Origin: an uncultured Clostridia bacterium
Lineage (GTDB): Bacteria; Bacillota; Clostridia; Christensenellales; CAG-917
Assembly: GCA_947625145.1 (NCBI GenBank)
Contig: CANQNC010000004.1
Location: 11,107 to 75,106, forward strand
DNA length: 64,000 nucleotides
Reading direction: 5' to 3'
Shown here: positions 1 to 64,000 of the stretch, one piece after another
Layout: each line of letters begins with the position of its first letter
How positions within the stretch are numbered: the stretch's first letter is position 1
The notes under the pieces: generated by a model
What the model was told of the DNA's origin: nothing
Seen by the model: only the letters and a program-made list of their open reading frames with translations
Databases searched by the model: none
Position numbers and translations under genes: made by a program

Positions 1-322
1 AGGATATCACCACCATGACGCACGTCAGCCAAAAGTCCCTGCTCGGCTTGCCCTTGCCGCTTCTCACCGAAAAGCTGTAAACGCCGAAAAACAGGACGAG
101 CATCATCGCAAACGCGCCCACAAATCTTCCCGTCGTGACCGCCGCGCTCGCCACGGTAAACGCTTGCAGGAAGTCTCCCACCATAAACAGCGAAAACAGC
201 GTCATCGCAAACGTCGCGACGACGATCCCGACAAAACATTGCCCAAAGCAAGCGAAAAACTTTTTCCTTGCGATCAGCTTTTGTTTTTCGACCGTTGATA
301 AGTCTTTGATATCGTCAATCAT
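1..322 (-). CDS. partial CDS (N-terminus only, runs off the window start): multi-pass membrane protein, possibly the 7TM-HD (PgpH/YqfF-type) gene that follows phoH in Firmicutes
   Basis: ATG at 320-322 (minus) lies 7 nt after GGAG and the frame stays open to position 1. Translation is MIDDIKDLSTVEKQKLIARKKFF followed by hydrophobic helices (FVGIVVATFAMTLFSLFMV, FVGAFAMMLVLFFGV). It is absent from the ORF track because it is truncated. The product name comes from synteny only. Confidence 0.45.
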   Translation of the reverse strand, partial: MIDDIKDLSTVEKQKLIARKKFFACFGQCFVGIVVATFAMTLFSLFMVGDFLQAFTVASAAVTTGRFVGAFAMMLVLFFGVYSFSVRSGKGKPSRDFWLTCVMVVIS

Positions 323-355
323 ATTTCATCTCCAAACGATCACGTGTTGGTCAAC

Positions 356-1324
356 CTATTGTTTTCCGTTTTGCTCCGCTTCCTCGTAGCGCTCGTACGC
401 CTCGACAATGTGCGTGACCAGCTCGTTTCTGATCACGTCCTTCGAGGTCAAAAGATCTATCTCGACGCCCTTGACGTCGCGGAGCACCTCAATTGCGTTC
501 ACAAGCCCGCTCGTCACGTTGCGGGGAAGGTCGATTTGACTTATGTCCCCTGTGACGACCATACGGCAGTTTTCCCCCATGCGGGTGAGGAACATCTTCA
601 TCTGCTCACGAGTGGTGTTTTGCGCCTCATCGAGTATGACGAAGCAGTTCGACAACGTGCGCCCGCGCATATACGCAAGCGGCGCGATCTCTATAACCCC
701 GCGCTCGATAAAGCGCAGATACGTATCCTCTCCCAAAAACTCTTTGAGCGCGTCGAACAGCGGCCTGAGATACGGGTCCACCTTTTCGCTGAGGTCCCCG
801 GGCAAAAAGCCGAGTTTCTCCCCCGCTTCCACGGCGGGACGGGTGAGTATGATCCTGCCGACCTCGTTGTTTTTCAGCGCTCCCACCGCAAGCGCGACCG
901 CAAGATAGGTCTTGCCCGTGCCCGCGGGGCCTACGCCAAACACAATGCCGTTTCGTCTTATCGCGTCGATATAGCGCTTTTGCCCGAATGTTTTCGGGCG
1001 CACTATCTTGCCGCGCACGGTGATCGCGACCGTGTTCATCAGTTCGGACAGATCCAACTCTTTGCCCGCCTTGGCGCAGTCTATCGCCATGCCGACTTGG
1101 GACGGGATCAGATCCCCCTTGTCCGCCATGCCCTCGAGTGCGTCCAGCGCGCGCATGGCTCCCTCCACGGCATGTGAATCGCCGCTTATTTTGACGCTGT
1201 TGCCCGTGGCGAAAATGTCCACGTCAAAAGATTGCGTAATGCGGGAAATGTTCTCGTCCAATTCCCCGAAAACGGCAAGCATGACGTCATAGTTTTCAAA
1301 ATGTTTTTCCCTTGTTGTTTTCAT
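356..1324 (-). CDS. phoH: PhoH-family ATPase (PhoH/YbeZ-like)
   Basis: 322-aa ORF with Walker A GPAGTGKTYLAVALAV and the PhoH-type core ILTRPAVEAGEKLGFLPGDL...DEAQNTT. GGAGGTG lies upstream. It overlaps the yqfD 3' end by 29 nt. Confidence 0.9.
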   Translation of the reverse strand: MKTTREKHFENYDVMLAVFGELDENISRITQSFDVDIFATGNSVKISGDSHAVEGAMRALDALEGMADKGDLIPSQVGMAIDCAKAGKELDLSELMNTVAITVRGKIVRPKTFGQKRYIDAIRRNGIVFGVGPAGTGKTYLAVALAVGALKNNEVGRIILTRPAVEAGEKLGFLPGDLSEKVDPYLRPLFDALKEFLGEDTYLRFIERGVIEIAPLAYMRGRTLSNCFVILDEAQNTTREQMKMFLTRMGENCRMVVTGDISQIDLPRNVTSGLVNAIEVLRDVKGVEIDLLTSKDVIRNELVTHIVEAYERYEEAEQNGKQ

Positions 1325-2576
1325 CGGATATGAGCACCTCCGCCTCGACAGTCACGCTTACGTTCCTGCCCACGGCGTCCCTCTGTACGGATCTGTACAC
1401 ATTTTTTATGCTCGCGGGTTCCTCGAGCTCGGAGAGTATCTCGGCATAGACGATGGAGCACAGCTGTTCGTCCGTCATGACGTTTTGCGTCTCTACGGCG
1501 TCTAGCTGCCGAAATTCGTACGTGTACGCGACAAACGGAAGCAAAAAGCCGAAATCGCTTATCCTGACCTCAAGTTCGTAGGTTTCAAACGGGCTTTTGG
1601 GAGGCTTCGGCGCCTTGCCGAACATCCCCAGCTTCACGATACGCTTCGTCTTGCCGTAGACCTTTTCCACCGAGACGTCCGCTAAGTAGGCGGTGCGCTT
1701 CAACAGCACGGTGCCGTAAACGCTTCCCTTCGCCTCCACCTCTATGCGCGAATCGCCGTACATGACGTAGCCGTCTATCAGCAGATCCCCCGCCTTCACG
1801 ACGTCGCCGTACTTGACCTGCGCCGTGCCGCCCTCCACAATCACTCGCGTGACTGTGGCAAGCCTTGTCGCGCTCACGCCCGAGCCGCGTATGTCGGCGA
1901 AATGCTCGCGCGCAAGCTCGGACTTTATCCTGACCTCCACTCGCGTGCCCCGCCTTTGGACCTGCGCAAAGGCTATCCCGTCCAGCCCCAATATCCTTTC
2001 GGACAGGACATCGGGCTTTATCTCGGGGACGAACGCGCCCTCGAACACCCCTTGCTCGGATAGTATTGCGTGTATCTTTGCATTTAATGCGCCGTCCGCC
2101 TCCACGCCGTCAAGGCTTAGGACGCTTATGTCCGTCACGAAGCAAGGGAACAGCGCGATCATCAACACGCCTGCCGCGATGCCCGCGATCAACCCCGCGC
2201 GCACGAGCAAGCGCGCAAGGCGCGGGAGCGCGCCCGACACTCGTATTATTTTATAATCATAGCATAAATTGTCGAGCAGCGCAACAATCTTTGGGCAAAC
2301 TTTTGACGGAATATAAAAACGGATCCCGTCCGAAGCCGTCCTCACGTCGCTGACAACGCAGATCTTCATGATCGCGCCAAGCGCCCGCACTCCGTTTTTG
2401 CCCTTGACAAAGATCTCGGTCTTGCCCAGCTTGCTCGCAAAAACAGACATTCTATTCGGACGTTTTTTGCGGATAGGCGAGATTTTGTCCTTCCTCTCCT
2501 TCTGCGGCTTTTTGACCCTGCGCTCGACTGTGAAAGCGCCAAAATCGTTTTCAGTCCTTTTTTTGCCCGTCAACAA
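1296..2576 (-). CDS. yqfD: sporulation protein YqfD
   Basis: 426-aa ORF with a TTG start 7 nt after AAGGAGA (alternative ATG at 2450). It has a central TM segment LIAGIAAGVLMIALFPCFV and a YqfD-like N-terminal region (GKTEIFVKGKNGVRALGAIMK). The yqfC-yqfD-phoH order matches Bacillus/Clostridium. Confidence 0.8.
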   Translation of the reverse strand: MLTGKKRTENDFGAFTVERRVKKPQKERKDKISPIRKKRPNRMSVFASKLGKTEIFVKGKNGVRALGAIMKICVVSDVRTASDGIRFYIPSKVCPKIVALLDNLCYDYKIIRVSGALPRLARLLVRAGLIAGIAAGVLMIALFPCFVTDISVLSLDGVEADGALNAKIHAILSEQGVFEGAFVPEIKPDVLSERILGLDGIAFAQVQRRGTRVEVRIKSELAREHFADIRGSGVSATRLATVTRVIVEGGTAQVKYGDVVKAGDLLIDGYVMYGDSRIEVEAKGSVYGTVLLKRTAYLADVSVEKVYGKTKRIVKLGMFGKAPKPPKSPFETYELEVRISDFGFLLPFVAYTYEFRQLDAVETQNVMTDEQLCSIVYAEILSELEEPASIKNVYRSVQRDAVGRNVSVTVEAEVLISDENNKGKTF

Positions 2577-2820
2577 ATTCCAATCTCCTTATATCGCCCT
2601 TGACATAGATGTCCGAGCCGCCGATCTCAAGTATCCGTAGCCCCTCGCCCGCAACGCTCAGCGCGCCGCCCGCGATCTTCAACCTGACCTCCTCCCCCGT
2701 GGACAACATCACGTTTTTGACGCCGCTGACGGCAAGTTTGTCCCGCGCAAGCATGGTCAGCGCAAACGGCAACAGCTCCTGCCCCACCTTCAACTTCCTT
2801 TTCAATTCGTCCTTGAACAT
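2551..2820 (-). CDS. yqfC: YabP/YqfC-family sporulation protein
   Basis: YabP-type core LAVSGVKNVMLSTGEEVRLKIAGGALSVAGEGLRILEIGGSDIYVKGDIRRLEF. The start is uncertain: ATG 2820 has no clear RBS and the ORF is open up to TTG 2907. Confidence 0.65.
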   Translation of the reverse strand: MFKDELKRKLKVGQELLPFALTMLARDKLAVSGVKNVMLSTGEEVRLKIAGGALSVAGEGLRILEIGGSDIYVKGDIRRLEFVDGQKKD

Positions 2821-2951
2821 GTTAAAGCATATGAGCCCGCTCCCCCAATCATTCCCCGCCCGCTCTCCACCAAAATGCGTCTGCCCTCCCCTAAATCCCT
2901 CCCGCAATCAAGGGAAAAATCCACAGGAGAAATACTCAAATCACCTTAGGG

Positions 2952-2989
2952 ACAAAAAAAATTCCAACCTATCAGTTCAAGATAGGTTG
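2952..2989 (-). terminator. intrinsic terminator (minus-strand reading)
   Basis: 9-bp stem CAACCTATC (2965-2973) pairs with GATAGGTTG (2981-2989). On the minus strand it is followed by a run of 8 T (plus-strand A8 at 2953-2960). Confidence 0.6.
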
Positions 2990-3020
2990 AAATCGGTGTC
3001 AAACACGAAAGATGCCCGAG

Positions 3021-3268
3021 AAGGTTCGTAGGCAAGGTCAGCGGCCTGCCGATCGGGTCCCACAAAATTGTGAAATGATTTTGTGGGTGAAATTGCGAAA
3101 CGAGCGAGTTTACTCGCAAAAGTGGAGCGTCAGTCCGGGAACAGGAGTTCGCCACGCAAAGCGTGGGCAACATATAATGTTGCAATCTTGACGGGACAAT
3201 CTCTCGTGTCTTACGCGAGAGATGACCATGAAAAAAGCACCTAAACAGGTGCTTTTTTCATGGTGTCT
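3021..3268 (+). ncRNA. unclassified structured RNA-like element, copy 1 (strand assignment tentative)
   Basis: Shares ordered conserved blocks with copy 2, with compensatory hairpins between them. It ends in a 16-bp hairpin CCATGAAAAAAGCACC/GGTGCTTTTTTCATGG (3226-3263). Three G.U pairs exist only on the + strand. No family was recognised. Confidence 0.35.
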
Positions 3269-3301
3269 TACACGAAATAGCTGTAAAGCCCGCAATCCAC
3301 A

Positions 3302-3527
3302 GTCGGAGATTCGTAGGCAAGGCCAGCGGCCTGCCGTAATAGTGGAGCGTGAGTGCTTGCACTCGGTAGCGACACGTCAGTCCGGACGTCCGGAGTTCGG
3401 TTGGCAAAGCCAACTATTGTTGCATTCTGCAACAATAAAATCTCCGACGGGACAATCTCTCGTGTGCCTTACACGAGAGATGACCATGAAAAAAAGCACC
3501 TGTTTAGGTGCCTTTTTTCATGGTGTC
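3302..3527 (+). ncRNA. unclassified structured RNA-like element, copy 2 (strand assignment tentative)
   Basis: Closing helix GTCGGAGAT (3302-3310) pairs with ATCTCCGAC (3440-3448). It has the same block order as copy 1. Its terminal 17-bp hairpin (3484-3523) includes the CCA end of tRNA-Lys. Confidence 0.35.
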
Positions 3528-3596
3528 CCGTCGGAGATTCGAACTCCGGACCATCGCATTAAAAGTGCGGTGCTCTACCGACTGAGCTAACGAGAC
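3521..3596 (-). tRNA. tRNA-Lys (anticodon UUU)
   Basis: Reverse complement is GTCTCGTTAGCTCAGTCGGTAGAGCACCGCACTTTTAATGCG...GGAGTTCGAATCTCCGACGGGACACCA. It folds as a cloverleaf with anticodon loop CTTTTAA and an encoded CCA. Confidence 0.9.
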
Positions 3597-3598
3597 GG

Positions 3599-3673
3599 TG
3601 GCAGGGGTAGCTGGATTTGAACCAACGAATGACGGAATCAAAATCCGTTGCCTTACCGCTTGGCGATACCCCT
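3599..3673 (-). tRNA. tRNA-Gln (anticodon UUG)
   Basis: Reverse complement is AGGGGTATCGCCAAGCGGTAAGGCAACGGATTTTGATTCCG...GGTTCAAATCCAGCTACCCCTGCCA. The anticodon is TTG and CCA is encoded. Confidence 0.9.
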
Positions 3674-3756
3674 TCGAGGCGCATTTGCGCAACGTTGCGT
3701 ACGCTCTTGCGAGACATACTTTGTATGACCGCGACCAATGATCGCAAGGTTTCAAA

Positions 3757-3834
3757 TGGGGTGAATAGTGGGACTCGAACCCACGGCCTCCAGGGCCACA
3801 ACCTGGCACGCTAACCAACTGCGCTATATCCACC
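3757..3834 (-). tRNA. tRNA-His (anticodon GUG)
   Basis: Reverse complement is GGTGGATATAGCGCAGTTGGTTAGCGTGCCAGGTTGTGGCCCTGG...GGGTTCGAGTCCCACTATTCACCCCA. An extra 5' G(-1) sits opposite discriminator C, which is typical of tRNA-His. Confidence 0.9.
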
Positions 3835-3837
3835 ATA

Positions 3838-3914
3838 TGGCGAGCCTGAAGGGATTCGAACCCCCGACACACGGCTTAGAAGGCCGTTGCTCTATCCTGC
3901 TGAGCTACAGACTC
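3838..3914 (-). tRNA. tRNA-Arg (anticodon UCU)
   Basis: Reverse complement is GAGTCTGTAGCTCAGCAGGATAGAGCAACGGCCTTCTAAGCCG...GGGTTCGAATCCCTTCAGGCTCGCCA. The anticodon is TCT. Confidence 0.9.
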
Positions 3915-3942
3915 ACTGTTGTCGAGCGAAACCTATCTAGGT

Positions 3943-4016
3943 TGGAGCGGGTGATGGGAATCGGACCCACGCAATCAGCTTGGAAGGCTGACATTCTACC
4001 ATTGAACTACACCCGC
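3943..4016 (-). tRNA. tRNA-Gly (anticodon UCC)
   Basis: Reverse complement is GCGGGTGTAGTTCAATGGTAGAATGTCAGCCTTCCAAGCTG...GGGTCCGATTCCCATCACCCGCTCCA. The anticodon is TCC. Confidence 0.9.
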
Positions 4017-4068
4017 GCGCTCGCTCGACCTGCCGGCGACGAAAGTCAATACCATTCGGCGCTTGAAA

Positions 4069-4097
4069 ATATTAACATATTAAGCAAATCATGTCAA
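4069..4097 (-). promoter_or_regulatory. sigma-A-type promoter of the tRNA operon
   Basis: On the minus strand: TTGACA (4097-4092), 17-nt spacer, TAATAT (4074-4069). It lies about 50 nt upstream of tRNA-Gly. Confidence 0.6.
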
Positions 4098-4217
4098 GAA
4101 ATTTTGACAACTTTGCTCAATTAGCCCGACGACTTTGCTTGCGCCCCGCTTTTGCGAGTTTATGGCGCCGTCGCGCACGAGGCTTTAAGCGTCACGACTC
4201 CGAAAACTCTCCAAGAC

Positions 4218-5690
4218 TCACTCGCCCGCCGAACGATCGAGAAGCTGTTGTTTGAGCGTCCAGAGCTTTTTGGACAAGTCCACCTTGTAGTCCTGCGCAT
4301 TGACCACTCTGCGATATTCGGGGAAGAATTGCGCAACGCATTGATCCTCGTACTCCGCTATCTGTTTGAGCGTGGGCAGGTCGTAGACCAACTTGCCGTC
4401 CTTGAAGATGGGCGTCATAAGCTCTTTCGTCTCAAAATCCACAAACGTCATCCTCTTGTAGGTCAGCTCGGGATGGAAGATGGTGAGCGGCTTGGAGGGG
4501 TCTATCGTCTCGTCCTCGAGGCATATCAGGTCCGCCTGCGCCATGCCGCGCTTGAAAATGCGCACGATCTTTTTTACCCCGGGATTGGTGGTCTTTTCGT
4601 GGCTGTTGGACACCTTTATCTTGGGCACGAGCACGCCGTTCTCTTCCATGGCGCACATCTTGTACACGCCGCCGAGAGAGGCGTTTTTGTAGCTTGTGAT
4701 CAGCTTTGTGCCTATGCCGTAGACGTCTATCTTCGCCTCCTGCGCGTGCAGGGACAGCAGAATGTCCTCGTCAAGGTCGTTTGTGGCGAAGATGAGGCAA
4801 TCGTCGTGCCCCGCGGCGTCAAGCATTTTCCTTGCCTCGCGACTGAGATAGGCGAGGTCTCCGCTGTCCAGCCTTATGCCGATGGGCTTATGTCCCGCCG
4901 CCTTGAGCTTGTCAAACACCTTTATTGCGTTTGGAACGCCGCTTTTCAGCGTGTTGTAGGTGTCCACCAGCAGCAGACAGTTGTCGGGATATATCTCGGC
5001 GTACTTTTCAAACGCTTCAAGCTCGCTGTCAAAGGACATGACCCAGCTGTGCGAGTGCGTGCCCGTGACGGGTATGCCGAACAGCTTGCCCGCAACCACG
5101 TTGGACGTCGTGCGACAGCCGCCGATATAAGCCGCCCTTGCGCCGTAAATTCCCGCGTCCGCGCCCTGCGCCCTGCGCAAGCCGAATTCGCTGATCTTGT
5201 TTTTTGTGCACTCTCTGAGCCTTGCCGCCTTTGTCGCGATCAGCGTCTGATGGTTGATGAATGTCAAAAGCGCGGTCTCCACAAGTTGAGCCTCCCAAAG
5301 CGGCGCCGAGACCGTGACGATTGGCTCGCCGGGGAAGATCATGGTCCCTTCGGGCACTGCCTTGATGTCCCCCGTGAAGCGGAAGCCCTCGAGAGCGCGG
5401 AAAAATTCCTCATCGAAGATGCCGAGAGACCTCAGATATTCTATGTCGCTCTTGTCGAAATGCAGGTTCAAAATGTAGTCTATCGCCTGCTCCAGCCCCG
5501 CGGCGATCGCGTAGCTGTAACCGCCCGCGCCCCTGTAAAACACGTCGAAAACCGCTCTTTTTTTCCACAGCCCGCACTTGAGATAGCCGTTCATCATGGT
5601 CAGCTGATAAAGGTCGGTCAAAAGGGTGAGATTGTTTGTTTTGACGCGCTCGGTCAGATAGGTGTTTTGCGCAATATCCTTGTTTTCCAT
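4218..5690 (-). CDS. pncB: nicotinate phosphoribosyltransferase
   Basis: 490-aa ORF with the NAPRTase N-terminal signature LLTDLYQLTMMNGY and a full-length family layout. Confidence 0.9.
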   Translation of the reverse strand: MENKDIAQNTYLTERVKTNNLTLLTDLYQLTMMNGYLKCGLWKKRAVFDVFYRGAGGYSYAIAAGLEQAIDYILNLHFDKSDIEYLRSLGIFDEEFFRALEGFRFTGDIKAVPEGTMIFPGEPIVTVSAPLWEAQLVETALLTFINHQTLIATKAARLRECTKNKISEFGLRRAQGADAGIYGARAAYIGGCRTTSNVVAGKLFGIPVTGTHSHSWVMSFDSELEAFEKYAEIYPDNCLLLVDTYNTLKSGVPNAIKVFDKLKAAGHKPIGIRLDSGDLAYLSREARKMLDAAGHDDCLIFATNDLDEDILLSLHAQEAKIDVYGIGTKLITSYKNASLGGVYKMCAMEENGVLVPKIKVSNSHEKTTNPGVKKIVRIFKRGMAQADLICLEDETIDPSKPLTIFHPELTYKRMTFVDFETKELMTPIFKDGKLVYDLPTLKQIAEYEDQCVAQFFPEYRRVVNAQDYKVDLSKKLWTLKQQLLDRSAGE

Positions 5691-5691
5691 T

Positions 5692-6837
5692 TTACGCCTC
5701 TGCTGTATCCAAAGTATATTCGTCCTGTTTGACGATGGTTCTGAATCTCTTTTTATAATGTTTTGGAACGCGATAAAAATTCAACTCGTCGAAATCCACC
5801 GCAACATACTCTCCCTTGCCGTAGAGAAAGCGGAGAGGGTTCCTCGACTCCTTGACTACGGTTTGGCCGTCCTTTGAAACTTCCTTTGTCTTGACGGCGT
5901 ACAGCTTGCCCACGAAGCCGTAGTTTGAAATGTCGAAGTCGCTGAGCGCCGCGCCCTCGAGTTTGCTCGCGCTCTTAAGGCCGCGCACTCTGTCGTAGGA
6001 CATCTTGCTGACCCTGTAAAGCACGTAGACCGCCCCCACAATGACAGACAGCACGACCATGACGACACAACCCGCCATCGCGCCCTTGACGTTTGCGGCG
6101 TCCAGCCTGAGATATTCCAGCCAAGTGCGCCCGAGGAAGTACCAGAACAGATAGAAAAGCAACATCACGCCGGGATATTTTTTCTGTTTGCCCTTCATCC
6201 AGAAGGTCAGGCAGAAGGCAAGCCCTATCGCGTTCCACACCATCTCGTAAAAGAAGGTCGCGCAATACCAGCCCTCGCCGCCGAACAGATCCCACCTCGA
6301 AACGCCCGACGGATCGTCGATGTAGACCGCAAACGGGAAGCGTTGGAAGCGAGGATCCGTGATCTGAAATCCGAACGCCTCCTGATTGACGAAATTGCCC
6401 AATCTGCCCACGATCTGCCCGACGAGAAGGGGCACGATCACAAGGTCCGCAACGCTCAAAAAGTTGGTCTGTTTGCGGTGGCGCAACGTGAAAAAGATCA
6501 CGCCCAACGCGCCGCCCGCGATGCCGCCTATGATGGTGATGCCGCCGTCCCATATAGCGATAGCGTTGACAAAGGCGTCCCAACTGTCTATGGGGAAGAA
6601 TTCGCTTGTGCGGGATATGAGATAAAACACCCTCGCAAACACGATCGCAAAGGGGATGACCCACAAAAACAGCTCTATCCCGTCGTCCGAGGCAAGATTG
6701 ATTTTTTTTGCCTGACTGCAAGCGTACACCAGCCCGATCAGCATGCCGCACACGATGATGACGCCGTACCAACGCACGCTGAGTCCGCCGATTTGAAACG
6801 CCACCTTGGGATCGCTTGCGATTGCCAAAATATCCAT
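5692..6837 (-). CDS. lgt: prolipoprotein diacylglyceryl transferase with a C-terminal extension of roughly 100 aa
   Basis: Lgt motifs GLSVRWYGVIIVCGMLIG and GRLGNFVNQEAFG. ATG 6837 lies 6 nt after GAGGAG (the track start at 6843 is a TTG). Confidence 0.88.
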   Translation of the reverse strand: MDILAIASDPKVAFQIGGLSVRWYGVIIVCGMLIGLVYACSQAKKINLASDDGIELFLWVIPFAIVFARVFYLISRTSEFFPIDSWDAFVNAIAIWDGGITIIGGIAGGALGVIFFTLRHRKQTNFLSVADLVIVPLLVGQIVGRLGNFVNQEAFGFQITDPRFQRFPFAVYIDDPSGVSRWDLFGGEGWYCATFFYEMVWNAIGLAFCLTFWMKGKQKKYPGVMLLFYLFWYFLGRTWLEYLRLDAANVKGAMAGCVVMVVLSVIVGAVYVLYRVSKMSYDRVRGLKSASKLEGAALSDFDISNYGFVGKLYAVKTKEVSKDGQTVVKESRNPLRFLYGKGEYVAVDFDELNFYRVPKHYKKRFRTIVKQDEYTLDTAEA

Positions 6838-6847
6838 ATTCAACTCC

Positions 6848-8083
6848 TCAAATCAAAAGTTTGCACGCGCCGCTGTCGCGGATAGCAAGTTTGAACACGT
6901 TTTCCTCGCCGAACATGACATTCAAGGCGTTGTGGACTCCGCTTGCGGCGGGGTCGGCGAACGTCAAGATCGTGCCCGCAAATCCCCCGCCGTGCACTCT
7001 GTACGCAAGCACGCCATCTATCCTCTTCACGCTGTCGAGCGCGTTTTCGAGGTTGTGATTTTGGCATGCGGGAGAATAGGTGTTTTGCAGTTTGTATCTT
7101 GAACTCAGCCCCGACTCGTTGACAAGAGAGAGGAAACCCTCCTTGTCGCCCTCGTCTATCATTGCCACCGCGCGTTCCACCCTTGCGTTTTCCTCGAAGA
7201 AGTGCTCCGCCCTCAAAAATGCGCGAGGCTCGACAAGAGGGCGCACGCTCTCCTTTTCCGCCTCCCATTTTTCGGGAGATATCTCGTGCAAAAGTTTCGC
7301 TCCGAACTTTGAGGCGACCGACCTCATTTCAAGCGGGATCGCGGCGTAGTCGTCCGTGAGATTGGAGTGATCCCCTCCCGTCGCAATGACAAAGATGTCA
7401 AGATCGAACTTCCAATCCGCTTTTTTGACCGCGGGTTCTTCGAGGTCCGCGAAATCTATCATATTCACGCCACCGAGGGCGATCGCGCTTTGATCCATCA
7501 ATCCGCTCGGCTTGCCGAAGTAGGTGTTTTCGGCATATTGCGACGCTTTCGCCTTGAAAATGGGGCTCAACTCGCCGTCGTTGTACATGACGTTGAGTAT
7601 CTCCGCGATCACAAGTTCGAACGAGCTCGACGAGGAAACTCCCGAGCCTTTCGGGACAGAGGACGTCATACATGCGCAAAAACCGCCCACTCTCTTCCCC
7701 GAACGCGCAAAATAGTCCACGACGCCCTTGATGAGCGCCGTCGAGGTGCCTATCTCCGAAACGGAAAAGACGGGCGCGGCGCAGTCCACCCTGAGCATGG
7801 GATAGCCCTTGGATTTGACCTCTATCACTCCGTCCTCTCGTTTTGAGACAGCGGCGAGCGTGTCCACGTTGATAGCGGCGCAAAGCACCTTGCCGCCGTT
7901 GTGATCCGTGTGATTGCCTATCATCTCTATGCGGCCGGGCGAGGAGTAAAACTCGCGCGCGTCGGATCCGAACACCTCGCGGTGCATGGCGACAAGTTCC
8001 TCAAACCTGTCCAACTGAGCGGCGCCGTCCGTGCCGTAAATGTCCTTGCAGATCCCGTCCAAACCGCGTTTGTCTATGGGCAT
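6848..8083 (-). CDS. galK: galactokinase
   Basis: 411-aa ORF with the galactokinase signature GRIEMIGNHTDHNGG and the GHMP kinase motif PKGSGVSSSSSF. Confidence 0.9.
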   Translation of the reverse strand: MPIDKRGLDGICKDIYGTDGAAQLDRFEELVAMHREVFGSDAREFYSSPGRIEMIGNHTDHNGGKVLCAAINVDTLAAVSKREDGVIEVKSKGYPMLRVDCAAPVFSVSEIGTSTALIKGVVDYFARSGKRVGGFCACMTSSVPKGSGVSSSSSFELVIAEILNVMYNDGELSPIFKAKASQYAENTYFGKPSGLMDQSAIALGGVNMIDFADLEEPAVKKADWKFDLDIFVIATGGDHSNLTDDYAAIPLEMRSVASKFGAKLLHEISPEKWEAEKESVRPLVEPRAFLRAEHFFEENARVERAVAMIDEGDKEGFLSLVNESGLSSRYKLQNTYSPACQNHNLENALDSVKRIDGVLAYRVHGGGFAGTILTFADPAASGVHNALNVMFGEENVFKLAIRDSGACKLLI

Positions 8084-8159
8084 AACGATTGCCTCCCGCT
8101 TCCGCGCGCTCGCGTCTGCGCGAAAGTTGAAAAAATTTGATATGTTTTATATCTATTTA

Positions 8160-8188
8160 GTTATACAATATCCCCGAAAATTTGTCAA
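8160..8188 (-). promoter_or_regulatory. candidate galK promoter
   Basis: On the minus strand: TTGACA (8188-8183), 17-nt spacer, TATAAC (8165-8160). Confidence 0.5.
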
Positions 8189-8221
8189 CTGCGGGCAATT
8201 TGTTTTTTCCGCCGCAACCGC

Positions 8222-8250
8222 TTGCAAATTGAGTCGGGGTTTGCTATAAT
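8222..8250 (+). promoter_or_regulatory. candidate galT promoter
   Basis: TTGCAA (8222-8227), 17-nt spacer, TATAAT (8245-8250). It is divergent from the galK promoter. Confidence 0.55.
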
Positions 8251-8308
8251 ACAATCGTTTATTATCCCGTGGCGGTTTTGCCGCATTGGGGCGATTGTCG
8301 GAGTTGTT

Positions 8309-9868
8309 ATGGCAAGGATTTCTTATGAAACGCAAGCGAAGCAAAACATAAAAAAACTTATCGACCATGCCGAAAAAAAGCTGTATCTGCAAGATTTTGA
8401 CGCGATATATGTGCAAAACGCCTTGCTCGAGCTTTTCAAATTGACCGAGCCGTACGACGGCGACATAAAGGAATACGACCTTTACGCCGTGCTCACTCAA
8501 CTTTCGGCATACGCGGTCCGCATCAAACTCATTGAGGAAAACGACCGCCCCAACTTCGAGACAAAGTTGATGGGCATGGTCATGCCCGCTCCGTCAAAAG
8601 TCGTGGAATTGTTTGACGACACCGCAAGCTACAGCGGGATAGAAAAGGCGTGCGACATGCTGTTCAAGCTGGGCGAGGACAGCACATATCTCAGGCGCCC
8701 CGACCTCGACAAAAACATAGTTTGGCAGCACGACGCGCCAAGAGGACGGATCGTCGTCACCATCAACCTGTCCAAGCCCGAAAAAACTCCCGAGCAAGTG
8801 CGCCTTGCGAAGTTGGCAAAGGGCGGATATCCAAAATGTATGCTTTGCGCGGAAAACGTCGGCTGGACGGGCAACGCGGCAAAGCCCGCGCGGCAGACTC
8901 TGCGCACCATACCCTTCGAACTTGACGGCGAGCCTTGGTTCGCGCAATTTTCGCCGTATCAATATTTCGAGCAACATATCATAGCCGTAAGCGAAGAGCA
9001 TCGCCCCATGTGCGTGTCCGAGGGCACTTTCCGCCGCATGCTCGACTTTTTGGACATGTTCCCGCACTATTTCATAGGCTCGAACGCTGCCCTGCCCATC
9101 GTCGGCGGCTCCATCCTAGCGCACGATCACTATCAAGGCGGCAAAAAGGTGTTGCCCGTGTTTGAAAGAGGCGCGCGCAAGCACTTCCGCATGGCGGGAT
9201 TGCCGAACGTCCACATCTCAAAGGTGGATTGGTACAATTCCGTCGTCCGCGTAGAGTCAAAGGACAGGCAACAACTGCTGAAAGCGGTGGAAGCCTTCCG
9301 CAAGGCGTGGGACAATTACAGCGACGAAAGCGCAAACATAATCGCCTCCACAACTTCGGACGGCGAGGTCGTCCCTCACAACGCCATCACTCCCATTGCG
9401 TCCATCAATTCGGACGGCGAATATCAATTCAACCTCATCCTGCGCAACAACCGCACGGACGAAGCGCATCCCTACGGCATCTTCCATCCCTCGCAGGAGC
9501 TTCACAACATAAAGCAAGAGGCGATAGGCATCATTGAGGTCATGGGGCTGTTTATCCTGCCGGGCAGACTGGCTTCGGAAGCGGCGCAGATCAAGGATAT
9601 CCTCACGGGCAAAACTCCCCTCGACTTCAAGGCGCTTGCGGACGACTCTCATCCCCTGCACAGGCACCTCGGCATGATCACTCAGCTTGTCGTGGACAAC
9701 GGCACCGCTTGCAGCGAAAAAAAGGCGGGAGACGCAGTAACGGACTATATCAACCTCGCATGCGAAAAGATCCTAGACACCACCGCCGTGTTCAAAAACA
9801 CCGACGAGGGACAAGCCGCGTTCGACCGCTTCATCACAAGCGTCACGGAGGGGAAACAGGCGATCTGA
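8309..9868 (+). CDS. galT: UDP-glucose--hexose-1-phosphate uridylyltransferase (long, Firmicute-type GalT)
   Basis: ATG 8309 follows GGAG. The roughly 519-aa product starts MARISYETQAKQNIKKLIDHAEKKLYL and matches the type-2 GalT layout (GYPKCMLCAENVG...ILAHDHYQGG). Confidence 0.85.
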   Translation: MARISYETQAKQNIKKLIDHAEKKLYLQDFDAIYVQNALLELFKLTEPYDGDIKEYDLYAVLTQLSAYAVRIKLIEENDRPNFETKLMGMVMPAPSKVVELFDDTASYSGIEKACDMLFKLGEDSTYLRRPDLDKNIVWQHDAPRGRIVVTINLSKPEKTPEQVRLAKLAKGGYPKCMLCAENVGWTGNAAKPARQTLRTIPFELDGEPWFAQFSPYQYFEQHIIAVSEEHRPMCVSEGTFRRMLDFLDMFPHYFIGSNAALPIVGGSILAHDHYQGGKKVLPVFERGARKHFRMAGLPNVHISKVDWYNSVVRVESKDRQQLLKAVEAFRKAWDNYSDESANIIASTTSDGEVVPHNAITPIASINSDGEYQFNLILRNNRTDEAHPYGIFHPSQELHNIKQEAIGIIEVMGLFILPGRLASEAAQIKDILTGKTPLDFKALADDSHPLHRHLGMITQLVVDNGTACSEKKAGDAVTDYINLACEKILDTTAVFKNTDEGQAAFDRFITSVTEGKQAI

Positions 9869-10187
9869 TTGGTCGGATCATGTGACGAAGCCCAAAACGC
9901 TTGACAGTGCTCGGACAGAACGGAGTTTGCAACAAACTTAAAGCACTTGGCAAGTGTTATGATATATCGAATTTAGGCGCGGAGTTTGGAACGCCGGACA
10001 AATATTCGGATATATCGGATTTTGCAACAAAGCTAGGACGTTTGGCAAATGTAAGTATTTGAATAAAACGGATTTGGGCATTTGGGAACGGAATTCGGAA
10101 TAAACATTCGGAAACATTGGGTTTATAGCAGATATCGCGTCAAAAACGCTTCATAAATATTTGGAATTTCAAAAGCTCACAAAAATC

Positions 10188-10220
10188 AAAACGGTTTGGC
10201 AAAAAGCCAAACCGTTTATT
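10188..10220. terminator. bidirectional intrinsic terminator between convergent galT and hup
   Basis: AAACGGTTTGGC-AAAAA-GCCAAACCGTTT, a perfect 12-bp stem flanked by A/T runs on both sides. Confidence 0.7.
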
Positions 10221-10256
10221 ATGCCCGCCCTGATTGGGCGTTTGATGCGTTTTGAG

Positions 10257-10529
10257 TTATTTGAACAGTTCTTTGAAGCTCTTTCCGAACTTAAGAACGG
10301 GTGTTCTGGACGCGGCAATAGTGATGGGCTGCTTTGTGAGGGGATTGAAGCCCTGTCTCTCAGCCTTCTCTTTGATTTCGTAGGTGCCAAAGTTTGCGAT
10401 CGCCACTTTGTCGCCTGCTTTGAGTGCGTCTGTCACTGTTGCAACATAAGCCTCTACTGCTGCGGATGCATCCTTCAGTGAAAGGTCAGCTCTCTTTGCT
10501 ACTTCTCTTATAAGATCTTGTTTGTTCAT
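10257..10529 (-). CDS. hup: DNA-binding protein HU
   Basis: 90-aa ORF MNKQDLIREVAKRADLSLKDASAAVEAYV...FGTYEIKEKAERQGFNPLTKQPITIAASRTPVLKFGK, preceded by the RBS TAGGAGG. Confidence 0.93.
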   Translation of the reverse strand: MNKQDLIREVAKRADLSLKDASAAVEAYVATVTDALKAGDKVAIANFGTYEIKEKAERQGFNPLTKQPITIAASRTPVLKFGKSFKELFK

Positions 10530-10557
10530 ATTAGCCTCCTATTAGCTTTCTTACGAC

Positions 10558-10586
10558 ATTATAGAATAATTTGTCGAAAAACGCAA
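10558..10586 (-). promoter_or_regulatory. candidate hup promoter
   Basis: On the minus strand: TTGCGT (10586-10581), 17-nt spacer, TATAAT (10563-10558). Confidence 0.5.
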
Positions 10587-10647
10587 GCCTTATTTTGATA
10601 ATATATCAGAGTATTTGCATTTTCTTTATATTTTACACCCCAAACAG

Positions 10648-10818
10648 GGTAAAACCGCCTGTACGAGCGAATAGCTGCGTCAGCTATATTTCCAAAAGTT
10701 AAGATAGAGTGCCTCCCCGGGGTCCCCATCAAAATGCGTAGCGTTTTCATGGGGTGGGATTAGTCTTGTCGTTCAGGGGGCGCTTCCTTGCTCTTCATCC
10801 CGTACAGGCGGTTTTACC
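10648..10818. repeat. 171-bp MITE-like unit with perfect 18-bp terminal inverted repeats
   Basis: GGTAAAACCGCCTGTACG (10648-10665) and CGTACAGGCGGTTTTACC (10801-10818). The interior holds hairpins ATAGCTG-CGT-CAGCTAT and CCCCATCAAAA...TTTTCATGGGG. Confidence 0.5.
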
Positions 10819-11186
10819 TTTCACTATTATATTTTACGTTGTCATCTCGTCCTCTCCTCTCGCGCTGTTGAGCAATATGTATTGTCATCAACTCAATTTA
10901 ATATGATAGCTTGATATGATAGCTTGTGCGAGACATCTTCAGGGTCCCCATCAAAACATGCAATGTTTTCATGGGCGGGATTGGGCGCCTCGGGCCCTCT
11001 TTCCTTGCTCTTCATCTCAATATCGCCGTTTTGCACATAATCCTTATTTGCATATTTTGTAATATATATAGTAAAACTTTATGTTGATTGAAAAAATCAA
11101 TACCAAGCCACCAACAAACAGTATATGTGCTGCGCAAATCACAAAATAAAAAGTACATTGCCCGTACGAGACAAACAAAAAAACCT

Positions 11187-11418
11187 CTATTCACCCAAAA
11201 TCACAAAAGCATATAAAGTAAAACAGCAATATTTATACGCTAGGCTAGGAAAAAGTCAACTTCACAATAGTGCGAGCGGAAAGGATACTATGTGTACCAA
11301 TCATTTGATAAAGAAATGTAAAACCGTCTGTAAGGGATGAAAGACAAGGAAACAGCTATTCGCCCAAAATCACAAAAATATATTAAGTAAAACCGCAATA
11401 TTTGGATGCTAGGCTAGG
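11187..11418. repeat. two 63-nt direct repeats (11187-11249 and 11356-11418), members of the same repeat family
   Basis: CTATTC(A/G)CCCAAAATCACAAAA...AAGTAAAAC(A/C)GCAATATTT...GCTAGGCTAGG. About 55 of 63 positions are identical by hand alignment. The period is 169 bp. Confidence 0.6.
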
Positions 11419-11520
11419 AAACAGCCCTATCACGAGTCGCCCAATGTACATGAGGTACATGACGGCGAGGGATAGGGCTGTTGACAACACATAGCGCCAA
11501 ATAGTGCGGTTTTACCCGTT

Positions 11521-13635
11521 TTACGCTTTCTTTAAGATTTCTTTAAGGCGCAGATCCACCCTATGCTTCTCGTCTATCTTGATGACCTTGACGAGCACGA
11601 TATCGCCGACATTTACGACGTCGGTGACCTTTTCCACACGCTTGTCGGAGAGCTTGGAAATGTGGATCATTCCGTCCTTGCCGGGGGCAAAGTTGACGTT
11701 GGCGCCAAACTGCCCTTTGTCGTTTTCCATGATCTTGGTGACGATGCCCTCGTAGACGTCGCCGACCTCCACGTCGCGGACGATGGTTTCGATGATGGAG
11801 CGCGCCTTTTTGATCGCGGCGTCGTCGTTGGACGCCACAAACACCACGCCGTCGTCGTTGATGTCGATCTTGACGCCCGTGTCCTCGACGATCTTGTTGA
11901 TTGTCTTGCCGCCCTTGCCGATGATGTCGCCGATCTTGTCGGGATCCACCTCAAAGGACACGATCTTGGGCGCCCACTTGCTCAGTTCGGGACGGGGAGC
12001 GGAGATGACAGCGTTCATCTTTTTCAGTATCTCCAACCTGCCCAGCCTTGCCTGCTCGAGCGCGCGAGTGAGGATAGCCTCGTCTATGCCCTTGATCTTG
12101 ATGTCCATCTGTATCGCGGTGATGCCGTTTTCGGTGCCCGCCACTTTGAAGTCCATGTCGCCGAGGAAGTCCTCAAGCCCCTGAATGTCCGTGAGCACAG
12201 CGACCTTGCCTTCCGCCTCGTTTTTGATAAGTCCCATTGCTATGCCAGCGACGGGAGCCTTGATGGGCACGCCCGCGTCCATAAGCGCAAGCGTACTGCC
12301 GCACACCGAAGCCTGTGACGTGGAGCCGTTTGAGCTGAGGATGTCCGAAACGGTGCGAATGGCATAGGGGAATTCCTCTTCAGAGGGAAGCACGGGTTCG
12401 AGCGCGCGCTCTGCGAGAGCGCCATGCCCTATCTCGCGTCTGCCCGGGCTCTTGAGGGATTTTGCCTCGCCTGTGGAATATCCGGGCATGTTGTATTGAT
12501 GCATATACCTCTTGTAATAGTCGTCGTCAAGGCCTTCGAGACGTTGCGCCTCGGAGATCGTGCCGAGCGTGCAAGTGGTGAGCGCTTGGGTCTGACCTCT
12601 TGTGAACACCGCGCTGCCGTGGACTCTCGGGAGCATGCCGACCTCTATCCAAATAGGACGGATCTCGGTGAGCGCTCTGCCGTCGGGACGGACGCCCTTA
12701 TCAAGGATCTTCGCGCGCACTTTCTCTTTTTTGAGATAATAGAGGCTGTCGAGGATGAATTTGACCTTTTTCTGCTCGTCGTTCCACTCGTCGGCGAAAT
12801 GCGCGAGCACTTCCTCGTTGAGCGCGTCCTCTCTTGCCTCGCGCTCATAGCGGTCGAACGCCTCGAGCACAAAGTCCATCTTTTTGTCCGCGTACTCGCG
12901 CACTGCGGCGTCGATGAACTCGGGGACATGCTCGAGCTCGATATCCTGCTTCGGTTTGCCGACCTCTTTTTGGATGTCCTCAATGAAGGCGACGATCTTT
13001 TTGATCTCCTCATGTCCGAACATGATCGCGCCGAGCATTTCCTGCTCGGAGATGACGTCCGCGCCCGCTTCGACCATCATGATGGCGTCCTTTGTGCCGC
13101 TGAGGTTGAGCGTCAGGCGGGATTTTGCGCGCTGTTCGCTGTCGGGATTGATGACGTACTCGCCGTCCACAAGCCCCACTACGACCGAACCCGTAGGCCC
13201 TGCCCACGGAATGTCCGAAATGCTGAGCGCGATGGACGAGCCTATCATGCCGAACACTTCGGGCGGAATGTTTGTGTCAACCGACAACACGGTCGCAATG
13301 ACGGTGACGTCGTTGTAAAGCCCCTTGGGGAAGAGAGGACGGATGGGGCGATCGATAAGCCTTGACGTAAGGATGGCTTTGTCGCTTGCCCTGCCCTCGC
13401 GCTTCTTGAAGCCGCCGGGGATCTTGCCGATCGCGTACATTTTTTCCTCGTAATCCACGCTCAACGGGAAAAAGTCCATGCCCTCGCGGGGAGCCTTGCT
13501 CATCGTTGCGTTGACCATGACAACGGTGTCTCCGCAACGGACCACGCACGAACCGTTTGCCTGCGAGCAGTACGCGCCGATCTCAACGATCAGCTCTCTG
13601 CCGCCGATCGTAGTTTTGAAAATCTTTCTTTCCAT
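11521..13635 (-). CDS. pnp: polyribonucleotide nucleotidyltransferase (PNPase)
   Basis: 704-aa ORF with two RNase PH domains plus KH (GDIIGKGGKTINKI) and S1 (VGDVYEGIVTKI) domains. It lies downstream of rpsO. Confidence 0.95.
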   Translation of the reverse strand: MERKIFKTTIGGRELIVEIGAYCSQANGSCVVRCGDTVVMVNATMSKAPREGMDFFPLSVDYEEKMYAIGKIPGGFKKREGRASDKAILTSRLIDRPIRPLFPKGLYNDVTVIATVLSVDTNIPPEVFGMIGSSIALSISDIPWAGPTGSVVVGLVDGEYVINPDSEQRAKSRLTLNLSGTKDAIMMVEAGADVISEQEMLGAIMFGHEEIKKIVAFIEDIQKEVGKPKQDIELEHVPEFIDAAVREYADKKMDFVLEAFDRYEREAREDALNEEVLAHFADEWNDEQKKVKFILDSLYYLKKEKVRAKILDKGVRPDGRALTEIRPIWIEVGMLPRVHGSAVFTRGQTQALTTCTLGTISEAQRLEGLDDDYYKRYMHQYNMPGYSTGEAKSLKSPGRREIGHGALAERALEPVLPSEEEFPYAIRTVSDILSSNGSTSQASVCGSTLALMDAGVPIKAPVAGIAMGLIKNEAEGKVAVLTDIQGLEDFLGDMDFKVAGTENGITAIQMDIKIKGIDEAILTRALEQARLGRLEILKKMNAVISAPRPELSKWAPKIVSFEVDPDKIGDIIGKGGKTINKIVEDTGVKIDINDDGVVFVASNDDAAIKKARSIIETIVRDVEVGDVYEGIVTKIMENDKGQFGANVNFAPGKDGMIHISKLSDKRVEKVTDVVNVGDIVLVKVIKIDEKHRVDLRLKEILKKA

Positions 13636-13702
13636 TTTACACTCCTATATTCTCGGGGATTCCGTCATCCCCTGATATCCTGTCGAGGGAGCCGTTCGCT
13701 CC

Positions 13703-13730
13703 CAAAAAATAGGGTGCGGAAATCGCACCC
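13703..13730 (-). terminator. rpsO terminator / pnp leader attenuator
   Basis: On the minus strand: GGGTGCG-ATTTC-CGCACCC followed by TATTTTTTG. A second hairpin GGGAGCGAACGGCTCCC follows in the pnp leader. Confidence 0.65.
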
Positions 13731-13736
13731 GTAAAA

Positions 13737-14000
13737 TCACTTCCTGAGCCCCAGCGAGTTGACTATCGCGCGGTATCTCTCGATGTCAACGTCTTTGAGA
13801 TAGTTGAGCAGGCTCCTGCGGTGACCGACCATCATCAACAAGCCTCTGCGGCTGTGATGGTCCTTTTGATGAACTTTGAGATGCTCGGTGAGCTCGGTGA
13901 TGCGCTGTGTGAGAAGCGCGATCTGCACCTCGGGAGAACCTGTGTCGCCCTCGCTGCGAGCATACTTGGCGATGATCTGTTGCTTCAATTCCTTATCCAT
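13737..14000 (-). CDS. rpsO: 30S ribosomal protein S15
   Basis: 87-aa ORF ...[51 protein letters not shown]..., preceded by the RBS AAGGAGG. Confidence 0.95.
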
Positions 14001-14090
14001 TGTTTAACCTCCTTCGATGGATAAAATATTCGCTTGCAACCAAGTAGAAACTCGGAGTTTTGTCTCAACCTCGTCGCAAGTACGTTTGAT

Positions 14091-14119
14091 ATGATACCAC
14101 AACCTTCGAATATTGTAAA
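14091..14119 (-). promoter_or_regulatory. candidate rpsO promoter
   Basis: On the minus strand: TTTACA (14119-14114), 17-nt spacer, TG-extended TATCAT (14096-14091). A leader of roughly 85 nt follows. Confidence 0.45.
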
Positions 14120-14302
14120 CAAATTTGATCACTTTTATAATATTTTTATCCTTAAAGCGCTCCCCCGCGACGCGCGCTTCGACTTCCCGTCGAGCCTCAG
14201 CCGTTCCCGTCCGAATTTAGGGCGGCAAAAGCCGCGGATGCGAAGCCCGTCGAGCTTCAAAAAAACAACGCGGAAAAAATATCCGCACTTGATAGATTTT
14301 TA

Positions 14303-14331
14303 TTGAAAAAATTTTTTCGGTATGCTAATAT
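14303..14331 (+). promoter_or_regulatory. candidate promoter of the NifU-like/GGGtGRT operon
   Basis: TTGAAA (14303-14308), 17-nt spacer, TAATAT (14326-14331) preceded by TGC. Confidence 0.5.
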
Positions 14332-14397
14332 ATCTGTATTAAATCAAAATTTTTTAAGGAGGTTTTCCGAGCCGTTTTCGGCGAGGAAGCAAACATT

Positions 14398-15099
14398 ATG
14401 CAATATTCAAGCGAAGTTGAACAAATGTGCTGCGTTGCAAAGGGTCCCAATCACGGACCTGCTCCTATCCCCGAAGAGGGAAAGTGGGTTCAGGCGAAAG
14501 AAATCAAGGACATCAGCGGCTTTTCGCACGGCATAGGCTGGTGCGCGCCGCAACAGGGCGCATGCAAACTCAGCCTCAACGTCAAAAACGGCGTGATCCA
14601 AGAGGCGCTTGTCGAAACGATCGGCTGTTCGGGCATGACGCACTCCGCGGCAATGGCGGCTGAGATCCTCGCGGGCAAGACCATTCTCGAGGCGCTCAAC
14701 ACCGACCTCGTTTGCGACGCCATCAACACAGCTATGCGCGAACTGTTCTTGCAGATTGTCTACGGCAGAACGCAATCCGCGTTTTCCGAGGACGGCCTCG
14801 TGATCGGCGCAGGGCTCGAGGACTTGGGCAAGGGCCACAGAAGTCAGGTCGGCACAATGTACTCCACAGTCGCAAAAGGCCCCCGATATCTTGAAATGGC
14901 GGAAGGCTATGTGACAAGGCTCGCGCTTGACGAAAACGACGAGATCATAGGTTATGAATTCTGCCGCCTCGGCATGTTTATGGACGCCGTAAAGAGAGGA
15001 GAGGACGCAAACGAAGCCCTCAAGGCAAACACCAAAACCTATGGCAGATTCAAAAAAGAGGACGGCGCCGTCAAGTGGATCGATCCTCGCCAAAACTGA
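14398..15099 (+). CDS. NifU/IscU-like scaffold-domain protein (partner of the GGGtGRT protein)
   Basis: 233-aa ORF. Its core GACKLSLNVKNGVIQEALVETIGCSGMTHSAAMAAEILAGKTILEAL parallels the bona fide NifU in this window (CGDIMQITMRINDDGIIEDAKFKTFGCAAAVASSSTATGMIIGKTIEEAL). Confidence 0.75.
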   Translation: MQYSSEVEQMCCVAKGPNHGPAPIPEEGKWVQAKEIKDISGFSHGIGWCAPQQGACKLSLNVKNGVIQEALVETIGCSGMTHSAAMAAEILAGKTILEALNTDLVCDAINTAMRELFLQIVYGRTQSAFSEDGLVIGAGLEDLGKGHRSQVGTMYSTVAKGPRYLEMAEGYVTRLALDENDEIIGYEFCRLGMFMDAVKRGEDANEALKANTKTYGRFKKEDGAVKWIDPRQN

Positions 15100-15114
15100 T
15101 AGGAGGGCAAAAAA

Positions 15115-16119
15115 ATGAGCGTAACCTTTGAAGGATATGAAAGAAGAATAGACAAGATCAACAAGACGCTTGCAAACTATGGCATAAAGGATCTGGAAGA
15201 GGCAAAACAAATCTGCCTCGACAATGGCATCGACTGCGAAGCTATCGTCAAAGGCGTCCAACCCATAGCGTTTGAAAACGCCGTTTGGGCTTACACAGTC
15301 GGATGCGCGATCGCCATCAAAAAACATTGCGTAGAAGCTGCCGCCGCCGCTGAAGCCATCGGCGAGGGTCTGCAATCCTTCTGCATCCCCGGCTCGGTCG
15401 CAGAACAGCGCAAGGTCGGCCTCGGACACGGAAATCTCGCGGCAATGTTGCTCAGAGAGTCCACAAAATGCTTCGCCTTCCTCGCGGGCCACGAGTCCTT
15501 CGCCGCCGCAGAGGGCGCGATCGGCATTGCAAGGACCGCAAACAAGGTCCGCAAAACTCCCCTGAAAGTCATCCTCAACGGGCTTGGCAAGGACGCCGCG
15601 TTCATCATCTCGCGCATCAACGGCTTCACGTATGTCCAAACCAAGATGGACTATTTCACGGGCGAAGTCAAAATCGTAAAAGAAACCGCATACAGCAAGG
15701 GCGAGCGCGCCGCAGTCAGAGTGTACGGCGCAGATGACGTCACCGAGGGCGTCGCGATCATGCGCCTCGAGGACGTGGACGTCTCCATCACAGGCAACTC
15801 CACCAACCCCACCCGCTTCCAGCACCCCGTCGCGGGCACCTACAAAAAATGGTGCTGGGACAACGGCAAAAAATACTTCTCCGTGGCGTCAGGCGGCGGC
15901 ACAGGCAGAACTCTGCACCCCGACAATATGGCGGCGGGTCCCGCGTCCTACGGCATGACGGACACAATGGGCAGAATGCACTCGGACGCTCAGTTCGCAG
16001 GCAGCTCCTCCGTCCCCGCACACGTCGAAATGATGGGCCTCATCGGCATGGGCAACAATCCGATGGTTGGTGCATCAGTTGCTTGCGCAGTCGCTGTTCA
16101 AGAGGCACTTGCTAAATAA
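15115..16119 (+). CDS. GGGtGRT-family protein (function unknown)
   Basis: 334-aa ORF carrying the eponymous motif SGGGTGRTLHPD (GGGTGRT at nt 15892-15912). The RBS is AGGAGGG. Confidence 0.8.
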   Translation: MSVTFEGYERRIDKINKTLANYGIKDLEEAKQICLDNGIDCEAIVKGVQPIAFENAVWAYTVGCAIAIKKHCVEAAAAAEAIGEGLQSFCIPGSVAEQRKVGLGHGNLAAMLLRESTKCFAFLAGHESFAAAEGAIGIARTANKVRKTPLKVILNGLGKDAAFIISRINGFTYVQTKMDYFTGEVKIVKETAYSKGERAAVRVYGADDVTEGVAIMRLEDVDVSITGNSTNPTRFQHPVAGTYKKWCWDNGKKYFSVASGGGTGRTLHPDNMAAGPASYGMTDTMGRMHSDAQFAGSSSVPAHVEMMGLIGMGNNPMVGASVACAVAVQEALAK

Positions 16120-16155
16120 AAATAGCCACTGTTTAGTAGCATAATAGCGTTTCAA

Positions 16156-16190
16156 AAACGGTCTCCTATTTCGGGAGACCGTTTACTTGT
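16156..16190 (+). terminator. intrinsic terminator of the GGGtGRT operon
   Basis: AAACGGTCTCC-TATTTC-GGGAGACCGTTT followed by a T-rich tail. Confidence 0.65.
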
Positions 16191-16422
16191 TCACCAAAAT
16201 GTATAAAAAATGTATAAAATGTTTACCATTTGTTTACCGTTGTTTTGGCGATGGGTGTGATAGGTATGTAGTACAATCCGATGGTTTATGCATAAAATCG
16301 CGGATTTAAGGCGTTGAAAAACGCCAAAAAATTTTTCAATAAAACTTCCCTTTTATCTAAATTCAAAAAACAAGGCGACCGCGGATTTTGCTCCGTCAGT
16401 CGCCTTTATTTTATACTACCCT

Positions 16423-16452
16423 CAAAAAATTCGCCCTTGCTTTCACAAGGGC
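16423..16452 (-). terminator. intrinsic terminator downstream of abiEii
   Basis: On the minus strand: GCCCTTG-TGAAAGC-CAAGGGC followed by GAATTTTTT. A second hairpin AAGGCGAC...GTCGCCTT + GTTTTTTG lies about 40 nt further on. Confidence 0.6.
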
Positions 16453-16503
16453 TTTCGTTCGGGATATCTTGTCATGCGCTTCCCTGCGCCTTGGCTTCGT
16501 GCG

Positions 16504-17421
16504 CTAATCAAACAATTTGCTTTGAATGATTGCATCCAAACCGCTTATTACTTGTTCATAAGGGGCTTCCTCATACAGCATTTTGGTCGTGACATCCTCA
16601 TAATCTTCTTTATAGATCCCCGACTCAACTATGTCTTGCAACATAGCGCTGATATTTATGCCGTCCTGCGCCGAAAAACATCTCTTGCGTTTTTTTCTAT
16701 CCTCGCGGACTTCTCGCACAAGAACTTTCAAACTATCCTCTATCTTGACGTGTTCGAGAAGATTATAAATATCATAAATATGTCTTGAATTGCGAGATGT
16801 GGCGCCGGAAATTTTATAATCGCATAAGGCAAACACTTTGTCGATCAAAGTCCTCTCCATTGTTTGCACGCGTATTTCAAAAGGACGCAGATCTTCATAC
16901 TGCTCTGTTGCGTTTCTATCTATGGAAGAAAGGAAATCGTACAAAATTGAACAGGCTGTTTTCTGCTCATATGGATATACCTTTTCCATAAAAATGGTTT
17001 CGGCATTGATATTGGGCTTTATCCCCGCCGAATAATACTTTTTGGGATACTCGATCTCATAATTGTTGTAATCCAAGCCATACATGATTTTGTCGAGATT
17101 CGCTATGCTTAAATCCAATGTGTCGCAAGTCTCGACAACTGCTTTATACACTTCTTTTCTTGCGCTCTTGGGGAAAGTGTCCCCGCTTATTGTGAGATCT
17201 ATATCCTCTGAAAATCTTTTGATCACCTTATAGCATTTGGCCAGTGAAGTGCCCCCTTTGAACAACAAATTAGGCAGTTTTGTCGTAAGCTCACGCAAAA
17301 ACAATGTCACATAATAATCCTTTTCGATCAAAGCTTCATTGATTTTGAGATTGTCGGCGGCAATCAAAATATAGCGATCGAACAGTTCTTTATCATCACT
17401 TAAGTTCATAAATTGCTCCAC
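16504..17421 (-). CDS. abiEii: AbiEii/AbiGii-family nucleotidyltransferase toxin (type IV TA / abortive infection)
   Basis: 305-aa ORF with the family motif FKGGTSLAKCYKVIKRFSEDIDLT. It overlaps the abiEi 3' end. The region is AT-rich. Confidence 0.85.
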   Translation of the reverse strand: MEQFMNLSDDKELFDRYILIAADNLKINEALIEKDYYVTLFLRELTTKLPNLLFKGGTSLAKCYKVIKRFSEDIDLTISGDTFPKSARKEVYKAVVETCDTLDLSIANLDKIMYGLDYNNYEIEYPKKYYSAGIKPNINAETIFMEKVYPYEQKTACSILYDFLSSIDRNATEQYEDLRPFEIRVQTMERTLIDKVFALCDYKISGATSRNSRHIYDIYNLLEHVKIEDSLKVLVREVREDRKKRKRCFSAQDGINISAMLQDIVESGIYKEDYEDVTTKMLYEEAPYEQVISGLDAIIQSKLFD

Positions 17422-18016
17422 TTATAGTCATTTTATTCAAGGCCTTTGCGGGAAACGCAGTGGCAATGCCAAACACTTGCTCCTTGGTGATATTTTTATC
17501 GCGTATAAATTGCCGCACTTTTTCTCGGACTGTTTCCGTGTATTCTCTTATTTCTATCCCGCGGAACAACTCCAGCAAAGTGTATGCGTCTACATTTAAT
17601 GCAGTTATAGGCACAAACGACCTGCGCAAAATCACTTTTCTGCCACGCATCTCTATGTTGCGAAGTTCATTGGACGCATTGTTCGTTATGATTTCGACAG
17701 TGTTTGGCACTTGCGTGCTTAAAGCAAAGTTCAGTTCTATGGTCCCCTTCCCGTAAATGCCAAAAATGTCCTTCCCGTTCGTCATATATTTTTTGGAAAC
17801 GACCGCATTAAAAGAAGGCACGGAAACTCCGAAAGGGGTTTTTACGGGCATATAGTATATCCCCCGATCATAACGAACAAGTTGTTCCTTCTTCTCGGCG
17901 TCCTCAATCAGTTGATATATTCTCGGACGCGAAAAGTTGTTCATTACTTCAAAGATTTCGCTGAGGAATATCGGTTCGTCCGTACTATATTTGGTTTTTA
18001 ACCTTTCAATAAGCAT
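17396..18016 (-). CDS. abiEi: AbiEi-family antitoxin / transcriptional regulator
   Basis: N-terminal wHTH-like region FLSEIFEVMNNFSRPRIYQLIEDAEKKEQLVRYDRGIYYMP. ATG 18016 follows AAAGAGGAA (the track start at 18037 is a TTG). Confidence 0.8.
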   Translation of the reverse strand: MLIERLKTKYSTDEPIFLSEIFEVMNNFSRPRIYQLIEDAEKKEQLVRYDRGIYYMPVKTPFGVSVPSFNAVVSKKYMTNGKDIFGIYGKGTIELNFALSTQVPNTVEIITNNASNELRNIEMRGRKVILRRSFVPITALNVDAYTLLELFRGIEIREYTETVREKVRQFIRDKNITKEQVFGIATAFPAKALNKMTISGAIYELK

Positions 18017-18030
18017 ATGTTCCTCTTTAT

Positions 18031-18103
18031 TAGACAATTTTATAGAAACAATATTCTAGATTGTCTACAACATTATTTTATCCACTTTTTTCGGTTTTGT
18101 CAA
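18031..18103 (-). promoter_or_regulatory. abiE promoter plus candidate AbiEi operator
   Basis: On the minus strand: TTGACA (18103-18098), 17-nt spacer, TAAAAT (18080-18075). Downstream is the inverted repeat TAGACAAT (18031-18038) / ATTGTCTA (18060-18067). Confidence 0.5.
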
Positions 18104-18245
18104 CAAATATTGTAACAAAAATACCGCATCGTGAAGATACGGTATGTCATTTAAGTCCTATAACTTTTTCAAAATATCACTTACCGAACCATATCGCACC
18201 CGCGTTGTTCTGCAGTTGGTCCGGCAGGGAAGGTTTACACCGCCA

Positions 18246-18274
18246 TATCAAAAAGCGCCCGCGTTGGGCGCTTT
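18246..18274 (-). terminator. dnaB terminator
   Basis: On the minus strand: AGCGCCC-AACGC-GGGCGCT followed by TTTTGATAT. Confidence 0.6.
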
Positions 18275-18324
18275 GGTATTGTGGGTTTGGAATTTTGGGT
18301 TTGGGTTGGGGTGACGGGAGTTTG

Positions 18325-20169
18325 TCAATCCTCGTAGTCGCCGGGATAGCCGTTGGGGCCGAAGAGTTCATCGGGGTCGCCGCTGTAGGCGCTGTCGTCG
18401 TAATCAGGCTCGTCGGGCTCGCCGCTGTAGGCACTGTCGTCATAGTCCTGCGGGTTGGGATCGTCCTGCGCTCCGACGGCAAAGTGGAGCGCCTCGTCGA
18501 CGGGCGCCATGTCCGCCATTGCTTCCTCAAGACTCATGGGAGGTTTTTGGCCGCCTGCGGTCTGCGCAAAATCGTGTTCTGCGTAGGTCGATTGATCGAC
18601 GTCGCTTGACTGCGGAGCGTCGTTTGTGGTTTGATCCGAGTCGCTTGCTGCCTCTTGATACGCGCTGTCTGCGGGAGTCGGAGGTTGCTCGGCTTCCGCG
18701 ATCGGCTTCACTTTCGGAGCCTTCGGTTTGGGGCTCTCCTGCTCGGCGTGTTCACGCTTTGCCTGCTCGATCTTTGCTGCCGCCTCGTCGTCCTCCATCT
18801 CTTTGAACGTGGTCGTCTCCCCCGTCCACTGTAGGGTGATCTCGTCAAGAGGGCCGTTTCTGTTCTTGCTGATGCACAACAGCACCTGATCGGGCGGGAG
18901 CGCCGCGTTGTATTTTGAAGGATTGTGCAAAAACGCCACCACGTCCGCGTCCTGTTCGATTGCGCCCGACTCGCGCAGATCTGACAGCATAGGCTTGCCC
19001 TGCCTCTGTTCCACGCTTCTGGACATCTGCGACAGGAGCACGATGGGACAGCCGAGTTCCTTGGCGTAGACCTTCATCATACGCGACATATCGCTGACCT
19101 CGACCTGTCTGCTTTCAAAGCCGCGACTTGACGAGGCGTTGCCCTTCATAAGTTGCAGATAGTCCACGACGATAAGGTCCAAGCCCTGCTCTCTTTTGAG
19201 TCTGCGGCACTTGGACAAGATGTCGTTGGGGCTGTTGAGGGAATAGTCGTCTATGAATATCTTTGCCGCGGACAGGCGTTTGTACGCGCTCATGAGCCTT
19301 GCGCCCGACTCGCCCGAAGAAAGGCCGCCCACTCTGTCCATGGCGTTGAAGGATACGCCGCTTTCGTACGCAAGCATTCTTTTTGCAAGAAGGGGCGCGT
19401 CCATTTCAAGCGAGAAGATGGCGACGCTCTTGCCGTCCTTTTGCGCGTCCGCTCTTTGCTTTCTGCCGTCGTGGCCGAGCGCGACGTTGACGGCTATGTT
19501 CAGCGCGAAGGCTGTCTTGCCCACAGAAGGCCTTGCCGCGATCAAGATCAGCTCGCCGGGTTTCAAACCCTTTGTCGCTCTGTCCAGCTTTGGGAAGCCC
19601 GAATAGACAAATCTGTCCGTGTTTGCGCCCACCTGCGCCTCTTGAATGTCGTTCATTGCCGCGGCGAAAGCGACGTCCGCTTTGACGAGTTCTCTGTCGC
19701 TCTCCTCCTCCGCTATGCCGTACACAAGGCGTTCCGCCTCGCTAAGCGCCTTTTCGCCGTCCTCGGCTTCGTAGCCGTTTTGCACGATCTGATTGCCCGC
19801 GTGTATGACCTTGCGCGTCAGGCTGTCCCGACGGATGATCTCCGCATAATGCGCCGCGTTTGCCGAGGATATGACGCTCTCGGCAAGCTCGCTGAGATAG
19901 GCGATCGAGCCCACCTCGTCAAGTTTGCCCGCAAGCTCCAACGCGTCCGCGACTGTAACCACGTCTATGGGGACGCTTCGCAGTTGAAGCCCTGCCATCT
20001 CCTTGAAAATGAGACGATGTTTGTCAATGAAAAAGTCGCCTTCCTTGAGTTTTGGAAGGACTTCGTTTGCCGCAACGTCGTCAATAAGCGCCGATCCCAA
20101 AACCGCCGCTTCCGCCTCCGCACTGTACGGCATGCCGCGCGATATCTTGTTTGTCTCTTTTTTTGCCAT
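18325..20169 (-). CDS. dnaB: replicative DNA helicase DnaB with a C-terminal acidic low-complexity tail of about 155 aa
   Basis: N-terminal signature PYSAEAEAAVLGSALID, Walker A ARPSVGKTAFALN, and core SLEM...VVDYLQLM...SQMSR. The tail is 18328-18792. Confidence 0.92.
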   Translation of the reverse strand: MAKKETNKISRGMPYSAEAEAAVLGSALIDDVAANEVLPKLKEGDFFIDKHRLIFKEMAGLQLRSVPIDVVTVADALELAGKLDEVGSIAYLSELAESVISSANAAHYAEIIRRDSLTRKVIHAGNQIVQNGYEAEDGEKALSEAERLVYGIAEEESDRELVKADVAFAAAMNDIQEAQVGANTDRFVYSGFPKLDRATKGLKPGELILIAARPSVGKTAFALNIAVNVALGHDGRKQRADAQKDGKSVAIFSLEMDAPLLAKRMLAYESGVSFNAMDRVGGLSSGESGARLMSAYKRLSAAKIFIDDYSLNSPNDILSKCRRLKREQGLDLIVVDYLQLMKGNASSSRGFESRQVEVSDMSRMMKVYAKELGCPIVLLSQMSRSVEQRQGKPMLSDLRESGAIEQDADVVAFLHNPSKYNAALPPDQVLLCISKNRNGPLDEITLQWTGETTTFKEMEDDEAAAKIEQAKREHAEQESPKPKAPKVKPIAEAEQPPTPADSAYQEAASDSDQTTNDAPQSSDVDQSTYAEHDFAQTAGGQKPPMSLEEAMADMAPVDEALHFAVGAQDDPNPQDYDDSAYSGEPDEPDYDDSAYSGDPDELFGPNGYPGDYED

Positions 20170-20218
20170 CTGTTTCCGCCCCGTGTTTGTCTTTGTTCAA
20201 ATGTTTTGTCGAGCGCGT

Positions 20219-21043
20219 TCAAACGCTTTCGCCCTCGTTCCGCTCATCCGTTACGCCGCCGTCCGCGACGATATCCTTTTCCTTGTCCTCTTTGCCGTCC
20301 GACGAAGTAGGTTCGTCCTCTTTGCCTTCGACCGAAACAGTCTCGCTCTCTTTGTCGTCCGCAGAAAGGTCCTCGCCGTCCTTTGCTTCATCTTCGGCGT
20401 CCTCGTCGTCCTGAAGCACAAGGGTCCCGTCCTTCTTCCTCCGCTTGATCAAAACCGCAAACGTCACGGTAAGCGCGACGGCAAGCGCGACTCCGCCCGC
20501 GGCGAGCGCGCCGTACCATGCGGCGGAGTTGGGCGATTTGCGGGTCAGCCCGACTTGAAACTCGCTGTCCCCCTCGTCTAGGGGAAAACTGTGCAGATGA
20601 TATCTGCCGCTCACCTGAATTTGGCCGTCCGACTTGACTGATTTATAGATTGTATCATATCTGAAAACAACCTTCAAGCGGTTGTATTCAATTCCGTTGT
20701 ACGACCAATCCTCTTGCGACATGGCTCCGCGCACGGCACTATATATAGTGTCGGGGTGCAAAACTATGGTCGTGCGGCTTGAATAATAAAACGCGCCTTG
20801 GGGCTTCGTGTCCGACAACATTGTCGCGAAGCAATCCAGCTCTTCCCCGCCCGAAATCGAGACGACAGCATTGACAACGCCGTCCTCGCCGTATGAAAAT
20901 CCCAAAAGATAAAGTCTGCGCTCCGCGCTCGATCCCTCTTGCTCCGTGGCGTTGCACGCGCAAAAAGAGATCAAGCACAAAAGCGCCGCGATCACGACAA
21001 AAACCGACTTTATGACTCTATTTTTGCAGGATAAAGCGCGCAT
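20219..21043 (-). CDS. hypothetical secreted/membrane-anchored protein with an acidic C-terminal tail
   Basis: ATG 21043 follows AAGGAGA. It has a signal-like N-terminus VFVVIAALLCLISFCACN, a C-terminal TM AAWYGALAAGGVALAVALTVTFAVLI + KRRKK, and a D/E-rich tail. Confidence 0.6.
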   Translation of the reverse strand: MRALSCKNRVIKSVFVVIAALLCLISFCACNATEQEGSSAERRLYLLGFSYGEDGVVNAVVSISGGEELDCFATMLSDTKPQGAFYYSSRTTIVLHPDTIYSAVRGAMSQEDWSYNGIEYNRLKVVFRYDTIYKSVKSDGQIQVSGRYHLHSFPLDEGDSEFQVGLTRKSPNSAAWYGALAAGGVALAVALTVTFAVLIKRRKKDGTLVLQDDEDAEDEAKDGEDLSADDKESETVSVEGKEDEPTSSDGKEDKEKDIVADGGVTDERNEGESV

Positions 21044-21068
21044 TCTGTCTCCTTGCAAGCGTAGCGCC

Positions 21069-22853
21069 TTACTTTTCGTACGTCCGCTCGAGCTCGTTTA
21101 AGGTTTCGGCGAACTCCTTCATGGCAAGCCTGTAGGGCGCGTCGGATTCGAGGTCTACGTCCGCAAGACGAATGATGTCGAGAGGAGGCATACTGCCGCC
21201 TGCGGACAGGAATTTTTTGTACTTTTCAAAATATGCCGCCCCGCCCTCAAGCAATTTGTTTGCGATCGAGATCGCCGTCGTAAGCCCCGTGGCATACTTG
21301 TAGACATAAAAACTTGTGAAGAAGTGCGGTATGCGCGCCCACTCGTAGCGAATGAGATCGTTGTGTTTCACAGACCGCCCGTAATACTTTTTGTTGAGCG
21401 CGTAGTACATATCGCCGAGGACCTCCGCGGTGATCGGCTCTCCCTTTTCCACCTTCTCGTGCGCGAACGCCTCGAACTCGCTGAACATGGTCTGCCTGAA
21501 CAGCGTGGTGCGGAACATGTCGAGATAGTAGGCAAGCAGATATTTGCGCATGTCGCCCTCCGCGGTTTTGAGCAGATATTTGAGCAAGAGCACCTCGTTG
21601 ACAGTAGAGGCTATCTCGGCGCAGAATATCTCGTACCCCGCCTTTTGCATAGGCTGATTTGCGTTGGAATAATAGCTGTGCATGGCATGTCCAAGCTCGT
21701 GCGCGATCGTAAACACGTCGTGCACGGTCTTTTGATAGTTCAACAGCACAAAGGGATGCACTCCGTATACGCCCCAGCTGTATGCGCCGCTGCGTTTGCC
21801 CTTGTTTTCGAAGGCGTCCACCCAGCCGTCCTCGAAGGCAGAGGCGAGCACTGTGGAATACTCCTCTCCCATGACGGCGAGCGCGTCCTTGACAAGCTGA
21901 ACGGCGTCCTCGTATTCGAGCGCCAACTCCTGCTGTGGGACCAGAGGCATATAGAGGTCGTACATATTGAGCGTGCGAAGCCCGAGGACCTTTTTCCTGA
22001 GCGCGATATATCTGTGCAAAGGCTTCGTGCCCTCGCCCACCGCTTTTAAGAGCTTTTTGTAGCACGTCGCGGGGACGTTTTCGTTGTACATGGAAAATTC
22101 GAGCGAGCTGTCAAAGCCGCGGATCTTGGCAAAGACCCAATCCTTTTTCACGTTGCCCGCGTAGTTTGCCGCAAGCGTGTTGATGTGCGCCTTGTATGCG
22201 CCGAACATGCTTTCAAACGCACGCGCTCTCACTTTTTGCGACGGGCTTTGCAACAGCACGCCGTAGACGCCGTGACTCATTTCCACAACGTTGCCGTTTT
22301 CGTCCTTGACGGGCTTGAAAGCCACGTCCGCGTTGTCGAACATGTTGAACACCTCGCTGTTTGTTTCCGCAAACAGTCCTATCTCGCCCAGCAATTTTTC
22401 CTCCGCTTTTGACAAGATGATATGTTTGTTTCGCAAGATCTCCTTGAAAAACACGTCGTAATCCGCAAATCTCGGGGACGCGACAAGCTCGTTCAGCCTC
22501 TCCTCCGAAAACTCGGATATCTCGGGCTGAATGAACGAGGTCGCGGAGGAATAGCGCACAATGAGCGTCTCCGCCCTGTTGGTCATGCCCTGATAGTCAT
22601 TGTTGCGCGCGTCCTCGTCGTGATGCATGCGCGCGTATTGATAAAGCGCCTCTATGTCGTGCGAAACGCGCGTGCTGAGTTCGAGGCACTCGAACAGCGC
22701 GTCCTCGTCGCAAAGCCTGTCCGCATAGTCCGCGAAGCGTCCGAGCGCTTCCGAAACCGAGCCGAAGCACTCTTCCCACGCCTCGGCGCTTGCGAAGATG
22801 TCCGAGAGGCGCCACTGATATTTTTTGTCCACCTTATCCCTTTCGAAAATCAT
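21069..22853 (-). CDS. pepF: oligoendopeptidase F (M3B)
   Basis: 594-aa ORF with the zinc motif HELGHAMH and a PepF-like N-terminus KYQWRLSDIF. Confidence 0.9.
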   Translation of the reverse strand: MIFERDKVDKKYQWRLSDIFASAEAWEECFGSVSEALGRFADYADRLCDEDALFECLELSTRVSHDIEALYQYARMHHDEDARNNDYQGMTNRAETLIVRYSSATSFIQPEISEFSEERLNELVASPRFADYDVFFKEILRNKHIILSKAEEKLLGEIGLFAETNSEVFNMFDNADVAFKPVKDENGNVVEMSHGVYGVLLQSPSQKVRARAFESMFGAYKAHINTLAANYAGNVKKDWVFAKIRGFDSSLEFSMYNENVPATCYKKLLKAVGEGTKPLHRYIALRKKVLGLRTLNMYDLYMPLVPQQELALEYEDAVQLVKDALAVMGEEYSTVLASAFEDGWVDAFENKGKRSGAYSWGVYGVHPFVLLNYQKTVHDVFTIAHELGHAMHSYYSNANQPMQKAGYEIFCAEIASTVNEVLLLKYLLKTAEGDMRKYLLAYYLDMFRTTLFRQTMFSEFEAFAHEKVEKGEPITAEVLGDMYYALNKKYYGRSVKHNDLIRYEWARIPHFFTSFYVYKYATGLTTAISIANKLLEGGAAYFEKYKKFLSAGGSMPPLDIIRLADVDLESDAPYRLAMKEFAETLNELERTYEK

Positions 22854-22893
22854 AATATTCTCCTTAAAATGTTGTCTTTTTTTCGTTTTGCGC

Positions 22894-24381
22894 TCAATCC
22901 ATATACAGATTGTCGTTCAAAAATTCCGCGTCGCAGGAGAGGTACACTCCAAGTTTGCGGAGAGGAGTTTCGTCCGCTTTTGAAAGTATATGCGTGGAGT
23001 GAAGCTCGCAACCCACAAGCAACGGAAGCTGTTCTATCGCGCTTGCCGCGCCCGCGTCCGAAGCCGCGCATATGGACAGCGCTATAAGCGCCTCCTCGAG
23101 GGAGAGCGTGTTGTTGTTTTGCTTGAATATCTTTGACTTCAGGTCGAGGATGGGGCCTATCACGTACGGCGATATCAGCTTTTGCCTGTCGTTCATGCCC
23201 GCGAGCGCCTTGACCGAATTGAAAATGCATGCCGCGGCGGCGCTCATACGCTCGCTGTTTTTGCCCGTGACGATCCTGCCGTCGGGAAGTTCAAGCGCGA
23301 TCGCGCCCTTCATGCCGCATTGCTCGTTTTTTTTGCGGGCGGCGGCGACGACCTTCCTGTCCGAGATATTTATCTCCAGCTTGGACATCAAAAATTCAAG
23401 TCTGCTCACCGTTTCGCTCGGCGTAGCGCCCATCTTGCTGTCGCAAAGCGCCTTGAAATATCTGCGCAAGACCTCCTGTTTTGCCGCCTCTTGGCACGCC
23501 TCGTCATCCACTATGCAATATCCCGCCATGTTCACGCCCATGTCCGTCGGGGATTTGTAGACGCACTCCTTGCCCGTGATCTTCGCGAGGATGCTTCTGA
23601 CGACGGGGAAAACCTCTATGTCCCTGTTATAGTTTACAGTAATCTTTCCGTACGCCTCGAGATGAAAATTGTCCACCTTGTTTTCGTCTCGCAGATCCGC
23701 GGTCGCCGCCTCGTACGCCACGTTGACGGGATGATTGAGAGGCAAATTCCAGATGGGGAAGGTCTCGAACTTGGCGTAGCCCGCTTCCACTCCCCTCTTG
23801 TGCTCGTGATATAGCTGACTTAGGCAGGTGGCAAGTTTGCCGCTTCCGGGGCCGGGCGCGGTCATGACCACAAGCGAGCGCGTGGTGGGGATATACGGAT
23901 TTGCGCCGTAGCCCTCGTCGGACACTATGGTGTCTATCTCGTGCGGATATCCCTTTGTGGGCGCGTGCAGATACACTTTCACTCCCCTGTTTTCCAGCTT
24001 GTGCTTGAACTTGACGGCGCCTTGCTGATTTGTGAACATAGTGATGACGACGCAATTGATGAAGATCCCCATGCCCGATATGTTGTCTATCATGCGTTCG
24101 ACTTCGCTGCAATACGTGATGCCGTAGTCGGCGCGGATCTTGTTGGATTCTATCGCCCCCGCGTTCACGCAGATGATCAGTTCCGCCTTGTCCGCAAGTT
24201 TTTGCAGAAGTTTGATCTTGGCGGCCTTGTCGAATCCCGGCAGAACTCTTGCCGCGTGGAGGTCGTCGAACAGCTTCCCGCCGAATTCGAGATACAGCTT
24301 GTCGAAATGGCTGATGCGCTCTAGAATGTGCTCGCTCTGCTTTTGCATGTAAAGCTCGGAATCAAAACCGATTTTGTTCAT
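22894..24381 (-). CDS. DUF1846 / UPF0371-family protein
   Basis: 495-aa ORF starting MNKIGFDSELYMQKQSEHILERISHFDKLYLEFGGKLFDDLHAARVLPGF, which is characteristic of the family. Confidence 0.8.
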   Translation of the reverse strand: MNKIGFDSELYMQKQSEHILERISHFDKLYLEFGGKLFDDLHAARVLPGFDKAAKIKLLQKLADKAELIICVNAGAIESNKIRADYGITYCSEVERMIDNISGMGIFINCVVITMFTNQQGAVKFKHKLENRGVKVYLHAPTKGYPHEIDTIVSDEGYGANPYIPTTRSLVVMTAPGPGSGKLATCLSQLYHEHKRGVEAGYAKFETFPIWNLPLNHPVNVAYEAATADLRDENKVDNFHLEAYGKITVNYNRDIEVFPVVRSILAKITGKECVYKSPTDMGVNMAGYCIVDDEACQEAAKQEVLRRYFKALCDSKMGATPSETVSRLEFLMSKLEINISDRKVVAAARKKNEQCGMKGAIALELPDGRIVTGKNSERMSAAAACIFNSVKALAGMNDRQKLISPYVIGPILDLKSKIFKQNNNTLSLEEALIALSICAASDAGAASAIEQLPLLVGCELHSTHILSKADETPLRKLGVYLSCDAEFLNDNLYMD

Positions 24382-24451
24382 TTTCTTATCCCCGTTTTTT
24401 TAGATTTGCTGTTTTATTGCGTCGTTTTGAGCGTCTGAACCCCGCGTTTTG

Positions 24452-26887
24452 TCAAATGCCCTTGACTGATGCGACAAGCGTCACGCGGTCCACGCCCTTT
24501 GCGAGGAACTTGCCCTTTGTCGGGCGCGCCTCTATGTTTATGTCCTCCGTGTTGACCACTCTCAGCACGGAATTTGCGAAGTAGGCAATGTCGTAAGGCA
24601 TCTTCACCGTGTCTATAAACGCCACGCTGTCCCCGCTGTCAAGCTCGATGAGCTTCACGCCCTTGACGTATCTCGAACCGGGCTCGATGATCGCGCAAAT
24701 GACCCTCTTGGCATGTCCCTTTTCGGTGATTACGACAATTTCTCCCTCGTCCTCGGTGAGGCCGCCGTACACAACGCTGTCGCCGTCGTTCAGCTTCACG
24801 CCCTTGACGCCCGCCGCGTTCCTGCCCTGAACGGGCACTTCGGAGGGAGCGTAGAGCAGGACTTGCCCCGCCTTTGTGACTTCAAGCGCATACAAGTCCT
24901 CGGTCACGACGTCCGCGCCTATCACGACGTCGCCCTCCGCAAGGGACATTGCCTTGAAATAGCCTTTGCTGCCCGCAAATTCGCTCATGTCAACGCGCTT
25001 GACCACGCCGTCTTTTGTAAACAGCATCAGCTCGCCCGCGGGGGTCCCGTCAAAGAAGAGGAGCTTGACGGGCCTTTCGTCCGTCTGCGCGTCCGGGCTC
25101 AAAGCGCCCAGCTTGAAGCCCTTTTCCCTCATCTTCTTTTCGGGGATGGAGGTGACGTCTATCTTCACGACGTCGCCGAAATTCGTGACCGCGTACAGCG
25201 TCCCCTTGTTGTTGACGGACAGGCTGACAAGCGGCACGTCCTCGCCCAGAGCGGATACGTCCTTGCCCGCGGCGGCGAAGCTCTTTTGGGACATGAAGCG
25301 CATTATGCCGTCTTTGTGCAGGGTCAAAATGCCGTCCCTGTACGCCACCGCCTCTTTTGCGTCGGGGAGACTGCTCATGCTTTCGAGGGTGTCCTTGTCA
25401 AGCACGGCGGTCAGCCTCGGAGAGCCGTATTTTTGCTTGATCTCCGCAAGCTCTTTTTTGACGATTTCAAGCTGTCTGCGTTTTGAAGCGAGGATGCGCT
25501 CGAAGTCGGCTATGGTCTTTTTAAGTTGATCCAATTCTTCCTCCAACTTTGTGACTTCCAGCCTCGCGAGGTTTTTAAGGCGCATATCCAAGATCGCCTG
25601 CGCCTGCGCGTCGCTCAGCCCGAAGCGGGAGCGCAAAGTTTCCTTGGCCTTGGGCGTGGACTCGGACTGTTTGATGATCGCGATCACCTCGTCTATGTTT
25701 GCGATCGCGACAAGGAGGCCCTCGACGATCTCCGCCCTCGCCTTTGCGGCTTTGAGGTCGTACGCCGTGCGCTTTTCGATGATGGTGCGCTGATATTCGA
25801 CGTAATGGGTCAGATATTTTTTCAACCCCATCTGTTCGGGCTTGCCGTCCGCGATCGCCATGATGTTGATGGGGAAGCTGACTTCGAGGTTCGTCTTTTT
25901 GAAAAGATAGTCCGCGACTTTTTTTACGTCGGTGTCCCGCTTGCATCTTATGACCGCGCGCATGCCCGTCTTGTCCGACTCGTCCACGATCTCGACTATC
26001 CCCGCGAGGATATCCTTGTCCGTCTCTTTGAGGCGGGCGATGCTTGCGAGGATGTCAGACTTCTTCTCCTGATAGGGGATCTCGGTCACGACAATGCTCT
26101 TTTTGCCGTTGTCCTCGTTTTCGATGTGTATCCTCGAGCGTATGTTCACACTGCCCTTGCCCGTTTCGTATATGCTCTCCAAACTGTCGATGGGGATGAC
26201 AAATCCCCCCGTCGGAAAGTCGGGGCCGTGAAAGACTTTCAAAAGGTCCGCCGTGCTTATATTCGGATCTTCTATCTGCGCGATCGCGGCGTCTATGCAC
26301 TCCCCCATGTTGTGCGTGGGGATATTGGTGGACAATCCGACCGCGATGCCCTTCGAGCCGTTGACGTACAAATTCGGAAATCTGCCCGGCAAGATCACGG
26401 GTTCGGCGAGGCTCTCGTCGAAGTTGGCGTCCCAAGGCACCGTCTCCTTGTCGAGGTCGCGAAGCATTTCAAGCGCGAGGTCGCTCATCCTCGCCTCGGT
26501 GTATCTCATCGCCGCGGCGTTATCGCCGTCAATGCTTCCGAAGTTGCCGTGGCCGTCCACAAGCGGACAGCGCATGATGAAGGTCTGCGCAAGCCTGACC
26601 AGCGCGCCGTACACCGAGCTGTCGCCGTGCGGATGATATTTGCCCAAGCAATCCCCCACTATCCTCGCCGACTTCTTGTGCGGCTTGTCGGGGGTCAGCC
26701 CCATCTCGTGCATGGAATACAGCACGCGGCGTTGCACGGGTTTCAGCCCGTCCTCCACCCTCGGAATGGAGCGGTCGAGGATGACGTACTCGGAGTATGG
26801 AAGCATAGAGGAATGCAACACTTCCTCAAAGACGACCTCTTGAATGTTTTGATCCTGACGGATCTCCTGTTCGTTGCGCTTTGCCAT
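24452..26887 (-). CDS. type IIA DNA topoisomerase subunit A (GyrA/ParC family; ParC-like by my reading)
   Basis: 811-aa ORF with [24 protein letters not shown] and [17 protein letters not shown] see no GyrA-box (QRRGGKG-like) at the start of the C-terminal domain. Confidence 0.9.
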
Positions 26888-26890
26888 AGA

Positions 26891-28858
26891 TCACTCCTCC
26901 CCTCGTCCGAAGTCAAAGCCGCCTATGTTGTTGAAGTTGGCATATTTGTAGATATAATCCTTTCGAATGTTGCTGTCCCCGCCCATAAGTATGGAAATGC
27001 GCCTGTCCGCCATGGCGGCGTCGTCAATTGTGACGCAGGTCAGATTGCGCTTTGCGGGGTCCATTGTGGTGTCCCAAAGCTGTTCGGGATTCATCTCTCC
27101 AAGGCCCTTGAAGCGTTGGACGGTCGCGCTTTTGCCCATGCGTTTCTGCCCTTCGACGAGCGCGGCGTCGTCGTAGCAATAGAGTATCTCGTCCTTCTTT
27201 TGAAGCCTGTAAAGCGGGGGCATGCCTATGTACACGTGCCCTTCTATGATGAGTTGGCGCATGAAGCGGAAGAAGAATGTCAAAAGCAACGCTCTGATAT
27301 GCGCGCCGTCCTGATCCGCGTCCGCGAGGATGATGATCTTGTCGTATTTGAGGTTTTCTATGCTGAACTCGGGTTCTATGCCCGTGCCGAGCGCGCTTAT
27401 CAAGGAAGCAAGCTCCTCGTTTGCCAAGATCTTTTCTATCTTCGTCTTTTCCACGTTCAGCGGCTTGCCTTTGAGGGGCAATATGGCTTGATAATGCTTG
27501 TCTCTTGCCTGCTTCGCGCTGCCGCCCGCCGAGTCGCCCTCCACGATGAACAGCTCGTTTATGGCGTAATTTTTGCCCGAACAATTGGCGATCTTGCCCA
27601 CCAAATTCAGCCCGCTGAGCTTGTTTTGCTGACGGCTCAAATCTCTTGCGCGTTTCACCGCTTCTCTGCTCTTTGCCGCGCCCATAGCCTTTGCGATTAT
27701 CTTTTCCGCTGTCGCCTTATATCCTCTTTGTTGCAACAGCTCGGTCAGCTTTTCGGTGACGATGTTGTCCACCTTTTGCTTGACTTCGGGATTGCCCAAC
27801 CTGTTTTTTGTCTGCCCCTCGAACTGCACGTTTTGCATCCTTACGATGATCACCGCGGAAATGCCCTCTCTGAAATCCTCTCCCGCGAGGTTTGCCTGCT
27901 TGTCCTTGAGTATGTTGTTGCGGCGGGCGTAGTCGTTGAACACCTTTGTCAGCGCGCTTTTGAAGCCTATCTCGTGCGTGCCGCCCTCGAGCGTGGGGAT
28001 GTTGTTGACATAGCTGTAGATGTTTTCGGCAAACTCCTGCGTGTGCTGTATCGCCACTTCCACGACGAAGTGATCGTCCGAGCCCTCAACGTACAGCGGT
28101 TTGTCGTAAAGCACACTCCTGCCCTCGTTGAGGAACTGCACGTAATCCGCTATCCCGCCCTTGAAGCAGAACTCGTCCGAAGCGCCCGTCCCGCCGTCCA
28201 GCGGCATGCGGCTGTCAATGAGCTTGATGGACAAGCCCTTGTTGAGATACGCCGTGTCCCTGAGCCTTTCGCTGATTACGGCATAGTCGAATTTTTCCCT
28301 GCCGAACACGCGCTCGTCGGGCTTGAAGGTCACCGTCGTCCCGCTGCCCTTTGTCTTGCCCACGACCGTGAGAGGGGTTTTCACAATCCCGCTCTTTATG
28401 CGATTGCCTATCTGCGGGGAGTAAAACTCCATCATATACTCGTTGCCGTCGCGGCGCACCTGCACGGTAAGCCACTCGCTAAGCGCGTTTGTGACGGACG
28501 CGCCCACGCCGTGCAAGCCTCCCGAAAAGCCGTATTGCGCGTTGTCGAACTTCGCCCCCGCGTGAAGCTGAGTGAACACCACTTCCACGCCGCTCACTTT
28601 CAGTTTGGGATGCTTATCCACGGGTATGCCTCTGCCGTTGTCCGTGACGCGCGCCACGTTGTCGTCCAAAAGCTCCACTGTCACCGAGTTGCCGAAGCCG
28701 TTTGCAACCTCGTCTATGCTGTTGTCGATGATCTCCCAAAGGATATGATGCATCCCCTTTGCGCCCGTTGTGCCGATGTACATGCCCGGACGCTTCCTCA
28801 CCGCTTCCAAGCCCTCGAGCACGCTGATATCTTTAGCGTTGTAACCTTGATTTGCCAT
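26891..28858 (-). CDS. type IIA DNA topoisomerase subunit B (GyrB/ParE family)
   Basis: Start is ATG 28858 (MANQGYNAKDISVLEGLEAVRKRPGMYIG). Motifs include the GHKL ATPase, Toprim EGDSAGGSAKQARD, and PLKGKPLNVEK. Confidence 0.92.
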   Translation of the reverse strand: MANQGYNAKDISVLEGLEAVRKRPGMYIGTTGAKGMHHILWEIIDNSIDEVANGFGNSVTVELLDDNVARVTDNGRGIPVDKHPKLKVSGVEVVFTQLHAGAKFDNAQYGFSGGLHGVGASVTNALSEWLTVQVRRDGNEYMMEFYSPQIGNRIKSGIVKTPLTVVGKTKGSGTTVTFKPDERVFGREKFDYAVISERLRDTAYLNKGLSIKLIDSRMPLDGGTGASDEFCFKGGIADYVQFLNEGRSVLYDKPLYVEGSDDHFVVEVAIQHTQEFAENIYSYVNNIPTLEGGTHEIGFKSALTKVFNDYARRNNILKDKQANLAGEDFREGISAVIIVRMQNVQFEGQTKNRLGNPEVKQKVDNIVTEKLTELLQQRGYKATAEKIIAKAMGAAKSREAVKRARDLSRQQNKLSGLNLVGKIANCSGKNYAINELFIVEGDSAGGSAKQARDKHYQAILPLKGKPLNVEKTKIEKILANEELASLISALGTGIEPEFSIENLKYDKIIILADADQDGAHIRALLLTFFFRFMRQLIIEGHVYIGMPPLYRLQKKDEILYCYDDAALVEGQKRMGKSATVQRFKGLGEMNPEQLWDTTMDPAKRNLTCVTIDDAAMADRRISILMGGDSNIRKDYIYKYANFNNIGGFDFGRGEE

Positions 28859-29319
28859 TTCAACCTTTTGTGCCCCGTTCGGAGCGCATAACACTATATA
28901 ATGTACTAAGTATAACATAAAGCGCCGCCGAACACAACCCAAAAGACGGCATATATTTCACAAAAAGTCAAATTGTTCGCGCATTTTTCAAACCGCGGAA
29001 AAGGAGCGAACGTAAACTCCGAACAGAGGGGCGATCCGCCTCGCGCGGCAAGCGAAAATCAAATCATGCATTGAAAACAAAATCAAGCGTAAAAAATTCC
29101 GCGAGAATTTCCGCGGCAAACGCATTGCCTCGCAAAATCGCTTGTGCGCGAGCCGTCCTAGCGTTGGATTTGCTTGGCAAACACGCAACGGCTCCCTTTG
29201 CGTTTGCCTACGCATTCCGTCAAACGGACAAAGTCCGCCGACAAGTTTACTTTCGTTTCGTTCTCGCGCAAGCGCGCTTGCGACGTTGGATATGCAAATT
29301 CAAAGCGCGTTTCGGGCAT

Positions 29320-29349
29320 ACAAAAAAGCTCCCGGAGAGGGAGCTTTTG
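29320..29349 (-). terminator. terminator of the hydrolase gene
   Basis: On the minus strand: AAGCTCCC-TCTCC-GGGAGCTT followed by TTTTGTATG. Confidence 0.65.
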
Positions 29350-29370
29350 CGTCTGTTTGTATCCGCATCG

Positions 29371-30294
29371 TCACTTTGCGACGATCTCGTTTATCCTTGC
29401 GAGGAAGTCGTTGAACACCTCTTCGCGGTTAGTCTCGTTGAGGATCTCGTGCCTGCCGCCCTCGTACAGCTTGATGGTGACGTCCTCCACCCCCAGCTTT
29501 TTGTATTGGTCGTACAGCTTTTTGACGAGTTTGCCCTTGCCGCCCACGGGATCTTGGTCGCCCGAGAAGATGCCGATGGGCTTTTTCACGTCTATCTTGG
29601 CGAGGTTGTCCGCCTTGTAGGAGCTCTTCAACCCCGAGAGGAAATACTTGAAGAACGCGATGGACATGACGTAGCCGCACTGTTCGTCCAGACAATATTT
29701 TTTGACCTGTTCCTTGTCTCTTGAAAGCCACGCGAAGGGTATCTTCTCCTTTTTGAAGGGCTTGTTGTAGCCGCCGAAGGTCAGCTTGTCGAGGGACTTG
29801 CCCACCTTTTCGCCGCCGAACAGCTTGTATTGAAAGCCCGAGATGAACACGCCGACGTTCAGCAGCGCGCCCTTCATCATTGCCGAGCCGCAGAGGATAG
29901 CGCCTTTGTGATCCGCGCACTTTTCAATGTATCTCTGCCCGACCATGCTGCCGTAGCTGTGCCCGACATAGACAACGGGAAGTTGATATTTTTCCTTAAG
30001 ATACGCGGTGATCGCCACCTCGTCCCTTACGGTGTCGTTGTAGATGTCCCCTTTGTGATAGCCCTTGACGCCCTTTGAGGATTGCTTCGCGCTTGTCAAG
30101 CCGTGAGCGCGATGGTCGTCGGCGAACACGATATAGCCGTTTTTGTTGAGAAAATTCGCAAAATCGTCGTATCTGCGCGCATGCTCCGCCATGCCGTGCG
30201 CGATCTGCACCACTCCCTTTGGATTGCGTACGTCGTCCCACAAATAGCACTGAAGCATCGTGCCGTCAAAACTTTTGAATTTCTCGTTTTTCAT
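29371..30294 (-). CDS. alpha/beta hydrolase (lysophospholipase / monoacylglycerol lipase-like)
   Basis: Nucleophile elbow GHSYGS and an HGMAEH oxyanion region. ATG 30294 follows GGAGGG (the track start at 30321 contains that RBS). Confidence 0.8.
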   Translation of the reverse strand: MKNEKFKSFDGTMLQCYLWDDVRNPKGVVQIAHGMAEHARRYDDFANFLNKNGYIVFADDHRAHGLTSAKQSSKGVKGYHKGDIYNDTVRDEVAITAYLKEKYQLPVVYVGHSYGSMVGQRYIEKCADHKGAILCGSAMMKGALLNVGVFISGFQYKLFGGEKVGKSLDKLTFGGYNKPFKKEKIPFAWLSRDKEQVKKYCLDEQCGYVMSIAFFKYFLSGLKSSYKADNLAKIDVKKPIGIFSGDQDPVGGKGKLVKKLYDQYKKLGVEDVTIKLYEGGRHEILNETNREEVFNDFLARINEIVAK

Positions 30295-30418
30295 AAACCC
30301 TCCATTGCGCCTGTCCGACAAGCGAAAAATATTCTACGAGCAATATATCATAAATTGCGCGCGATTTCAAGATGAAAAAGAAAACTTTTGTCCGTCCGAG
30401 GCATACTATGTGCAATAT

Positions 30419-31537
30419 ATGGACAAAACGCTGACCGAATCGGGAAATATCCGCAAAATTGCGTTTACGGGAGGTGGCACGGGCGGGCACGTCTACCCAA
30501 ACCTCGCGCTCATCCCCGAATTTGCAAGACAGGGCTTCGACGCCGTGTATATCGGCGGAGAGGGCAACTCCGTGGAGCGCAAACTCGCAGAGGAAGCGGG
30601 CATACGCTTTTTCGGCGTGCCCACCGTGAAACTTGTCCGCTCGCTGTCCCCCGCGGCGATCGCGAACAATTTGAAGATACCCTCCGCTTTGCATAAAGCC
30701 GTCAAAGCGGCGGGCGAGGCGCTTGACGCCATCTCCCCCGCCGCCGTCTTTTCAAAGGGAGGATATGCATCTCTTCCCGCGGTGCTTGCGGCAAGCAAGC
30801 GCAATATCCCCATATTCGCGCACGAATCGGATATGACTTTGGGGCTTGCCAACAAGATCGCCGCCAAAAAGGGCGCGGTGATCTTCAAAGCCAATCCCGC
30901 AGCGAAGTTCGACGGAATTGCGGTCGGCATGCCTCTCAGAGAAGAGCTTTTTTCCGTGCAAAAAAGCGCCGCGCGCGCAAGGCTCGGGCTTTTGAATTGC
31001 GAAAAGCCCGTATTGTTGATACTCGGCGGCTCCTCGGGGGCAAAATATCTGAACGACGCGACGGCGCGCCTCTTAGACGAGCTTCGCGCGCGCTTCGTCC
31101 TGTTGCACGTAGGCGGCAAAAACGGCTCGCCTTGCGCAACGGACTCGGACGACTATCGCTATTTCCCCTACGCGTCCCGCGTCGCGGACTTCTACGCCGC
31201 AAGCGACGTCGTGCTGTCTAGGGCGGGAGCGACCGCTGTCTACGAGATATCCGCGCTCGAAAAACGCGCGGTGTTCGTCCCCCTGCCCAAAGGGATATCG
31301 CGAGGGGATCAGCTGCAAAACGCCGAGCTTGCCGCCGCGTACGGCGGACGAGTCTTATGGCAGGGAGAGACATTTTTCGCCCGACTCATACCCTTGTTGG
31401 AAGAAGCGTTGCAAAATCCGCCCATGACGCCCGTCTCGAGCGACGCAAACGGAAAAATTGTTCGCGTCGTGTGTGATACGCTGAGGCGAGGTGAATTATG
31501 GAAAGACAAAAAACATTGGCAAAATGGCTTGCAGTGA
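30419..31537 (+). CDS. murG: undecaprenyldiphospho-muramoylpentapeptide beta-N-acetylglucosaminyltransferase (MurG)
   Basis: Start is ATG 30419 (MDKTLTESGNIRKIAFTGGGTGGHVYPNLAL). It has the G-loop GGGTGGHVYP and C-terminal SRAGATAVYE...QLQNAE. Confidence 0.85.
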   Translation: MDKTLTESGNIRKIAFTGGGTGGHVYPNLALIPEFARQGFDAVYIGGEGNSVERKLAEEAGIRFFGVPTVKLVRSLSPAAIANNLKIPSALHKAVKAAGEALDAISPAAVFSKGGYASLPAVLAASKRNIPIFAHESDMTLGLANKIAAKKGAVIFKANPAAKFDGIAVGMPLREELFSVQKSAARARLGLLNCEKPVLLILGGSSGAKYLNDATARLLDELRARFVLLHVGGKNGSPCATDSDDYRYFPYASRVADFYAASDVVLSRAGATAVYEISALEKRAVFVPLPKGISRGDQLQNAELAAAYGGRVLWQGETFFARLIPLLEEALQNPPMTPVSSDANGKIVRVVCDTLRRGELWKDKKHWQNGLQ

Positions 31538-32823
31538 TCCTGCTTTTGACCCTGATCGTCGCTTGCTACATAGCCCTCAGCGCGATCCTAGGCGGCAAAA
31601 AGACGTCCGACAACGTTGCGGGCGCGGACAGCGTGGGCGATCAAAACGGCTCCAAGCCCGCGCAAGATCAAAATGAGGGCAACGAGGAAATTCCCGCCCC
31701 GCATATCCCCGTCTATTCGGTCTATCCCCGCGCCTCGGAGACGGTGAACGGCTTGACGGTCGCGCATCTTGGCGGAGAAAAGGACGAGGAGTTTTTGAAG
31801 AGCATGGTCTATCAGTCAAGACAGCTGATATTTTTCGGATCCGCGTCCGAGGAGTTCGACGCGAGAGGACGGGGAATTTATGTCGCCGAGATCGACGACA
31901 GAAGCGTGCTCTCTTGCGCGAGGCTTACGGACGGCGAGGAAGAGTTTGTGGATTGCGTACGCACGGCGGACGGGCTTGTGACAGTCACCCGAAACGCGGA
32001 TGAGACGGTGTTCAGGTTGCTTGACAAAGACCTCTCGTCAAAAAACGCTTCCTTCTGCGCCGCCTACTCCTCATACAGGCTGACCTCGGCAAGCGGGACG
32101 ACGAGGATGTACGCCGCCTCGGACAGCGAGATAGACGCGTATTCTTTGTCCTCCACGCCGCGCGCCTACAAGAGCTCGCACAGCATGAAGGTCTCAAACG
32201 CAAAGCTCTGCGACAGCGTTGCGACGGGCACTTCGGACATACTTTTCGTGCAGACAAGCGAAGGAATATTGATCTTGTCATATTCCACAAACACAGGGTT
32301 TACGCAACAAAACGAGCTGTTGAACCGCGAGTTCGTGCAAGTTCTGCCGTTTTCCACAGACAACGAGCAGACCTTTGTGCTTGTCAGCGTTTCAAACAAG
32401 GGCGTACATCTTGACCTGCTGAACAAGGACGGGACGTCCTCTTACGCGAGCTTCGAGATCGAGGGAGCGACAAGCGCCGCGGCAATAAAAAACGAGGGGA
32501 AACTCATGGTGTATTCCGCGGACAAGGTATACTCATTTTGCTCCCATCTCGAGTTCACTTCCTCTGAGGATTTCGCGCCCGAAGTCGATGCGGAAGAGGT
32601 CTTTGCGCTGGCGGGAAGCGACGACAGATTGCTTGCAAGCGCAAACGGAACGTCCTATCTTTTGACGACGGAGGGGAAGGTTTTGTTCTCCGCCAAGGCC
32701 GAGCGCCTGTGCATATCCCGCCGCGACGGAGAGACCATGGCATTCTTTGCCTCGCAGGATCCGCCCTACTCCTCTCTCGGCTTCGGCAAAAAGGACGTGT
32801 TCGCGGTGCGCCTCGGCGCATAA
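31498..32823 (+). CDS. hypothetical single-pass membrane protein (translationally coupled to murG)
   Basis: 441-aa ORF with the RBS GAGGTG and a 40-nt overlap with murG. The N-terminal TM is WLAVILLLTLIVACYIALSAIL. I recognise no family. Confidence 0.6.
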   Translation: MERQKTLAKWLAVILLLTLIVACYIALSAILGGKKTSDNVAGADSVGDQNGSKPAQDQNEGNEEIPAPHIPVYSVYPRASETVNGLTVAHLGGEKDEEFLKSMVYQSRQLIFFGSASEEFDARGRGIYVAEIDDRSVLSCARLTDGEEEFVDCVRTADGLVTVTRNADETVFRLLDKDLSSKNASFCAAYSSYRLTSASGTTRMYAASDSEIDAYSLSSTPRAYKSSHSMKVSNAKLCDSVATGTSDILFVQTSEGILILSYSTNTGFTQQNELLNREFVQVLPFSTDNEQTFVLVSVSNKGVHLDLLNKDGTSSYASFEIEGATSAAAIKNEGKLMVYSADKVYSFCSHLEFTSSEDFAPEVDAEEVFALAGSDDRLLASANGTSYLLTTEGKVLFSAKAERLCISRRDGETMAFFASQDPPYSSLGFGKKDVFAVRLGA

Positions 32824-32838
32824 ACAGCCTTGTCCCGC

Positions 32839-32867
32839 TTGACAGCCCCGCGTTGATGGTTTATAAT
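32839..32867 (+). promoter_or_regulatory. perfect-consensus sigma-A promoter (leaderless transcript predicted)
   Basis: TTGACA (32839-32844), 17-nt spacer, TATAAT (32862-32867). ATG is at 32874, only 6 nt after the -10 element. Confidence 0.65.
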
Positions 32868-32873
32868 CGAAGT

Positions 32874-33284
32874 ATGGCAAAGGATAAAAAGAAAAACGTT
32901 CAACAATCCGACCCCTATTCCAATATGCCCGCCCGCAGAGCGGTGCTCTGGATGGGGTTTGCGCTTTCAATTGTGGGGCTTGTCGTGGTTGCGCTTGGGG
33001 CGCTGTTTCTGTTCGTCCCGAAGATGCGCTTCATCGACGGCATCCAACCCGCCCTGTTGTTGGAGATCATATTTGCGCTTGGCACTGGGCTGTGCTTCAT
33101 CGCGGTGATCTTCGCGGTCGCGGGGGCAAACACAAACAAGGGCATCGCGCGGCTGTCCTTCTTCTTCGGGACGCTCGCTTTCATCGTAGGCGCGGCGATG
33201 TTGGTGGTCATTCTGTTTTTCAGGACCATTCTTCCCCTCGACGCCTTCGAGCGTATGACGGGAGTGGCGGCAATGCTGTTGTAA
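32874..33284 (+). CDS. small polytopic membrane protein (136 aa), probably leaderless
   Basis: MAKDKKKNVQQSDPYSNMPARRAVLWMGFALSIVGLVVVALGALFLF... with about four hydrophobic helices. There is no SD sequence and the consensus promoter abuts the ATG. Confidence 0.6.
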   Translation: MAKDKKKNVQQSDPYSNMPARRAVLWMGFALSIVGLVVVALGALFLFVPKMRFIDGIQPALLLEIIFALGTGLCFIAVIFAVAGANTNKGIARLSFFFGTLAFIVGAAMLVVILFFRTILPLDAFERMTGVAAMLL

Positions 33285-33307
33285 CGTTGCGACTATGACA
33301 TTTTGAA

Positions 33308-33336
33308 AAATCGGCGGACTCGCCGATTTTTTTTAC
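33308..33336 (+). terminator. intrinsic terminator
   Basis: AATCGGCG-GACT-CGCCGATT followed by T8. Confidence 0.7.
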
Positions 33337-33510
33337 TCGCAAATTGCTTTTCACTCACGATCTTTTTGCCACAGGCTGTTTAGACTCACATTTTTTTCTC
33401 GCAAATTTTTCGACGCGCAGGTTTTGACTCGCAGTTTTGACTCACAGGTTTTTAACTCGCAAATTTTTTTGACTCGCGATTTTTCACTCTCAAATTTTTT
33501 GCGCTTCAAA
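33329..33510. repeat. array of about 11 degenerate short tandem repeats, consensus TTTTGACTCGCA (period about 13-17 bp)
   Basis: Units in order: TTTTACTCGCAAATT, TTTTCACTCACGATC, TTTAGACTCACATT, TTTTTCTCGCAAATT, TTTTCGACGCGCAGG, TTTTGACTCGCAG, TTTTGACTCACAGG, TTTTTAACTCGCAAATT, TTTTTGACTCGCGAT, TTTTCACTCTCAAATT, TTTTGCGCTTCAAAC. Confidence 0.7.
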
Positions 33511-33535
33511 CGCTCTCCTTCAAAAGTCGGGGATA

Positions 33536-33564
33536 CAAAAACAAGGGGTCTCCCCCCCTTGTCT
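33536..33564 (-). terminator. degV terminator
   Basis: On the minus strand: ACAAGGGG-GGGAGA-CCCCTTGT followed by TTTTGTAT. Confidence 0.55.
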
Positions 33565-33591
33565 TTGAAAAGCCGCCGCTTTGGCGTGGAA

Positions 33592-34452
33592 TCACTTGCT
33601 TACAAACACGATGCCCACGGTGCCGGGGCCCGCGTGCACGCCGATGACGGGTCCGACGGGCTGTCTCCAGATCTCGCCGACGTTCGGGAAGTTTTCCCTT
33701 ATGCGCTGTTCGAGGTCGTCCGCCGCCGCCTTGTTGTCCGCGTCGAGGATGCAGATGGGCACGCCCTCCATGCCCGAGTAGTTTTCCGCAAACACGTCGT
33801 ACATAAACCTGTACGCCCTCTTGACTCCGTTTTGCTTTGAGCAGACGTCAAGTTTGCCGTCCACGACGGTCAGCACGGGCTTTATGTTCATCAAATTGCC
33901 TATCTTCGCTTTTGCGGGAGATATCCTTCCCCCTCTTGCGAGATATTTCATGTCCTCGACCACAAAATACACCTTCGTCCTGTTGACGAGCCCTTCGAGA
34001 TATTCATACGTGGCGTCGATGTCGTCGCCGTGTTCGCGGCAATACTTTGCGCCGAGATACACCAACAGCCCCGTGCCCACGCAGATGCTCAGCGTGTCGA
34101 AGCGGCGATATTTTACGTTGGGATATTCGGTCTTCAAGCGGTTGATGGCAAGCTCCAAATATTCAAACGTCCCCGACAATTTCGAGGAAAAGGCTATGTA
34201 CAGTATGTCCTCTCCCTTTTCGAACGCGGGCTTGAAATATTCATAATACGCTTCCTCGTTCAGCCCCGCGGTGGACGCGGTGGCGCCCGCTTTCATCGCG
34301 TCGAAAAACGCCTTTGCGTCAAACGTCTCGCCAAGATCTGCCAATTCCTCTTTGCCGTCCAAGATATACGGCATGCGGATGACGTTCAGCCCGAGCCCTT
34401 GCGCGTGTGTGTACCAAAGTTCGCCGTCCGTATCGCAAAAAATTGTTGCCAT
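33592..34452 (-). CDS. DegV-family fatty-acid-binding protein
   Basis: ATG 34452 lies 5 nt after GGAGG. It has the DegV layout (FCDTDGELW..., FSSKLSGTFEY, EDMKYLARGGRISPAKAKIGNLMNIKPVL). Confidence 0.85.
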   Translation of the reverse strand: MATIFCDTDGELWYTHAQGLGLNVIRMPYILDGKEELADLGETFDAKAFFDAMKAGATASTAGLNEEAYYEYFKPAFEKGEDILYIAFSSKLSGTFEYLELAINRLKTEYPNVKYRRFDTLSICVGTGLLVYLGAKYCREHGDDIDATYEYLEGLVNRTKVYFVVEDMKYLARGGRISPAKAKIGNLMNIKPVLTVVDGKLDVCSKQNGVKRAYRFMYDVFAENYSGMEGVPICILDADNKAAADDLEQRIRENFPNVGEIWRQPVGPVIGVHAGPGTVGIVFVSK

Positions 34453-34477
34453 AAAAGCCTCCAAAGAGTTTTTTTAT

Positions 34478-34507
34478 AGTTTAGCCCAAATCCGCCGCGT
34501 TTGTCAA
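34478..34507 (-). promoter_or_regulatory. candidate degV promoter
   Basis: On the minus strand: TTGACA (34507-34502), 18-nt spacer, TAAACT (34483-34478). Confidence 0.4.
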
Positions 34508-34511
34508 CAAC

Positions 34512-34539
34512 TTGACATCAACCCCTTTTTGCATAAAAT
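34512..34539 (+). promoter_or_regulatory. candidate divergent promoter (long leader to the protease gene)
   Basis: TTGACA (34512-34517), 16-nt spacer, TAAAAT (34534-34539). It sits back-to-back with the degV -35 element. Confidence 0.4.
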
Positions 34540-34857
34540 GCGGAAACATCGCCGCGCTACTCCGCGCCTATCCGCGCAAATTTCATTCAAGCTCATTCTA
34601 TGCAAATTTGAAGTCGAACCTCTCCACGTGGATTTTCGGGACGAGAGTATTCCGCAAGGGCGAACGCGTTACGAATACTTTCAGAGGTCAAGCGCTAATG
34701 CGGAAATTTCAAAGGCAAGCGCGATAAACATAAATTTGAGATGATGCAAATTCCGCATAAATTTAGAGGAATTTTAATATTTAATAGTAGTTTAATTTAT
34801 AGGGAATAATATTTCATAAACAATACCAAAAGCGCAATGCGCCAAATTGAGGACCAT

Positions 34858-35982
34858 ATGGACGATTTCAACAACTTTTTCGATGAAAGGCCGCGTTACC
34901 CCGAGCCCGAAAAGACCCCCGTGTATCACACGCCGGAAAAAAAATCTCACAACAACTTTTTGCTGATACTCAGCATAATCGTGGCGGTCGTGATGACCGC
35001 GCTGGTGATCGTAAACGTCGTGCTTCTCGCGTCCCTCAAAAACACCATCGCGGACGAATACGCCGAAAAGATCGCCGAACAGATGAGGCAGAGCTATTCG
35101 GACGCGATAGATTCCTTCCTGTCCGAAGAGGGTATCGTGGAAAACATAACAGGGTCGGCGACTCAGCAGGCAATGGACGCGCTGAAGTCCTCCATAGGCG
35201 AGATCGCCGCGACGCACACCCCAAGCGTGGCGCGGATATTTATGTACACAAACGCGACGGACGCGACAAGCAAAGCGGCGTCCATGGCAACCGCGTTTTT
35301 GATAAGCGACGCCACGGATGAGTCCCCGCAACGCTATCTCGTGACAAACGCGCACTGCGTAAGATACGTGGCGACGACAAAGACGACGGGCGGGCTTTTC
35401 GGTACGGAAGTCACAAGAAAATCTTGGGCGAGCTATGGGAAGATCCTCGCGGTGTTCGACGGCGACGCGACAAATTACAAACTCGAGATCGTGGCGTACG
35501 GCGCGTACAAGGACGACGACATGAACGCGGAAAAAGATCAGCCCGACCTCGCGATACTGAAAATAAGCGGCACTCAGCCCTCAAACGAGGAGCACCCCTC
35601 CCTCAAACTCGCCGACAGCGACTATCTGAAAAACGGCACGGCGATCGCTCTGATCGGCAATCCTCAAAACATAGGCAAAACCGCGTCCATCTCCACGGGC
35701 TGCGTGTCTCAGACGGGCATAGAGATATCGTCATGGGGGAAGGGCTCCTTCATCCTCACGGACGCCGCCGTCAACAGCGGAAATTCGGGCGGCCCCATGA
35801 TCAACTCTCTTGGAGTCGTCGTGGGCGTGGTCGAGTCGAAGATCGTCAGCGAGGAAATAGACAACATGGGCTTCGCGCTGTCCGCCTCCACCCTGCACGA
35901 CTTCATCATTTGGGCGCAAAAGGCGGAAAACAACGTGCAAAACAGGACTTTGAATATCCCATGCACCTACATCATGGGCTGA
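34858..35982 (+). CDS. membrane-anchored trypsin-like serine protease (S1C/HtrA-like, no PDZ recognised)
   Basis: Catalytic Ser motif NSGNSGGPMIN and His region LVTNAHCV. The N-terminal TM is LLILSIIVAVVMTALVIVNVVLLA. ATG 34858 follows GAGGA (alternative ATG at 34837 has no RBS). Confidence 0.8.
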   Translation: MDDFNNFFDERPRYPEPEKTPVYHTPEKKSHNNFLLILSIIVAVVMTALVIVNVVLLASLKNTIADEYAEKIAEQMRQSYSDAIDSFLSEEGIVENITGSATQQAMDALKSSIGEIAATHTPSVARIFMYTNATDATSKAASMATAFLISDATDESPQRYLVTNAHCVRYVATTKTTGGLFGTEVTRKSWASYGKILAVFDGDATNYKLEIVAYGAYKDDDMNAEKDQPDLAILKISGTQPSNEEHPSLKLADSDYLKNGTAIALIGNPQNIGKTASISTGCVSQTGIEISSWGKGSFILTDAAVNSGNSGGPMINSLGVVVGVVESKIVSEEIDNMGFALSASTLHDFIIWAQKAENNVQNRTLNIPCTYIMG

Positions 35983-36063
35983 TGTCCGCAGAGCTGTGAA
36001 GCAAACCTATTCCGTTTCCGTATCAAAATCAAAAAACTTCTTAAAACGTCATCTTAAAACGTC

Positions 36064-36091
36064 AAAAGCTCCGCTTGTGCGGAGCTTTTTT
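36064..36091. terminator. bidirectional terminator between convergent genes
   Basis: AAAAGCTCCGC-TTGT-GCGGAGCTTTTTT. Confidence 0.7.
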
Positions 36092-36116
36092 AAAGCATTT
36101 TCAAAATCCTTTTTCC

Positions 36117-36593
36117 TCAATAGCCTCTTGCGATGCTCATGATCTTGTAGTGTCCCATCATCACAACGTCGTCTCGCCTGTAAACGTTTGCCCAACCCGT
36201 CGTGTCCATCGCGGACTCATCGCCATTGTCCATAAGCGCCTTTTGCTCTATCACAAAATCCTTGCACCTCTGTTCCACCCATTTTGCGCTGAGGTTGTCG
36301 CGGCAATAGAAGATATACAGCCTATGCTCGTTTGCTATCTCCTCTCCCGTTTCGGGGTCCGTCTCGGGCACGGACAGAGTGGCGAGCAAGGTGGTTGGCT
36401 TGCTGTACTCCCGCGGCAGATCGTTGGTGATGGGATCGTTGCGCGGCGTTGTGACGACGGCGCCCTTGTCCCTCAGCCTGTCCATCACATTTGTCTCTTT
36501 AAGCCCAATGGAAAGACAGCCTGTAAACACACAAGCGATAAGAGCCGCCAAAACGAGCGCGGACGCGATCAAAGCAAATTTCTTTGTACTCAT
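36117..36593 (-). CDS. hypothetical lipoprotein (158 aa)
   Basis: Start is ATG 36593: MSTKKFALIASALVLAALIACVFTGC, with lipobox FTGC. I recognise no family. Confidence 0.6.
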   Translation of the reverse strand: MSTKKFALIASALVLAALIACVFTGCLSIGLKETNVMDRLRDKGAVVTTPRNDPITNDLPREYSKPTTLLATLSVPETDPETGEEIANEHRLYIFYCRDNLSAKWVEQRCKDFVIEQKALMDNGDESAMDTTGWANVYRRDDVVMMGHYKIMSIARGY

Positions 36594-36706
36594 ACTAATA
36601 TGATAGATTTTATTGTCGTTTTTGTCAATACCATTTCTTGAGCACTGCCATAATTTTACACGTATCACCGCAAGCACCGCGCACACAATAAGATCGGGAG
36701 GGAATT

Positions 36707-36841
36707 ATGAAACACTCAATTTGGATTGGCGCTATGCTCGGAATTGTCACTGCCACTGCCTTGTATTGCAGTACGTCAAACAATTCGCTTAAAAAAGCAA
36801 AACGTGCGCTGGTGAACAAAATCGAAGACATCATCATGTAA
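36707..36841 (+). CDS. candidate 44-aa small membrane protein
   Basis: Not in the ORF track because it is under 60 aa. GGGAGGG lies 5 nt upstream of ATG 36707. Translation is MKHSIWIGAMLGIVTATALYCSTSNNSLKKAKRALVNKIEDIIM. A strong hairpin follows. Confidence 0.4.
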   Translation: MKHSIWIGAMLGIVTATALYCSTSNNSLKKAKRALVNKIEDIIM

Positions 36842-36868
36842 AGGAAAAGTCTTGTTCAATTACCTCTT

Positions 36869-36920
36869 AAATACGATACGTGTTTTGACATCTATGTAAA
36901 ACACGTATCGTATTATATTT
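36869..36920 (+). terminator. 17-bp hairpin (probable terminator of the small ORF)
   Basis: AATACGATACGTGTTTT (36869-36885) pairs with AAAACACGTATCGTATT (36897-36913), followed by an AT-rich tail. Confidence 0.45.
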
Positions 36921-37197
36921 GTCCTTAAATATCCTCAAAAACGCCCTAAATATGGTTTTAACAACACGTATTGTGTTTTTATATGTATCCGCCGCAACTC
37001 CTCCCCTCCTAAAAACGTCCCGTCCAAGCATGCAATGGCTATGCCCTATATTTTCGGTTCAATGCAAAAGATATTCCTGCAAAACAGGTCTCCACGGACT
37101 ATATTTAGAAAAAGACAATTTGACAAATGGGGCTTAGGCAGACGGGTTTTTGTGAAAGTGTGTTTCGGCATACACGACCGGACAGACGAGATTTCGA

Positions 37198-37227
37198 CAA
37201 ACAAAAAGCGCGGACATCCGTCCGCGC
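37198..37227 (-). terminator. nifU terminator
   Basis: On the minus strand: GCGCGGAC-GGAT-GTCCGCGC followed by TTTTTGTTTG. Confidence 0.65.
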
Positions 37228-37244
37228 GTCGCGATGAAGTTGTC

Positions 37245-37622
37245 TCACTTTTTCGCTCTGTTTTGCTCGTAGTTTTCAATGGCGGCGCGAATTGCGTCCT
37301 CCGCAAGCACCGAGCAATGTATCTTTTGCGGGGGAAGCCCTTCGAGCTCCTCAATGACTTGCTTGTTTGTCAACTGCAAAGCCTCTTCTATGGTCTTGCC
37401 GATAATCATCCCCGTTGCCGTCGAGCTGGAAGCGACAGCCGCCGCGCAGCCGAAGGTCTTGAATTTGGCGTCCTCTATGATCCCGTCGTCGTTTATGCGC
37501 ATCGTGATCTGCATGATATCCCCGCAGACCTCGTTGCCAACCGTGCCTATTGCGTTGTAATTTTCCACCTCTCCCATGTGCTGAGGATTGGCAAATACGT
37601 CCATAACCTTTTGATTGTACAT
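37245..37622 (-). CDS. nifU: Fe-S cluster assembly scaffold protein NifU/IscU
   Basis: Start is ATG 37622 after AAGGAGCAAGAGG. Sequence MYNQKVMDVFANPQHMGEV...VCGDIMQ...FGCAAAVASSS...KIHCSVLAEDAI carries the three conserved Cys. Confidence 0.9.
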   Translation of the reverse strand: MYNQKVMDVFANPQHMGEVENYNAIGTVGNEVCGDIMQITMRINDDGIIEDAKFKTFGCAAAVASSSTATGMIIGKTIEEALQLTNKQVIEELEGLPPQKIHCSVLAEDAIRAAIENYEQNRAKK

Positions 37623-37665
37623 ACCTCTTGCTCCTTTGCCTTTTATTGTTTCCCGAAAACAGATT

Positions 37666-38832
37666 TCAATGCTTATTGTAAAGCGGAGACATCGCCCTGA
37701 GCCTGCCCACAATTCTTACAAGTTGGTCTAATGTATAGTCCACCTCTTGCATTGTGTTGTGTTTGCCGAATGTGAAGCGAATGGATCCGTGCGCGGTGCC
37801 GACCGGCACTCCGATCGCAAGCAACGTCCTTGACGGCTCAAGCGACCCCGATGAACATGCCGACCCCGAGGACGCGCTTATGCCCGCAAGGTCGAGGGAG
37901 AAAAGAATGGACTCCCCTTCGATAAACCTGAAGCTGAAGTTCGCGTTGTTGGGCAACCGCTTTGAAAAATCCTTGGCGCCGTTGAAATAGATGTCGTCTA
38001 TCTCGTTCAGCACTCCTTCCACAAAGTGGTCGCGCATGCTCCTTATATGCGCGTTGTCCTCCTCCAAGGTTTCAAGCGCCTCTTTGAGCGCCTCCGCCAG
38101 ACCCACGACCCCGGGAGTGTTTGTGGTGCCGCCTCTGTGCGCTCTCTCCTGCTCCCCGCCCGTGATGAATTTTTCCATCTTCAAGCCGTTGCGCAGATAC
38201 AGCGCGCCCACGCCTTTGGGACCGTAAAACTTGTGCGCGGACATGGAAAGCATGTCAACGCCAAGCTCCTTGACGTCGTATCTTATCGCGCCCGTCGCCT
38301 GTACGGCGTCGGTGTGGAAGATCACCCCGTGCCTGTGCGCGATCTCGGCAAGCTGTTTGATCGGCTCGACTGTGCCTATTTCGTTGTTTGCAAACATGAC
38401 GCTTGCAAGGATTGTGTCGTCGCGTATGGCTTTTTCAAAGTCCTCGCAAGAGACGAAGCCCTCGTTGTCCACGGGTAGGTACGTGACCTCGAAGCCCAAC
38501 TTTTCAAGCTGTTTGCATGTGGTGTATACCGCGGGATGCTCGATTTGAGTTGTGATCAGATGCTTGCCCTTGTCGCGATATTGCATCGCCGCGCCCTTGA
38601 TCGCCCAATTGTCCGCCTCGGTACCGCAGGACGTGAAATAAACCTCTCCCGTCTTTGCGCCTATCAAAGAAGCGATGGTCTGCCGCGCCTCGCCGACTGC
38701 CTTCGCCGCGTCCCTGCCGAACACGTGTTGGGAGTTGGGATTGCCAAATACGTCGCAAAAATAGGGCTTCATCGCCTCGAACGCCCTTTCGGAAAGCGGA
38801 GTTGTGGCCGCATGGTCAAGATAAATGCTCAT
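37666..38832 (-). CDS. nifS: cysteine desulfurase NifS
   Basis: 388-aa ORF starting MSIYLDHAATTP, with PLP-Lys region SMSAHKFYGPKG and active-site SSGSACSSG. Confidence 0.9.
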   Translation of the reverse strand: MSIYLDHAATTPLSERAFEAMKPYFCDVFGNPNSQHVFGRDAAKAVGEARQTIASLIGAKTGEVYFTSCGTEADNWAIKGAAMQYRDKGKHLITTQIEHPAVYTTCKQLEKLGFEVTYLPVDNEGFVSCEDFEKAIRDDTILASVMFANNEIGTVEPIKQLAEIAHRHGVIFHTDAVQATGAIRYDVKELGVDMLSMSAHKFYGPKGVGALYLRNGLKMEKFITGGEQERAHRGGTTNTPGVVGLAEALKEALETLEEDNAHIRSMRDHFVEGVLNEIDDIYFNGAKDFSKRLPNNANFSFRFIEGESILFSLDLAGISASSGSACSSGSLEPSRTLLAIGVPVGTAHGSIRFTFGKHNTMQEVDYTLDQLVRIVGRLRAMSPLYNKH

Positions 38833-38859
38833 AGCCGCCTCACAAAGTCATTTGCAAAT

Positions 38860-38923
38860 ATATGAAAAATCTTTCATATTTTGCGCTATATAATGGTATA
38901 TCACAGCGCGCGGAAAATGTCAA
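38860..38923 (-). promoter_or_regulatory. candidate nifSU promoter plus palindromic operator
   Basis: On the minus strand: TTGACA (38923-38918), 17-nt spacer, TATACC (38900-38895). An 8-4-8 palindrome ATATGAAA-N4-TTTCATAT (38860-38879) lies in the 5' UTR. Confidence 0.4.
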
Positions 38924-38940
38924 CGGATTGCGTCAAATTG

Positions 38941-39684
38941 TCACTCTTCCTCGTCGTCCAGAGTGATGTTTGCGTTGTGATAGATGTTTTGCACGTCGTC
39001 AAGTTCTTCCAGCTTGTCGAACAACTTCAAAAGCGTGGACTGCTGTTCGGGCGTGGGATCCACATAGTTGTCGGGGATCATGGAGACCTCTGCGGAGAGG
39101 ATCTTCACTCCCGCCGCCTCGAGCGCGTTCCGCACGGACTGAAGGGACGCGGGATCCGCGTAGACTTCAAACACCTCTTCGTCCTCGCTGTTGATGTCCT
39201 CCGCGCCCGCGTCGAGGGCAAAGAGCATGAGGTCGTCCTCGCTCACGTCCGCCTTTGCGATGGTGATGATGCCTTTGCGCTTGAACATGAAGGATACGCA
39301 ACCCGTGGTGCCCATCGAGCCGCCGAACTTGTCGAAGAGGTGGCGTACGTCGCCCGCGGTGCGGTTTTTGTTGTCGGTCAGTGCCTCCACGATTATTGCC
39401 GTTCCGCCGACTCCGTAACCCTCGTAGACCATATCCTCGTAGTTTATGGTGCTCAACTCGCCGCTCGCCTTTTTGATACTGCGGCTTATGTTGTCGTTGG
39501 GCATGTTGTTGTCCTTGGCTTTTGCGATCGCCTGCGCAAGTTTGCTGTTGCTCGCGGGGTCGGGACCGCCCTCTTTGACCGCGACCGCTATCTCACGCCC
39601 GATCTTGGTGAAGATATTGGCTCTTGCGGCGTCGGTTTTGCCTTTTTTTTGCTGTATGTTGTGCCATTTGCTGTGTCCGCTCAT
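38941..39684 (-). CDS. yebC: YebC/PmpR-family DNA-binding transcriptional regulator
   Basis: 247-aa ORF starting [35 protein letters not shown]. Confidence 0.9.
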
Positions 39685-39692
39685 AATAACTC

Positions 39693-40445
39693 CTATAAAA
39701 CTCGATACATTGCGACAGCCGCTGCGACCGCCACATTCAAAGATTCCATTCCGTTTTTCATGGGGAGAGACCTTATGTTGCGCGCCGCCTTTCTGATCTC
39801 CTCTCTCACGCCGTGCGCTTCGCTTCCGAGCACAAGGAGCACGGGAGGAGCGGGTGGAAATTCCAACAGGTTTTCCCCATCCATGTCAAGCACCACGCTG
39901 CTTTCTGATCTTGCAAGCGTAAGCGCGGTTTCGAAATCTATCTCATGTACTCGCACGCTGAAGATCCCGCCGAGAGTTGCGCGGATTACCTTGGGCGCGT
40001 ACGCGTCTACGCAGTCAAGCGCGTATATGTCCGAAAATCCGCACGCCGCCGCCGTCCGAACGATGGTCCCCATATTGCCTGGGTCCGCCACGCCGTCCAG
40101 CAACAGCGCGTTGCCCTCGGGCATACGGAAGCCGACGTCGGGCATTTCCAAAACCGCGGCGATGCCATACGGAGTGACGGTGTCGGACAGTTGGTCCATG
40201 ACGCTTTCCGTCACGCAAAAGCCCTCGGTCTCCCCTTGCGCGCCGAACTTGTTGAGCAGTTCTTCCGCCTCGTCCTTGCGCGCGGGCGTATAAAATAAGG
40301 ATCTGACCTTGGCGTATGGCGGGATATCCCTGATGAGATTTATCCCTTCCGCAAGGAAAAGCCCCGTCTCCAGCCTGTACTTCTTTTGAGACAATGAGCG
40401 CGCGAGCTTGACGTGTTGATTTTGCGAGGATGTGATGATTTCCAC
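39693..40445 (-). CDS. TrmH/SpoU-family RNA 2'-O-methyltransferase
   Basis: 250-aa ORF with SpoU motifs [28 protein letters not shown] and [18 protein letters not shown]. Confidence 0.8.
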
Positions 40446-40504
40446 TGTCCTAAATGAAAAGACCCTTAGGAGCAGGCAGACCGCCCGCCTCTAAGGATCC
40501 AACG

Positions 40505-40858
40505 TCATGCAAGCGCCGCTTTTGCGCTTTCGCAGAGCGCGCTGAACGCCTTGGGGTCGCTGATGGCGATCTCGCTGAGCACCTTACGATTGAGGTCGAT
40601 GCCCGCGACTTTGAGGCCGTGCATCAACACGGAATAGCTCATGCCGTTGATGCGAGCCGCGGCGTTGATCCTTGCGATCCACAACTTCCTGAAATCGCGT
40701 TTTTTCTGCTTTCTGCCGACGTATGCGTACACGCCGCTTTTGAGCATCTGCTGCTTGGCTACTCTGTAAAGCGCATGCTTTCCGCCATAGTAGCCTTTTG
40801 CTTGTTTCATTATTTTTCTGCGTTTTTTCAATGCGTTGACCGCTCTTTTTATTCTCAT
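40505..40858 (-). CDS. rplT: 50S ribosomal protein L20
   Basis: 117-aa [30 protein letters not shown]...[16 protein letters not shown]. Confidence 0.95.
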
Positions 40859-40870
40859 AACGGCACCTCC

Positions 40871-41068
40871 TTATTTGTAGGGCAAGAGTCTTTTGACTTC
40901 TGCGGATCTTGTCTCGTCGATGTACTCGATCGAGCGCAAATCTCTCTTCCTCTTGCGGCTCTTCTTGGTCAGAAGATGGCTGTGCGCGGAGTGGCCTCTT
41001 TTATACAGACCGTTTGCTGTAACGCGGAAACGCTTTTTTGCGCCGCTGTGTGTTTTTTGTTTTGGCAT
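40871..41068 (-). CDS. rpmI: 50S ribosomal protein L35
   Basis: 65-aa [40 protein letters not shown]. Confidence 0.95.
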
Positions 41069-41114
41069 AGTTTGCCTCCTATATCATTTTTGCCAAGCGA
41101 ATGCTTGAAACGGT

Positions 41115-41639
41115 TTACTTTTTGGCGGGAGCGAGAATGGTGAAGATCATCCTGCCCTCCTGAGTCGGAGCCTTTTCCACCGCGATCTGCGTTTCGGTCG
41201 CGCCGCGGACAAGCTCGATATAATCCTCGACAATTTTTATTGCGATCTCGGGATGCGCCTGCTGTCTGCCTTTCAGCCTGATGGACGCCTTCACCTTGTT
41301 GCCTTTTTCAATAAATTTTGCCGTCTGCTGAGCAAGCCTCGTCGTGTCGCCGATGTCGATCGTCGCCGACAACCTGATCTCCTTGATCTCGGTGACGGTC
41401 TGATTTTTTTTGATCTCCTTTTCCTTTTTCAGCTGATCGTAGCGGTATTTGCCGTAGTCCATCAGCTTGCAGGTGGGAGGCACAACTCCTTGCGGGGTCA
41501 TTTTCACGAGGTCTAGCCCTTTTTCCTCTGCAATTGCGCGCGCCTCTCTGATGGGAAGGACGCCGTAGGCTTGTCCGTCCTCGCCGATAAGGCGCACTTC
41601 CTTATCACGGATCTGATCGTTGATGAAAAGTTCTTTCAA
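41115..41639 (-). CDS. infC: translation initiation factor IF-3
   Basis: INDQIRDKEVRLIGEDGQAYGVL... A TTG start at 41639 lies 6 nt after AAGGAG (the track start at 41672 has no RBS). A non-AUG start is typical of infC. Confidence 0.9.
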   Translation of the reverse strand: MKELFINDQIRDKEVRLIGEDGQAYGVLPIREARAIAEEKGLDLVKMTPQGVVPPTCKLMDYGKYRYDQLKKEKEIKKNQTVTEIKEIRLSATIDIGDTTRLAQQTAKFIEKGNKVKASIRLKGRQQAHPEIAIKIVEDYIELVRGATETQIAVEKAPTQEGRMIFTILAPAKK

Positions 41640-41820
41640 ATGTCGCTCCTTTACGTTTATTTTGATCAACAAAAGATGTCGGGCAAGAGTCGCCCGACAT
41701 CAAAAGCGGAAAATGCTTCCGCGTTTTTCAATGTGATTGCCATGTCGCGAAGCGGCGATGGCGAAAGGACGACCTTTTCTTGCTTTATGTATATTATCAA
41801 AAACTCACGTCCTATGTCAA
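41640..41820 (-). promoter_or_regulatory. infC operon promoter and attenuator-type leader (L20-leader-like position)
   Basis: On the minus strand: TTGACA (41820-41815), 18-nt spacer, TAATAT (41796-41791). Then come hairpins GCGGAAGCATTTTCCGC+TTTT and GATGTCGGGCGACTCTTGCCCGACATC+TTTT before the RBS. Confidence 0.5.
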
Positions 41821-41840
41821 CCGTTTTGCGGGAAAAACTT

Positions 41841-44800
41841 TCAGCCTTTGAAATATTTCACCGCGCTCTCGAACAATTTCATGTCGTAAAGCCCGACGAC
41901 GTTTTTGTAAAGCCCTTTTCCCTTTCGTTCGGAGTGCCCCATTTTGCCGAAGATCCTGCCGTCCGGGGACAGTATGCCCTCCACCGCCATGGCGCTGCCG
42001 TTCGGATTGAAGCGGATGTCGTAGGTGGGTCGGTCGTCAAGGTCCACGTACTGCGTCATGATCTGTCCGTTTTGCGCAAGAGCCTCAAGCTCCCGCTCCG
42101 AGCAGATGAACTTGCCCTCGCCGTGCGAGATGGGCACGGAAAACACGTCGCCCACGTTGACCGCCGCAAGCCACGGAGATTTGACGGACGCCACCCTCAC
42201 TCTGACTATGCGGGATTGATGCCTGCCGATGTCGTTGTAGGTGAGCGTAGGGCTGTCCGCCGCCGCGTCCACGATCTTGCCGTAGGGCACAAGCCCGAGT
42301 TTGACAAGCGCCTGAAAGCCGTTGCATATGCCGCCCATAAGCCCCTCGCGCTCGTCCATAAGCCGCCGTATCTCCTCGCGCATAAGCCCGCTTCTGAAAA
42401 ACGCGGTGATAAATTTGCCCGAGCCGTCCGGCTCATCTCCGCCCGAAAAGCCGCCCGGGATAAAGACCGCTTGACTTTGCCTCAGCTTTGCCGCAAACTC
42501 CTCCTGCGAGCGCGCGACGTCCTCCGCGCTGCCGTTGCGAATGACGTAAATTTCGGGCTTTGCGCCCGCGTCCTCAAACGCCTTTGCCGTGTCGTATTCG
42601 CAATTCGTCCCCGGGAAAACGGGTATCAGCACTTTGGGGCTTGCGAGGCGGGTATGACAGCAAAGCGCGCTCCGCTTGTCGCAACTTATCTTGGGCGCGT
42701 CCTGCCGTTTGGTTGGGATATTGCAGCTGTAAACAGGCTCCAGTTTGTCCTCGTACGCCGCCTGCAATTTGTCAAGAGGGATATCCTTGCCCTTATAGGT
42801 TAGGCTTGTCTTAGCGCAGGTGAAGCCGAGGGTCTCGCCGTCATGAGCGCCGTCGACAAGCTCCGCGACAAAGCCGCCGTACGCATAGCCGAACAGTTTG
42901 TCAAGCGGGACGTCCGCGTACTCGAAGCCTATCTTGTTGCCGAGGCACATTTTCAGCACGCACTCCGCGACTCCGCCGAAGCCCACCGCATAGACCGCGA
43001 CCGCCTTTTTGCTTTTGGTCAGCGCGCGCACCTTGCGCAAGACCCCAATCAAGGAGTCCGCAACGGGCAAGCCGTCCGCATATTCGGGCATGAACAGGGC
43101 GACTCTGTGCCCCGCCGCCTTAAATTCTCCGCCCAAGGCGTCGTCCGCTCTTCCCGTCGTGACCGCAAAGGAAACAAAGGTCGGGGGGACGTCCATATCG
43201 TCAAAACTTCCGCTCATGGAGTCTTTTCCGCCGATCGCCGCGATCTTCAGATCGCTCTGCGCCTTAAACGCGCCCAGCAACGCCGCGAGAGGCTGTCCCC
43301 AACGCTTGGGATCCTTGTAGGGTTTGAGAAAATACTCCTGAAAAGTGAGGTATATGTCTTTGAAATCCGCGCCCGAAGCTATGAGTTTGCACACGCTTTC
43401 CACCACCGCGAGATACGCGCCGTGATACGGACTGCGCTCGGCGACGTAGGGGTTGCCGCCCCACGCCATAAAGGAAGCCGCTTCTGTGTGTCCCTTTTCC
43501 ACCGAAACGAGTTGCACCATTGCCTGCGACGGCGTCATCTGATATTTTCCGCCGAAGGGCATAAGCACCGTGCCCGCGCCTATCGTGGAGTCGAAGCGCT
43601 CGGAAAGCCCCCGCTTTGAGCAAACGTTCAGATCGCTTGCAAGCGCAAACATACCCTCTTCGAAGTCGGTCGGGACGGGTCTTTGATATTCTTCCGCATG
43701 CGGGACAACAATGTCTATATGCTTCGGAGCGCCGTTTGAATTCAAAAATTCGCGGGAAACGTTGACGATCTCCTTCCCCCGCCACGTCATCCTGAGTCGC
43801 GCGCTGTCCGTGACTGTCGCAACGCAAGTCGCCTCGATGTTTTCGAGGTTTGCAAGCCGCACGAATTTTTCCGCGTCCTTTGCGTCCACCACGACCGCCA
43901 TACGCTCCTGCGATTCGGAAATGGCAAGTTCGGTGCCGTCCAACCCCTCGTACTTCTTCGGCACGAGGTCAAGATCTATGTCAAGGCCGTCGGCAAGCTC
44001 GCCTATCGCCACGGACACTCCCCCCGCGCCGAAATCGTTGCAACGCTTGATGAGGAGGGTCGCCTCCTTGTTTCTGAACAGCCTTTGCAGTTTGCGCTCT
44101 TCGGGCGCGTTGCCCTTTTGCACTTCCGCGCCGCACTCGTCGAGGGAATGACTTGTGTGCGATTTGCTCGAACCCGTCGCGCCGCCGCAGCCGTCCCTTC
44201 CCGTTCTGCCGCCGAGAAGTATCACCTTGTCCCCCGCGGTCGGAGTTTCCCGACGCACGTTTTCCGCGGGAGTTGCCGCGATCACCGCGCCTATCTCCAA
44301 CCTTTTTGCCACGTAGCCGTCGTGATACATCTCGTCAACCTGTCCCGTCGCAAGCCCGATCTGATTGCCGTAGGAGGAATATCCCGCCTGCGCGGTCGTC
44401 ACAAGTTTGCGCTGAGGAAGTTTGCCCTTGACGGTTTGACTTATGGGAGTCAGCGGATCCCCCGCGCCCGTCACGCGCATCGCGCCGTAAACGTAACTCC
44501 TGCCCGAAAGGGGATCGCGTATCGCTCCGCCGATGCAAGTCGCGGCGCCGCCGAAAGGTTCTATCTCGGTGGGATGGTTGTGGGTCTCGTTTTTGAAGAG
44601 GAGAAGCCAATCTTCCTCTTTGCCGTCGTGATCTATCTTGATTTTGACAGTACAGGCGTTGATCTCCTCGCTCTCGTCGAGCTTGTCGAGAAGTCCCCGC
44701 TTTTTGAGCAATTTTGCGGCTATGGTGCCAATGTCCATAAGGCTGACGGGCTTCCGCCTGTCAAGCTCCCGCCTTGCCGCAAGATATTCCTCGTACGCGC

Positions 44801-45527
44801 GCTCGAGCAATTCGTCCTCGAAGCGCACGCTGTCTATCTGCGTGAGGAAGGTGGTGTGGCGGCAATGATCCGACCAATACGTGTCTATCATTCTGATCTC
44901 GGTCAGAGTCGGATCGCGGCGCTCGGACGCAAAATAGTCGCGGCAGAATTTTATGTCGTCCGCGTCCATGGCAAGCCCGCGCTCGGCGATGAACGCTTTA
45001 AGCCCATCCTCGTCAAGCCGAGTGAAGCCGTCAAGCGTCTCAACGTCCTTTGGCGCCGTATAGCTGTCTTTGAGAGTTGCGGGAAGTTCAAAAGAGGCTT
45101 CTCTGCTCTCAACGGGGTTTAACACGTACTTTTTCAACTCATAAAACTCGTTTTCTGTGATTTCCCCGTAAACAAGATAGACCTTTGCGGTGCGTATCAC
45201 GGGGCGCCGTCCCATGGAAATTAGCTGTATACACTGCGCCGCCGAATCCGCCCTTTGGTCGAATTGCCCGGGCAGATATTCCACCGCAAACGCCCTCGCG
45301 CCCGTGGTATCGAGTTCAAACGAGGCGACGTCAAGTTGAGGCTCGGAAAATACCTTGTCTATGCACTCCTCAAACAGCGCGGCGTCAATATCCTCGACGT
45401 CGTAGCGGTTTATCACTCTCAGCCTGCTCGCGCCCTTTATCCCCAACAGCTCGCGGCAATCCGAAAGAAGGGTGCGCGCTTCGTTGTCAAAGCCCTCTTT
45501 TTTTTCCACAAAAACTCTGAAAACCAT
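41841..45527 (-). CDS. purL: phosphoribosylformylglycinamidine synthase (single-chain large PurL)
   Basis: 1228-aa ORF with AIR-synthase-like repeats plus a C-terminal glutaminase domain (GICNGFQAL). Confidence 0.93.
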   Translation of the reverse strand: MVFRVFVEKKEGFDNEARTLLSDCRELLGIKGASRLRVINRYDVEDIDAALFEECIDKVFSEPQLDVASFELDTTGARAFAVEYLPGQFDQRADSAAQCIQLISMGRRPVIRTAKVYLVYGEITENEFYELKKYVLNPVESREASFELPATLKDSYTAPKDVETLDGFTRLDEDGLKAFIAERGLAMDADDIKFCRDYFASERRDPTLTEIRMIDTYWSDHCRHTTFLTQIDSVRFEDELLERAYEEYLAARRELDRRKPVSLMDIGTIAAKLLKKRGLLDKLDESEEINACTVKIKIDHDGKEEDWLLLFKNETHNHPTEIEPFGGAATCIGGAIRDPLSGRSYVYGAMRVTGAGDPLTPISQTVKGKLPQRKLVTTAQAGYSSYGNQIGLATGQVDEMYHDGYVAKRLEIGAVIAATPAENVRRETPTAGDKVILLGGRTGRDGCGGATGSSKSHTSHSLDECGAEVQKGNAPEERKLQRLFRNKEATLLIKRCNDFGAGGVSVAIGELADGLDIDLDLVPKKYEGLDGTELAISESQERMAVVVDAKDAEKFVRLANLENIEATCVATVTDSARLRMTWRGKEIVNVSREFLNSNGAPKHIDIVVPHAEEYQRPVPTDFEEGMFALASDLNVCSKRGLSERFDSTIGAGTVLMPFGGKYQMTPSQAMVQLVSVEKGHTEAASFMAWGGNPYVAERSPYHGAYLAVVESVCKLIASGADFKDIYLTFQEYFLKPYKDPKRWGQPLAALLGAFKAQSDLKIAAIGGKDSMSGSFDDMDVPPTFVSFAVTTGRADDALGGEFKAAGHRVALFMPEYADGLPVADSLIGVLRKVRALTKSKKAVAVYAVGFGGVAECVLKMCLGNKIGFEYADVPLDKLFGYAYGGFVAELVDGAHDGETLGFTCAKTSLTYKGKDIPLDKLQAAYEDKLEPVYSCNIPTKRQDAPKISCDKRSALCCHTRLASPKVLIPVFPGTNCEYDTAKAFEDAGAKPEIYVIRNGSAEDVARSQEEFAAKLRQSQAVFIPGGFSGGDEPDGSGKFITAFFRSGLMREEIRRLMDEREGLMGGICNGFQALVKLGLVPYGKIVDAAADSPTLTYNDIGRHQSRIVRVRVASVKSPWLAAVNVGDVFSVPISHGEGKFICSERELEALAQNGQIMTQYVDLDDRPTYDIRFNPNGSAMAVEGILSPDGRIFGKMGHSERKGKGLYKNVVGLYDMKLFESAVKYFKG

Positions 45528-46802
45528 CTATACGTTCCCCCTTGCGGCAAGCGCACGCGCGCCTATGTCGTTGCGTTTGTAGGCGTTTTCGAAATGGATC
45601 TTGTTTGCAAGCGCATACGCGCGGTCTATCGCCTGCTCAAGCGTTTCCCCTCTTGCGACGGCGCCCAGCACTCGCCCGCCCGAAGTGACAAGTTTGTCCC
45701 CCTCGAGCTTCGCGCCCGCGATATATATCTCCTCTCCCTCCTGCGTTTTCGGAAGGGATATCTCGAAACCGCTCTTGTATTTCAAAGGATATCCCTCGCT
45801 TGCAAGCACCACGCAACACGCGCTGTCCGCGCTGAAACGCACGTCGAGGTCGCAAAGTCTGCCGTCGTGCGTCGCGAGCATGACCTCGAGCAGATCGCTT
45901 TCAAGCAGGGGCAAGACCACCTGCGTTTCGGGGTCGCCGAAGCGGCAATTGTATTCTATCACCTTGGGTCCGTCCTCGGTCAGCATAAGCCCGAAATACA
46001 GACAGCCCTTGAACGTCCTGCCCTCGCTGTTCATGGCGTCGATAGTGGGCAGGAATATCTCCCTCATACAGCGCTCGGCGATCGCGGGCGTGTAGTAGGG
46101 ATTGGGCGCGATCGTGCCCATGCCTCCCGTGTTCAAGCCCTCGTCGTTGTCGTGCGCGCGCTTGTGGTCCATAGACGACACCATAGGCACGACGGTCTTT
46201 CCGTCCGTAAAGGTCAGCACCGAGACTTCGGGTCCGCGCAAAAATTCCTCTATCAAGACCATATCCCCGCTCGCGCCGAAAATGCGATCGATCATCATGC
46301 TTTTGAGCGCGTCCTCCGCCTCTTCAAATGAATTGACGATAAGCGCGCCCTTGCCCAGCGCAAGCCCGTCCGCCTTGATCACCGCGGGATATGCAATGGA
46401 CGCGGCAAACTTTTTTGCCTCTTCAAAGTCGGAAAAGCTCTTCCCCTTTGCGGTGGGGATTCCGTACTTTTCCATCAGCTTTTTGCCAAAGACTTTGCTT
46501 CCTTCAATGACAGCCGCGTTTGCGGTGGGCCCGAAGCACGGGATCCACATCTCTTCCAGCGCGTCCACCATGCCCATCACAAGCGGATCGTCGGGAGTTA
46601 CGACGGCAAAATCCGGCTTGTGCTCCTTTGCAAAGCGCAAAACGCCTTCCATATCCGTCGCCTTGACGGGGAAACACTCCGCGTCCCGCGCTATGCCCCC
46701 GTTGCCGGGAAGCGCGTAGATCCTGCCCACTTTGTCGCTCTTTTTGAGCGCCTTTATGACGGCGTGCTCTCTTCCGCCGCCGCCGACGACCATAATATCC
46801 AT
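45528..46802 (-). CDS. purD: phosphoribosylamine--glycine ligase
   Basis: 424-aa ORF starting MDIMVVGGGGREHAV, with an ATP-grasp core. Confidence 0.93.
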   Translation of the reverse strand: MDIMVVGGGGREHAVIKALKKSDKVGRIYALPGNGGIARDAECFPVKATDMEGVLRFAKEHKPDFAVVTPDDPLVMGMVDALEEMWIPCFGPTANAAVIEGSKVFGKKLMEKYGIPTAKGKSFSDFEEAKKFAASIAYPAVIKADGLALGKGALIVNSFEEAEDALKSMMIDRIFGASGDMVLIEEFLRGPEVSVLTFTDGKTVVPMVSSMDHKRAHDNDEGLNTGGMGTIAPNPYYTPAIAERCMREIFLPTIDAMNSEGRTFKGCLYFGLMLTEDGPKVIEYNCRFGDPETQVVLPLLESDLLEVMLATHDGRLCDLDVRFSADSACCVVLASEGYPLKYKSGFEISLPKTQEGEEIYIAGAKLEGDKLVTSGGRVLGAVARGETLEQAIDRAYALANKIHFENAYKRNDIGARALAARGNV

Positions 46803-46840
46803 AACTCCTCCGAAAATGCTCTATGCCTGCCGCAAAGCCA

Positions 46841-48025
46841 TCAATGATGGAACAGCCTCATGCCCGTGAAGCACATGACCATTCCGTGCGAATTTGCCGC
46901 TTCTATCACAAGATCGTCCCTGACCGAGCCGCCCGGTTGAGCGACATAGCTCACGCCGCTTTTGAAAGCGCGCTCGATGTTGTCCGAAAACGGGAAAAAC
47001 GCGTCGCTGCCGAGGGAAACTCCCTTGATCTTTGACAGATATTCCGCCTTTTCTTCCCGCGTGAAGGGCTTGGGACGCACCGCAAAATACTGCCGCCATA
47101 CGCCCTCTCCCAGCACCTCTTCGCAATCGTCCGAAAGATAGAGGTCTATGATATTGTTCTTTTCGGGTCTGCCCACGCCCTCGGCAAATTTGAGTTCCAA
47201 CACTCTTTCATTCTGCCTCAAATGCCACAAGTCCGCCTTGCTTGCCGCAAGCCGCGTGCAATGTATGCGGGATTGTTGCCCCGCGCCCACGCCTATCGCC
47301 TGCCCGTCCGTCGCGAAGCAGACAGAGTTGGATTGCGTGTATTTCAGCGTGATGAGCGCGACGATCAGGTCCGTCGCCTTGTCGGCGGGAAGGGACTTGT
47401 TGTCCGTCACGATGTTGTCAAGCAGCGCCCTGTCTATCTTGAAGTTGTTTCTGCCCTGCTCAAACGTGACGCCGAAAACCTGCTTGCGCTCTATGGGTTC
47501 GGGGACGTAATTTGGGTCTATTTTGACGATGTTGTAGGCGCCCTTGCGCTTGCCCTTCAAAATTTCAAGCGCTTCTTTGGAATACGCGGGCGCGATTATG
47601 CCGTCCGACACCTCTCTTGCGATGATACGCGCCGTCACCTCGTCGCACTCCTCGGAAAGGGCTATCCAATCTCCGAAAGAGGACATCCTGTCCGTGCCTC
47701 TTGCCCTTGCGTACGCGCATGCGATGGGGGAATCGTCCAAGCCCTCTATGTCGTCCGCGAAGCAGGACTTTTTCAGCGCGTCGTCCAACTTCTTGCCGAC
47801 TGCGGCAGACGTGGGAGACACGTGCTTGAAGCTGGTCGCCGCCGCCATCCCCGTGCTGTTTGAAAGCTCCTTGACAAGCTGCCACGAGTTGAACGCGTCC
47901 AAAAAATTGATATAGCCGGGTCTGCCGTTGAGGATCTCGACGGGCAGTTCCCCGCCGTCCGACATGAAGATGCGCGCGGGCTTTTGGTTGGGATTGCATC
48001 CGTATTTAAGGGAAAATTCGTTCAT
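46841..48025 (-). CDS. purH: AICAR formyltransferase (PurH, transformylase domain only)
   Basis: ATG 48025 follows AGGAG. It begins MNEFSLKYGCNPNQKPARIF, the start of the AICARFT domain. At 394 aa it has no MGS-like IMP cyclohydrolase domain. Confidence 0.85.
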   Translation of the reverse strand: MNEFSLKYGCNPNQKPARIFMSDGGELPVEILNGRPGYINFLDAFNSWQLVKELSNSTGMAAATSFKHVSPTSAAVGKKLDDALKKSCFADDIEGLDDSPIACAYARARGTDRMSSFGDWIALSEECDEVTARIIAREVSDGIIAPAYSKEALEILKGKRKGAYNIVKIDPNYVPEPIERKQVFGVTFEQGRNNFKIDRALLDNIVTDNKSLPADKATDLIVALITLKYTQSNSVCFATDGQAIGVGAGQQSRIHCTRLAASKADLWHLRQNERVLELKFAEGVGRPEKNNIIDLYLSDDCEEVLGEGVWRQYFAVRPKPFTREEKAEYLSKIKGVSLGSDAFFPFSDNIERAFKSGVSYVAQPGGSVRDDLVIEAANSHGMVMCFTGMRLFHH

Positions 48026-48052
48026 AACAACTCCTGTGTGCGATTGCAAAAC

Positions 48053-48778
48053 TCAATCCGCATTTTTGTTTTTTACGATTTGTTTGACCTCTCCCGTCGC
48101 GAGGTTCGTATAGCGGCAGACGAGAGATATCTTGTTGTCGGGGTTCAGGCTGTTCCAAAGTTCGTCGCAAAGTTCCTCGCACGAAGCGGGCAATTTCACG
48201 CGCGTAGGCTCCCCCTCGAAGGAGGGCAACGGAGCGCCGTCTTTGAGATAAGTGTGGATGAAGTGCCCCACGCCGCTTACGGGTTCGTATGCATAGAAGA
48301 AGCGGTTGCACGCCTTGCCCTTTGAGTCCGCGCTCTTCAAAATCGACATTTCGTATGAGAAATCCTTGGCTCTTTTGCCGAAGTGCAAAATTGCGCTTAT
48401 GCGCGGAGTGAAGTTGGGCGCGTCGGGCTCGAAACGCCTTGTCATAAGCGCGTGACGGAAGCACTTGCCGTTTTGCAAAGCGTCCGCGATCGTATCCGTC
48501 TGATCCCCGTTTGTGACAACGACGTCTTTGCCGACGGTCCTCACCGCGGAGTAGATGATAAGAGAGGGATCCGTCACTTTGCTCTCGTCAAACGCCTGCG
48601 TCCTTATGCCGCCGTCAAATTCCACGAACACGCGATTGCGGCTGTTTTCGCTTCGTCCCATGATAAAGTACGCAAACACGGCGCACTTTCCGTCCGAACT
48701 CTTTCCGACGACTATGCCTCGTCCGGGATACGCGTTTGCTGTCAACAGTTTGCCCAAATTCTTTCTTCTCGGCGCCAT
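48053..48778 (-). CDS. purO: IMP cyclohydrolase, PurO (archaeal) type
   Basis: ATG 48778 follows AAGGAGAG. Motifs are YPGRGIVVGKSSDGKCAVFAYFIMGRSENSRNRVF. It sits between purN and purH. Confidence 0.7.
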   Translation of the reverse strand: MAPRRKNLGKLLTANAYPGRGIVVGKSSDGKCAVFAYFIMGRSENSRNRVFVEFDGGIRTQAFDESKVTDPSLIIYSAVRTVGKDVVVTNGDQTDTIADALQNGKCFRHALMTRRFEPDAPNFTPRISAILHFGKRAKDFSYEMSILKSADSKGKACNRFFYAYEPVSGVGHFIHTYLKDGAPLPSFEGEPTRVKLPASCEELCDELWNSLNPDNKISLVCRYTNLATGEVKQIVKNKNAD

Positions 48779-48844
48779 AAACTCTCCTTTTATGCCATAC
48801 GGCAAAATTGCAAATTCAAAAGTTCAACCGCATGTTTTGCGTGG

Positions 48845-49456
48845 TTAAACATTGTTTTTTGACAAAAGCGACTTGCACACCTTTTCTATCGCAAGCGGGT
48901 ATATGACCCACTCCGCATTCCTCATGACCCTAAGTTGCAAGCTCTCGGGCGTGTCTCCGTCAAGCACTTCGACCGCCTTTTGCGCAATGATGGGGCCGCC
49001 GTCGCACTCTTCGTTGACAAAATGCACCGTGGCTCCCGTGATCTTGACTCCCCGCGCAAGCGCCGCCTCGTGCACGTGCAAGCCGTACATTCCCACGCCG
49101 CAAAAGCTGGGGATGAGGGAGGGATGAATGTTGACTATCCTGCCCTCGAAGCGGGATATGAAGTTTGCCGAAAGCACGCTCATAAACCCCGCGAGCACGA
49201 CAAGCTGTATGCCGTTTTCTTCCAACAGTCCGAGCATGATCCGCTCCCGCTGTTCGCGCGGGATATCTTTTTTTGAAACGACGGCGCTTTTTATGCCGTT
49301 TGCGCTCGCGCGCTCAAGCGCGTATGCGGAGGGATTGTCGGATATGACAAGCTCTATCTGCCCGCTTGGCAGATCCCCCCTTCCGCTTGCGTCTATGATC
49401 GCTTGAAGATTTGTTCCGCCGCCCGAGCACAAAACGGCGATCCTGATTTTTGCCAT
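48845..49456 (-). CDS. purN: phosphoribosylglycinamide formyltransferase
   Basis: MAKIRIAVLCSGGGTNLQAII...NIHPSLIP... Confidence 0.9.
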   Translation of the reverse strand: MAKIRIAVLCSGGGTNLQAIIDASGRGDLPSGQIELVISDNPSAYALERASANGIKSAVVSKKDIPREQRERIMLGLLEENGIQLVVLAGFMSVLSANFISRFEGRIVNIHPSLIPSFCGVGMYGLHVHEAALARGVKITGATVHFVNEECDGGPIIAQKAVEVLDGDTPESLQLRVMRNAEWVIYPLAIEKVCKSLLSKNNV

Positions 49457-49464
49457 ATCTCCCC

Positions 49465-50502
49465 CTAGCACAGCGTGACGCCCTCGCCCTTTACAAGTTC
49501 GCCGATGACGTAGGCGTCCACTCCGTGTTCTCTCAGCGTTTCGAGCGCCGCGGGGACGTCCTCTTCCGAGACTATCACGCTCATGCCGACGCCCATGTTG
49601 AAGGTGTTGAACATGTCATGTTCGGAGATATCCCCTTCTTTTTGAATGAGTGAGAAGATGGGCGGGACTTTCAAGTTTTCCCGCTTTATCTTCACGCCCA
49701 AGCCCTGCCGTATGGACCTTGGCATATTCTCGTAAAATCCGCCGCCCGTGATGTGAGACGCGCCCAAACAGCGCACTCTCTTCATCAGCGCGAGCATGGG
49801 CTTGACGTATATCGCGGTTGGAGTGAGAAGAGCCTCGCCAAGCGACATGCCGCCAAGCTCGGCAACGGGAGCCGAAAGATCGCGACGTTCAACGTCAAAG
49901 ACCTTTCTGACAAGCGAATAGCCGTTGGAGTGCACGCCCGTGGAGGGAAGCGCTATCATGACGTCTCCCTCGTCCATAAGCGAATTGTCTATGATACGCG
50001 CTTTGTCCACTATGCCCACGGTGAAGCCCGCGAGGTCGTAGTCGTCGTCCGCCATGGTGCCGGGATGCTCCGCGGTCTCGCCGCCGACAAGAGCGCAACC
50101 CGCGCGCACGCAGCCCTCCGCCACGCCCGCAACAATATCCGCGATCTTTTCGGGGACTATGCGGCCGCAGGCGATATAATCCAAAAAGAACAGAGGCTTT
50201 GCCCCGCAACAAAGCACGTCGTTGACGCACATTGCGACGCAATCTATGCCTATCGTGTCGTGCTTGCCCACAAGCTGAGCAACGCGCAACTTTGTGCCCA
50301 CGCCGTCCGTGCCGCTGACAAGCACAGGCTCGCGCATGCCCTCGGCGTCAAGCGCAAACAGTCCTCCGAAGCCGCCGATGTCCGCTTTGCCGTCGGGCAT
50401 GGTCCTTGCCACATGCGCTTTCATAAGCTCCACCGCTTTGTAGCCCGCGGTGATGTCCACGCCCGCCTTTTTGTAGCTGTCCGAATAACTGCCTTTGTGC
50501 AT
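49465..50502 (-). CDS. purM: phosphoribosylformylglycinamidine cyclo-ligase (AIR synthetase)
   Basis: ATG 50502 follows GGAGG. It begins MHKGSYSDSYKKAGVDITAGYKAVELMK and contains GTDGVGTK. Confidence 0.92.
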   Translation of the reverse strand: MHKGSYSDSYKKAGVDITAGYKAVELMKAHVARTMPDGKADIGGFGGLFALDAEGMREPVLVSGTDGVGTKLRVAQLVGKHDTIGIDCVAMCVNDVLCCGAKPLFFLDYIACGRIVPEKIADIVAGVAEGCVRAGCALVGGETAEHPGTMADDDYDLAGFTVGIVDKARIIDNSLMDEGDVMIALPSTGVHSNGYSLVRKVFDVERRDLSAPVAELGGMSLGEALLTPTAIYVKPMLALMKRVRCLGASHITGGGFYENMPRSIRQGLGVKIKRENLKVPPIFSLIQKEGDISEHDMFNTFNMGVGMSVIVSEEDVPAALETLREHGVDAYVIGELVKGEGVTLC

Positions 50503-50503
50503 A

Positions 50504-51961
50504 TCATTCCTCCGAAGTCGTATTGAATTTGGGATTTTCGCTGATGGGATGCGTCCATCTTTCAAACCTGCTTTTGAGCGCCTCGGACGGGACGTCTGTG
50601 GGATAGTTGCCGTCAAAGCACGCCGAGCAGAAGCCGCTGCCGTCCCCGCCCGTGAGGAAAGCCGCCTTGTCAAGTTCGAGATAGCCGAGAGAGTCCGCCC
50701 CGATGATCTTTGCGATCTCCTCCACCGAATGGTGACAGGCGATCAGGTTTTCCCTCGAATCTATGTCCGTGCCGTAATAGCACGGGTTGAGGAAGGGAGG
50801 CGCGGACGAGAGCATATGCACCTCTTTTGCGCCCGCGTCCCTGAGCAGTTTGACTATGCGCCCGCATGTGGTGCCCCTGACGATGCTGTCGTCAACGAGG
50901 ATCACTCGCTTGCCCTTGATGGCGGAGGTGAGCACGTTCAGTTTTATGCGCACTCTGTCCTCTCTCGCCTTCTGCCCGGGCGCGATGAACGTCCTGCCGA
51001 TATACTTGTTTTTGATGAAGCCTATGCCGTACGGTATCCCTGACTCCTCCGCATAGCCGAACGCCGCGTCCAGCCCCGAATCGGGGACGCCCACGACGAT
51101 ATCCGCGTCGATCTTATACTGCTTTGCGAGAAATTTTCCCGCCTGTCTGCGCGCCTCGTGCACGGACTTGCCGTCTATGACGGAATCCGGCCTTGCAATA
51201 TACAAAAACTCGAACACGCACAGCGTTTTTTTGCCCCCGCAGTGGCTTACGTCCGAACGAACGCCGTCCTTTGTGAACACAAGCATCTCGCCCGGCTCGA
51301 CCTCGCGCACGTACGTCGCTCCTATCGCGTCAAGCGCGCAGGATTCGGAGGCGACAATGTAGGCGCCGTCGTCCCGCACGCCGTAGCACAAAGGTCTGAA
51401 TCCGTGCGGATCCCTCACCGCGATCAGCTTTGACGGGGACATGACGACCGCGGAATACGCGCCTTCGATTTTGTCCATAGCCGCCAAAACCGCGTCCTCC
51501 ATGGAAGAGGCGTTGACCCTCTCCTTGATGATGATATAGGACAAGACCTCGCTGTCCGACGTGGTGTGGAAAATGGAGCCGCCAAGCTCCAGCGCCTCCC
51601 TAAGCTCGGAGGCGTTTGTCAAATTGCCGTTGTGAGCAAGCGCCATATGCCCTTTGAGGTGGTTTACGACGATAGGCTGAGCGTTTTCCCTCGCGCCCGA
51701 GCCCGTGGTGGAATAGCGCACGTGGCCGATCGCCATATTGCCCTCTCCCAAGGTTTTGAGAGCGTCCGCGCTGAACACGTCGTTGACAAGTCCGACGTCC
51801 TTGTGCGTCCTGAAAACGCCGTCGTCGCTCACCACAATCCCCGCGGACTCCTGCCCCCTGTGCTGAAGGGCAAACAGCGCGTAGTATGCGGTGGAAGCCA
51901 CGTCCTGTCTTGACGGGGCGAAAATTCCGAAAACGCCGCATTCTTCATGAATTTGTGACAT
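50504..51961 (-). CDS. purF: amidophosphoribosyltransferase
   Basis: Start is ATG 51961: MSQIHEECGVFGI (propeptide plus catalytic Cys). It has a PRTase motif VILVDDSIVRGTT and C-terminal Fe-S Cys residues. Confidence 0.92.
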   Translation of the reverse strand: MSQIHEECGVFGIFAPSRQDVASTAYYALFALQHRGQESAGIVVSDDGVFRTHKDVGLVNDVFSADALKTLGEGNMAIGHVRYSTTGSGARENAQPIVVNHLKGHMALAHNGNLTNASELREALELGGSIFHTTSDSEVLSYIIIKERVNASSMEDAVLAAMDKIEGAYSAVVMSPSKLIAVRDPHGFRPLCYGVRDDGAYIVASESCALDAIGATYVREVEPGEMLVFTKDGVRSDVSHCGGKKTLCVFEFLYIARPDSVIDGKSVHEARRQAGKFLAKQYKIDADIVVGVPDSGLDAAFGYAEESGIPYGIGFIKNKYIGRTFIAPGQKAREDRVRIKLNVLTSAIKGKRVILVDDSIVRGTTCGRIVKLLRDAGAKEVHMLSSAPPFLNPCYYGTDIDSRENLIACHHSVEEIAKIIGADSLGYLELDKAAFLTGGDGSGFCSACFDGNYPTDVPSEALKSRFERWTHPISENPKFNTTSEE

Positions 51962-51980
51962 AATTGCTCCCGATAGCTCG

Positions 51981-52694
51981 TCAATGAGCCTGCGTAACGC
52001 GTTTGAAGATCTCTCTGTATGCGTCCTCAACTCCGCCAAGGTCCCTGCGGAAACGGTCCTTGTCCAGTTTCTCCCCCGTCTTCGCGTCCCAGAAGCGACA
52101 GGTGTCGGGAGAAATTTCGTCCGCGAGCACGATCTGTCCGTCCGCGGTTTTGCCGAACTCGAGTTTGAAGTCGACAAGTCTCACGCCGAGGGCGAGGAAA
52201 TACTCTTTCAGCACTTCGTTGACCTTGAAGGCGTACGATTTTATCAGCTCTATCTCCTCTTTTGTCGCAAGTTTGAGCGCAAGCGCGTGATATGTATTGA
52301 GAAGAGGGTCGCCAAGCTCGTCGTTTTTGTATGAAAACTCGATCGTCGGCTCGTCAAACACTATCCCCTCTTCCACGCCGTAGCGCTTTGCGAAGGATCC
52401 CGCCGAGACGTTGCGCACTATCACCTCGAGGGGAACAATTGAAACTCTCTTCACAAGGGTCTCCCTCTCGGACAGCTCTTCCACGAAGTGGGTGGGGACG
52501 CCGCGCTGTTCAAGCAGTTGCATCATCATATTGGTCATGCGGTTGTTGACGACACCCTTGCCCGCAATGGTGCCCTTTTTGAGCCCGTTGAAAGCGGTTG
52601 CGTCGTCCTTGTAGGACACTATGCAGAGGTTGGGATCCTCTGTGGAGTAAACCTTTTTTGCTTTGCCTTCATAGATTTGCTTGACTTTTTCCAT
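51981..52694 (-). CDS. purC: phosphoribosylaminoimidazole-succinocarboxamide synthase
   Basis: ATG 52694 follows AGGAG. It begins [22 protein letters not shown]. Confidence 0.92.
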
Positions 52695-52728
52695 ATCGAA
52701 CTCCTGAAAATTGTTGGGCTGTACGCCT

Positions 52729-53223
52729 TTATTTGTTGTATTTTTTTTGTATCTGAGCGTCTTTTTCCAACGCCTTGTCATGTTCCTCGCGCCGCATGCG
52801 CTCAAGCCGAAGCCGAAGCTCCTCGTCCGAAACCGCCAAGATCTCCGCCGCGAGGTATGCGGCGTTTTTTGCTCCGTCCACGGCGACTGTCGCGACGGGT
52901 ATGCCCGAGGGCATCTGCACCGTGGAAAGCAGCGCGTCCAAACCCTCGAACGTGGCGGACTTCACGGGGATCCCTATCACGGGAAGAGTGGTGTTTGCCG
53001 CAAGCGCGCCCGCAAGATGCGCCGCCATGCCCGCGGCGGCTATCAGCGCTCCGAAACCGTTGTCGCGCGCGGAAGAGGCAAAATCGCTTGCTTCCTTCGG
53101 CGTGCGGTGCGCTGACAGAACGTGCGCCTCATAGGGGACGCCAAGCGCGTCCAACACGTCGAACGCCTTGCTTACGACGGGCAGATCCGAATCGCTGCCC
53201 AAAACAACTCCGACCTTCTTCAT
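52729..53223 (-). CDS. purE: 5-(carboxyamino)imidazole ribonucleotide mutase / AIR carboxylase catalytic subunit
   Basis: Start is ATG 53223: [17 protein letters not shown]...SAHRTP...[10 protein letters not shown]. Confidence 0.92.
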
Positions 53224-53234
53224 ATTCACACTCC

Positions 53235-53376
53235 ACAAAAAAAGGCAGAATATTTGTGCATGCAAATATCCTGCCTAAAATGCGTATTCATTAAGCTGTC
53301 CGCTCGGATATCCTCCGAGCCGTCCTCTTGCCAAGCTCATGAGTGCATTATATTATAATCGCGAGCGGCTAGTCAA
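53235..53376 (-). promoter_or_regulatory. pur operon promoter plus leader with an intrinsic-terminator attenuator (sensor class not recognised)
   Basis: On the minus strand: TTGACT (53376-53371), 18-nt spacer, TATAAT (53352-53347). The leader holds hairpin GCTCGGA-GGATA-TCCGAGC, then AGGCAGGATATTTGCATGCACAAATATTCTGCCT + T7 (53243-53276) directly before the RBS GGAG. Confidence 0.55.
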
Positions 53377-53405
53377 GCATTCGAAGCCACAAGTGCAATT
53401 TTTTG

Positions 53406-55334
53406 CTAGTCGAGTTCGAACGCTCCCGTGTACAGCTGATAGTATCTTCCTTTCATCTCAATCAGCTCGGCGTGGTTGCCTCTTTCGATGATCTCGCCGT
53501 GTTCGAGCACGAGGATCATATCCGAATTTCGCACTGTGGACAAGCGGTGCGCGATCACAAACACTGTCCTGCCCTGCATAAGCCTGTCCATGCCCTTTTC
53601 TATGAGCTTTTCTGTGCGGGTGTCAATGGAAGAAGTCGCCTCGTCCAAGATCAGCACGGGGGGATTTGCCACCGCGGCGCGCGCGATCGCAAGCAACTGT
53701 CTCTGTCCCTGCGAAAGGTTTTCCCCGTCTCCCGTCAGCATGGTGTCGTAGCCGTTTGGCAGATGCCTTATGAAATAGTCCGCGTTTGCGAGTTTCGCCG
53801 CCGCCTCGACCTCCTCGTCCGTGGCGTCCAACTTGCCGAAGCGGATGTTGTCCGCGACGGTCCCCGTAAACAGGTGCGTGTCCTGCAAGACCATCGCCAT
53901 GCTTCGTCTGAGGTCGTCCTTTTTGATCTTGGTGACGTTGATCTTGTCGTATCTTATCTTGCCGCTGTCTATGTCGTAGAAGCGGTTGATGAGGTTGGTG
54001 ATTGTGGTCTTGCCCGCGCCCGTGGAGCCTACAAGCGCCACTTTCTGCCCGGGATATGCGGTCATTGTGATGTGTTTCAGCACGGGTTTGTCCGCGTCAT
54101 AGCCGAAGCTGACGTCCTCAAACTCGACCTCGCCCGTCCATTTGACATAGGTTGTGGTGCCGTCCGCTTTGTGGAAGTGTTTCCACGCCCAAACTCCCGT
54201 ATACTCGTCGGTTTCGGTGATCTTGCCGTCCTCTTCCCGCGCGTTGACGAGAGTAACGTAGCCCTCGTCGGATTCGGGCTGTTGGTCGATGAGCTCGAAG
54301 ATACGCTCCGCGCCCGCAAGCGCCATGAGTATGCCGTTGACCTGTTGCGCCATTTGCGCGATGGGGTTGGAGAATTGGCGGGAGAATTGCATGAAGCTGA
54401 CAAGATCGCCCCATCTGAGCGACAGCCCTCTTATCCCCTTGAAGATCGCAAGGACAGTGCCTAGGATCGCCGTGCCCGCGTAGGTGAGATAGGATATGTT
54501 GCCGAGTATGGGCATCAGCACGTTCGCGTAGGTGTGCGCCTTGCGCGATGCGGTGCAAAGCTCGCCGTTCACTTTGTCGAAGTCCTGCTTTTCCTTTTCC
54601 TCATGGCAGAACGCCTTGACGACTTTCAGCCCGTCCAGATGCTCTTCCACATAGCCGTTGAGTTGACCTATCATGCGCTGTTGCAACACAAAATTCTTTC
54701 CGCTCTTGCTTGCGATGAAGCGCACGATAAACAGCTCCACAATCAGCACGATCACGGCAAGCGCGGTCAGAATAGGAGACAAAATCAGCATCATGACAAA
54801 CATTCCGACCACCGTCAACACGTTTGTGATGATGTTGGGCAGTCCGTTTGACAACAGCTCTCTCAGCGTATCCGTGTCGTTGGTGTACAGGCTCATGATA
54901 TCCCCGTGCGTATGCGTATCGAAATATTTGATGGGCAATTTTTGCATCTTTTCAAACATCTCGTTGCGGATATTTTCAAGCACGCGGGTGGTGATGCGCA
55001 CAATGATGAGATTGTAGACATAGTGGAGCGCGGCGCCCGCCACATATATCAAAGCCATGATGACTATGATCGCGACAAACGCGCTCCAACCGCTCAGCCC
55101 GCCGAGCGTCGCGTCGGCGAGAGGATAGTTGACGGGATCGAAGCCGGACAAGGGCAGGATGAAGTTGTTTGTGACGATGGATATCATAAACGTCCCGCCG
55201 ATGTTGCACAGCACGTTTGCCACTATGCACACAAGCGCCACAGCGAGCATGGCTTTGTAGCCTTTGAGATATCCGAGCAGGCGTTTGAATGTCGCGAGAG
55301 GACTTTTTGCCCTGAAACTTTTTGCGTCTTGCAT
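53406..55334 (-). CDS. ABC exporter, fused permease/ATPase (heterodimer half 2)
   Basis: ATG 55334 follows GGAGGAGGG. It has 6 TM segments, Walker A GSTGAGKTT, signature LSQGQRQLLAIARA and Walker B ILILDEATS. Confidence 0.9.
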   Translation of the reverse strand: MQDAKSFRAKSPLATFKRLLGYLKGYKAMLAVALVCIVANVLCNIGGTFMISIVTNNFILPLSGFDPVNYPLADATLGGLSGWSAFVAIIVIMALIYVAGAALHYVYNLIIVRITTRVLENIRNEMFEKMQKLPIKYFDTHTHGDIMSLYTNDTDTLRELLSNGLPNIITNVLTVVGMFVMMLILSPILTALAVIVLIVELFIVRFIASKSGKNFVLQQRMIGQLNGYVEEHLDGLKVVKAFCHEEKEKQDFDKVNGELCTASRKAHTYANVLMPILGNISYLTYAGTAILGTVLAIFKGIRGLSLRWGDLVSFMQFSRQFSNPIAQMAQQVNGILMALAGAERIFELIDQQPESDEGYVTLVNAREEDGKITETDEYTGVWAWKHFHKADGTTTYVKWTGEVEFEDVSFGYDADKPVLKHITMTAYPGQKVALVGSTGAGKTTITNLINRFYDIDSGKIRYDKINVTKIKKDDLRRSMAMVLQDTHLFTGTVADNIRFGKLDATDEEVEAAAKLANADYFIRHLPNGYDTMLTGDGENLSQGQRQLLAIARAAVANPPVLILDEATSSIDTRTEKLIEKGMDRLMQGRTVFVIAHRLSTVRNSDMILVLEHGEIIERGNHAELIEMKGRYYQLYTGAFELD

Positions 55335-55335
55335 A

Positions 55336-57195
55336 TCAGCCCTCCTCCTCGTCCGAGCCTTTTTGTTGGGAAAGGCAGACGTCTCTGTAGATTTCGTTTG
55401 AGGCAAGCAGTTGTTCGTGCGTGCCGATTGCGTCTATTTTGCCGTTGTTCATGACGACGATCCTGTCCGCGTTTTCCACAGACGCGATGCGCTGGGCGAT
55501 TATGATGACAGTCGTGTCCCCGAACTCCTCTTTAAGCCCGCCGCGTATCGCCGCGTCCGTCGCGGTGTCCACTGCGGACGTGGAGTCGTCGAGTATCATG
55601 ATCTTGGGGTGTTTGAGAAGCGCGCGAGCGATGCAAAGGCGTTGCTTCTGTCCGCCCGAGACGTTTACGCCGCCCTGCCCCAGATCCGTGTCATAGCCCT
55701 TTGGGAAGGACATGATGAAGTCGTGCGCCTGCGCGACTTTTGCGGCGTGCTCCATCTCCTCCTGCGTGGCGTTGGGATTGCCCCAAAGCAGATTTTCCTT
55801 TATTGTGCCCGAAAACAGCACGTTTTTTTGCAGGACCATGCCTATCGAGGCGCGCAGGTTGTCTATCTTGTATCTTCTGACGTCCACGCCGCCCACTTTC
55901 ACCTCGCCGTCAAACACGTCGTACAGCCTCGGAATCAGCTGAACAAGCGTCGTCTTTGCCGAGCCCGTGCCGCCTATGATGCCCACGGTCTCCCCGCTTT
56001 TTATGTGCAAGTCGATGTTTTCGAGGTTGAGCACGTCCTTGTTGCGGGAATAGGAGAAGTCCACGTTGTCGAAGTCTATGCTTCCGTCCTTGGGCGCGTC
56101 GTCAATGGCGTCGTCGGCGTCCCTTATGTCTATCTCCTCGTCGATGATCTGCACAATTCTGTCAAGCGAGGCGCGGGATATGACTATCATCATAAAGATC
56201 ATCGCCACCATCATCAAGGACATGAGTATCTGCATGACATAGCTCAAAAACGCCGTCAGATCTCCCATGCCAAGCCCGTTTGCGGGGTTGTTGTGGCTGT
56301 TTATCACGTCCTTGCCGCCCATCAGCATGATGAAGATGATGCACGCGTACACAAGCAGTTGCATGAACGGGAACACGATCACCATGATCTTTTCCGCGGA
56401 ATATTGGAGTTTGCGCACGGTTTCGCTGACCTGTTTGAACTTTTTGGTCTCGTTGTCCTCTCTGACGAACGCCTTGACCGCGCGGATGCCTATCAAGTTT
56501 TCCTGCGTGGACTCGTTCATATCGTCGTACTTATGCAACATTTTTTCAAATCTGGGGAATGTGACGCGCACGCCGATGAGTATGCCGATAAGCAGCAGAG
56601 GCAGAGTGACGCCAAAAATTATGCTGAGGTCGGGGCTTATGGAAATCGCCATGCACAGCGCCATGATCAGCATAAACGGCGCCCTGACAAGCGTACGTAT
56701 GATCATCATGTACGCGTTTTGCATGTTTGTGACATCCGTCGTCAGCCTTGTCACAAGGCTTGCCGTGTTGAAGCGGTCCAAGTTTGCAAAGCTGAAATTT
56801 TCCACCTTGTAAAACAGCTTCTGACGAAGGTTTGTCGCAAAACCCGTCGCCGCGGTTGCGGCAAACTTGCCGCTGAGCGTCCCGCAAAGCAAGGACACAA
56901 GCGCCATTGCCACCATCATCGCGCCGCAGGTCACGATAAACTCAATTCTGTTTGTCATCACAAAAATCGGCTCGGACAGCTTGCCAAGCTCCAAAGAAAA
57001 AGTGAAGCTCGTCAAATTCTCGTCCATGCCGACGTTGACGATCTGCGCCATGATCAGCGGAATGAAAACCTCAAAAAGCACCTCGAAAGCGACAAGTACG
57101 GAGGTCCAAATCGAAACCGCGCCGTACCCTTTGACGCAGGGCGCGATCTTTTTCAAACCTCCTTTTGCGCGAGGGATCTGCCTTTCCATTGCCAT
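55336..57195 (-). CDS. ABC exporter, fused permease/ATPase (heterodimer half 1)
   Basis: Walker A GGTGSAKTT, signature VSGGQKQRLCIARA, Walker B IMILDDSTS. The start is ambiguous (GTG 57207, ATG 57195, ATG 57189). Confidence 0.88.
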   Translation of the reverse strand: MAMERQIPRAKGGLKKIAPCVKGYGAVSIWTSVLVAFEVLFEVFIPLIMAQIVNVGMDENLTSFTFSLELGKLSEPIFVMTNRIEFIVTCGAMMVAMALVSLLCGTLSGKFAATAATGFATNLRQKLFYKVENFSFANLDRFNTASLVTRLTTDVTNMQNAYMMIIRTLVRAPFMLIMALCMAISISPDLSIIFGVTLPLLLIGILIGVRVTFPRFEKMLHKYDDMNESTQENLIGIRAVKAFVREDNETKKFKQVSETVRKLQYSAEKIMVIVFPFMQLLVYACIIFIMLMGGKDVINSHNNPANGLGMGDLTAFLSYVMQILMSLMMVAMIFMMIVISRASLDRIVQIIDEEIDIRDADDAIDDAPKDGSIDFDNVDFSYSRNKDVLNLENIDLHIKSGETVGIIGGTGSAKTTLVQLIPRLYDVFDGEVKVGGVDVRRYKIDNLRASIGMVLQKNVLFSGTIKENLLWGNPNATQEEMEHAAKVAQAHDFIMSFPKGYDTDLGQGGVNVSGGQKQRLCIARALLKHPKIMILDDSTSAVDTATDAAIRGGLKEEFGDTTVIIIAQRIASVENADRIVVMNNGKIDAIGTHEQLLASNEIYRDVCLSQQKGSDEEEG

Positions 57196-57239
57196 AACTC
57201 CGAACACCTCTTCAAGCAGTAAAAATCAATACTATTTAC

Positions 57240-57268
57240 TATTTACAATCAATATATTAAAATGTCAA
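57240..57268 (-). promoter_or_regulatory. candidate ABC exporter promoter
   Basis: On the minus strand: TTGACA (57268-57263), 17-nt spacer, TAAATA (57245-57240). Confidence 0.5.
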
Positions 57269-57350
57269 CTGTTTTGAGCATAAACTTTGCATTTTATAAA
57301 AATTTTAACTTTTATATAGTCCGAAAGCGGATGTCGCGAGGGCAAAACGG

Positions 57351-57386
57351 CAAAAAATATCCCCGCCCCAAACGCTTGGGGCGGGA
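57351..57386 (-). terminator. intrinsic terminator
   Basis: On the minus strand: CCCGCCCCA-AGCGTT-TGGGGCGGG followed by GATATTTTTT. Confidence 0.7.
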
Positions 57387-57527
57387 ATAATCTGTCTTGT
57401 CGCTCCGCGGGCTTTCCGTGCGGAGGGTTGCCTCACCCATGGAGCTTTCCGTTTCCTTACTCACTACACGAGGTTTTTCTTGCAAAGGGTAGTTGCGCTC
57501 CACGAGTTTTCCATATTGAACGCTGTC
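57387..57527 (-). other. structured 3' UTR or small RNA candidate between the giant gene stop and its terminator
   Basis: Helices GTGGAGC/GCTCCAT (with a G.U pair only on the minus strand) and CTCCGC-ACGGAAAGCCC-GCGGAG. No ORF is present. I recognise no family. Confidence 0.3.
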
Positions 57528-60500
57528 TCACTCCGCGGCAGTTTCCGTGTAGTTTGAAATTGTCAATATGCCGTTTATGTCGATGGAAAATTCAAACTCG
57601 ACATGCATCACGGTCTCGTTTTTCTCTTCGTCAACGGCGACATAGCTTCCCACAAATTTTCCGCTGCCCGCCGCGTTGTCGTAGCTGTATTGTCCTTCGA
57701 TCTTCAAGGGCTTTTCATTGTTGCCGTTTATGACATGATAGAACTCCGCCGTGCCCTCGTAGCCCGCCGCGGCGCCGCCCTTGTGGATGTCGAGCTCGCC
57801 GACCACTTCCGCGTTCGCGTATGTGGAATAATCCATGCGATATGCGTAAGCGCCCGATCTGCCAAAGCCCACGTGATAGAGATATTGATTGTAATAATCG
57901 TCCACAATGATCAAGTCATAGCCGTCCGAGGTGTAATCGCTGATCGTGAATGTGCCCTGCCTTACGTTGCCGTAGACGTCCATCAGCGTAACGGTGTCAT
58001 AGCCGTCGAAGTGGAGCACGCTCATGTCGTCCGCAAGCACCTTGAGCCCCTCGAGGTCCGAGGTCTCCATTGTGAAGGCGATATATCTCGACGTAATGTA
58101 CAGTCTGAACGAACCCGACAGTATAAGCCCGCCGTAAGAGGATTCCGTGTACACGTCCATATAATAGCGATAAACACCCGAGCCATCATTGTAGTATACA
58201 GTCTCTCTTCTTACGTCATAGAACCCATAGATATCATAATCGGATTCGGACATAAGGATGAGCATGCCGAGGCCGTCCGCGTACAGCCCCGAGAAATACG
58301 CGCTTCCCGCCGCGGGGAAATATTGGAGAAGAGGACCCATATAATCGTCATGCAAAACGTAATAGAATTGCTCGGTTTCGGGGTCTTCCTGCGCATACAC
58401 AATGTACTGATAGCCCGTTTTATCTTCCATGAACGTGTAGTAGATATAGATAGATCCGGATTCATCGTATCCCGACTCTATGTCCACGATCGCGCCGTGC
58501 ATCTCATCGTCGTAGACGTCAAGCACCGCCTCGTCAAGATAGCCGTTGCAGGAGAAGGAGCCTATGACGTTCAAAAAGTTCGTTCCGTCCGAGCGCGTGG
58601 CGCCGTAATAATAGAACAGATAGAAGTTTCCGCCCAAGATGTTGTTGAGCGTGAAATCCAACGAGGAGTCGTATCTGAGCAAGATCCTGCTCCCGCTCAC
58701 GTTCAACAGCTTGAATTTGAGATTTTTGATCTGATCGGGCACCGTCTGTCCGTCCACGACCGCGCCGCAGACAAACTCGCAATACACGTCACCGTCGCCT
58801 TGCAGATCCCCGTCCGTGATGTTCACCTTGCCCGCCGCAATATCCACGACTTTGCCGTCCGCGCCGACCTGTTGAAGTTTGACGTCGACTTGCGCTCCGC
58901 TCGCGTTTGCGGGGAATTTGATATAATAGGTCTGTCCGCTGTATGTAAACGAGTACACCTCGCCGATCTCATCCGATTCCACGTCATAGCGCACAAGTTT
59001 GCCGTCCTCGATCGCAAACACAAAGGACACTTCGGGCTCGTTGGTTTCGGTGTTGCCCAAATAGCTGACAAACATAAACCATTCGTACCAGCCCGTGGCG
59101 GAAGTGTACGTGCCCTCATGCGGCACGCCCTTTTCGTCTGTGAAGGTCGCGTTGCCGAATTTGTCCAGCTGTATGCTCGGAGCCGTCACGCTCTCCGCGC
59201 CGTCTCCCGCGCCAGCGACGTCCTCTTCGAACGTGCCTTCCTTCATCTCTTCGCGTTTGAGCATATAGTAGCCGCCGTTTTCCCTGTTGACGGACGTGTT
59301 GAGATAAAACTCGAAGTTGTATTGACTGCCGACAAATTTGAAATAATTTTCGGTTTCGCCGTCCTCGACATAGCCGCTGTCTATCATGTCGCCCAACACA
59401 TACGTGTCGTTTGACAGTTCGGGCTCGTAAATAGAGGCGACATTGTGCCCCGTGCCGTCCTCTGCGGTTTCCACCTTGATGATGAATTCGGGAGCGTCCC
59501 AATTCATGGGATCCATGGCTATCCTCAACTCGTAGGGTTGCACGATCGCAAATTCGTAATAGGAGCCGTCCAACTCGAAGAAGAATTCAAGAGGTTCGCC
59601 GCCCTCTTTTTGTCCCGAGAAGAAATAGTACCAAGAGCGAGTTTCCACCAAGCCTTCAAACTTCTCGCCCTCGTTGTTCACGTAGGTCGCGTTGCCGAAA
59701 TAGTCCAACTTGAGCGTGGATTTGTCCGCGTCCTCGGTGGCGTCGAAGGTATCGCTGTAAAGATAGACCACGTTGGGGAAGATCGCGACGGTCCCCTCCT
59801 CGGCCTCGCGGAGGCAATACATATACAGCGAGTCGCCCGCGGTGAAATAATAGCCGTTTTCGACTCCGTTGTAAACGTCAAGCACGCCCGCGCCGTAAAA
59901 CTCTTGTTCGCCGTCCTCGCCGAGCGCGAGCATCCAGCCATAGCCGTTGTCCTTTGATTGCGCGATCAAGCCTATTTCCATCTCTTCGCCGACCATGCCC
60001 GCCATATACAGCGTGTATATGTTTGCGCTGAGGGCTTCGCAGTGGTTGAGGTCCACGATCAAAAACGCTATGAAGTCCTCTCCGCTGCTGACTTTAATGA
60101 GGCCGTTGATATAGAGATATTCGCCCTTTTGAGCTTCGAGCTTGTTGCCCTCTGCGGGCGTGTATGTCAACGCGCCGTCTTGCGCAAACGTAAGCTCGCC
60201 CTCTCCTCCGTCCACGCTGAACGTGACTCCGCCGAGCATGACGCCGTTTTCGTTGGCGTAATACTTTTTGGCCTCTTCATTCCACGAGAAAACGAAGCAG
60301 AAAGTGGTGGACGTAAACATCTTCATGGACTGCGCGTCCACGTCCGTGGCGTCCGAAACAGAGCCTTGAACGACCGAGTCGTATGCGTCCACATTCTTCA
60401 AAACGAGATAGGCGTCCTCTCCGTCAAGCTCCAAAAGGAGCCCCAAATCCTCTTCGTAACCTATGTTGGGGTCCGCTATACTGCGGATCGATGGAAGTTC

Positions 60501-62414
60501 GGGGAGCTGATAGAACGCCTGATTTTTTCTGTCAAGCAGGAAGAGCCCCGCGGGCATGGACAGGATGGAGTCCATACTGCCCTGCGCAAACGAGAAGGTC
60601 TGTTCCGCGATCTCGCCGCCGTCGTTGTACAGCAAGGCGTAGCCCATGCCGTCAAGATAGAGGCTTGCGCTTGCGCCGTTATACTCGCCCTCGAAAGCGC
60701 CGTAAAGGGACAGGTCGCCGACCACAAGATCGTATCTGGGCAGGAAAGTGTCCGAATAGCCCCTGACGGAGGTTTGCATTTCAACGAGATATTGCGCGTA
60801 GGAGCCGCTTTCGCTCTGCGCGGTCACAAGCACGCAACCTCTCGAGTCAAACTCATAGTAGCCCTCGAAATAGTCGTCCGCGCTGACGTACGCCTTGCCG
60901 TAGCCGTCCAAAATGACGATCGGGTCCGAACTGCTCGCGCCCACGTATGCGCCGACTTCCTCTCCTCTGAGCTGGAAGACGTCGACGTTCGCATGCCCCT
61001 GATCGTCGGCAGGTACAGTGCCAAGCGCCATAAACACATTGACTTGATAGCGCGCGCCGCTTCTTTCCTCATAAAAAGCGAACGCAAACTCTTCCGTGTT
61101 GTTGTTGTACCAAAGGGCGCCCTCGTACTCTCCCGCGCGGAGAGTCCCCGCATACTTGCTCGAAAGGTCTGTCGACGAGGAGATGAAGCCAACCGACTTT
61201 CCGCTTCCCACAGTCAGCTTTGCCGCGCCGTAGTCGTCCAATATCTCAAGACTGCACGAGGCGTCCATGTCCCCTTCGAGGCCGTCGAAGAAGATGAAGT
61301 TTGTCCCCTTGTCGAGACTGCTTTCAAACGAGAAGTGTCCGTCGGGATACACCTTGCCTTTGAGGGCGTTTCCGCGCTCGGTGAGGAACACAAATTCCCC
61401 CGTCTCCTCGTTGAAGGTGCCCTCGATCTCGGAATAGTTGTCCGCGACTGCGGGCATGCTCATGCACCTTGCAAGATACGCCTTGCCGTTTGTGTGAGAG
61501 GACGCAAAGACAAAATCTTTGCCCATGCTCGGCAACTCGTCGCCGCCGTAAATATCGCCGTTGTTGAGAAGATTGACGCTTTCATAGCCCTTGTCCCAAA
61601 CGGCAAACAAAGTGAAGTCCTCGTCGGGAAGCCCCGCCTCCTCGCTGCCCATGGGAAGTTGCTCGTAGGGCTGATAAATCCTGCCGTTGCCCGAGCGCGA
61701 AAGGGACCAACCCGCAAAACGGTTGCCCGCAAGTTTGTAGTTGTTGGGCTGTATCGTGAAGTTTTGCCCGAATTTGTAGGACTGCGTGGGGATACCGTCG
61801 CCGACCGCGCCCGTGAGGTTGGCGTCATACGCCACGTTTATGTCCTTGGGCAAGTAGTACACCATGATCTCGTTGTCCTTTTGGGACATCAGGTGATTTG
61901 TGATGTCGCTTTGATCGATTATGCGCCGCTCGTAGCCGCGAAGCTCGGGGATATAGCTTGTGACGTCCATGGCGCCGCCCGGTTCCGCCTCAAAAGGCCC
62001 CGCCTGCTTGTCAACTGCAGGCTCGTAATTGCCCGTGGCCGCGCTTTGTATCTGCGGGACGATCGTAAAATGCACCACCCACTTTGCGTAGTAGGTCACG
62101 TCCTCGTTGGGCATGACGTCGGGGAGCGTAACTTTGTCCCCCGAAAAGTCATCGTCAAGATACCAACCGCCGAAATATACGCCGTCCATCACGGGGTCTT
62201 CGGGGATAAGTTTGGAAATATCCGCTCCGCCCTTTGCCTTTATGGGCTCGGTTTCGTCGCCGCCGTTGGTTTCGAACGTCATGGTGTGCGTCTTTCCGTC
62301 CCCCGTCGGATTTTTCTTCTCCGCGGGGTCGCAAGCGGCAAGCGCGAGGGTTGCCGCGATCGCCAAAACCAAACACAGGACAAGGGACAGTATCCACTTC
62401 TTTTTGTTGCTCAT
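57528..62414 (-). CDS. giant surface lipoprotein (1,628 aa): two Listeria-Bacteroides (InlB B-type) repeats followed by unrecognised Y/G/D/E-rich repeat modules
   Basis: ATG 62414 lies 5 nt after AAGGAGG. The signal peptide plus lipobox is LAIAATLALAAC. The first repeat is HTMTFETNGG...GVYFGGWYLDDD...VTYYAKW (62079-62288) and the second ends FAGWSL...DFTLFAVW. A recurring motif L-D-x-[YFM]-G-x-A follows. Confidence 0.8.
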   Translation of the reverse strand: MSNKKKWILSLVLCLVLAIAATLALAACDPAEKKNPTGDGKTHTMTFETNGGDETEPIKAKGGADISKLIPEDPVMDGVYFGGWYLDDDFSGDKVTLPDVMPNEDVTYYAKWVVHFTIVPQIQSAATGNYEPAVDKQAGPFEAEPGGAMDVTSYIPELRGYERRIIDQSDITNHLMSQKDNEIMVYYLPKDINVAYDANLTGAVGDGIPTQSYKFGQNFTIQPNNYKLAGNRFAGWSLSRSGNGRIYQPYEQLPMGSEEAGLPDEDFTLFAVWDKGYESVNLLNNGDIYGGDELPSMGKDFVFASSHTNGKAYLARCMSMPAVADNYSEIEGTFNEETGEFVFLTERGNALKGKVYPDGHFSFESSLDKGTNFIFFDGLEGDMDASCSLEILDDYGAAKLTVGSGKSVGFISSSTDLSSKYAGTLRAGEYEGALWYNNNTEEFAFAFYEERSGARYQVNVFMALGTVPADDQGHANVDVFQLRGEEVGAYVGASSSDPIVILDGYGKAYVSADDYFEGYYEFDSRGCVLVTAQSESGSYAQYLVEMQTSVRGYSDTFLPRYDLVVGDLSLYGAFEGEYNGASASLYLDGMGYALLYNDGGEIAEQTFSFAQGSMDSILSMPAGLFLLDRKNQAFYQLPELPSIRSIADPNIGYEEDLGLLLELDGEDAYLVLKNVDAYDSVVQGSVSDATDVDAQSMKMFTSTTFCFVFSWNEEAKKYYANENGVMLGGVTFSVDGGEGELTFAQDGALTYTPAEGNKLEAQKGEYLYINGLIKVSSGEDFIAFLIVDLNHCEALSANIYTLYMAGMVGEEMEIGLIAQSKDNGYGWMLALGEDGEQEFYGAGVLDVYNGVENGYYFTAGDSLYMYCLREAEEGTVAIFPNVVYLYSDTFDATEDADKSTLKLDYFGNATYVNNEGEKFEGLVETRSWYYFFSGQKEGGEPLEFFFELDGSYYEFAIVQPYELRIAMDPMNWDAPEFIIKVETAEDGTGHNVASIYEPELSNDTYVLGDMIDSGYVEDGETENYFKFVGSQYNFEFYLNTSVNRENGGYYMLKREEMKEGTFEEDVAGAGDGAESVTAPSIQLDKFGNATFTDEKGVPHEGTYTSATGWYEWFMFVSYLGNTETNEPEVSFVFAIEDGKLVRYDVESDEIGEVYSFTYSGQTYYIKFPANASGAQVDVKLQQVGADGKVVDIAAGKVNITDGDLQGDGDVYCEFVCGAVVDGQTVPDQIKNLKFKLLNVSGSRILLRYDSSLDFTLNNILGGNFYLFYYYGATRSDGTNFLNVIGSFSCNGYLDEAVLDVYDDEMHGAIVDIESGYDESGSIYIYYTFMEDKTGYQYIVYAQEDPETEQFYYVLHDDYMGPLLQYFPAAGSAYFSGLYADGLGMLILMSESDYDIYGFYDVRRETVYYNDGSGVYRYYMDVYTESSYGGLILSGSFRLYITSRYIAFTMETSDLEGLKVLADDMSVLHFDGYDTVTLMDVYGNVRQGTFTISDYTSDGYDLIIVDDYYNQYLYHVGFGRSGAYAYRMDYSTYANAEVVGELDIHKGGAAAGYEGTAEFYHVINGNNEKPLKIEGQYSYDNAAGSGKFVGSYVAVDEEKNETVMHVEFEFSIDINGILTISNYTETAAE

Positions 62415-62570
62415 GAGCGCCTCCTTCAAGACATATGCGCCGCGTTTGTCGGGACAGATTGCCCTTTGCGGCGTTGCCGTGCCGTTTGTCCGCTCTGTAT
62501 GCGCCAAGGACAAACATAGCGTGATCTTCGGATAAATGTATATACCTATAATTATACATTTTATGAAATC

Positions 62571-62599
62571 ATGATACAACCGACCGCCCTTTATGTCAA
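62571..62599 (-). promoter_or_regulatory. candidate promoter of the giant lipoprotein gene
   Basis: On the minus strand: TTGACA (62599-62594), 17-nt spacer, TATCAT (62576-62571). The leader is about 150 nt and contains hairpin GTTTGTCC...GGACAAAC. Confidence 0.5.
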
Positions 62600-62842
62600 C
62601 TTTTTGAATGTATAAATTTTTCATGAAAAACGGATAGACTCGGATTTTATGCATTCATTCCCGCCGATTATACAACATTGCGGCAAAATTATGCGTTTTT
62701 GCACCGCGGCCGAACGCAAAACCGCATACTCGCAACGACAAATCGGCGTATACAACGTTAGAACGCGCTATACGCCGCGACAAAACCGTGTATGCGTCGC
62801 GGAAAACACGTGTATACTACATGCAGACGCGCAATTTGCGGA

Positions 62843-62875
62843 TATGAAAAGGGGTCGCAATATCTGCGACCCCTT
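62843..62875 (-). terminator. intrinsic terminator of the upstream large gene
   Basis: On the minus strand: AAGGGGTCGC-AGATATT-GCGACCCCTT followed by TTCATAT. Confidence 0.6.
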
Positions 62876-62906
62876 GTTGCGCCTTAAAACCCGCTTTATC
62901 TTCGGA

Positions 62907-64000
62907 TCAAGCGTCTTTTGTGACAGTAACGCTTGCGGAATACGACGTCTTGCTCGGATTTTGCGTGACCACGATCGTCATCGTGTAGGTGCCTTGCGCC
63001 GTCGTGACCGTAAACACGTTTGTGCCCCGCATGCAGTCGTTCTCTATCGTTTCGAGGGTGTAATTCGTCCTTACGACGCTTATGACCGCCAATTGATCCG
63101 CATATGCCCAGTTGCTTGTCGTGTCATAGACTTCGTAGATATCCTCCGCCTTGACCTCGCAATTCGAGCAATCGGCATAGTACGAAGCGTCGTCCTTCAT
63201 CATGCGCTCATCCACAAAGAACTTCCAACGATTCAACCTTACCTCAAGCGAGCCGCCTTCCACGTCATAACTCACGACATATTCCGCATTTTCGTCGCTG
63301 TAGATTGAGACTTCGACAGTGCAAGCGCCCTCTGCGTCCACCTTGGAGGAAACGATCGCCCTTGTCGTCCATGTCTTTTCGCTTTCGGGAGCGTCGGGAC
63401 GTTCGCACTCTTGGAAGTTGAGCACTTCTGCGATCTTGTTGTCCTTTATGCTGACTTGCAATCTGTACACGCCGTCGTCGGAATCCATAATCCTGTTCAT
63501 GCCTATGACGTCGAGTTTGCACGCGCTCTCCTCAAATTCAGAGATATCGAAGATGGAGCCGTCGCTCATGGTCAGACGCACGACGCCCGACCCGCTCTTG
63601 ATCTGCGCGCTTGCCGCCGCGGAGCCGTCATACCACGCGTTGAGGGTCACTCCCGCATAGCTGTTGCCGTAGGTCGCAATGACGATCTGCAATCTGATCT
63701 GCACGCTGCCCACGTCAAACGTGTGAATGACGGGATTTGCGCTTGCACTGCGGGACGTCCTGAACGCGAGCGAGTTGTCAAGCGTGATCTGCGGCAACGC
63801 TTCGAGGACAACGCCGCTGTCGACATATGTCTCGTCAGCTTGCTTGTAGTACAGCCTCACGCCGTTTTCCTCGGGCATGTACAGCGCGACAGTGGAAACG
63901 TCCTGAAGCGTGACCTTTTTGATAAGCGAACCCTCTTCGAAATAGTACGCCGCGGTGTTTTGGAAGCTCACGTAGCTGATGCCGTTCATATCGTCGTTTT
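62907..64000 (-). CDS. partial CDS (C-terminal 360+ aa; the frame is open to the window end): hypothetical large secreted protein
   Basis: The reading frame continues upstream of the first in-window ATG (63989) with no stop before position 64000. Its composition is similar to the giant lipoprotein (Y/D/E/V/S rich). I recognise no family. Confidence 0.6.
   Translation of the reverse strand, partial: NDDMNGISYVSFQNTAAYYFEEGSLIKKVTLQDVSTVALYMPEENGVRLYYKQADETYVDSGVVLEALPQITLDNSLAFRTSRSASANPVIHTFDVGSVQIRLQIVIATYGNSYAGVTLNAWYDGSAAASAQIKSGSGVVRLTMSDGSIFDISEFEESACKLDVIGMNRIMDSDDGVYRLQVSIKDNKIAEVLNFQECERPDAPESEKTWTTRAIVSSKVDAEGACTVEVSIYSDENAEYVVSYDVEGGSLEVRLNRWKFFVDERMMKDDASYYADCSNCEVKAEDIYEVYDTTSNWAYADQLAVISVVRTNYTLETIENDCMRGTNVFTVTTAQGTYTMTIVVTQNPSKTSYSASVTVTKDA

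Follow-up and report, generated by a model that had tools for sequence, protein, structure and literature searches.

Two folded, gene-less units stacked at the 3' end of tRNA-Lys(UUU) in a clostridial genome: probable CIME-like miniature integrative elements

The window, that is, the whole 64-kb stretch of DNA analysed here, carries a tRNA operon in the order Gly-Arg-His-Gln-Lys, the final gene of which, an intact tRNA-Lys(UUU), adjoins a compact array of repeated and folded features (Table 1). The terminator nearest to this gene, term2, overlaps its encoded CCA end, and beyond the far side of the array lie yqfC, yqfD and phoH. An earlier note on this DNA had described two tandem units at 3021-3268 and 3302-3527 which share ordered blocks, and both are present there. 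The block TCGTAGGCAAGGYCAGCGGCCTGCCG occurs exactly twice (3026-3051 and 3311-3336), with 0 of 100 shuffles matching, and GACGGGACAATCTCTCGTG likewise occurs exactly twice (3190-3208 and 3446-3464), while the terminator and hairpin blocks of units 1 and 2 are 82-100% identical. One block from the earlier list did not survive as a positionally shared element: alignment with other copies places AGTGGAGCGT in the 5' strand of P4 in copy 2 and in the 3' strand of P4 in copy 1.

Table 1. Features of the array at tRNA-Lys(UUU), in window coordinates.
Feature	Coordinates	Strand	Composition	Basis
term0, terminator hairpin left of the array	2960..2994		CCAACCTATC-AGTTCAA-GATAGGTTG family	terminator-like site in scan
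Displaced tRNA-Lys 3' fragment 0	2995..3028	-	GGTGTC...CCCGAGAAGGTTCG	direct repeats D1 and D10, shared with the tRNA end; sequence
Unit 1 folded module	3021..3198	+	P1 5' strand 3021-3026; P2 3031-3050; private hairpin 3059-3087; P5 3104-3117; P3 3128-3151; H1 3152-3166; H2 3167-3183; P1 3' strand 3184-3198	coordinates, fold, covariation
Small palindromic module, unit 1	3199..3223		ATCTCTCGTG-loop-CGCGAGAGAT	inverted repeat I13
term1, bidirectional terminator	3225..3264		18-bp perfect stem	inverted repeat I2; fold
Displaced tRNA-Lys 3' fragment 1	3262..3313	-		repeats D1, D9 and D10; sequence
Unit 2 folded module	3302..3454	+	P1 5' strand 3302-3311; P2 3316-3335; P4/P5, with P5 3351-3364; P3 3375-3399; H1 3400-3414; H2 3415-3437; P1 3' strand 3439-3454	coordinates; fold; repeats I4, I7 and I15; covariation
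Small palindromic module, unit 2	3455..3481		ATCTCTCGTGT-loop-ACACGAGAGAT	inverted repeat I10
term2, bidirectional terminator	3483..3524			inverted repeat I3; terminator scan
tRNA-Lys(UUU), intact	3521..3596	-		ARAGORN; Rfam tRNA match of 68.9 bits

The ends of the units are derived from the tRNA gene itself. At its 5' edge each unit consists of the antisense 3' end of tRNA-Lys(UUU) up to the T-loop, and each also contains the T arm and acceptor end as a second copy, inverted and interrupted. The 3' strand of P1 is the sense copy of this end; it is decayed in unit 1, and in unit 2 it reproduces the T-stem, acceptor and discriminator exactly (16/16 positions, repeat I4). The tRNA-Lys origin of these closing-helix strands had been missed in the earlier note. 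After the terminator, the unit opens with the antisense tRNA end GGTGTCCCGTCGGAGATTCG and parts from the tRNA inside the T-loop, where ATTCG is followed by TAGG in the unit and by AACT in the gene; the T-loop complement, ATTCGAA, lies at 3537-3543, and in all copies identity with the tRNA stops within it, directly after ATTCG. In two other loci, L003 and L005, the host tRNA-Lys ends in GGTGACCCACCGGAGATTCG and the units begin with exactly GGTGACCCACCGGAGATTCG, by which the att-type repeats are shown to co-vary with the host tRNA. The intact gene and its displaced 3' fragments share one orientation, as they also do in L001-L005. Decay rises outward from the intact tRNA to fragment 1, which is partly decayed and in which a 29-nt insertion splits GGTGTC from CCACAGTCGGAGATTCG, and on to the heavily decayed fragment 0. 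Tandem stacking with a decay gradient is shown, in which fragment 0, the oldest, forms the left att-type junction of unit 1 and fragment 1 that of unit 2.

Between these ends lies a conserved fold of about 150 nt, with modules in the order P1, P2, P4, P5, P3, H1, H2. Relative to their own shuffles, unit 1 folds with z = -8.9 and unit 2 with z = -10.8. The compensated helices to which the earlier note had pointed, namely the closing helix (AAGGTT/AATCTT in copy 1 and GTCGGAGATT/AATCTCCGAC in copy 2) and two hairpins (CCACGC/GCGTGG vs GTTGGC/GCCAAC, and GCAACAT/ATGTTGC vs TATTGTTGC/GCAACAATA), are real and are kept in homologs of other genomes. Across 8 homologous copies, 97.4% of cells pair at the 45 pairs of 8 helices, compared with 34-42% in slid controls, and 21 of the 45 pairs change on both sides, which 0 of 500 shuffles reached; these pair counts are inflated by a structural alignment built by hand to suit the fold, and represent about eight copies from about five genomes. 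RNAalifold recovers identical helices independently. A selected fold with compensatory change, as had been claimed, is supported by covariation across homologs. The junction sequences between the helices are invariant, at least four types of H1 and at least six of H2 occupy one fixed position, and in L002a, L003a and L004 the outer portion of P1 shows free decay. The assignment of private hairpins needed partial revision: 3093-3119 in copy 1 and 3351-3364 in copy 2 belong to one covarying helix, P5, so that only the hairpin at 3059-3087 is private to copy 1. A resemblance of CACTCGGTAG in copy 2 (repeat I17) to a D-loop was rejected, as other copies do not keep it.

The earlier note had also left the strand undecided on the basis of G.U pairs. 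With the homologs included, the + strand is favoured, by 8 G.U wobble cells vs 1 A.C, and this bias points to folding of the + strand as a single strand. Folding energy was uninformative for the choice (-72.2 vs -68.0 kcal/mol). The three variable hairpins consist of 146 Watson-Crick pairs, 3 wobble pairs and 2 mismatches.

Homologs were obtained from public scans on five genome contigs and one metagenome contig, all in an identical setting. Every copy with its downstream flank on the contig sits at the 3' end of tRNA-Lys and is bounded by copies of that end; tandem units are frequent, truncated ones occur, and terminators bound each unit. The term0 hairpin family also flanks units in L001, L002 and L004, and the small palindromic module recurs in L001, L004 and L005. 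The genes beyond the units differ between loci, comprising elsewhere a membrane protein, a Cro/C1-type HTH gene, SDH_alpha and a 1520-aa protein. The subtype with GTTGGC/TATTGTTGC adjoins the tRNA in the window and is distal in L001, where the subtype order is opposite; it is 91% identical between the two, yet their tRNA-operon spacers are unalignable. By this comparison, the unit subtypes are shown to have a horizontal distribution and to have moved independently.

Copies L001a, L003t and L007 are cut off at differing internal points. L003t joins the initial 25 nt of a unit to the catalytic-Tyr C-terminal region of a tyrosine recombinase, with terminator and core following. Over 18 residues this 56-aa fragment is 72% identical to a Phage_integrase verified by Pfam, which is likewise oriented towards the 3' end of a tRNA; a word-based protein search with the fragment found nothing. 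The fusion could also be a deletion across two different adjacent elements. An integrase gene was found neither within or beside any complete unit nor among the flanking genes examined in the window, and an autonomous relative bearing the fold appeared in none of the genome, metagenome, viral, phage and plasmid searches. Distant-mode blastn of 3000-3540 against phage and plasmid collections gave no match. Three DNA pattern scans of viral contigs gave nothing real, L070 being a chance match in a coding region, and of 64 loci returned from metagenomes by the pattern CGTCAGTCCGGN{3,7}GGAGTTCG, all except L007 were chance matches in unrelated, mostly G+C-rich sequence. Relatives of pncB (83-87% identity) have no tRNA operon downstream and relatives of SDH_alpha (up to 80% identity) have no array; for one SDH_alpha relative of 94% identity, the contig stops 63 nt past the gene. 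An exact look-up of YqfC gave no record.

The position at the 3' end of tRNA-Lys and the bounding tRNA copies form a signature of site-specific insertion, which the earlier note had not considered. We regard it as rather probable that 2995-3524 is a tandem stack of two gene-less, CIME-like miniature integrative elements of about 260-285 bp each, inserted successively by site-specific recombination in the T-loop of tRNA-Lys(UUU). Each element would supply its own copy of the tRNA 3' end together with a terminator, by which the tRNA would remain intact, and term1 is read as the terminator given to the operon by element 1. The earlier 3' end would be displaced outward and would then decay, giving the direct repeats at fragments 0 and 1, and the newest element would adjoin the tRNA. 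The junction of an excised circle would read terminator-core-TAGGCAAGG. In the folded + strand, the tRNA-Lys T arm and acceptor end, the putative recombination core, would be restored as a duplex by P1 and P3, with H1 and H2 placed inside the T-loop sequence. We infer that the folded module is the part of the element kept beside the distal junction as a cis-acting attachment-site arm; the fold probably acts in cis and is more likely an attachment-site module than an independent RNA gene, and it would appear to serve recombination rather than an RNA product. The units would appear to be moved by an integrase, and because they encode no recombinase, it would act in trans or would have acted formerly. 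Neither an empty site nor an excised circle nor polymorphism between strains was seen, so that the argument for mobility is one of comparison. Two further features count against insertion of this kind: variable, perfectly paired hairpins are atypical of known attP arms, and the wobble bias hints at a single-stranded state (RNA or ssDNA), for which a double-stranded attP has no need.

A more specific mechanism, regarded as a tentative possibility, is that the 8-helix module represents a novel type of recombination site that acts as a folded single strand. The half-sites of the tRNA-Lys T-arm core would both be restored on the + strand by P1 and P3, with H1 and H2 inserted between T-loop residues G57 and A58 and the P2-P4-P5 domain placed precisely where crossover occurs. 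Through the action of a tyrosine recombinase, the element would enter the double-stranded tRNA gene in single-stranded form, as is the case for integron attC and CTXphi attP(+). The units would then be the first ORF-less, cassette-like elements to dock at a fixed site provided by a tRNA gene. Because P3 does not vary and pairs imperfectly, covariation gives no support to that half of the core mimic. In a related reading, the module could be a new element-borne RNA, the first 20 nt of which match the target. A serine-recombinase reading of the H1-H2 insertion was rejected because the right junction has no second CG, and an oriT or sso reading because inspection by eye found no recognisable nick-site or CS-6-type motif common to the copies.

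Two other explanations are each considered unlikely, though not negligible. Each unit might be a stand-alone structured non-coding RNA gene on the + strand with its own terminator, either borne at the margin of elements that insert into tRNA-Lys or left by them. Such a gene is favoured by the strong covariation of the 8 helices, a wobble count of 8 to 1 for the + strand, a strong terminator hairpin after each unit in the window and invariant junctions such as many functional RNAs possess; it would be new in that it matches no known family. However, no sense-strand promoter lies ahead of any of the six full units, and the earlier statement that the + strand has no sigma-A promoter thus extends to all of them: no sigma-70-like sense promoter precedes any unit, and none recurs consistently among the copies. 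In L002a, L002b, L003a and L005 the closing helix begins, with its 5' strand, within a few bases of the T run of the upstream terminator, and the terminator after L002a has a good T run for the opposite strand only. Furthermore, the variable hairpins are almost purely Watson-Crick, which suits palindromic DNA equally, both strands fold about equally (-72 and -68 kcal/mol), truncated copies are common, and the 5' strand of P1 is merely the att duplication. With promoterless units, truncated copies and a location bound to tRNA-Lys, the stand-alone RNA gene envisaged in the earlier note is not supported. At much the same low probability, the units might be functionless debris, scars and inverted duplications from repeated integration and excision at a near-palindromic T-arm site, the hairpins being kept perfect by quasi-palindrome template-switch correction and not by selection. 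Truncated copies, patchwork modules, decaying tRNA fragments, the free decay of outer P1, near-perfect palindromes in the hairpins and the palindromic T-loop core TTCGAA would all fit. Against this, the 8-helix architecture and invariant junctions are kept across genomes whose tRNA-operon spacers are unalignable, the many H1 and H2 types sit at a single fixed position, compensatory changes reach beyond simple palindromes into P4, P5 and inner P1, and a one-sided wobble bias is unexpected under neutral decay.

Readings that involve the neighbouring genes or a coding function fare much worse. A - strand cis-regulatory leader or tandem riboswitch of the yqfC-yqfD-phoH operon, which starts at 2822, is very improbable and near refutation. 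The units do sit between the tRNA operon and the - strand start of yqfC, and both strands fold well, but three terminators intervene, the + strand wobbles turn into A.C mismatches, and other genomes have an unrelated gene on that side. The view of the earlier note that this is not a conventional cis-riboswitch thereby holds for both strands, since downstream on the + strand there is no gene and the tRNAs are antisense. That note had likewise preferred an RNA fold to a peptide. An open frame (...EIRRQGQRPAV...) spans block A in all copies, and the ORF 3222-3590 is open across unit 2, but past block A the frame varies between copies, L004 has an in-frame stop, most copies lack a start codon, no ORF is conserved, and it is helices, not codons, that are conserved. 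A short peptide has next to no probability, being refuted by the shift of reading frames between homologs. Nor do the units fit a MITE or an IS-derived miniature element, which would have terminal inverted repeats, a target-site duplication and many dispersed copies: within the 64 kb, copies occur only at tRNA-Lys, with no further unit beyond the pair, and the flanking repeats comprise 17-21 nt derived from the tRNA instead of a short duplication.

Genomic islands classically dock at tRNA genes, where the elements described are gene-bearing. The inserts in question, about 190-290 bp long and without genes, keep a precise covarying fold at one tRNA across different gut Clostridia. The fold is conserved, unclassified and multi-hairpin, probably with a role as an attachment site. 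Should the fold be a cis-acting site, a minimal mobile unit for T-loop-specific integrases would thereby be defined, tRNA-targeting integrases could prove able to use structured or single-stranded substrates, and the engineering of anaerobes would gain a compact, programmable attachment module. If it is an RNA instead, it would be a new class linked to mobile elements. Annotation pipelines demand an integrase gene within the interval and would therefore overlook such inserts; the spurious ORF across unit 2 might also be annotated, wrongly, as a gene.

The absence of a fit to known RNA families, as judged in the earlier note, agrees with a covariance-model scan of 1-12000 with Rfam 15 (E<=1), in which only five tRNAs pass. 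Sub-threshold matches near the units start at 3171 or later and cover H2, the small palindrome and the terminator, with 23-30 bits vs cut-offs of 47-55. Parallels are found among recombination sites. Integron attC and the forked hairpin of CTXphi attP(+) are folded single-strand recombination sites, and like them the units have variable stems that keep structure rather than sequence, paired inverted half-cores that would restore a duplex site, an interrupted centre, a strand bias, small ORF-less cassette-like form and the newest unit beside the fixed site. They differ in having no RYYYAAC/GTTRRRY boxes, no link to IntI or Xer and no attI, in targeting a tRNA gene, and in folding as a multi-way junction, not a single bulged hairpin; the likeness is one of form and position. 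The units do not fit an actual integron cassette, as neither the boundary, GGAGATTCG followed by TAGGCAA, nor its inverted partner AATCTCC suits RYYYAAC...GTTRRRY. An attP of the lambda type is about 240 bp long, with a P arm, a core and a P' arm. The units are of about the size of such a bare attP, and likewise combine a long arm (about 150 nt) with a core that the target also contains and, as the short arm, the terminator; they differ in that no repeated arm-type binding motifs were identified in them; to our knowledge, attP arms are not built of covarying hairpins.

Genomic islands in tRNA genes, with a crossover subsite in the T-loop or T-stem, were reportedly treated by Williams in 2002. 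In the Islander work, a regenerated tRNA gene with a displaced fragment marks an island, and the anticodon loop, the T-loop and the T-stem/acceptor junction are recognised crossover subsites, the T-loop being the one relevant here (PMC4383910). The units resemble those islands (PMC4383910) in having an intact tRNA with 3' fragments of host tRNA sequence in direct orientation, an identity boundary in the T-loop and tandem arrays. Whereas Islander filters for an integrase in the interval, the intervals of about 190-290 bp have no conserved ORF, the sole trace being the 56-aa fragment of L003t, and they are two orders of magnitude shorter than typical islands. CIMEs, defined as retaining attL and attR with integration and transfer genes absent, accrete in tandem in streptococcal ICE/IME/CIME arrays, including at tRNA-Lys (PMC5704250). 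The units share with them att-type repeats of the tRNA-Lys 3' end on both sides, the absence of integrase and transfer genes, a tandem arrangement with the target regenerated, and decayed neighbours. Described CIMEs are ICEs or IMEs that have decayed by losing their integration and transfer genes, a course of which the units give a single trace, the unit start joined to an integrase 3' end in L003t. In contrast, the units are gene-less throughout their small length, carry a conserved multi-helix fold and target tRNA-Lys(UUU) in gut Clostridia, and the same small architecture across genomes makes them look like a family of their own rather than random deletion products.

The two tandem units claimed in the earlier note are present next to the tRNA-Lys gene: the 64-kb window contains exactly two copies of their long 5' block, to which shuffled sequence gives no match, and the 3' block GACGGGACAATCTCTCGTG also has exactly two occurrences in the window. 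A small palindrome and a terminator follow on the 3' side of each unit, with 82-100% identity between unit 1 and unit 2. Both units fold much more stably than their own shuffles, with z = -8.9 and -10.8. RNAalifold, applied to six full copies, predicts the helices P1 (the closing helix), P2, P5, P3, H1 and H2, with 13 of 39 pairs compensated. An explicit 8-helix structure was scored on a structural alignment of eight copies, which are few, related sequences fitted to the structure by hand; in it 97.4% of 308 cells pair and 21 of 45 pairs are changed on both sides. When the partners were slid by 1-3 columns, 34-42% of cells paired, and none of 500 shuffles reached the observed pairing values. 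The selected fold with compensatory change proposed earlier is upheld, and the helices then described are present and compensated between the copies. It can be observed that H1 has four sequence types and H2 six, always as perfect stems at one fixed position, and that P4 and P5 carry compensated changes too, as does P1 over its inner 7 bp; the outer portion of P1 decays. The junctions TAGGCAAGGCCAGCGGCCTGCCGTA, CGTCAGTCC, GGAGTTCG and AATCT are nearly invariant. Two details required correction: AGTGGAGCGT, previously a shared ordered block, occupies non-homologous positions in the two copies when aligned with the others, and two hairpins regarded as private to one copy each are a single covarying helix, P5, in both. 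As anticipated, the Rfam scan placed the units outside every family; they are a real, rare and hitherto unclassified feature.

The tRNA-derived ends of the units were overlooked in the earlier note. On the + strand the 3' end of tRNA-Lys reads GGTGTCCCGTCGGAGATTCG|AACTCCGG, unit 2 starts with ..CCACAGTCGGAGATTCG|TAGGCAAGG and unit 1 with ..CCCGAGAAGGTTCG|TAGGCAAGG, both preceded by a terminator and then GGTGTC. Each unit therefore opens with a copy of the tRNA 3' end, in progressive decay, that diverges from the tRNA inside the T-loop. Within each unit lies an inverted, sense copy of the tRNA end, composed of GTCCGGAGTTCG, two hairpins and then AATCTCCGACGGGACA, which in unit 2 matches the tRNA at 16/16 positions in its second part and 12/12 in its first (repeats I4, I7). 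It follows that the closing helix arises from pairing between the antisense and sense tRNA-derived pieces. The tRNA-end copies are more decayed the farther they lie from the tRNA, the outcome expected of successive insertions that each push the previous 3' end away.

One scan of the genome collection returned five homologous loci (L001-L005), from three 'Lapin' MAGs of rabbit gut with the label Acetatifactor or Clostridia and from two bins with the label Bacteroidaceae, and one truncated unit was found on a metagenome contig (L007); in the phage, plasmid and viral collections no units were found. Wherever the contig extends that far, the unit adjoins the antisense 3' end of tRNA-Lys in a Gln-Lys operon, and the genes on the outer side are different in every genome. 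Units are tandem in L001 and L002, L003 has a truncated unit and then a full one, and each has as its boundary a terminator and then a tRNA end. The tRNA-Lys end of L003 and L005 is GGTGACCCACCGGAGATTCG and the units there open with the identical sequence, so that the left edge of the unit follows the host tRNA. One subtype, with H1 = GTTGGC..GCCAAC and H2 = TATTGTTGC..GCAACAATA, is tRNA-proximal in the window but lies distally in L001, and for the CCACGC subtype the order is reversed; the shared subtype retains 91% identity over 82 nt between the two loci, whose tRNA-operon spacers are unalignable. The units L001a, L003t and L007 are truncated, each at a different internal point. L003t joins the first 25 nt of a unit to ~56 codons ending ..KWVGHSTADMTEQVYTHV.., then a stop, a terminator and the core, and the codon stretch is a match to the end of integrases that carries the catalytic tyrosine. 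The ten phage tblastn matches listed all fall under integrase/recombinase genes or unannotated records (best E 0.04), and the fragment is 72% identical over 18 residues to L106, a Pfam-verified Phage_integrase whose gene also points at the 3' end of a tRNA. These observations speak for site-specific insertion and mobility. The units are bounded by att sites, carry no cargo, form stacks at the tRNA-Lys T-loop, are distributed horizontally and have a selected fold.

Locations of the units and of neighbouring and related features
Feature	Location	Strand	Remarks
Folded modules	window 3021-3198, 3302-3454		units 1 and 2
Long 5' block	window 3026-3051, 3311-3336
Helix P5	window 3093-3119, 3351-3364
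tRNA-Lys(UUU)	window 3521-3596	-	last gene of tRNA operon, CCA encoded
tRNA operon and pncB	window 3521-5690	-	tRNA Gly-Arg-His-Gln-Lys; nicotinate phosphoribosyltransferase
Sporulation-linked operon	window 356-2822	-	outer genes: yqfC (YabP family), yqfD, phoH
Outer gene	L002		Cro/C1-type HTH gene
Outer gene	L003, L005		SDH_alpha
Outer gene	L004		1520-aa protein
Outer gene	L007		HTH-S24 repressor
Small palindromic module	window 3199-3223, 3455-3481		ATCTCTCGTG-loop-CACGAGAGAT or reverse arrangement ACGCGAGAGAT...ATCTCTCGT
Small palindromic module	L001 2875-2925, 3065-3150
Small palindromic module	L004 ~745-790, ~530-560	-
Small palindromic module	L005 ~90-125	-
Terminator family ACCTATC-NGTTCAA-GATAGGT	window 2960-2994 (term0); L001, L002, L004
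Terminator family AAGCACC-loop-GGTGCTT	window 3225-3264 (term1), 3483-3524 (term2); L003, L005
Repressor/unit junction	L007 134-826 (-) and 1-126
Integrase and T-arm-like repeats	L097 793-2244, 2551-2671
Open reading frame	window 3222-3590	+	122 aa
Chance pattern matches	L010 3847, L012 647, L070 1163

Several features accompany the units. The small palindromic module recurs beside GGTGTC tRNA-end remnants, and in L001 as in L004 it sits inside the displaced tRNA fragment. Its appearance is that of another very small insertion module, or of what is left of a related att core. The terminator hairpins fall into two families that go with the units from genome to genome, consistent with elements that supply the terminator of the tRNA operon. 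In L007 the 5'-truncated unit begins 12 nt past the stop of an HTH_3 + Peptidase_S24 (CI/LexA-type) repressor gene, which suggests a prophage or ICE beside, or cut into, the unit. In L097 a 483-aa tyrosine integrase precedes two T-arm-like repeats separated by ~100 nt, and an SDH_alpha gene lies downstream of these; this may be a further att arrangement linked to a tRNA, with no relation to the units. Relatives of pncB at 83-87% identity lack the adjacency to the tRNAs and have a 225-233-aa gene there instead. Two fermentation-metagenome contigs and a viral one gave chance matches to the search pattern in a stretch, ...CGTCAGTCCGGCAAG[AC]CGGAGTTCGCCAATGCG..., that is identical among them, lies in one conserved coding region and is unrelated to the units.

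The earlier note regarded the units as a novel RNA gene. Its structural claim stands, but an ordinary RNA gene is not the best-supported reading of that structure: none of the six full units has a predicted sense-strand promoter ahead of it, P1 starts directly after the T run of the upstream terminator in four copies, one downstream terminator is predicted to function for the opposite strand only, and the variable hairpins are nearly all Watson-Crick. Regarding the strand, previously left open, folding energy does not separate + from -. Eight wobble cells are G.U on the + strand and one is A.C (G.U on the - strand), a bias of p ~ 0.04 under neutral transitions by our own arithmetic, with cells that are not fully independent. 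Judged from this bias, the + strand seems to fold as a single strand. A peptide-coding unit, already set aside, is excluded by shifts of the block A open frame between copies and by an in-frame stop in L004. It should be noted that a + strand frame stays open through the whole of unit 2 and the antisense tRNA-Lys; it is unconserved in the homologs and therefore spurious, and risks mis-annotation as a gene. The units are likewise rejected as a riboswitch or leader, in agreement with the earlier view. They do not fit the boxes of integron attC, and a dispersed MITE is rejected within the window.

For the integrative reading, a tyrosine integrase supplied in trans would have inserted the units, each element contributing a tRNA 3' end and a terminator, and the fold would be the cis-acting arm kept by the element. 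A unit is about equal in size to a bare attP and like it in layout, with a long arm, core and short arm. In the predicted fold, GGAGATT(CG) is matched in P1 to AATCTCC and additional acceptor bases, and CGTCAGTCC pairs imperfectly with GGAGTTCG in P3; jointly the two helices restore, as a duplex, the T arm and acceptor end of the tRNA. Hairpins H1 and H2 lie as insertions between G57 and A58, and the P2-P4-P5 domain is inserted exactly at the point where unit and tRNA diverge. The P1/P3 duplex geometry follows the logic of folded single-strand sites, namely integron attC and CTXphi attP(+), and on a bolder, less probable reading the module could be such a recombination site.

Islands in tRNA genes are defined by regeneration of the target, displacement of a fragment and a subsite in the T-loop (PMC4383910), and this pattern is shared by the units of the window and its relatives. 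Decayed, integrase-less cis-mobilizable elements (CIMEs) stacked by accretion also occur at tRNA-Lys (PMC5704250), and the units resemble them in att-type repeats, tandem stacking and the lack of an integrase gene. The att-related features that define both classes are found in the array; the integrase gene expected within the interval of a tRNA island is absent from it. The units are best filed as miniature integrative elements that lack an integrase and lie at a tRNA gene, marked out by a conserved multi-helix module; their array works in the manner of tRNA-gene islands, CIMEs and accretion arrays.

Follow-up and report, generated by a model that had tools for sequence, protein, structure and literature searches.

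The nearest published counterparts of the sequences described here are the tRNA-linked repeats (TLRs) of Escherichia coli (tyrT/rtT), which reportedly go back to the 178-bp repeats of the tyrT-tyrV locus described by Egan and Landy in 1978. Although known since then, TLRs are still without an accepted function or origin. In E. coli, 22 TLRs are present at ten loci and each ends in 18–19 bp of the 3′ end of the upstream tRNA or rRNA gene; they are transcribed and processed, and a function is known only for three sRNAs linked to rRNA (Stenum et al., 2021, PMC8144298). We found that the 178-bp tyrT-tyrV unit of strain MG1655 includes GGGGAAGGAT, a complement of the T-stem 3′ strand and acceptor, then the sense segment AAGGTTCGA, an insert of about 68 nt and AATCCTTCCCCCACCACCA. 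The T-arm copy of E. coli tyrT is therefore also split in the T-loop, but it is in the sense orientation.

Two other systems invite comparison, namely elements whose tyrosine integrases target tRNA or tmRNA genes, and the integron attC sites together with attP(+) of phage CTX-phi (XerCD). The latter are gene-less or enzyme-less DNAs, one strand of which folds through imperfect inverted repeats into a duplex that copies the target site.

The window that we analyzed, a stretch of 64,000 nt from an uncultured Clostridia bacterium, contains two units of a widespread and uncatalogued family of small, gene-less, folded units located behind tRNA and tmRNA genes of a single group of gut Clostridia. 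The inverted copy of a tRNA T-arm to which the earlier note on this DNA drew attention is a built-in part of this family and no local oddity. The Clostridial units show the defining features of TLRs: they are non-coding and lie directly behind tRNA genes (in the case of TLRs also rRNA genes), from one to several in tandem, TLR loci having one to five units; when read in the tRNA-sense direction they end in the last 18–21 nt of the upstream gene; and in both cases a complement of the T-stem 3′ strand and acceptor is combined with a T-arm copy interrupted in the T-loop. Yet the two show no detectable homology, as Rfam RtT (RF00391) gave no match at E ≤ 1 and our covariance model of the Clostridial units (R1) scored at most 1.2 bits on the tyrT locus. 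They differ further in that the Clostridial T-arm copy has the orientation opposite to that of the tRNA and the strand that folds is the antisense one, that every Clostridial unit has its own intrinsic terminator, and that the Clostridial family covers at least 16 tRNA types and tmRNA with a conserved six-helix core.

The units of the window are found behind a minus-strand tRNA operon, Gly-Arg-His-Gln-Lys (3521–4016), the final gene of which is tRNA-Lys(UUU), located on the minus strand at 3521–3596 according to both ARAGORN and Rfam. The near-consensus promoter of this operon (4097–4069, minus strand) is the sole promoter found in the neighborhood, and the Rfam search of positions 2000–5000 at E ≤ 1 returned only the five tRNAs and sub-threshold chance matches. 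The stretch 3029–3523 consists of two tandem, diverged units (3029–3263 and 3314–3523), which share 78% identity over the aligned columns. The order of parts is TAGG, P1, GTAATAG, P2 (a long hairpin with tandem G.A), CGTCAG, P3, GTTCG, P4 and P5, followed by AATC, the T-stem 3′ strand, the acceptor strand, a small extra hairpin and the terminator.

Unit 1 (3029–3263, plus strand), delimited by its R1 match (3025–3197, 95.6 bits) and by alignment with unit 2, is the older and more diverged one. On the plus strand it is composed of TAGG, P1, an extra hairpin, P2, CGTCAG, CAGGAGTTCG (3142–3151), P4 (3152–3166), P5 (3167–3183), AATCTTGACGGGACA (3184–3198), a small hairpin (3199–3223) and a terminator (3226–3263). 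Both this unit and the outer repeat that forms its left border (2995–3028, plus strand) are decayed; the latter, an interrupted direct repeat of the antisense tRNA-Lys 3′ end that reads GGTGTC ... CCCGAGAAGGTTCG, was recognized against the intact 21-nt repeats of relatives. Still further out, at 2960–2994, lies the outermost terminator hairpin (CCAACCTATCAGTTCAAGATAGGTTG), called as a terminator on the minus strand. It is outside both units, which carry a different terminator, and the same hairpin is present directly behind tRNA-Lys in three relative loci (L010, L011, and L013). The two units are separated by a split direct repeat (3261–3313, plus strand), made up of TGGTGTC (3261–3267), a 34-nt insert and GTCGGAGATTCG (3302–3313). 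Interrupted repeats of the same kind occur in loci L012 and L013, and in these two loci as in the window the interruptions are remnants of the small nested hairpin.

Unit 2 opens with the conserved core (3314–3380, plus strand), supported by an R1 match at 3310–3452 (120.5 bits) and by covariation, in which TAGG is followed by P1 (3316–3335), the invariant GTAATAG (3336–3342), the long hairpin P2 with its tandem G.A (3342–3375) and the invariant CGTCAG (3375–3380). The next plus-strand segment (3381–3399) is the P3 hairpin TCCGGA-CG-TCCGGA and a GTTCG; P3 is formed by the T-stem 5′ strand and its own complement, its helix (helix 4) covaries with the tRNA type, and the first half of the tRNA mimic (3388–3399) lies within this segment. 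P4 (3400–3414) and P5 (3415–3437), whose helices 5 and 6 covary, then split the T-loop copy (3400–3439, plus strand). The second half of the mimic (3440–3454, plus strand) is a sense copy of the T-loop end, T-stem 3′ strand and acceptor 3′ strand of tRNA-Lys, which in the predicted fold pairs with 3524–3538. Sequence and fold define a small nested plus-strand hairpin, ATCTCTCGTGTG-CCTT-ACACGAGAGAT, at 3455–3481, and the unit closes with a bidirectional terminator hairpin (3484–3523) that is supported by a plus-strand terminator call and by the folds.

The identity and coordinates reported earlier for the T-arm and acceptor matches hold exactly: plus-strand 3388–3399 and 3440–3454 reproduce, in the sense orientation, the T-arm and acceptor 3′ strand of tRNA-Lys(UUU). 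The longer segment, ATCTCCGACGGGACA, has two sites only, 3440–3454(+) and 3524–3538(−), and the number of matches expected from shuffles is 0, even with one mismatch allowed. Likewise, GTCCGGAGTTCG has only the sites 3388–3399(+) and 3540–3551(−), but this 12-mer taken alone is within chance, as 7 of 100 shuffles gave two matches when one mismatch was allowed. We also recovered the 40-nt insert with two hairpins at the T-loop (3400–3439), which is made up of P4 (GTTGGCAAAGCCAAC), P5 and AA and separates TTCG from AAT, i.e., G57 from A58. The tRNA-Lys CCA is indeed buried in the terminator, its complement TGG (3521–3523) being inside the stem of 3484–3523, and the alternative pairings proposed previously exist and are conserved; GTCGGAGAT (3302–3310) is exactly complementary to ATCTCCGAC (3440–3448). 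Unit 2 presents the fullest mimic among the units compared, with 27 of 27 nt matched. What had been missed is that GTCGGAGATTCG (3302–3313) is also a direct repeat of 3530–3541 inside the tRNA-Lys gene, so that an att-like direct duplication is present alongside the inverted copy. The earlier view that the arrangement is not what an att duplication leaves behind does not take into account that the tRNA 3′ end also recurs as a direct repeat flanking each unit. This repeat measures 21 nt in relatives; in the window it comprises 12 nt and a detached piece of 7 nt, and GTCGGAGAT belongs to it.

The family was delineated with the covariance model R1, which was built from 23 units. Its members measure 170–260 nt in full, terminator included, of which about 135 nt form the core. 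BLAST revealed further arrays in the source genome (1.54 Mb, 98% complete), at contig ends beside tRNA-Tyr and tRNA-Leu(gag), and R1 at a looser cut-off detected 12 copies there, adjoining tRNA-Lys, Tyr, Leu(gag), Arg(cct), Thr(cgt), Leu(caa), and Trp genes as well as tmRNA. Of the 108 genomes examined from the bacterial family to which the source belongs, 73 have matches to R1, including 46 of 51 of the same genus and all 12 of another; unit-bearing genomes carry from 1 to 21 of them, about 490 in all, and the units span at least 16 tRNA types plus tmRNA and 10 genera. Outside that bacterial family, a single weak match was obtained among 146 genomes of the order. The true matches in public records come from metagenome-assembled genomes of uncultured Christensenella sp., Clostridia or Clostridiales, and those in metagenomes are long chromosomal contigs on which the unit is next to tRNA-Glu or tRNA-Lys. 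BLAST gave no unit match in phage records, and all 62 pattern matches in IMG/VR failed the covariance model; a phage or plasmid carrier was therefore rejected.

The position of the units is highly regular. Among 75 distinct matches, 50 have a tRNA or tmRNA gene on the opposite strand within 900 nt downstream and 2 have one on the same strand, while 17 run off the contig end and 6 have none. Where a neighboring tRNA or tmRNA gene is present, units are thus located just 3′ of it and antisense (convergent) to it in 50 of 52 cases, immediately after tmRNA or the final tRNA gene of an operon, in arrays of one to four. Orphan units with no tRNA also exist. Cores found at different tRNAs within one genome are only 58–73% identical, which gives no sign of recent hopping between tRNA types.

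As in the window, the unit body of relatives holds an inverted copy of the neighbor's T-arm that is split by two hairpins between G57 and A58. Comparison of the mimic with the local tRNA, which the earlier note had called for, brought out a clear co-variation, in that the mimic and P3 segments change with the tRNA type. We scored this position-specifically, because an earlier local alignment was uninformative owing to the shared T-loop. Of 35 units, 32 match the 4-mer of the T-stem 5′ strand perfectly, whereas comparisons with other tRNA types give 10.6%; for the 9-mer covering the T-stem 3′ strand and acceptor, at least eight of the nine positions agree in 10 of the 35, the comparison value being 0.2%. 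Most units have a short or degenerate acceptor part. The conserved T-loop residues (G53 T54 T55 C56 R57 ... A58) are all retained. Examples of such tRNA-specific segments are CGAGTTCG...AACCTCGGTAGG in units behind tRNA-Glu, GGGGTTCG...AATCCCCT for Ala, AGGGTTCG...AAGTCCCTGA for Lys(ctt) and TGAGTTCA...TCGTCATCCGCACCA for Leu(cag). Species variants of one tRNA are followed as well: with Arg(ccg), the unit has TTCA...AAT where the tRNA has TTCAAAT and TTCG...AACT where the tRNA has TTCGACT, and with Lys(ttt), CGACGGGAC accompanies ACGGGAC in the tRNA and CGGTGG accompanies GGTGGGTC. An origin of the mimic through template-switch extension of the terminator palindrome was discarded, since the terminator-proximal acceptor end is its least conserved part and the T-stem the best conserved.

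The core fold comprises six covarying helices. In the seed alignment, 90.7% of cells are paired, as compared to at most 50% when the partners are slid. For the 75 distinct copies, in an alignment fitted to the model, the corresponding values are 94% and at most 56%, and this same model-fitted alignment contains 393 double-change cells with 21 of 22 pairs compensated. The motifs GTAG, CGTAATAG, and CGTCAG are single-stranded and invariant, and some units have an optional domain inserted at a fixed point. Pairs of the G.U/G.T type outnumber A.C pairs by 38:14 (15:5 in the MAFFT seed), and this excess identifies the folded strand as the one antisense to the tRNA. When the unit strand is folded, P1–P5 are predicted to form, with P3 rebuilding the T-stem and the 3′ half of the mimic pairing with the repeat inside the tRNA gene (z = −10). 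In turn, the predicted fold of a tRNA-sense read-through transcript pairs the tRNA 3′ half with the downstream complement, at the expense of the cloverleaf (z = −12). In the single-contig relatives G017 and G099, the folded strand is the leading-strand template for about 16 of 20 matches, a rough figure in which the terminus is assumed to lie opposite dnaA.

No sigma-70-type promoter was found upstream of the units on the folded strand in the window or in loci L017 and L021. A candidate internal promoter composed of TAGGCA and TAATAG was dismissed, because P1, which would be its spacer, ranges in length from 11 to 19 nt and shows the covariation of a hairpin. These observations bear on the two transcript-based consequences drawn in the earlier note. 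For the first, a long duplex trapping the tRNA 3′ half is indeed predicted, but the tRNA and the complement are separated by a strong terminator; for the second, a plus-strand transcript displaying a T-arm mimic, the mimic is real, but no sigma-70 promoter was found for the plus strand. Given this promoter result and the intervening terminator, both consequences stay thermodynamic predictions only.

In relatives, units are flanked by a direct repeat of about 21 nt that is equal to the tRNA 3′ end in antisense, CCA through C56, e.g., TGGTGACCCACCGGAGATTCG|TAGG on the left and ...GATTCG|AACTCCGG, continuing into the tRNA, on the right. The break point of the repeat within the T-loop (YG|AA on the unit strand) is constant across all tRNA types compared and tmRNA, the comparison covering Lys, Glu, Tyr, Leu(cag/tag/caa/gag), Ser, Arg(ccg/cct), Trp, Thr, and tmRNA. 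Read in the tRNA-sense direction, a unit accordingly begins with the terminator, continues with the conserved six-helix body and ends in the repeat of the last ~21 nt of the tRNA (C56–CCA); the terminator that each unit carries is called mainly in this direction.

The unit loci are clearly dynamic. At the tRNA-Lys site, the copy number varies from one to three between species and neighboring copies can be identical, while near-identical metagenome contigs differ by a further island located between a unit and tRNA-Glu. Integrase-bearing islands and pseudogene pieces of integrase C-termini occupy the same sites as the units, across the family relatives of the island integrase are found directly beside genes for tRNA-Lys, Ser, and Glu, and in locus L014 the 5′ end of one unit is fused to an integrase fragment. 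The one island examined at its ends, in relative G069, has no unit-like sequence at either of them, which led us to reject the idea that the units are mini-versions of the islands with which they share sites. Among the loci compared we found no clean filled-versus-empty pair for a unit, and an exact-protein look-up for near-strain contigs returned no record.

The units thus resemble elements with tRNA- or tmRNA-targeting tyrosine integrases in the direct repeat that runs from the T-loop point to the 3′ end, in the regenerated gene, in the arrays at the gene-proximal site and in the sites shared with integrase islands. They differ from such elements, as well as from CIME-like derivatives and tycheposon remnants, in that the core measures only ~135 nt and has neither an ORF nor an integrase, in the conserved single-strand fold combined with an inverted target replica, and in that the one island examined has no unit-like ends. 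With attC sites and CTX-phi attP(+) they share tandem arrays and a regenerated target. Yet the unit alignment contains no R/L boxes (GTTRRRY/RYYYAAC) or dif-like arms, the junction is YG|AA in TTCGAA and the target a tRNA T-arm, and a single-stranded stage is purely hypothetical for the Clostridial units.

We also considered which enzyme might act on the units. The source genome gave no match to RVT_1 (PF00078), to the DEDD recombinase of IS110 (PF01548) or, at E ≤ 0.1, to the Y1 HUH transposase/RAYT family (PF01797). The first two results led us to reject a retron or other reverse transcriptase-based origin and an IS110 bridge-RNA element, respectively. A REP/RAYT or IS200/605 element had been hinted at by the GTAG and hairpin at the unit start and by CTATTAC on the other strand; it was ruled out, as no Y1 transposase gene is present and the folded strand is, by our rough estimate, on the leading- and not the lagging-strand template. 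None of the three tyrosine recombinases (PF00589) that the genome does encode, an Xer-like enzyme, a phage-type enzyme and a third beside tRNA-Arg(acg), adjoins a unit array, and neither do its two large serine recombinases.

As our preferred but tentative reading, to which we assign a probability of about 0.4, we propose that the units are gene-less insertion modules aimed at the T-loop, whose folded strand rebuilds the target site. A non-autonomous unit would have its entry point in the T-loop of a tRNA or tmRNA gene, at the junction of positions 55 and 56, and would supply a replacement 3′ end and terminator, so that the gene stays intact and the old 3′ end, displaced outward, becomes the direct repeat. 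On the folded strand, the two half-sites of the targeted T-arm would be restored by P3, TTCG...AAT and the duplex between the mimic 3′ half and the repeat. The element would thereby carry, in the inverted split copy, a replica of its own target, on which a recombinase encoded elsewhere than in the unit would rely to choose the site or to exchange strands. Arrays would lengthen as further units entered at the site closest to the gene, or through unequal exchange between repeats. The fixed T-loop end of the repeat, the replacement 3′ end with its terminator, the varying arrays and the sites shared with integrases make T-loop insertion the most economical origin, and the presence of both strands of both half-sites on the folded strand suggests that the mimic is the target replica. 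We count in favor of insertion the position and orientation (50/52), the conserved fold, the tRNA-tracking mimic with its predicted pairing to the repeat, the orphan units and, in the window, the location outside both units of the hairpin that follows tRNA-Lys in relatives. Against it stand the lack of an enzyme candidate, of a filled/empty pair and of any phage or IMG/VR copy, the difficulty of accounting for how one element family acquired, at each of 12 or more targets, three segments that match, the location of the folded strand on the leading-strand template, which is not the strand usually exposed as single-stranded DNA, and the 58–73% core identity with its lack of recent hopping between tRNA types. 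A bolder version of T-loop insertion, which we regard as rather doubtful, is that the units are retargetable elements, in which the split T-arm replica base-pairs with the tRNA gene and so sets the entry site. Both half-sites would then be recognized under DNA or RNA guidance, catalysis would fall to a host or still unrecognized recombinase, and swapping the mimic segments would redirect insertion to another tRNA.

Two readings treat the unit as RNA, on opposite strands. It could be a tRNA-sense trailer produced by terminator read-through, as with rtT and the other TLRs of E. coli, in which case the 5′ complement of the T-stem 3′ strand and acceptor would pair with the 3′ end (the last 21 nt with CCA) into a tRNA-like minihelix that could be open to RNase P, 3′ exonucleases or the CCA enzyme; alternatively, the complement could trap the 3′ half of an unprocessed read-through tRNA and mark the precursor for RNase III. 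The design is that of the E. coli TLRs, which have 18–19-nt tRNA ends and are transcribed and processed (PMC8144298), and the tyrT unit, too, combines the T-stem 3′ strand/acceptor complement with a T-loop-split T-arm copy; moreover, the tRNA operon promoter is the only one in the neighborhood, and the read-through fold is predicted to pair the tRNA 3′ half with the complement (z = −12). We nevertheless find a trailer unlikely, since the wobble pairs favor the opposite strand (38:14), a strong intrinsic terminator precedes each unit in the tRNA-sense direction and no RtT homology was detected in searches made both ways. That strand preference would instead agree with a gene for a small structured RNA that is transcribed against the direction of the tRNA operon as far as the bidirectional terminator shared by the two, and in which the split T-arm serves as a tRNA-specific mimic or sensor, possibly as a decoy for a factor binding the T-arm or acceptor or as a switch in which the T-stem 5′ strand alternates between P3 and the downstream 3′ strand. 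The six covarying helices with the invariant GTAG, CGTAATAG, and CGTCAG, the full retention of the conserved T-loop residues, the T-run after the terminator on the antisense strand of the window and the optional domain at a fixed point, as seen in structured RNAs, are all consistent with such a gene. We still judge it improbable: no sigma-70-type promoter precedes the units at the three loci inspected, within arrays nothing but the terminator of the preceding unit and the direct repeat lies ahead of a unit, a decoy for T-arms in general needs no match to the neighbor's stem, and the flanking direct repeats are left unexplained.

The least we would expect is that the units are inert scars, i.e., CIME-like remnants of repeated integration and excision of islands at a T-loop att site. 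Such scars would fit with the integrase islands and pseudogene pieces at the same sites, with the unit of L014 whose 5′ end is fused to an integrase fragment and with the decay of outer copies such as unit 1 of the window. Against scars stand the conservation of the fold, with hundreds of compensatory changes over at least 16 tRNA types and 10 genera, the mimic that follows the tRNA, and the island of G069, which has no unit-like ends. To the E. coli repeats, the Clostridial family adds about 490 diverged copies in 73 genomes, at 16 or more tRNA types and tmRNA, with a shared covarying fold and with target-matched segments that offer a kind of natural mutagenesis experiment. With so many diverged, target-matched copies, the question of mobile DNA, processed RNA or both becomes directly testable. 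If the matched segments set the insertion site, the units would represent a very small, enzyme-less and reprogrammable targeting module, and they would account for tRNA 3′ ends as rearrangement and assembly break points in these genomes.

As for the wider setting, the genes around the units have housekeeping or sporulation functions (phoH, yqfD, yabP, NAPRTase, and lgt). A few mechanical ORFs of 61–122 aa, found on both strands, overlap the units, where they span covarying hairpins and terminators.

Both tRNA-Lys units of the window carry a smaller second hairpin element, ATCTCTCGTGTG...CACGAGAGAT, located 3' of the mimic, i.e., the inverted copy of the T-arm and acceptor 3' strand (window 3455-3481 in unit 2 and 3199-3223 in the older unit 1). 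Remnants of this element lie within the direct repeats of the window (3001-3014 and 3268-3301) and of loci L012 and L013 from the comparison set, where they break the repeats between TGGTGTC and CCGTCGGAGATTCG. The small hairpin looks like a nested mini-insertion targeting the acceptor end of tRNA-Lys copies.

Outside the window, the same genome (G000) possesses a unit at the tmRNA gene (contig C23, 15869-16008), in which the mimic copies the T-arm of the tmRNA and the direct repeat is TGGTGGAAGTGCGGGGAATCG. We also found orphan units, which have no tRNA gene behind their terminator (G000 contig C33, 4940-5048, likewise outside the window, and locus L033). The G000 assembly is broken at unit arrays, namely at contig ends C24/C27, C30/C39, and C19; tRNA-Tyr forms the junction of C24 with C27 and tRNA-Leu(gag) that of C30 with C39.

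Comparison of near-identical metagenome contigs (L275, L279, L280, and L282 versus L277 and L281) revealed that they differ in an inserted island. It enters directly after TGGTGA, with a Glu-type unit on one side and tRNA-Glu on the other, and carries an AAA_14/DUF4143 ATPase gene between the two. The very 3' terminus of the tRNA is therefore a second sublocation used for integration.

Units are also adjoined by C-terminal pseudogene fragments of a tyrosine integrase. Within the same bacterial family, full-length relatives of this integrase adjoin tRNA-Lys(ttt), Ser(tga), Glu(ctc), Ser(gct), and Ser(gga) (fragments and relatives jointly: L014, L022/L039; L041-L047, L046, L048, L054, L060). The tyrosine integrases beside tRNAs and units look like one clade with diversified tRNA targets.

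The GTAATAG motif, invariant in all units (window 3336-3342), reads CTATTAC on the tRNA-sense strand (CACTATTAC in unit 2) and is similar to NANTATTAC, the site nicked by HUH Rep proteins; the G000 genome contains no Y1 HUH gene. Another invariant core motif, CGTC|AG, is interrupted in some units of the Glu and Lys types by an optional, structured ~190-nt domain (L021, ~1740-1930; also L023 and L025), which occurs in two versions with diverged sequences and retained hairpins.
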